The position numbers and the translations under genes are program-made. From IMG/VR virus record IMGVR_UViG_3300024289_000017: a stretch of DNA of 20,000 bases; one strand, 5' to 3'. This document shows, in pieces, positions 1 through 20,000 of the stretch; the first letter of the stretch is position 1, and each line of letters opens with the position of its first letter. The stretch comes from an uncultured virus (IMG/VR IMGVR_UViG_3300024289_000017) (Duplodnaviria > Heunggongvirae > Uroviricota > Caudoviricetes). Below the pieces are notes generated by a model. The model worked only from the letters and a program-made list of their open reading frames with translations, did not search any database and had not been told where the DNA came from.

Positions 1-191
1 CCATCGTAACAACGACCTGCCATCAGATCGTCACCGTCAGCGACATAACCTTTGAGAAACTCAAAGCAATACTTGATACGCAGTTCAGGTGCAACTGCAT
101 CAAGTTGTTGTTGCTTACGCTGCTGATAGTTTGCATTGTAAGCAAACATTTCACGATCTTCGATGCTGATGGGATGAAACTTGCGATCCAT
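1..191 (-). CDS. hypothetical phage protein, 3' end beyond the window (MDRKFHPISIEDREMFAYN...)
   Basis: ATG at 191 directly after the repeated leader; frame open to the window edge. Confidence 0.8.
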   Translation of the reverse strand, partial: MDRKFHPISIEDREMFAYNANYQQRKQQQLDAVAPELRIKYCFEFLKGYVADGDDLMAGRCYD

Positions 192-225
192 TGGGTGAAA
201 TCCCTTGAACTTCTATAGAATACAC
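189..225 (-). repeat. conserved -10/5' leader repeat, copy 1
   Basis: GTGTATTCTATAGAAGTTCAAGGGATTTCACCCAATG on minus; near-identical to 1695-1730 and 2237-2272. Confidence 0.9.
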
Positions 226-272
226 CAATCTGGGCGCTGTGCTCATACCTTGTGACAGTTCCTCAACCGTCC
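217..272 (-). promoter_or_regulatory. double-palindrome early-type promoter element, copy 1
   Basis: -10 TATTCT (217-222), 28-nt spacer, TGTGACAGTT-cctc-AACCGTCC (251-272). Confidence 0.7.
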
Positions 273-490
273 GCATTTACTACATTTTCAATCATTTCAT
301 TCACATAATCTTCATCATAAAACTGTGAAATCTCTTCTACCAATTCATCTGGAGTAGAACAACTTTCACGCAGATTCATTTCAATTTGTTCTGATACAAA
401 TTGCACCAAACTGTCTAGATCCATTCCATCAACCAACTGCTCAACATAGTTGGCAAGCAGTTTATCGTACTGATCTTGAGTAAGTTCCAT
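263..490 (-). CDS. hypothetical acidic protein, 75 aa
   Basis: ORF track 263..520; ATG at 490 after A-rich leader preferred, 520 also possible. Confidence 0.75.
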   Translation of the reverse strand: MELTQDQYDKLLANYVEQLVDGMDLDSLVQFVSEQIEMNLRESCSTPDELVEEISQFYDEDYVNEMIENVVNADG

Positions 491-516
491 TTTGTTTGTG
501 AAGTTAGGAAGGGAAA

Positions 517-732
517 TCATTTTTTGAGAAAGTTTTTGATGAAACTAAGAATTAGAATCACACCAAACACCTGCCAATAGGTGACAGTCAAACCAATCAG
601 AAAATGGATAATTGCATATAGCACACCTGCGAAGATTGCAGTGGCAATGAGACTACCAATCAGTTCTCCAATCAATCCACTAATCTCAACTAAAATCTCT
701 TTGATTTGTTGCTTTTCAGAAGAAATAGTCAT
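517..732 (-). CDS. small membrane protein
   Basis: 71 aa ORF with two hydrophobic stretches. Confidence 0.75.
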   Translation of the reverse strand: MTISSEKQQIKEILVEISGLIGELIGSLIATAIFAGVLYAIIHFLIGLTVTYWQVFGVILILSFIKNFLKK

Positions 733-734
733 AA

Positions 735-959
735 TCAGTTCTTGAAGTAAAAACCTGCAGTTTTGTTCATTGCAATCAATTTATCTTGAATCTCTTGCAA
801 CTCTGGTTCATAACAACCTTCATATAAATCATCACTATCAACTTCTGCAGTTTCCTCCAGATAGAGTGTTCCACCTTCAAGAAGTGGAGTGTAATACATT
901 GCACCTTCTGCATCAATAGAATATGCACAACCGTGACCTTCGGGAATGTATAGAATCAT
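735..959 (-). CDS. hypothetical protein
   Basis: 74 aa ORF, tightly packed with neighbours. Confidence 0.75.
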   Translation of the reverse strand: MILYIPEGHGCAYSIDAEGAMYYTPLLEGGTLYLEETAEVDSDDLYEGCYEPELQEIQDKLIAMNKTAGFYFKN

Positions 960-962
960 TGT

Positions 963-1169
963 TCAGTGAGTGTTGAGAATGTGACGGTAATCAATAGACT
1001 TAATGCACCAACCAGTCCAAGATGTAATCTCTTCGACTAGATCTTCTTCATCATCTGCTTCTACAATCTGACCGATTGTTTCTTCAGTGATTGCGTTCAT
1101 CTCTTCTGCAGAGATTTCATCTTCAGCACCAGTGAAATCAAACTCAATGTCAGTAACTTGGAATTGCAT
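963..1169 (-). CDS. hypothetical acidic protein (MQFQVTDIEF...)
   Basis: ATG overlaps the upstream TAA (TAATG). Confidence 0.8.
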   Translation of the reverse strand: MQFQVTDIEFDFTGAEDEISAEEMNAITEETIGQIVEADDEEDLVEEITSWTGWCIKSIDYRHILNTH

Positions 1170-1303
1170 TACTTGCAATAGTTAGGGTCAATTTGACAGA
1201 AACGATCTGCTTGTTGTTCTTGATACTCATTCACAGTAGCGTGAGCAGCAAGACCAACACGAAGACCAAGCGCGAGAGTAGCAATCAAAAAAGCAATTCG
1301 CAT
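1169..1303 (-). CDS. small protein with hydrophobic N-terminus, 44 aa (MRIAFLIATLALGL...)
   Basis: manual translation; stop/start overlaps at both ends. Confidence 0.7.
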   Translation of the reverse strand: MRIAFLIATLALGLRVGLAAHATVNEYQEQQADRFCQIDPNYCK

Positions 1304-1449
1304 CAGACTTCATCCCTCATTTGACCAACTTTGTCATAAAGTTGCTCAATATCCACATCCAGATGTTCACTCAATTCTATCCAATCGTGAAACTCAATCA
1401 ATGCAAGAATTGCATCCAATTCTTCAAAAGTGAGAGTGGTTTTAGTCAT
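1303..1449 (-). CDS. hypothetical protein, 48 aa (MTKTTLTFEELDAIL...)
   Basis: manual translation; TGATG overlaps at both ends. Confidence 0.7.
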   Translation of the reverse strand: MTKTTLTFEELDAILALIEFHDWIELSEHLDVDIEQLYDKVGQMRDEV

Positions 1450-1697
1450 CAAACTGCACCTTGCATAAAGTTGTACTCTTGAACCAGACCAATGTTGTCA
1501 CCAGTGATGACATAATCCATTGCGATTCTCTCATCAATCTCGCGGATTGCATCTTTCTTGGTGATGCACTTCTGAGAGATTGTATCAATACCCTTCCAAG
1601 AAAGAATCTTGAGAGTGTGAGTAGAACAATCCTCAATGGGATAGAATCCCACGAGCATTGTGCCGTCTTTTGATTGAAGTGTGGGAAACTCGGTCAT
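1449..1697 (-). CDS. hypothetical protein
   Basis: 82 aa ORF starting right after leader copy 2. Confidence 0.8.
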   Translation of the reverse strand: MTEFPTLQSKDGTMLVGFYPIEDCSTHTLKILSWKGIDTISQKCITKKDAIREIDERIAMDYVITGDNIGLVQEYNFMQGAV

Positions 1698-1730
1698 GGG
1701 TGAAATCCCTTGAACTTCTTAAGAATACAC
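1695..1730 (-). repeat. conserved -10/5' leader repeat, copy 2
   Basis: GTGTATTCTTAAGAAGTTCAAGGGATTTCACCCATG on minus. Confidence 0.9.
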
Positions 1731-1780
1731 GATTTTGGGTCAGGAAACCAGAGCGTGTGCCAGAAATCGAACTGGCACAC
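1722..1780 (-). promoter_or_regulatory. double-palindrome early-type promoter element, copy 2
   Basis: TATTCT (1722-1727), 28-nt spacer, perfect GTGTGCCAG-N8-CTGGCACAC (1755-1780). Confidence 0.75.
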
Positions 1781-1795
1781 CTCTCTTAGTTTATA

Positions 1796-2239
1796 TCAAC
1801 GAGCGTACAAATATCCTCCCGACCAATCGCAATTCTCAAGCACATATTCACGATCAGTAATCAATCGCAAATCATAGCGAACACCTTTAGCAGGAGACTT
1901 CCAACTGGCAGACTTATAAACTTCTCCCGTTTGCTTATCAATGAAGCAATGAACACTGCGGGAACCGCCACCATTAACCAAAATCACTTTGTGATACTTT
2001 TTACCAGTTTCTACCTGATAATCAATGTCGCACTCTCCAGACTTGAGTTCATCAATCTTGCGCTGATGATACTCTTGGGTATCAGCATCATTCGCGAACT
2101 TTTGATGACCGCGAATAGAATACTCAACATAATTCTGTTTGAGTGCTTCAATCAGCATTTGAGTGTACTTAACAACATTCTCAGCAATTTGTTGCTTTGC
2201 TTGTTGTTGAGCAGGAAAATCAACGAAAGCAGTTGTCAT
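1796..2239 (-). CDS. conserved phage hypothetical protein
   Basis: 147 aa; SVHCFIDKQTGEVYKSASWKSPAKGVRY resembles a common phage family of unknown function. Confidence 0.85.
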   Translation of the reverse strand: MTTAFVDFPAQQQAKQQIAENVVKYTQMLIEALKQNYVEYSIRGHQKFANDADTQEYHQRKIDELKSGECDIDYQVETGKKYHKVILVNGGGSRSVHCFIDKQTGEVYKSASWKSPAKGVRYDLRLITDREYVLENCDWSGGYLYAR

Positions 2240-2272
2240 TGGGTGAAATCCCTTGAACTTCTTAAGAATACA
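2237..2272 (-). repeat. conserved -10/5' leader repeat, copy 3
   Basis: TGTATTCTTAAGAAGTTCAAGGGATTTCACCCAATG on minus. Confidence 0.9.
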
Positions 2273-2321
2273 TCATTTTGAGCACTGTGCTCATTTACTG
2301 TGCCACTTTCATAAGTGTCAC
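2265..2321 (-). promoter_or_regulatory. double-palindrome early-type promoter element, copy 3
   Basis: TATTCT (2265-2270), inner TGAGCAC-T-GTGCTCA (2279-2293), GTGCCACTT-tcat-AAGTGTCAC (2300-2321). Confidence 0.75.
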
Positions 2322-2572
2322 CATTTGTTTTGTTGAATGAGGATCTTTTTGATTTCTTGATAAATGAACTGACGAAGTTTAGGTTCGGTAGTGTTATCAA
2401 AAGCATAATACAGTCGATTCAGATACTCATTCTGTGTTGCACCAATGTTACCATCACCACCGATGTCATTGAGTGATGAACCTGCAACAACTTTCGATTT
2501 TCCAAAGTTACCTGAGACACGCCCAGTTGTTCTCAGTTTAGGGCGAATCTTTGAGAGGTTAGAGTAAGTCAT
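2318..2572 (-). CDS. hypothetical basic protein
   Basis: 84 aa ORF, ATGA overlap with upstream gene. Confidence 0.8.
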   Translation of the reverse strand: MTYSNLSKIRPKLRTTGRVSGNFGKSKVVAGSSLNDIGGDGNIGATQNEYLNRLYYAFDNTTEPKLRQFIYQEIKKILIQQNKW

Positions 2573-2742
2573 TCATCCTCTTCATAAGGGAACATTTCAT
2601 CATACTCTTCATCTGTGAGAGTAAGATACTGAACATTAGCATTTTTGTGCTCTTCAGCATACACTAACTGATAATGTGCAAAAGAACTAGGATCGGAACT
2701 AGCAAACTCTACCAGACCATCAATCAAACAAAGGTAATTCAT
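2569..2742 (-). CDS. hypothetical protein, 57 aa (MNYLCLIDGLVEF...)
   Basis: manual translation; ATGA overlaps at both ends. Confidence 0.7.
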   Translation of the reverse strand: MNYLCLIDGLVEFASSDPSSFAHYQLVYAEEHKNANVQYLTLTDEEYDEMFPYEEDE

Positions 2743-2882
2743 TTGAAACTCACATTTACACCAATTACTTTTGCTTTTGGATTTCGTGCAGTAGCAGTTT
2801 CTCTTGCATCTTTAGGAGAGTTAGCATACACCTCTTCCTTAAAGACTTTGCCACCAACATACAGATCAACAATGTACTTCAT
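2739..2882 (-). CDS. hypothetical protein, 47 aa (MKYIVDLYVGGKVFKEEV...)
   Basis: manual translation; ATGA overlaps at both ends. Confidence 0.75.
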   Translation of the reverse strand: MKYIVDLYVGGKVFKEEVYANSPKDARETATARNPKAKVIGVNVSFK

Positions 2883-3073
2883 AGTGTTTGCCAGTGTTGT
2901 GCTTCTTTGATGTTAGAATTGAAAAACTTTTGAATGATAGAATCAATCACAGGATACCATTCTTCGTTTGCACTAGGATACCCACATTCTCGTGCTTGAT
3001 TGAGAAACTTAAGGATGCAAGTTTCCTCATTAGGAGTAAAATTAACGCGATTGAAAGTGTAACCGTCAGTCAT
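2879..3073 (-). CDS. hypothetical protein
   Basis: ORF track; ATG at 3073 overlaps the upstream TGA. Confidence 0.75.
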   Translation of the reverse strand: MTDGYTFNRVNFTPNEETCILKFLNQARECGYPSANEEWYPVIDSIIQKFFNSNIKEAQHWQTL

Positions 3074-3231
3074 CAATCATCTCCAAAGTTGTTGACAAGA
3101 AAATCCTCAAGTTCGCAAAGTTCCACCTCATCTAAGGAGTCAATGTAGTTACGCAAAGTATCTTCTAAGACACCATTATTCTTTTTGCAAGTTTCATACA
3201 GAAACTCAAAAAGTTGCGTTTTGTTAGTCAT
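3073..3231 (-). CDS. hypothetical protein, 52 aa (MTNKTQLFEFLY...)
   Basis: manual translation; TGATTATG junction. Confidence 0.7.
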   Translation of the reverse strand: MTNKTQLFEFLYETCKKNNGVLEDTLRNYIDSLDEVELCELEDFLVNNFGDD

Positions 3232-3233
3232 AA

Positions 3234-3503
3234 TCAGTTTGCGTAGATTGCCAGACCCTTACGGTCACGGATTGAATCATCAATCACCTCACCAATCTGT
3301 TCGTAAATGTAGTCGGAACCACCTACATCAGCGAGCACATCTTGAGTGAAAAGAGAAGAAAAATACTTCTCTTGATTGTCCTCACCATCAAACTCAACAA
3401 CATCGTGTTGAGTGAATACAAACGCAGCACAGGGAGCGTTCTCACCTTGACTCTCAATCATTTGGTTGATAGAGTCACGAAGTTCAGAAAGAGTGCGATA
3501 CAT
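3234..3503 (-). CDS. hypothetical acidic protein
   Basis: ORF track; ATG at 3503 after TGATT. Confidence 0.8.
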   Translation of the reverse strand: MYRTLSELRDSINQMIESQGENAPCAAFVFTQHDVVEFDGEDNQEKYFSSLFTQDVLADVGGSDYIYEQIGEVIDDSIRDRKGLAIYAN

Positions 3504-3505
3504 AA

Positions 3506-3673
3506 TCAAACAGGGGTAACTTCAACAGAGCGGATAAGATTTGTGCGATCTCGTGCTAGGTAATCGTCTGCAATCTTGCCACAAGATGAACGAGACTTAA
3601 TGAATGTTTCTTCATAATAAGTCTCTGCACTGTTGGGGACTTTATACTCAATCAAGAGTCGATAGTTGTTCAT
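3506..3673 (-). CDS. hypothetical protein (MNNYRLLIEY...)
   Basis: ORF track; ATG at 3673 after TGATT. Confidence 0.75.
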   Translation of the reverse strand: MNNYRLLIEYKVPNSAETYYEETFIKSRSSCGKIADDYLARDRTNLIRSVEVTPV

Positions 3674-3675
3674 AA

Positions 3676-3885
3676 TCAGCAAGCAGTGGGAAGAATAGAG
3701 AAAGTGCCACACCAACGACAAACCCAATCAAGGGTATCATTGTAGCAGCGAGGATTGCTCACCACCATGCTGCTGTTTCTTTCGGGATTGTATGCAACAG
3801 CAACATAAAGGTTCTTACCAACCTCCTGAATCCACATTTGATTCACTTTACCTTCCTTCCAGTTGGTAGTGTAGTGAAATACCAT
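3676..3885 (-). CDS. hypothetical protein (MVFHYTTNWK...)
   Basis: first ATG downstream of promoter element 4. Confidence 0.75.
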   Translation of the reverse strand: MVFHYTTNWKEGKVNQMWIQEVGKNLYVAVAYNPERNSSMVVSNPRCYNDTLDWVCRWCGTFSILPTAC

Positions 3886-3913
3886 CGGTTGCGTGGTTTG
3901 ATTCAACAAAGTC

Positions 3914-3972
3914 AGTATAAGCGCATCAGAGGCGATTCTGGTGCGCCTGGTGGACAGTTAATCAGGTGTCAC
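3914..3972 (-). promoter_or_regulatory. double-palindrome early-type promoter element, copy 4
   Basis: TATACT (3914-3919), inner GCGCATCAGA-N6-TCTGGTGCGC, GTGGACAGTT-aatc-AGGTGTCAC. Confidence 0.7.
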
Positions 3973-4312
3973 TGTCGGCGCCGCGAGCAAGTTTATTTGC
4001 TCTTTTCTGCTGCGAACGATAATGTGTTGTCATAGCATCAGATCTTGCTTGTGCAGTATCACGATCTGCTACTGTTTTTGTAGTTTTGCGAATCTTATTT
4101 GCTCTTTGACGATCTTTAGCACTTTGAGACTGACTTAGGCGCTCTGCTTTATTCAGTGCCTTTTCTTCACCAGTTTTCTTAGGATACTTGAAATTGCCAG
4201 CATCACGAGCGAATGGAACTTTTGCTTCACAAATGCTCATAAACTCCTCAAAAGTTCTTGGTTTTGGGATGGGTTTGCCAGTGATTCCTACTTCTGTTTG
4301 ATCCTTTGACAT
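3962..4312 (-). CDS. basic late protein, putative internal head protein
   Basis: K/R-rich 116 aa; RTFEEFMSICEAK motif; late promoter just upstream. Confidence 0.75.
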   Translation of the reverse strand: MSKDQTEVGITGKPIPKPRTFEEFMSICEAKVPFARDAGNFKYPKKTGEEKALNKAERLSQSQSAKDRQRANKIRKTTKTVADRDTAQARSDAMTTHYRSQQKRANKLARGADSDT

Positions 4313-4332
4313 CTTAACAAACACTTTTTAGG

Positions 4333-4340
4333 TATTTATT
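4333..4340 (-). promoter_or_regulatory. T4-type late promoter
   Basis: AATAAATA on minus, 20 nt upstream of the ATG at 4312. Confidence 0.7.
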
Positions 4341-5235
4341 AAGTCCATTGCTTAGGAAGAGCAAAGTTTTGATGAGAAAACTCATCACGATTTACAATCT
4401 TGTAACTTCCAAACTCATTGTGCATGACATAACCTTCATGATCACTGATTCCACCATCAATTTCACATCGAATGTCAGTGTCACATTCAATGTAAAAGAA
4501 CATGTCCATTTTGATAGACTCAATCAACTTCCACAAACGAAGCAGGTTGATGTCAACATCATAATTTTCTGCAATTTCATGCTCATCCACCTCACTACCC
4601 TCGCGGATGTAGGAATTGATGACTTTTTTGAGTTCTTTTGCTTGTTTATCATTCACAAAGGTGCAAAGAGTGCTCATTTGTTTAGCAAACTTGCAGAAGT
4701 CTTCGATGTCTTCGCGATAAGGACAAATAGATGCTTCTGGTTGCACCCATTTCACATCCAGAGTATCAGCAAACTGTTTGCTGATAGGATATGCAACAGC
4801 ATTGCGAAGATCATCTTCACAATCATACTCAGTGTGAGGGGCAATGATTACACTTTGCTCAATCACCTCAGGGAACTTGTAAGTGATCGTGTTGGGGCAA
4901 TAAGTATCACTCCCAGCAAAACCAATAAAATCACCTTGATAGATATGACTTGTGCGAGGTAGACTATCAAAGCAAGCATGAAGAATAGTCGCAACTTTAC
5001 CTTCATGGTTTTGATCAATTTCTTCATGAGAATGATTGATTTTAATTTTTACTTTGTTGAACACAGATTTGGTGCCAACAAAAAACTTACCGTTAGCAGG
5101 ATTGCGACCCCACACAATAGCAGGAGCGCCATCAATCTTGACACTGACATGAGAATCGGCAGTGAACCAATCAAGAACTGAAAGATCACCAGTCAAGATG
5201 GTATCTTCAGGATGTTCGATGTGCTTGTTTTGCAT
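4339..5235 (-). CDS. conserved phage protein with ligase/nucleotidyltransferase-like motifs (DUF6267-like)
   Basis: 298 aa from MQNKHIEHPED; KIDG, YQGDF, EGYV and YKIVN motifs in order; start placed downstream of promoter element 5. Confidence 0.8.
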   Translation of the reverse strand: MQNKHIEHPEDTILTGDLSVLDWFTADSHVSVKIDGAPAIVWGRNPANGKFFVGTKSVFNKVKIKINHSHEEIDQNHEGKVATILHACFDSLPRTSHIYQGDFIGFAGSDTYCPNTITYKFPEVIEQSVIIAPHTEYDCEDDLRNAVAYPISKQFADTLDVKWVQPEASICPYREDIEDFCKFAKQMSTLCTFVNDKQAKELKKVINSYIREGSEVDEHEIAENYDVDINLLRLWKLIESIKMDMFFYIECDTDIRCEIDGGISDHEGYVMHNEFGSYKIVNRDEFSHQNFALPKQWT

Positions 5236-5256
5236 TGGTGTTTGAGTCACAGGTTG

Positions 5257-5314
5257 ATCATAAAACAAAAACAGGAACCTTGTGGGTTCCTGCGTGACAG
5301 TTGTTTAATTGTCC
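5257..5314 (-). promoter_or_regulatory. double-palindrome early-type promoter element, copy 5
   Basis: TATGAT (5257-5262), inner CAGGAACC-N5-GGTTCCTG, CGTGACAGTT-gttt-AATTGTCC. Confidence 0.75.
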
Positions 5315-5511
5315 TCTTTCATCTTATCTTGAGCAGATTTGCTGATTTTGCACACCAAATCATTATCGTAAAAGTATTTTACCCTTTCACGGCGAGCAGC
5401 AATCAACATGTTGTACTCTTCTTGTTGCTGTTTCGTAAAAATAAAATCTTGACGACGCCAAGCATCTTTCAGTTCTTGAAGATGTGGCAGAACATTTACA
5501 GTATCAGTCAT
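5305..5511 (-). CDS. hypothetical protein (MTDTVNVLPH...)
   Basis: ORF track; TGATTATG junction. Confidence 0.8.
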   Translation of the reverse strand: MTDTVNVLPHLQELKDAWRRQDFIFTKQQQEEYNMLIAARRERVKYFYDNDLVCKISKSAQDKMKEDN

Positions 5512-5513
5512 AA

Positions 5514-5654
5514 TCAATAATCGTAGTTGGAGTTTAGAAAAGAATTGAAAGACTTTTCCTCATCTTCGACTTCATCAAAGAGTCCATCATAAGATGCTTC
5601 TGCAAAGTCGAAACCATCAGATTCTTCAATTTGGAAATCATCAAAGGTGTTCAT
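5514..5654 (-). CDS. very acidic small protein, 46 aa (MNTFDDFQIEESDGFDF...)
   Basis: manual translation; AGGAG ribosome-binding site upstream; first gene after element 6. Confidence 0.75.
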   Translation of the reverse strand: MNTFDDFQIEESDGFDFAEASYDGLFDEVEDEEKSFNSFLNSNYDY

Positions 5655-5680
5655 GAAGTGCTCCTTGACTGAACAAATGT

Positions 5681-5739
5681 AATTTAACTGATCTTGGTGT
5701 GGAAATCAAGTGTCTTGTGACAGTTTGAGAACTGTCTCA
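5681..5739 (-). promoter_or_regulatory. double-palindrome early-type promoter element, copy 6
   Basis: TAAATT (5681-5686), inner CTTGGT-N6-ATCAAG, TGTGACAGTT-tgag-AACTGTCTCA. Confidence 0.7.
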
Positions 5740-6315
5740 AAGTTTCTTATAAAGTATGATTTTCTTGTTTTCTCCAGTAGGTTTAACAAACTTTTGCTTT
5801 AATTGTTCTCCACTATCCCATTTCATTGAAGATGATTTGTGGGCAGGAAGTCCTGCGGTTTCACCTATAACTTCCCAATTATCTGCTTTATAAACTGCAC
5901 CAGTGTTTCCACCTGCAACAAATGTGAGCAAATGCGATAGATCATCACCATATTTTTCTTTCCATACTTCTTGGCAAGAATTGCGAACAAGTTTCAAAAT
6001 CTGTGTGCCTGCATTGGGTATCTTTCTCTTTAGGCAAAATCTCCAATTATTTGCGAAGTTGTTAAAAACCTTTCGATATTCATCTTTACTGAGATTTACC
6101 TTTTTCAACAAATCTTTCGGTGGTGGATATACTGAAGAACCAAGTCCAATCATGCCAATACACTCAGGAAGTAAACCCTCCTGAGTATAATAAATCAACC
6201 AATCAATCCGTCTACCTACAGATGCTGCAGATGCGACATAACTGTGATAGTTCTCGATGATATTTTTTACTTCTTGCTTTTGTGCTTTTGTTGTAACTAA
6301 CTCAATAGAAAACAT
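5737..6315 (-). CDS. DruA/DUF4338-like (Mom-related, GNAT-like) protein
   Basis: 192 aa; YHSY, GRRIDWL, GMIGLGS, NNWRF, WKEKYG, LLTFV and GAVYKADNW..IGETAG match the DruA/Mom pattern as I recall it. Confidence 0.7.
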   Translation of the reverse strand: MFSIELVTTKAQKQEVKNIIENYHSYVASAASVGRRIDWLIYYTQEGLLPECIGMIGLGSSVYPPPKDLLKKVNLSKDEYRKVFNNFANNWRFCLKRKIPNAGTQILKLVRNSCQEVWKEKYGDDLSHLLTFVAGGNTGAVYKADNWEVIGETAGLPAHKSSSMKWDSGEQLKQKFVKPTGENKKIILYKKL

Positions 6316-6983
6316 TAGAAAGTTTTGTAAATATGAAACATCAATCCATGATAACCAGAGGTATATTTTTTACCCGAACCTTTCATTTGAAGATGAAACA
6401 TTTTATTGCCATTTGAGTCAATAAAATGTAGTGTGGTCTCATTCAATACCCATTGTCCATTATACACCAGTTGCTCAAGATCTTCAACAGAGTACACTTG
6501 AGTATTAGTAGTAGGTTTATCAAACCAAATCAAATAATCAACTGGAGTGTCGCTCATGCCGCGGCGGACAATCACATCGAAGATTTCAAGTTTGTGTTGA
6601 TTGAACCATTCAATCGCCCAATCATTGTATCCATCATCAATTTGACTTTTAGTGAGTCGATGTTGACGACTTTGACCTTTGCTTACATCTTTTCCAGGAA
6701 TACCAAAGAAAGAATCAAACCACAGACGGAGATCTCCAGCAATGTTAAAAAACTCACACCACCTTTCAGTAGAAGTTAGGTGACATTGAGTGTGATTCTT
6801 ACTGACAGATTTGAGACTGTAAGAAACACCAGTTTCGTTGTTAATGATGTCTTGCTTTGTCTTGGGTTTTCCATCAACAACATGACCAGCAGTTTTAGTA
6901 TTCAACCAATCACAAATGCGCTGTTCATTAAGATGACCGATGCGCTTTGCTTCGGTTCCTGCAATGATTTGGGCAGTAGTCAT
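6315..6983 (-). CDS. putative type II restriction-endonuclease-like protein (HinP1I/MspI-like PD-(D/E)XK)
   Basis: 222 aa; AKRIGHLNE, KQDI, SLK, Q..ERW and LQMKG..LMF layout resembles HinP1I-family enzymes. Confidence 0.6.
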   Translation of the reverse strand: MTTAQIIAGTEAKRIGHLNEQRICDWLNTKTAGHVVDGKPKTKQDIINNETGVSYSLKSVSKNHTQCHLTSTERWCEFFNIAGDLRLWFDSFFGIPGKDVSKGQSRQHRLTKSQIDDGYNDWAIEWFNQHKLEIFDVIVRRGMSDTPVDYLIWFDKPTTNTQVYSVEDLEQLVYNGQWVLNETTLHFIDSNGNKMFHLQMKGSGKKYTSGYHGLMFHIYKTF

Positions 6984-7008
6984 GAATTAGATGTCAAAAG
7001 TGAATAAT

Positions 7009-7434
7009 TTAGCGACTCATAATTGCTTTGAGTCTTGCCTTCTTTGCTGCAAGTTCAGATTGTGCTCTGCTTTGCATTTCTCCATGAGATTGTCTAATCT
7101 GTTTCCCCTTCCAAGTAGCAGATTGTCTAGCAACTTGTTGGTTATACAAATTAGGTTCCATTGTTGGACTTTGCTCAGTCTGCAACTCTTCCTTTACCTT
7201 CTTCGCTGCTTTTTCTCTACGCTTGAGTTCTCTCTTTACAGCACCACCGCCACTACGATTAACAATGAGTTTTTCTATTTCTTTTTTCTTTGGTTTACCT
7301 GCTGGACCTGAATGTGACTGGAGAGTGTAACTTTTTACTCCATCAACTTCTTTATAAGTTCCAGGAACTGCGTGTGGTGGAGTATTTGGTTTTTTACCTT
7401 CACAAATTTCGTAGAACTCTTTGAATGTCAACAT
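7009..7434 (-). CDS. basic late protein, putative internal head protein
   Basis: N-terminus MLTFKEFYEICE resembles the T4 capsid-targeting sequence; K-rich; late promoter upstream. Confidence 0.75.
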   Translation of the reverse strand: MLTFKEFYEICEGKKPNTPPHAVPGTYKEVDGVKSYTLQSHSGPAGKPKKKEIEKLIVNRSGGGAVKRELKRREKAAKKVKEELQTEQSPTMEPNLYNQQVARQSATWKGKQIRQSHGEMQSRAQSELAAKKARLKAIMSR

Positions 7435-7454
7435 TTGTCTATTGTTTTTTTGAT

Positions 7455-7461
7455 TATTTAT
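7455..7461 (-). promoter_or_regulatory. T4-type late promoter
   Basis: ATAAATA on minus, 20 nt upstream of the ATG at 7434. Confidence 0.7.
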
Positions 7462-7463
7462 TT

Positions 7464-7733
7464 TTACTCAAACTCAAGAGTCCTATTTGCTTTTTGAAGT
7501 GGGTTCGGAGTTTGATATTCAAATTGTGAGGGAGTTTCAACAAATACTTCGATTTTAGTTTCATCGTTCCAATGTCGAATCACACCAGCACAAATAAAAG
7601 CATTAGTAATCAAATAAGTTGCAAATATAAAAGTGCGAATAATTGCAACCTTATCAGATTCTTTATCACATTTGCTTGCCTTTTCACCCAATGCTTTTGC
7701 CCACCAGCGCCATGCAGTCTTGTTCTTCTTCAT
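7464..7733 (-). CDS. small membrane protein (MKKNKTAWRWWAKALG...)
   Basis: ORF track; one hydrophobic helix. Confidence 0.75.
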   Translation of the reverse strand: MKKNKTAWRWWAKALGEKASKCDKESDKVAIIRTFIFATYLITNAFICAGVIRHWNDETKIEVFVETPSQFEYQTPNPLQKANRTLEFE

Positions 7734-7959
7734 GTTTTGATTGTCTTGATTTAACATACTTCAACTGTTTCCAATCTTCTTTGTAACAAACCACAAGCAA
7801 TCTTTCGTTTGCATGAATAGGGCAAGCATGATAGTTTACTTTATCTTTAGGACGAACAATGTACTCGATAGTAATGTATTCGTCATCCTTAAAATAAACC
7901 CAACCTTCAACACCCTTTGTCCATTCTACATAATCATTGACTTGTGGTTTGTATTTCAT
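7684..7959 (-). CDS. hypothetical protein
   Basis: 91 aa ORF; ATGA overlap upstream. Confidence 0.75.
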   Translation of the reverse strand: MKYKPQVNDYVEWTKGVEGWVYFKDDEYITIEYIVRPKDKVNYHACPIHANERLLVVCYKEDWKQLKYVKSRQSKHEEEQDCMALVGKSIG

Positions 7960-8237
7960 ACAAAGAACGCATCTAGTGGAGATTGTTTAATGGGCATTGC
8001 GGTGTAGTTTCGCGTGTCCGTGATATTTACACGAGCACCGATGGTTTTACTATTGATGGGGGCGAAGTATTCTCTGGTCTTGGACTTGTAGAATCCCCAG
8101 ATGGTTTTTGTTGCAGCACCATTATTGTAATCAAACTTGCGATGGCAATGCAACCATATAGCAATAACTCCGCGCTTAAACTCTTCGAACTCATAAGAAT
8201 ACCCCTTTGGTGGATGATGAGGAAACTCAGCAATCAT
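7956..8237 (-). CDS. hypothetical protein (MIAEFPHHPPKGY...)
   Basis: ORF track; start moved to ATG 8237 because 8227-8394 is a separate gene. Confidence 0.8.
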   Translation of the reverse strand: MIAEFPHHPPKGYSYEFEEFKRGVIAIWLHCHRKFDYNNGAATKTIWGFYKSKTREYFAPINSKTIGARVNITDTRNYTAMPIKQSPLDAFFV

Positions 8238-8394
8238 AGAACTTGTCTCGCGACATGTACTCAATTTGTTTTTGCAGTTGTAAGATTTCGTGTTCTTGTT
8301 CTGCAATTTTACTTTGCAGTTGTTCAATGCGATCTTGATACTGTTTCTTCAAATCAAACACCATTTTATTGGTGTGAGCAACATGGTGAGTCAT
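8227..8394 (-). CDS. coiled-coil protein, 55 aa (MTHHVAHTNKMVFDL...)
   Basis: manual translation; TGATG overlap; heptad pattern. Confidence 0.7.
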   Translation of the reverse strand: MTHHVAHTNKMVFDLKKQYQDRIEQLQSKIAEQEHEILQLQKQIEYMSRDKFYDC

Positions 8395-8636
8395 CAGGTC
8401 GTAAAAGATTCAACTACTACAGATTCTACATCTTCTGCAAGAGCATAAGTCCTTGAGTTTAACACATTTTCGCGAAGAGTAGTGTAATGTTGCTCATAGA
8501 AGTTTCCTTCATCCTCCGCAGCAATTAAATCAAAACATTCATTGTCATCTTTGGCAATTACATTCCAAAGTCCACCGTATTCACTAGATGGAAAAGGAAT
8601 GTAGTGGTCAACGATGTAAAGAAACTTTTGTGTCAT
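8394..8636 (-). CDS. hypothetical protein
   Basis: 80 aa ORF downstream of a sigma70 promoter. Confidence 0.8.
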   Translation of the reverse strand: MTQKFLYIVDHYIPFPSSEYGGLWNVIAKDDNECFDLIAAEDEGNFYEQHYTTLRENVLNSRTYALAEDVESVVVESFTT

Positions 8637-8659
8637 TTGTCTTTGTAAATTACCTCTTT

Positions 8660-8688
8660 AGTTTAATGTCATTGAATAGAATTGTCAA
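8660..8688 (-). promoter_or_regulatory. sigma70-like (host-type) promoter
   Basis: TTGACA (8683-8688), 17 nt, TAAACT (8660-8665). Confidence 0.75.
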
Positions 8689-8767
8689 CATCATCATCGG
8701 AAGCAATCAAAAATGCAAACCCAATGGTAAGTAGAGAACCTAGTCCCATTCCAAGTAGAAAAGTCAT
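8669..8767 (-). CDS. small hydrophobic peptide, 32 aa (MTFLLGMGLGSLL...)
   Basis: manual translation; TGATG overlap. Confidence 0.55.
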   Translation of the reverse strand: MTFLLGMGLGSLLTIGFAFLIASDDDVDNSIQ

Positions 8768-8904
8768 CAGTAAAACTCTGCAAGATAATAGTCAACTGTC
8801 ACTTCAAGTTTTGCTGCTTCACGCTCAATTTCTTTCCAAAACTCTTCTGCTACTTTGTCCATTTCTGCTTGTTTAATGAGGTCGCGGAGTCGTTTTGGGA
8901 TCAT
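8767..8904 (-). CDS. hypothetical protein, 45 aa (...EAAKLEVTVDYYLAEFY)
   Basis: manual translation; overlaps at both ends. Confidence 0.7.
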   Translation of the reverse strand: MIPKRLRDLIKQAEMDKVAEEFWKEIEREAAKLEVTVDYYLAEFY

Positions 8905-9035
8905 TTTAGGTGTTGAGTTGCTTGTTGACGATAATATGATTTATACATTGCATCATCACGCTGGATTAGGAAAACATTCCAACCAAGAATAACTGCAAAA
9001 CCAATCAATCCAACAACAATGTACTTTTTGTTCAT
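8901..9035 (-). CDS. small membrane protein, 44 aa (MNKKYIVVGLIGF...)
   Basis: manual translation; ATGA overlaps. Confidence 0.7.
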   Translation of the reverse strand: MNKKYIVVGLIGFAVILGWNVFLIQRDDAMYKSYYRQQATQHLK

Positions 9036-9439
9036 TTGTTCATTTGAAGAGTAGGAACGGGCATACCACCTTCAGTGGGAACATAGATGGTCACATTACC
9101 TTTGTTAGATCCTTCTTCAAGACCAGTAATGTAAAGATACTGAAGATACTCACGATTATCTTTCAGCGAATCACCAATGATTTGGTTTGCCTTGGCAACA
9201 CCAGTGGCACGGATAATTTCAGCATCAGCAAGTTGTTGTGCTGAATCTTTCTTTGCTTGTGCTTCCAAAACAGCAACCTGTCGGGTATATTCTGCTTTTT
9301 GCAGTTCTGCTTTACCAGCAAGAGATTGTTGCCACACATTGTATTGAGGTCCACCAATGAAGATAAGACCACCAATCACTACCACACCTACAGTAATAGC
9401 AGCAACTGCAGGGTCAATAAATCCGTTTTGTTGTTTCAT
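9032..9439 (-). CDS. membrane-anchored coiled-coil protein resembling an SPFH/band-7 C-terminus
   Basis: N-terminal TM helix; AEIIRATGVAKANQIIGDSL..YLQY. Confidence 0.7.
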   Translation of the reverse strand: MKQQNGFIDPAVAAITVGVVVIGGLIFIGGPQYNVWQQSLAGKAELQKAEYTRQVAVLEAQAKKDSAQQLADAEIIRATGVAKANQIIGDSLKDNREYLQYLYITGLEEGSNKGNVTIYVPTEGGMPVPTLQMNK

Positions 9440-9456
9440 AATAATTTACCTAAGAA

Positions 9457-9876
9457 TTAAACAGCAAGGGCAGCAGAGGGGATTTCAACAACTTCAGGCA
9501 TTTTAGTTCCCCACTGGTGACGATCATAGCATACCCACTCACCTTTCAGAGTGTAGATGTAAGCATACTCTTCACCCTCAGCAAGATACTCATATTTGTT
9601 AGCATCAAGGCGAGGGGGGCAATCTTCACCACGCTCAGAGTAATACTGAGGACCATATTCAGATTTCTTTTCTACACCTTCAGAAGTGCGGAAGTGATCA
9701 TCAGTCCAACAGCAAGACATATCACCACCATCAATCAGTTCGGCAACTTTCTGACGGGTGTTGTAATGGGTACGGAGAATACGACCCAACCATTCAGGAT
9801 AACCATCCCAATGGTGGTAAGCAGAAAGAATAGATCCGTCAGAGAGTTCAAGACCAATTCGTGCTCGGGTTGCCAT
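9457..9876 (-). CDS. conserved phage hypothetical protein (MATRARIG...YHHWDGYPE)
   Basis: 139 aa; first ATG after promoter element 7. Confidence 0.85.
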   Translation of the reverse strand: MATRARIGLELSDGSILSAYHHWDGYPEWLGRILRTHYNTRQKVAELIDGGDMSCCWTDDHFRTSEGVEKKSEYGPQYYSERGEDCPPRLDANKYEYLAEGEEYAYIYTLKGEWVCYDRHQWGTKMPEVVEIPSAALAV

Positions 9877-9906
9877 TTGAGAGTTGTCTCCGTTGATTAC
9901 TTTGTA

Positions 9907-9963
9907 AGTATAGGGTCTCCTGCGACCCCTGCGAGCATGTGTGGGACAGTTCCCCAACTGTCC
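9907..9963 (-). promoter_or_regulatory. double-palindrome early-type promoter element, copy 7
   Basis: TATACT (9907-9912), inner GGGTC-N6-GACCC, TGGGACAGTT-cccc-AACTGTCC. Confidence 0.75.
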
Positions 9964-10800
9964 TCAGTACAATAAACTCTCTAGTGCATTTGGATTAGAT
10001 TCCACCTTCACTTCTGGATGTTTGATGATAATAAGTTCCGTTTTCTTTCCTCTGCAACTTACATCACCTGCCATCTGATAATCAAACTCCAAATAGCGAA
10101 ACTCTGTCCAATCTTTATAAAGTTCTTTAAGGTAATCTGTGTTGTCATAAGACATCACGAACCCACCTTTATGTTGCTTCAAGACATCAGAAAGTTTATC
10201 GTGATTGAATCCTTCGTGAGTGCTTCCATCAATACCATAATAGTATGATGTAGTTTTATAATAAGGAGGATCCAAATACATAAAATCATTCTGATGCTTT
10301 GGTATTGTATCAAAACAATTTCCAAAAGAAAATGAGAAGTTTGGATTATAGAACCCAATGAGTTTATGAATACCAGAAAGATTTAGATTCTTTCTGGATG
10401 ATTCTGATGTGTGACCAAGATCTCCACTAAAGGCACCTTTGATGCAAATGTAAAATGACCATGCTCGGGTGAACTTATCATCACTCTCTAAAAGAGGAAG
10501 AAAAGACTTATAGTGTTCTCTATCTTTTAGAGGATAATGCTTTGCTGCTTCTTCTCCAATTCTCTTTCCACCTTCTGTGGTTAGAATCTCCCAAAAATCA
10601 GCAAGAGGTTGAAATAAATCATATGCTTGAACTTTTACACCTCTTGCTGCAAGGGCAAGTTCAATACAACCTCCACCCATGAAAGGTGACATCATATATG
10701 TAAGATTAGGATGAATCTCATCAATAATCTTAATGATCTCATCTTTCATAGTGTTTTTACCACCAGCGTAGCGGTATAAACTTGTGGAGGTATATCTCAT
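9964..10800 (-). CDS. DNA adenine methyltransferase, D12/Dam family
   Basis: RYAGGK, SPFMGGG (motif I), YLDPPY (motif IV), MSY. Confidence 0.9.
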   Translation of the reverse strand: MRYTSTSLYRYAGGKNTMKDEIIKIIDEIHPNLTYMMSPFMGGGCIELALAARGVKVQAYDLFQPLADFWEILTTEGGKRIGEEAAKHYPLKDREHYKSFLPLLESDDKFTRAWSFYICIKGAFSGDLGHTSESSRKNLNLSGIHKLIGFYNPNFSFSFGNCFDTIPKHQNDFMYLDPPYYKTTSYYYGIDGSTHEGFNHDKLSDVLKQHKGGFVMSYDNTDYLKELYKDWTEFRYLEFDYQMAGDVSCRGKKTELIIIKHPEVKVESNPNALESLLY

Positions 10801-10973
10801 ATTGGTAACTTTGCTACAGATTTTCCTTTCTTATGATCAGCAATATACTTTCGTGCAGATGATTCTGTTCTGCAGATTTTTTCTAATTGCTGACCGTTAT
10901 GGATAATTATATATCCTTTTTTACCAAATGGCACTGCCGCATACTCACCTTTACCTACAATAAATCCCTCCAT
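10797..10973 (-). CDS. hypothetical basic protein, 58 aa (MEGFIVGKGEYAAVPFG...)
   Basis: manual translation; coupled to both neighbours. Confidence 0.75.
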   Translation of the reverse strand: MEGFIVGKGEYAAVPFGKKGYIIIHNGQQLEKICRTESSARKYIADHKKGKSVAKLPI

Positions 10974-11974
10974 CAGTTAATTTCAACAAGAGATTGAGGA
11001 TCTTCCACACCAATCAGTTGGGGAAGAGCACCTGCAATCGAATATGCAGAAGATTGATTACTCATACGCTTAACAACATATTGAACAACAAGATCATCAA
11101 GTTTTTTGAGATAATCAACTGCGAACTGTCGTTGTTTGGTAACTTCTTCTGCAGTTTCACAACCTTTAGTATAAGTCACAACATCAGTCATCTCAATGTC
11201 CCTTTGGACAAAGTTTTCCATAATTTGGATGAAACCACGCTTCACATACATTACATCTTTACAACAAATCACAACAGGATTTGTAGAAGAATCAGTATCT
11301 ACAATTTCAGCAACTTTAGACTGTGCGTTTTGTGGGTAAGGGAATGGGAGAATGTTGACAGCGATTGTGGTTTGTTGATAGATTCGATTTACGGCATCTT
11401 CAACTTGCTTTGCTGTAAAAGAGTGATCAATACTTTCAATCCAATTTTTGATTTCTTTCTTTGAAAGATTACTACCGTGACGCTTGCAGTAGCACACGCC
11501 ACGATTCACAAAATCATTGATAGTATGTCGCTTTGCAACTGTGTGATTGTTAGAACCAAGAGACACCATATCATAGGCATCTTCAATACGATCTTCCCAA
11601 TCTTTTTTGAGTCGATATACAAGAAAGGGATAATCTTGAATACCAAGTTTATATGCAGCGTTGCTACGATTGTATCCATCCCAAAGTTGCTTTTTACCAT
11701 TGGGAAGAATCATCACAACAGGAGGAAGTTCGGTTACGCGATAACCTTTTTGAAACTCTGCAATGAGACCGTTGATATTATCAGTATCAACACCACCTGC
11801 TCGTGCTTTATTTTTTTGTTGTTGAATTTGAAGTTGATTCCACTTAAGAATTTGAATATCATCAAATTCAGCACATTCAAATTCAGGAATGTCAAGAGAG
11901 TCAAAAGTAGGATTGCTCAGAAGAGCATCCCAAGAAGTCACATTAGACTGGAAAAAAGGAACAATTTGAGTCAT
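10973..11974 (-). CDS. protein with a ParB/Srx-like N-terminal domain
   Basis: 333 aa; LPPVV...LWDGYNR..A resembles the PI-V...DG-HR motif of ParB. Confidence 0.65.
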   Translation of the reverse strand: MTQIVPFFQSNVTSWDALLSNPTFDSLDIPEFECAEFDDIQILKWNQLQIQQQKNKARAGGVDTDNINGLIAEFQKGYRVTELPPVVMILPNGKKQLWDGYNRSNAAYKLGIQDYPFLVYRLKKDWEDRIEDAYDMVSLGSNNHTVAKRHTINDFVNRGVCYCKRHGSNLSKKEIKNWIESIDHSFTAKQVEDAVNRIYQQTTIAVNILPFPYPQNAQSKVAEIVDTDSSTNPVVICCKDVMYVKRGFIQIMENFVQRDIEMTDVVTYTKGCETAEEVTKQRQFAVDYLKKLDDLVVQYVVKRMSNQSSAYSIAGALPQLIGVEDPQSLVEIN

Positions 11975-12039
11975 AATTAAAAGTTAGCAATTTGCTTTGA
12001 GTGTCGATGCTATGAACAGAAGTTCTGACCAACGAGACA

Positions 12040-12068
12040 AGATTAACAACTTTGGGTGGGGATGTCAA
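12040..12068 (-). promoter_or_regulatory. sigma70-like promoter
   Basis: TTGACA (12063-12068), 17 nt, TAATCT (12040-12045). Confidence 0.7.
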
Positions 12069-12084
12069 GCCCCATTTTGGGATC

Positions 12085-12597
12085 TTAAAAACTCTTTACA
12101 TACTCGTAATCAAACTCTTCTGCTTCTGCAAAGTAGTCTTTTTCATACTGATCCTGGTATCCGTGAAGGAAAAAATGATCCTGATTTGGATTACAACTTC
12201 CAGTAAGAACAGCACCAGTAAACTTAGTGTTGTAGATCATATTTGAAGGAACACAGCACGCTTTCCCAAGTTTTACATCAGTAAAGATAAAGAAATCGGC
12301 AAGTTTTTCGTTGACAGAACTGCTGGCGCGACTATTCTTCAGGATTACACCACGCACTGCCATTTTTGACACATTCTTGAATTGAATGACTTTTGATTCA
12401 TAAGTGCATCCATCAGTGCCAATCAAATCTACTCCAGGTAGATTAACTCTCTTGAGTTGTCCTTTGCTATAAACATCATATGCAATCTCCACAAGTTCCC
12501 CTGCTTTGGGAAAGCGAAGATTATTTGTGGTATAGTCTCTCAAACTCCACAAGAGTTTAGAAAGGCGATCTAGTTCAAATGTGTTGAAATCAATCAT
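12085..12597 (-). CDS. putative PD-(D/E)XK nuclease
   Basis: GELVE...PGVDL...YESK catalytic-type layout. Confidence 0.6.
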   Translation of the reverse strand: MIDFNTFELDRLSKLLWSLRDYTTNNLRFPKAGELVEIAYDVYSKGQLKRVNLPGVDLIGTDGCTYESKVIQFKNVSKMAVRGVILKNSRASSSVNEKLADFFIFTDVKLGKACCVPSNMIYNTKFTGAVLTGSCNPNQDHFFLHGYQDQYEKDYFAEAEEFDYEYVKSF

Positions 12598-12599
12598 AA

Positions 12600-13844
12600 T
12601 CAGCGTTTGATTGTGGAAATAGCAGGTTCACCTTGTTGAAACACAGTGTCAACAACATTCTGAATTTTTTTAGCGGTGGAGATTCCCACAGAGTTGAAGG
12701 TCGGGATAATCACCAGACCATACGACTTATGGTAGTCCTCCAACCGTCCAGGTGTCAAGTCTCCAGAGCGAAGTCGTGCAGCATCCTTATGATGTAGTCG
12801 CACAACCCGTCCAATAGTCTGACAGATACCAATAGCATCCATAGATCGCATAAAGATCACTGCTTCAAGTCCAGATACATTGATACCTTCGGACAGAATA
12901 GAATAATGAAGCAAAACAAACTTCTTAGAATCATCCAAACTCCACTTATGAAGAATCTCAAAGAACTCCTCACGATTTACCTTCTTACCATCAATGATTG
13001 CACCAGTCTTAGATGTAATGACCATCCAAGAATATCCACGATCTTCTAGTTCCTGACAGAACCCAGTTTGTGAGATTAGATTGGTGATTTGCTTGGTTGC
13101 TTTGGCACACACAAGCACCTTAGAAACTGCTGCTTCGTCAATACTTTCCAGAAGATGATTGCAGTCACGCTCAAATACATTATTGCTGTCCAAAGATACT
13201 TGCTTAGCAACAATCTTAGGAGGAATAATATATCCTTCTCTCACCATACGGGGAGCAGGAACATTTGCAATGATGTTACCATAAACCTGAGTATTGTTCA
13301 TCCCAGGTTTCTTGGGAGTGGAAGAATACTTTGGAGTTGCAGTATAGAAATAACAACGATCCGCTTTCCTGCTGAAGTATTCAGTAGCAACATAGAAGTT
13401 CTTTTGCACGCTGTTATGTGCTTCATCAAAGTGAATTGTATTCACCTTGATACCTGCCTCCATAATTTTATGAAGAGAATGATATGTGGTGAAGATCAGT
13501 TTGTGCTTAGGAGCATCAGGATTAAATGCAACTCTCACTATCTGATCCCAGTGCTGAATCTCTGCAGGTTTAGTGGTGCTGAAATGATGCGTTTCTCCAG
13601 AGTGAACATGAAGAACAGCAACTGTATCAATATGCTCCAGATACTCAGAAGACAGTTGATTCGCAAGCAAAATGCGAGGAGCAACAACCACAACAGTTTG
13701 TGGTGTCTCTTTCTCAAATTCTCTTATTGTGTCACCAATACCCACAAGAGTCTTACCTGCACCTGTCGTTGCACAGATAATACCTTTAGGATGAATCTCA
13801 GTCGCATCAAGACATTCATTCTGATGATCGCGAAAGGAAATCAT
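12600..13844 (-). CDS. superfamily 2 DEAH helicase/ATPase (Res-subunit-like)
   Basis: FRDHQ, TGAGKT, FDEAH, TATP, ILSEGIN, QTIGRVVR. Confidence 0.92.
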   Translation of the reverse strand: MISFRDHQNECLDATEIHPKGIICATTGAGKTLVGIGDTIREFEKETPQTVVVVAPRILLANQLSSEYLEHIDTVAVLHVHSGETHHFSTTKPAEIQHWDQIVRVAFNPDAPKHKLIFTTYHSLHKIMEAGIKVNTIHFDEAHNSVQKNFYVATEYFSRKADRCYFYTATPKYSSTPKKPGMNNTQVYGNIIANVPAPRMVREGYIIPPKIVAKQVSLDSNNVFERDCNHLLESIDEAAVSKVLVCAKATKQITNLISQTGFCQELEDRGYSWMVITSKTGAIIDGKKVNREEFFEILHKWSLDDSKKFVLLHYSILSEGINVSGLEAVIFMRSMDAIGICQTIGRVVRLHHKDAARLRSGDLTPGRLEDYHKSYGLVIIPTFNSVGISTAKKIQNVVDTVFQQGEPAISTIKR

Positions 13845-13865
13845 AAATTAAGAATCAATGAAGTA

Positions 13866-13923
13866 ATCATACCAGGAATCTGGTGCTGTGGCAAGTCAGT
13901 GTGCCAGTTAATCAATTAGCACA
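13866..13923 (-). promoter_or_regulatory. double-palindrome early-type promoter element, copy 8
   Basis: TATGAT (13866-13871), inner ACCAG-N4-CTGGT, TGTGCCAGTT-aatc-AATTAGCACA. Confidence 0.7.
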
Positions 13924-15587
13924 TATGGTGCAGTTGCGACCTTTGCAAGTTTTGTTTTATTATTTTTTGTTTTGAACTCTTTAACAAAAGCATCTTCAAT
14001 AAGCATACTTTTGTTTCCAGAAAGAAATACCTTAGCACCTTTCTTTGCAAACAATCCATAAAGAGACAGCGTAATTTGTTTTTTCAGAAAATTTTGTATA
14101 TCTCTATCATTTCTAGTATAAATCCACAATCCTTGAGCATGGACATAATCATTATGCAAAATACCCATTTTATTTTTTAACATTGAATTTTTATCAAGAG
14201 TTGCAAGTTTTCCATGAGGACTTGTCAATGATTTGTTTTTACACAACTTAGATACTGCTATTCTATATTCTTGAAAGGAATCTTTTGGATTACTGGTTAA
14301 AGTATCATATTCTGCACAAAAACCTTTTATAATTTTATTTGAAGCATCATCATATAATACTAATTCTCTCTTACGAATTTCTCTCAAAGCACTATTATAA
14401 TCATTTCTTATCTTTTGAGGAATGTTTCTTTTGTTGATCGCAAAATCAAATGCTTTATTTCTAATTGAAATAATTTCTACAATCATAGAATTATATTTTG
14501 AATATTTTTTCATTATTACATCAGATACCGTATATGAAGCACCACCAACAAATGCACCTTTACCGAAAGGTTTTGCATTAAAACCCGTTCGTCCAATTTG
14601 CAAATCAAATTTTGCCAACTTATCTGTAATGTCAACTTTTTTGTAGTTTAAAGTGTAAATTACACTGAAATAAGTTCTACCATCCGCAATTTTGTCATCA
14701 TCAATATCTTCTATTTCCACCATTTCACTGATTAAGTCATATAGTTCCTTTCTATTCATTGACGATGCTCTTGCAAGAAATTCAGTATATGGGTCCAAAT
14801 ATATTTCAAATCCCTGAGCACCAGAAACTGTACCAACTATTGAAATATCTGCTTTTGATGCACTTGTTTTCTTCAAAGAAATGCCAACCATATCCTTTGA
14901 AGCAAAATACTTGTTTGTTAAAGTTCTAAAAGTATTTCTACCTCTATTTCCCCAAGCAAGATTATTCAAGATATCCATTGTTGTGACACTTGAATCAGTA
15001 ATGTTATCTTTAAATTCTTTTAGAATATCATTTACTTTACTTTTTTTTACTGCGATTACATCAACAGATGATAAAATATCAGAACCAACACTATCTGGCA
15101 AATCTAAAGAATTTAAAGTTTTTGTCAGAGCATCATCTTTCACAATTTGCATAAAATCTGTGCTCTGATCAAAAAACATGTATTGAGATAAATTTCCAAT
15201 AATGTTAGATTGTTTTAATTTTGCTGCACTAAGGTATGCCGACTTAATTTCACCATCTAATTTTGTAGGTTCTCCAGTTTCAGATCTTAACAAGGTTCCG
15301 TTTGGAAAATCTTTTTTGTGTTGACCAATTGGATATTTGCCATCTTTGTTAAGTGCATCTTCTTTTTTTAAAATTCCTGTTTTAGAATCTTTATGAAATT
15401 CTTGTATTCTTCTAAAATTAAAGGAATTTGGTAAATGATTGGAAAGTTTTCTTACTTCAGTATCATTATTATTGAAATAATAATCATAAACGATATTGCT
15501 AAACTCCTGCAAATCAGTATTTCCATCTGCAAAGTAACTAAATGCAAGACAAGTTAGTGCTTCTCTTGGTGTAGTTTGTGACGCCAT
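13908..15587 (-). CDS. large AT-rich hypothetical protein, possible divergent PD-(D/E)XK nuclease
   Basis: 559 aa; N-terminal E-helix, VDVIAV and GISLKK; late-like promoter upstream. Confidence 0.8.
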   Translation of the reverse strand: MASQTTPREALTCLAFSYFADGNTDLQEFSNIVYDYYFNNNDTEVRKLSNHLPNSFNFRRIQEFHKDSKTGILKKEDALNKDGKYPIGQHKKDFPNGTLLRSETGEPTKLDGEIKSAYLSAAKLKQSNIIGNLSQYMFFDQSTDFMQIVKDDALTKTLNSLDLPDSVGSDILSSVDVIAVKKSKVNDILKEFKDNITDSSVTTMDILNNLAWGNRGRNTFRTLTNKYFASKDMVGISLKKTSASKADISIVGTVSGAQGFEIYLDPYTEFLARASSMNRKELYDLISEMVEIEDIDDDKIADGRTYFSVIYTLNYKKVDITDKLAKFDLQIGRTGFNAKPFGKGAFVGGASYTVSDVIMKKYSKYNSMIVEIISIRNKAFDFAINKRNIPQKIRNDYNSALREIRKRELVLYDDASNKIIKGFCAEYDTLTSNPKDSFQEYRIAVSKLCKNKSLTSPHGKLATLDKNSMLKNKMGILHNDYVHAQGLWIYTRNDRDIQNFLKKQITLSLYGLFAKKGAKVFLSGNKSMLIEDAFVKEFKTKNNKTKLAKVATAPYVLID

Positions 15588-15601
15588 AATACTTTTTCAA
15601 G

Positions 15602-15608
15602 TATTTAG
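15602..15608 (-). promoter_or_regulatory. late-like promoter
   Basis: CTAAATA between the terminator and the ATG at 15587. Confidence 0.55.
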
Positions 15609-15636
15609 AAAAAAAGAGGGTCATTTCTGACCCTCT
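15609..15636 (-). terminator. rho-independent terminator
   Basis: AGAGGGTCA-GAAA-TGACCCTCT followed by a T-run on minus, right after the stop at 15640. Confidence 0.85.
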
Positions 15637-15639
15637 CTA

Positions 15640-15804
15640 TCAACCACCCTTTTCTCTCAAACTTCGCACAAGATATTCAGTAAACTCTTCCATTTTTTCA
15701 GGAACAACAGCAGCAGGTCTTTCATTGATAGCATTTTTAAGTGCTGTCATTTCATTCCATTCTGCATCAGTAAGTTTTTCTTGTTTTCCTGATGAAAGAG
15801 TCAT
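15640..15804 (-). CDS. hypothetical protein, 54 aa (MTLSSGKQEKLTDAEW...)
   Basis: manual translation; GGAG ribosome-binding site; followed by a terminator. Confidence 0.75.
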   Translation of the reverse strand: MTLSSGKQEKLTDAEWNEMTALKNAINERPAAVVPEKMEEFTEYLVRSLREKGG

Positions 15805-15893
15805 AATTTTGCTCCCGAATACTTCGATATGTTAGCATATCCCTATAAAATATCTAGTAACTTAACAATCTCTTTGGGATTGATTAACAGTTC

Positions 15894-16124
15894 TTAACTG
15901 AAGAAAGTTCCGAAAGAACCTTTATCATCACCCAAACCTTTCATTCGATCTTCAAGTTTATCAAGAAGTTGATCTGTTTTAATTAAACTATCAATACGAC
16001 AAATAATTTCCGAAATTTCACGAGAAACAAAGGGTTTCTCTTGTCTTGCAGCATATGCTAAAGCATTTCGGAGATTACCTTCTGCTTCTTTCAAACTTTC
16101 TTCTACTGATTCACTTAGTGCCAT
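15894..16124 (-). CDS. hypothetical helical protein
   Basis: 76 aa ORF; GAGG ribosome-binding site. Confidence 0.8.
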   Translation of the reverse strand: MALSESVEESLKEAEGNLRNALAYAARQEKPFVSREISEIICRIDSLIKTDQLLDKLEDRMKGLGDDKGSFGTFFS

Positions 16125-16290
16125 TTAATCGATCCTCACATTTAGTATAAAAAGTTCCGTTGACATAACAGGACTTCCCTGGTTCATAGTATTTTATCGT
16201 AGGTGGGTTAGGTTGGTCAATGGTACATATATTTCCAGTTGACATTAACAATCCATTTAAACAATACATTACCAACTGCGGAAGTAACAT
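16111..16290 (-). CDS. small Cys-containing protein, 59 aa (MLLPQLVMYC...)
   Basis: manual translation; TAATG overlap. Confidence 0.65.
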   Translation of the reverse strand: MLLPQLVMYCLNGLLMSTGNICTIDQPNPPTIKYYEPGKSCYVNGTFYTKCEDRLNGTK

Positions 16291-16865
16291 TACCCCACAC
16301 TCACTTTACGCAATTCAAAACTACCATCACCACGATCAATCCATTCAATTTGGTCACCCTCTTTCAGGTTTGCTGCTTCTAACAAGTCATCAGGGAAACT
16401 GATAAAGTATTCTGTTTTATCGGTATCAGCATCTTTACATTCTTCAACAGGAAGTTGCCACTTTACAACTTTATCTCTCACTGGATAAATGTCTCCATCT
16501 TCAGTTATATGAAGTTTAGATTCTTCTGACCAATTATTAACATCTTCCCAAAAATCATTCCAAGATTTCATACATTCTGGTGAAGGGTCATCTTTATCAC
16601 AAGAAAGAATTTTGTCTGGATCATATGATCCTTCATAGTATTCTTTTTCACTCATCACCTCTTTATATGTCCAACCACCATTACCATTTAACAGTGCAAG
16701 GAGTTCATAAGCCTCAGATGTTTTTTGTTTATATGTGTAGTAGTTTTCTTTAACTACACCGACAATAACATCATAAATCTCCTGTGGTGTTGCTTCACCT
16801 GCAGACATTGCATCATAAAGCCAATTTTCTAGATTTTCAAGTGAATACTTTTTGTAATCAGTCAT
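16290..16865 (-). CDS. protein with a C-terminal AbrB/MazE-like DNA-binding domain
   Basis: YFISFPDDLLEAANLKEGDQIEWIDRGDGSFELRK; start at MTDYKK. Confidence 0.75.
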   Translation of the reverse strand: MTDYKKYSLENLENWLYDAMSAGEATPQEIYDVIVGVVKENYYTYKQKTSEAYELLALLNGNGGWTYKEVMSEKEYYEGSYDPDKILSCDKDDPSPECMKSWNDFWEDVNNWSEESKLHITEDGDIYPVRDKVVKWQLPVEECKDADTDKTEYFISFPDDLLEAANLKEGDQIEWIDRGDGSFELRKVSVG

Positions 16866-17064
16866 TTCTTGGTTTGGGTTTAGAGCAATCGTGGCAATAG
16901 TAAGAGAAACCATCGCGGAAGTATTTTACCACCTGATAGTGGTCTTTGTCAAGTGGTTTTTCCACACCACATTTATCACAGATCCTTGTCTTTCTTGAGG
17001 GACTTTCGGATTCGCTTGAGTTCTTTGAGTTCCATTTTAATATTTTTGTAAGCAGCATCAGCAT
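16858..17064 (-). CDS. possible small zinc-ribbon protein, start uncertain
   Basis: CDKC...CHDC; overlaps the upstream gene by 89 nt. Confidence 0.45.
   Translation of the reverse strand: MLMLLTKILKWNSKNSSESESPSRKTRICDKCGVEKPLDKDHYQVVKYFRDGFSYYCHDCSKPKPRND
16923..16952 (-). promoter_or_regulatory. sigma70-like promoter upstream of the AbrB-domain gene
   Basis: TTGACA (16947-16952), 18 nt ending TGG, TAAAAT (16923-16928). Confidence 0.55.
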
Positions 17065-17155
17065 CTAATTTGCCTCCCATTTCCATTGCAATGATAACAT
17101 CAACTCTTGTACCAAAGTGTGCTAATGCTTTTTCAAAATCGTCTAGTTCATACAT
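16976..17155 (-). CDS. hypothetical protein (MYELDDFEKAL...)
   Basis: ORF track; ATG at 17155. Confidence 0.75.
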   Translation of the reverse strand: MYELDDFEKALAHFGTRVDVIIAMEMGGKLDADAAYKNIKMELKELKRIRKSLKKDKDL

Positions 17156-17372
17156 TTTTCTTGTTCCAGTTCTCAAGAGTTAGAATATCTATGCGTGCAT
17201 CAACTGCATCAATAGAATTAGAGAGTTCATAAAAGCAATTGCTATTCTCTACACTTTCCGCTTCAAGTGCTTCAATTCTCAATTCAAGTTCAAGTAACTT
17301 TGAATAAACATCATCTTCAACAGAAAATTTTTCTGTTGATGCAAAAAACCATTCAATAAATTTTCTAATCAT
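17148..17372 (-). CDS. coiled-coil hypothetical protein
   Basis: ORF track; ATG at 17372. Confidence 0.75.
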   Translation of the reverse strand: MIRKFIEWFFASTEKFSVEDDVYSKLLELELRIEALEAESVENSNCFYELSNSIDAVDARIDILTLENWNKKNV

Positions 17373-17544
17373 TATCAAGAAGTCCGACAGATTTTAAGTA
17401 ACGCCTATATGACATAAAACGCCCCAGAGATGGTTGTCCTGGAGCATTTAATTGGTGGCAGATTTCGCAGTAACACAACCACTCATACCAAGGAGTAGTC
17501 TTATCAAAAACATGATAGGGATATTCTACAGCAGTTCTTTCCAA
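17365..17544 (-). CDS. hypothetical protein, 59 aa (MERTAVEYPYH...WLCYCEICH...)
   Basis: manual translation; TTG start with AAGGAG ribosome-binding site. Confidence 0.65.
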   Translation of the reverse strand: MERTAVEYPYHVFDKTTPWYEWLCYCEICHQLNAPGQPSLGRFMSYRRYLKSVGLLDND

Positions 17545-17699
17545 AATTGTTCTCCTTTTTGTAACGCTAATACGACAGTTGTATGCTCTCTCGCGTGCCT
17601 ATCAAGGTCTTTATCTTGAAAGTAAATGTTAGACCTTTCTACAGCACATTTAAAGATGTTAGCCCAAAACTGTTGATTAGGATTCAATCGTACTTTCAT
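17526..17699 (-). CDS. hypothetical protein (MKVRLNPNQQFW...)
   Basis: ORF track; ATG at 17699. Confidence 0.65.
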   Translation of the reverse strand: MKVRLNPNQQFWANIFKCAVERSNIYFQDKDLDRHAREHTTVVLALQKGEQFWKELL

Positions 17700-17895
17700 T
17701 TTTATTAAATCCAAATTTAATCTTCTCTTCTTCTGCACGAAGTTTGTGTGCAAGATTACAGACCGTTTCCATTACCTTGAGCGTGTCTTCTGTTGTGGCA
17801 TTTGTAGGCATACGACTATTAACAATGCGAAACAAAGGAAAGAATTGTTCTGCTGCTTGCTGTACTTCTTCAGGCGTCAGTGGTTTATTGTTCAT
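17677..17895 (-). CDS. hypothetical protein
   Basis: 72 aa ORF. Confidence 0.75.
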   Translation of the reverse strand: MNNKPLTPEEVQQAAEQFFPLFRIVNSRMPTNATTEDTLKVMETVCNLAHKLRAEEEKIKFGFNKNESTIES

Positions 17896-18040
17896 TTTTC
17901 AAATCAGGATGTGGTGCATACAAAGGACCAGAATAGTTACCAGCAAACTTTGCAAGTTCTTGAACTGCTTTTACAGTTTCTGGTGTTTCACTCCACTCAA
18001 AAGTTGTACCTGATTTTGTTGTAAAAGTTCTTTGAGTCAT
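17885..18040 (-). CDS. hypothetical protein (MTQRTFTTKSG...)
   Basis: ATG at 18040, downstream of a sigma70 promoter. Confidence 0.7.
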   Translation of the reverse strand: MTQRTFTTKSGTTFEWSETPETVKAVQELAKFAGNYSGPLYAPHPDLKNEQ

Positions 18041-18065
18041 ATTAGAGTTTATAGTTATCTTTTGT

Positions 18066-18094
18066 AGAATAGGTCTTTTCGGGTGATTTGTCAA
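18066..18094 (-). promoter_or_regulatory. sigma70-like promoter inside the remnant
   Basis: TTGACA (18089-18094), 17 nt, TATTCT (18066-18071). Confidence 0.7.
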
Positions 18095-18155
18095 ACTCAC
18101 CTTCTTGTTTTGCTTTCAAATACCAACGAGTTGCCTTTATACATTCTTCTTCAGT
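18082..18155. repeat. 74-bp direct repeat, copy downstream of rfbB
   Basis: 6 mismatches to 19228-19301. Confidence 0.9.
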
Positions 18156-18158
18156 TAG

Positions 18159-19187
18159 TCATAGAGTAATCCAGCGTTTGTTAATAAGAGTCCATTTTGT
18201 TACTTCTGCGATGCGTTCCCGTACAGATTTTGCGGGCACCCATCCCAGTTTTTTCATTTTATCACCATCCAGAGCATAACGCAAATCGTGCCCTGGACGG
18301 GAAGAATGGAAGTCTAGCAATTCATACTTCAGTTCTTTACCCTGTGCTTCTGCAATAATCTGAGCGAGTTCAAGATTATTCAGTTCTTCAGAACCAACAA
18401 TGTTAAATTTGGAGCACTTTGCACCACCCCAAGTTGGTTCAAATGTTCCTTGATAATTCAGAAGGAACAGAATGGCATCAGCAACATCTTCAGCGTGAAT
18501 ATAATGACGGGAACCAGGAATGGTACAGGTCTTGTCACTATGAATCGTCACAGTCTCACCATCACGAATGCGTTTGATACACATTGGAATGTACTTCTCA
18601 GGATGTTGACGCTCCCCAAACACATTCATCGTATGAGTAATGTAAATCGGAAGACCATAGGTGTTCTCATAGGCAACTGCAAGTTCTTCACCACCTGCTT
18701 TGGTTGCACTGTAAGGATTAGTGGAGTTGTACCGATCATTCTCCTTGTACTTGATACCATTCGGTGCAGGACCAAATACTTCATCCGTGCTGAAATACAC
18801 AAAGCGTTCCAGATTATCTTTTTGAAGACGCGCAAACTCCAGAATGTTGCAGGTTGCCACAACATTATCCAGAACAAACTCCATTGGATATTCAATACTG
18901 CGATCAACATGAGATCCAGCGGCAAGATGTAGAATATAATCCACATTTCCAACTTCACTACGGACCAAAGGATTAAGCTCTGCCTTGAGATCGTGATGAA
19001 CTACTTTGACACGTTTGCGAACTTCAGGATCAAATGAAAGCATCAAATCGTGCAGACGATTCAAGTTTCCACTATAATCAAGACGATCAAGTGTTACAAT
19101 GTCCCAATCAGTTGTTTTTAAAATTTGTCCAATCAAATGATGGGCAATAAATCCAGCACCGCCAGTAATTAAAACTTTTTTATTCAC
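18159..19187 (-). CDS. rfbB: dTDP-glucose 4,6-dehydratase-like NAD-dependent epimerase/dehydratase
   Basis: TGGAGFIA, HLAAGSHVDRSI, STDEVFG, YSATK, RPGHDLRY. Confidence 0.9.
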   Translation of the reverse strand: MNKKVLITGGAGFIAHHLIGQILKTTDWDIVTLDRLDYSGNLNRLHDLMLSFDPEVRKRVKVVHHDLKAELNPLVRSEVGNVDYILHLAAGSHVDRSIEYPMEFVLDNVVATCNILEFARLQKDNLERFVYFSTDEVFGPAPNGIKYKENDRYNSTNPYSATKAGGEELAVAYENTYGLPIYITHTMNVFGERQHPEKYIPMCIKRIRDGETVTIHSDKTCTIPGSRHYIHAEDVADAILFLLNYQGTFEPTWGGAKCSKFNIVGSEELNNLELAQIIAEAQGKELKYELLDFHSSRPGHDLRYALDGDKMKKLGWVPAKSVRERIAEVTKWTLINKRWITL

Positions 19188-19406
19188 TTACAATTTTCCC
19201 TCAACAGTTGAATCATAAGTTTTATCAGGTGATTTGTCAAACTCACCGTCTTGCTTTGCTTTCAAATACCAACGAGTTGCTCTAACACATTCTTCTTCAG
19301 TAAGTGAGGTAATAATACCTTTACCATCTGGATAATGTGATTGCCAAGTTCCCCAACTTTTTTGCTCCACATAAAAAGCATCGTCGTCATAAAACTGTTT
19401 ACTCAT
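19188..19406 (-). CDS. hypothetical protein
   Basis: 72 aa ORF; stop abuts the rfbB ATG. Confidence 0.8.
   Translation of the reverse strand: MSKQFYDDDAFYVEQKSWGTWQSHYPDGKGIITSLTEEECVRATRWYLKAKQDGEFDKSPDKTYDSTVEGKL
19212..19240 (-). promoter_or_regulatory. sigma70-like promoter upstream of rfbB, inside a coding sequence
   Basis: TTGACA (19235-19240), 17 nt, TATGAT (19212-19217). Confidence 0.7.
19228..19301. repeat. 74-bp direct repeat, copy upstream of rfbB
   Basis: matches 18082-18155. Confidence 0.9.
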
Positions 19407-19548
19407 AATGATTCAGTTGCCTCTGTAGTTCAATTCGTGTGGAGATTAGTTTACTGTATAGAAAGTCTTGATACTGATTTCCTTTTAGCAGTTCAGTAAG
19501 ATTATCAATCTGCATCATAGCAAGAATGAGTTTGGTTTTATCATCCAT
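19399..19548 (-). CDS. hypothetical protein, 49 aa (MDDKTKLILAMMQ...)
   Basis: manual translation; 8-nt overlaps with both neighbours. Confidence 0.7.
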   Translation of the reverse strand: MDDKTKLILAMMQIDNLTELLKGNQYQDFLYSKLISTRIELQRQLNHYE

Positions 19549-19690
19549 CGTCTTTCAGTTTTTGAAGATGTTCCATAATCGCTTTGGTGAAGTCGTCTTC
19601 AGTCCAGGTGTTGAGAATACTTTCCGTAGGAGAATTCTCATCCCAGGAGATATCGAAAGATCCGTCTTCATTTTCAGTTACCTGTATCAT
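19541..19690 (-). CDS. hypothetical protein, 49 aa (MIQVTENEDGSFDISW...)
   Basis: manual translation; ATGA overlap. Confidence 0.7.
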   Translation of the reverse strand: MIQVTENEDGSFDISWDENSPTESILNTWTEDDFTKAIMEHLQKLKDDG

Positions 19691-20000
19691 TTGTTAGACT
19701 TTGTATTGCGAGTAGTGTTTCGATTGGAATCCACGCTGGGTTTTCTTTTGCGAACTGCACTTGTACTTCCGTCACCTTTTGGTTTAGGTTTTTGTTCCAC
19801 ACTTCTCTTGTGTTTTTTACTGGGGACAGGGGGTTCATCACGATAATCAATCTTTGTGGTCTTACTATCCAGTTTATACCTTTCTAGATATTTTTGCAAG
19901 TGTTCTTCGCAAGAAAAATAACAAACCGTAGGATTTTTCTTTTCACCAAACTCTAATCGGTATGGGTGATTCTCATGAGGAAACAGTTCAGTAGAAATCA
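19687..20000 (-). CDS. hypothetical protein, start at or just beyond the window edge (ISTELFPHENHPYRLEF...)
   Basis: frame of ORF 19687..19899 stays open to 20000. Confidence 0.7.
   Translation of the reverse strand, partial: ISTELFPHENHPYRLEFGEKKNPTVCYFSCEEHLQKYLERYKLDSKTTKIDYRDEPPVPSKKHKRSVEQKPKPKGDGSTSAVRKRKPSVDSNRNTTRNTKSNK

Follow-up and report, generated by a model that had tools for sequence, protein, structure and literature searches.

Some viruses encode nucleases that attack unmodified DNA while their own DNA is exempt. Chlorella viruses degrade host DNA with virus-encoded restriction-modification systems, and T4 pairs its endonucleases II and IV with hydroxymethylcytosine. Among the type IIP restriction enzymes of the PD-(D/E)XK class, R.HinP1I (G^CGC), R.MspI (C^CGG) and R.HhaI (GCG^C) have a common fold, with HinP1I and MspI carrying Q and N at the substituted acidic position of the PD-(D/E)XK site. 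The HhaI paper describes the three as monomeric enzymes with 4-bp sites that have a central CG. Solitary restriction endonuclease genes, those that lack a methylase beside them, have been surveyed in prokaryotic genomes (Ershova et al. 2012, PMC3488263); the words ‘avoid’, ‘absent’, ‘under-represent’ and ‘no sites’ did not occur in the searchable text of that article.

The Mom protein of phage Mu is a GNAT, which transfers a carbamoylmethyl group to adenine N6 in double-stranded DNA in a Gly-tRNA-dependent manner; R111, S124 and R151 are given as its essential residues, and the modification as a block to restriction (PMC13219725). DUF4338, the family of the DruA protein from the type I Druantia host defence system, has also been called a GNAT domain (PMC10853773), and DruA-like coding sequences were noted from structure in six Synechococcus phages (Phold preprint). 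Here we describe a phage locus in which a gene with the HinP1I fold is followed directly by a DruA-like GNAT gene, and compare it with its relatives in viral metagenomes.

The gene pair and its phage

The window, that is the whole 20-kb stretch of DNA analysed here, is the end portion of a 77-kb viral record (G000). A longer record of 126 kb (G012) had 99.997% identity to it over 74 kb and represents the same phage. Without exception, the convincing ORFs of the window were on the minus strand. Its helicase had at most 59% identity to helicases of Synechococcus and Prochlorococcus myoviruses, and neighbouring genes matched families of T4-like cyanophages, e.g., DUF6267 and DUF7717, so that the source is an uncultured phage related to the T4-like cyanophages but diverged from them. 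A megablast search with positions 5000–8000 of the window gave no match among phage isolates.

An earlier, sequence-only reading had singled out two ORFs, here A and B, as a restriction-modification-like pair (Table 1). The overlap of one base that it described can be read directly from the sequence: base 6315 belongs both to the TAA stop of A and to the ATG of B, the plus strand reading CATTA. The same junction was found in near-identical loci, and overlaps of 4 and 10 bases in diverged loci with the same gene order. Because overlaps of 1, 4 and 10 bases are usual between neighbours in related loci, the TAATG carries little weight alone.

Table 1 Features of the window.
Feature	Position	Strand	Remarks
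ORF A	6315..6983	minus	222 aa, ATG start
ORF B	5737..6315	minus	192 aa, ATG start
TAATG stop/start overlap of A and B	6313..6317	minus	read directly from sequence
D12-class (Dam-type) N6-adenine methyltransferase	9964..10800	minus	PF02086 E 1.9e-18, phrog_56
Only ACGT of the 20-kb window	19011..19014		inside epimerase/dehydratase gene 18159-19187

As the same reading had stated, no methyltransferase adjoins the pair in the window, and the adjacency typical of type II restriction-modification systems is missing here. The nearest methylase is the D12-class gene, ~3 kb upstream and likewise on the minus strand. Searches with PF01555 in the 77-kb record and with PF01555 and PF00145 in the 126-kb record of the phage gave no match. 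The earlier reading had also placed a late gene on one side of the pair and a promoter element on the other. This placement was not borne out, a simple promoter/terminator scan of positions 5200–7800 giving no more sites than shuffled sequences. The 82-nt spacer 3′ of ORF B folded no better than its shuffles (z -0.85).

A predicted nuclease of the HinP1I/MspI fold

By sequence, A matched phrog_25220, a PHROG of unknown function. Its Pfam matches at E<=1 held no nuclease family, only HTH_65 (E 0.12), NCBIfam gave chance matches to ABC-ATPases, and PADLOC had no hit for either A or B. In the PDB, searched both by sequence and by alignment profile (E<=10), only chance matches and no nuclease were found. 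A thus has no detectable sequence similarity to HinP1I, MspI or HhaI and stands outside the nuclease families of Pfam and NCBIfam.

The structure told more. A model built from an alignment of 31 sequences was confident (mean pLDDT 91.7), and Foldseek at E<=0.001 returned four matches with it, namely HinP1I twice (E 2.7e-10 and 9e-9), HhaI and MspI. The match to HinP1I extended over the whole chain and included the shared two-sheet fold, in line with the earlier assignment of A as HinP1I/MspI-like. On the strength of this model, A is most likely a HinP1I/MspI-fold type II restriction endonuclease of the monomeric type, with a presumed nuclease activity. It differs from the three enzymes in being carried by a phage, here without a methylase.

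Nine residues were invariant in all clades of the family (T42, K43, D45, S56, K58, T65, Q66, Q199 and H217), and E20, in the N-terminal helix, was invariant in clades III and IV. D45, S56 and K58, in a TKxD-X10-SxK motif, and E20 are candidate catalytic residues. In its layout, D45-X10-S56-x-K58 corresponds to a PD-(D/E)XK site with its acidic residue substituted. H68 was considered as reader of an outer base and dropped, as clade IV has A or G at this position and is equally free of ACGT, the word discussed below.

A GNAT of the DruA family with resemblance to Mom

B matched PF14236 (DruA/DUF4338) at the borderline, with 27.6 bits against a gathering score of 27 (E 2e-6). The match covered residues 4–127 of B and positions 52–174 of the 297 in the profile. 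The cluster representatives listed as relatives of B bear the same precomputed family, and a longer paralog of B in another locus (L062) reached 79.5 bits. Compared with DruA of type I Druantia, with which it shares PF14236, B is short (~190 aa), covers the profile in part, and is phage-borne rather than part of a host defence system. No large Druantia-like gene, as in a DruB-DruE operon, was found beside it; its neighbours were small phage genes.

The fold of B is that of the GNAT superfamily. The nearest solved structure was Mom of phage Mu, its lead over ordinary GNATs being only ~1.6 Z units, and among PHROGs B matched a ‘Mom-like DNA modification protein’ (E 5.8e-4). The DruA/Mom-like assignment of the sequence-only reading therefore held, the DruA part just above the cut-off. 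PF25680, the Mom family, was absent from the Pfam matches of B at E<=1, and an hhalign alignment with Mom was weak (probability 21%). In this low-confidence alignment, R111 of Mom fell on N89 of B, S124 on P100/N101 and Y159 on Y142. By these comparisons B does not appear to belong to the Mom family. In four other loci B had a true Mom gene directly beside it (PF25680, E 6e-48 to 6e-49), so that B and Mom are different proteins, which may function alongside each other.

Sequence searches with B gave only chance matches in the PDB and nothing useful in NCBIfam. No match was found by tblastn with B, or with the B of a complete genome, against 50,697 phage isolate records, so the family is known here from metagenomes only. 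B is a probable nucleic-acid modifying transferase, and most likely a DNA-modifying enzyme with an anti-restriction job of its own.

One gene slot, several partners

Relatives of the nuclease had a DNA methyltransferase of one of three kinds as neighbour, had B there, or were solitary. A scan with the profile of A gave 71 loci, with B directly downstream in 14, a PF01555 methylase directly downstream in nine and such a methylase two genes upstream in one; 47 were without a modifier nearby. A maximum-likelihood tree from a quick search, with 62 distinct members and SH-aLRT support only, showed four clades and one archaeal relative. Clade I includes S-CAM22 and S-RIM12; a PF01555-type methylase adjoins the nuclease in 17 of 21 loci, two are solitary and two are cut off, and an additional member (L047) has the nuclease followed by B. 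In clade II, 28 of the 33 genes lie between B and gp59, four are followed by a protein of ~420 aa, and one is solitary, in ACGT-free DNA. The two ~420-aa proteins compared were 68% identical, both had an SPPY motif, and one had a sub-threshold match to PF01555. The clade II nuclease gave no tblastn match to the 50,697 phage isolate records. Clade III, which holds the gene of the window, has nine loci with A then B, two solitary genes and nine followed by a PF01555 methylase. The 35 distinct members of clade IV are solitary throughout. The archaeal relative, from a MAG, was the only cellular one in a scan of the genome collection; it is preceded by a PF00145 m5C methylase with a 4-base overlap and sits among ordinary cellular genes. 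The methylases adjoining these relatives (9/71 loci in the scan, 17/21 in clade I, and the archaeal gene) suggest that these nucleases serve as the R component in restriction-modification systems.

At one genomic slot we found three states: nuclease, methylase and helicase (L118); nuclease, B and helicase (L104); and nuclease directly before the helicase (L107 and L125). In clade III (L104 against L118), B thus takes the exact position of the methylase. The same swap is seen in clade I, between L047 and S-CAM22. B adjoined the nuclease in three separate clades and in three arrangements; in none of the loci examined did the nuclease have both B and a methylase next to it. The linkage of A and B proposed from the sequence is thus conserved, and the slot of the methylase can indeed be filled by the GNAT.

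These observations speak for a two-gene module with restriction-modification logic, in which B would hypermodify the phage DNA, e.g., at adenine, as a dedicated protector in place of the methylase; on this view, hosts would have imposed the loss of ACGT described below, or it would be a relic. The resemblance to Mom, whose adenine modification blocks restriction, points the same way, and so does clade II, where 28 of 33 nuclease genes abut B and four of the other five the ~420-aa protein. Against it, the essential residues of Mom are unmatched in B, as far as the weak alignment allows, and B mostly occurs without any gene of the A family.

In a large protein collection, relatives of B numbered 1137 and those of A 174. 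We examined the best 80 of 185 B-bearing viral contigs. A gene of the A family touched B in 21 of these 80 loci; in 58 it was absent within the flanks, and one more locus ended at the contig edge. The view of B as the partner of A was therefore upheld by the linkage but not by the wider distribution of B, as A was not seen in 59 of the 80. Where B occurred without A, it sat in the replication module, lying between a gp33-like and a gp59-like gene (33 and 28 of these best 80 loci, respectively), after the DNA polymerase in nine, and elsewhere beside primase, DnaB-like helicase, clamp-loader and gp46/47-like genes. In phages that lack A, B clearly serves a function of its own.

Depletion of ACGT in nuclease-bearing phages

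When the counts of palindromic four-letter words were compared with those expected from a Markov model, ACGT stood out (Table 2). In the record of the window, none of the other 136 four-letter words ranked as low. ACGT was missing from 50 of 50 stretches with a solitary nuclease, a state that arises at four places on the nuclease tree; one of these stretches is a genome of 180 kb with a completeness rating of 93%, which has 0 sites against 267 expected. Phages with A then B had more ACGT than those with a solitary nuclease (p 1.6e-8) and less than clade III lineages with a methylase (p 3e-25, both conditional binomial tests), values that overstate independence because the loci are mutually related metagenomic fragments.

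Table 2 ACGT sites seen and expected in nuclease- or B-bearing DNA.
DNA	Length	Seen	Expected
Solitary nuclease, 50 stretches	490 kb	0	681
Window	20 kb	1	35.9 (200 shuffles, sd 5.6; at least 1 in every shuffle)
Record of the window (G000)	77 kb	2	76
Same phage, longer record (G012)	126 kb	8	145
A-then-B phage G011, nuclease 59% identical	72 kb	3	65
All A-then-B data	242 kb	14	262
Clade III with methylase	106 kb	104	191
Clade I with methylase	98 kb	66	178
Clade II next to B	193 kb	69	278
Complete genome with B, without A (G007)	177 kb	153	412

From this signature in the genome statistics, the nucleases, A included, most likely cut ACGT, a site that would set A apart from HinP1I, MspI and HhaI with their GCGC and CCGG. 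If so, a phage could carry the nuclease only with ACGT methylated or absent. The survey of Ershova et al. concerned cellular genomes, whereas in the phages studied here a solitary nuclease coincides with complete loss of the site.

Further influences on the ACGT content were considered. In related phages free of the nuclease the ratio of observed to expected ACGT (O/E) was already 0.25–0.37, and other palindromes were purged too (CGCG with 0/97 in G007, and several 6-mers), so that host restriction also seems to shape these genomes. A D12 methylase is present both in the phage of the window and in a solitary-nuclease genome free of ACGT, an indication that D12 enzymes do not relieve the depletion; PF01555 and PF00145 were absent from both. 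Other methylases therefore do not seem to explain the pattern. As a separate candidate, CGACG was tried as the site of clade II (1/27.5) and rejected as a trait of the lineage, its nuclease-free relatives being equally low (3/23.6).

The ACGT counts bear in two ways on the reading of B as dedicated protector. Phages with A then B tolerate 14 sites and those with a solitary nuclease none, as expected if B gave protection, and clade II phages, whose single solitary copy lies in ACGT-free DNA, retain ACGT next to B. In contrast, the O/E of 0.054 in the A-then-B phages is tenfold below that of the methylase lineages. It holds across lineages with nucleases as far apart as 59% identity, so that the purge seems to be actively maintained; a functioning cognate protector would not leave so low a level. 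The 14 surviving sites had no flank consensus that could represent a target context of B. Some were clustered: a stretch of ~3 kb in G012 holds four, and another of ~3 kb in G011 holds three. These clusters may mark recently imported DNA. The proposal that the GNAT replaces the methylase is thus supported for the gene slot and weakened for protection, 8 of 145 expected sites being left in the 126 kb of the phage. All in all, we regard a full pairing of this kind as unlikely.

A reading with no tie between the two genes is slightly less likely again. Here, site avoidance alone would protect the phage, and genes for ‘DNA warfare’ would accumulate in the same plastic regions. Avoidance does suffice in all the solitary stretches, the lineage of the window is nearly ACGT-free despite its B, and stop/start overlaps are common between unrelated neighbours in these loci. 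In addition, no B was found in five records that have a solitary nuclease, and no A in five others that have only B. This reading leaves unaccounted that three nuclease clades abut B in differing arrangements, that B and the methylase exclude each other beside the nuclease, that a scan seeded with the clade II nuclease led to B in 28 of 33 copies, and that ACGT counts above zero were found only where B or a methylase was present.

The clade II nuclease as a probable mobile gene

The clade II nuclease (A′) was present or absent between phages with identical B proteins. It was inserted precisely between B and gp59, together with a ~25-bp repeat of the 3′ end of B. This points to selfish spread, which the sequence-only reading had raised as an alternative for the nuclease, and the alternative has some support, at least for how the clade II gene spreads. 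Extended to the whole family, it would make A chiefly a selfish, homing-type nuclease cassette, with B as landing site or hitch-hiker. We consider this improbable, as A matches true restriction enzymes over the whole protein and has relatives in classical methylase-nuclease pairs, one of them in a cellular genome. Furthermore, an ACGT site in gp59 was kept in alleles with and without A′, so no change of immunity is seen near the insertion. A genome-wide purge of a 4-bp word is also unexpected for a homing enzyme with a long site, and the joint location of A and B in clade III is not the genomic place at which B is usually found.

In clade II (order gp33-B-A′-gp59) ACGT was at background level, with an O/E of 0.25, and no methylase was found in the partial records. 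This fits either B being a full protector there or a different specificity of this clade.

Proposed role of the pair

The reading that we prefer, with a probability of roughly 0.45, combines these lines: A cuts ACGT, the phage escapes mainly by purging the site, and B, with its Mom-like fold, gives at most second-line cover. In this mechanism A, carried by the phage, would cut ACGT-bearing DNA, either the host chromosome or that of co-infecting phages. The DNA of the phage itself would escape mainly because selection has removed nearly every genomic ACGT. This selection appears to continue, since the lineage of the window is at 5% of the expected ACGT while its nucleases have diverged to 59% identity. 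B occupies the position held by the methylase in sister phages and would have a DNA-modifying job of its own, in anti-restriction, serving A at most as a leaky, second-line cover for the few remaining ACGT sites. We thus rank purging with a leaky or unrelated B before the full restriction-modification-like pairing, and the latter before the absence of any functional tie between A and B.

The logic of this mechanism is like that of the chlorella viruses and T4, in that a viral nuclease would attack unmodified DNA while the own DNA is exempt. It differs from both in that the exemption would come mainly from the absence of sites, and in that the neighbour of the nuclease is a GNAT in place of a methylase or of a base replacement at the nucleotide level.

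A more specific role for B, as a DNA hypermodifier dependent on aminoacyl-tRNA or another acyl donor that forms the self-protection half of a pair with an ACGT-cutting nuclease, we hold to be somewhat unlikely. If B has this role, the clade II phages are its clearest case.

Implications

Together, these results partly support a pair with restriction-modification logic, in which self-immunity comes mainly by deletion of the site and a GNAT sits in the seat of the methylase. A literature search that had most subscription journals outside its range found no report of this pairing of nuclease and GNAT, nor of phages that carry a solitary restriction enzyme and are free of its site.

For the proteins of phrog_25220, which were without annotation, our results provide a testable specificity (ACGT) and role. 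They suggest that viruses use restriction enzymes without a methylase, with immunity through deletion of the target word in genomes of up to 180 kb, and they offer a natural experiment with a methylase, a GNAT or nothing at one locus. Complete avoidance of a word could serve to assign the specificities of orphan nucleases in viral metagenomes. As a DruA-family GNAT with a Mom-like fold is found repeatedly in the position of the methylase, the function of DruA becomes testable with two small genes. Should B prove to be the self-protection half, the pair would be the first restriction-modification system with a non-methyltransferase ‘M’, and DNA marking would be a biochemical role for the DruA of Druantia.

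Gene neighbourhoods

Genes of several kinds adjoined B, the DruA-family GNAT-fold gene. A true Mom-family gene (PF25680) was found directly beside it in L072 and L058, as well as in L073 and L075, the two genes sharing 4-base overlaps. Both GNATs are therefore paired in some phages. On one contig, a second DruA-like paralog, longer than B, lay immediately upstream of it. Various nuclease kinds also clustered near B (L028) or near the clade II nuclease (L214), which mostly lies between B and gp59.

Among 185,579 species genomes, the only cellular relative of the A-family nuclease found was in L184, where it is paired with a classical methylase. In the 6.7 kb of this locus, ACGT occurred once, versus 15 expected.

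Within the window, the 559-aa ORF was located in the stretch of lowest GC (about 0.30 vs 0.38 elsewhere), and it looks like an import of recent date. The antitoxin-type domain of the 207-aa ORF scored 24.1 bits, slightly below the Pfam cut-off of 24.7.

Features in the examined loci and records
Feature	Location	Strand	Remarks
m5C methylase + A-family nuclease pair	L184:1622-3765		archaeal MAG contig, cellular genome
Mom-family gene	L072:3561-4316		PF25680, E about 1e-48; adjoins B
Mom-family gene	L058:2261-3004		PF25680, E about 1e-48; adjoins B
DruA-like paralog, 249 aa	L062:1977-2726		PF14236, E 3e-22
HNH/NUMOD3 homing-type endonuclease	L214:1894-2937		immediately upstream of clade II nuclease
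S1/P1 nuclease gene	L028:3117-3884		adjoins B, 1-base overlap
559-aa ORF	window 13908-15587	minus	no PHROG or Pfam match
207-aa ORF	window 16290-16913	minus	C-terminal MazE/AbrB-like antitoxin-type DNA-binding domain, sub-threshold Pfam
ACGT cluster	G012 26899-30054		four sites within ~3 kb
ACGT cluster	G011 30232-32979		three sites within ~3 kb

Word depletion and remaining ACGT sites

The non-palindromic AGCC/GGCT was strongly under-represented in the whole record holding the window (34/110) and likewise in the loci of the solitary clade IV nucleases (46/489); in the comparisons made, no link to the nuclease was seen. GGCC and CCGG were also strongly depleted in both.

G007, a complete viral record of 177 kb with B and no nuclease, was reached via L043 and is entered together with loci L174-L182. 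It lacked CGCG (0 vs 97 expected) and five further words (ATCGAT, TCATGA, TGATCA, TGCGCA and TTCGAA), and its GATC stood at 0.29 of expectation. Host restriction, or another solitary nuclease aboard, could account for these losses.

Some of the few ACGT sites left in the A-then-B phages were clustered, both in G012, the longer record of the window's phage, and in G011. This clustering suggests that the segments carrying them were gained lately and are still unpurged.
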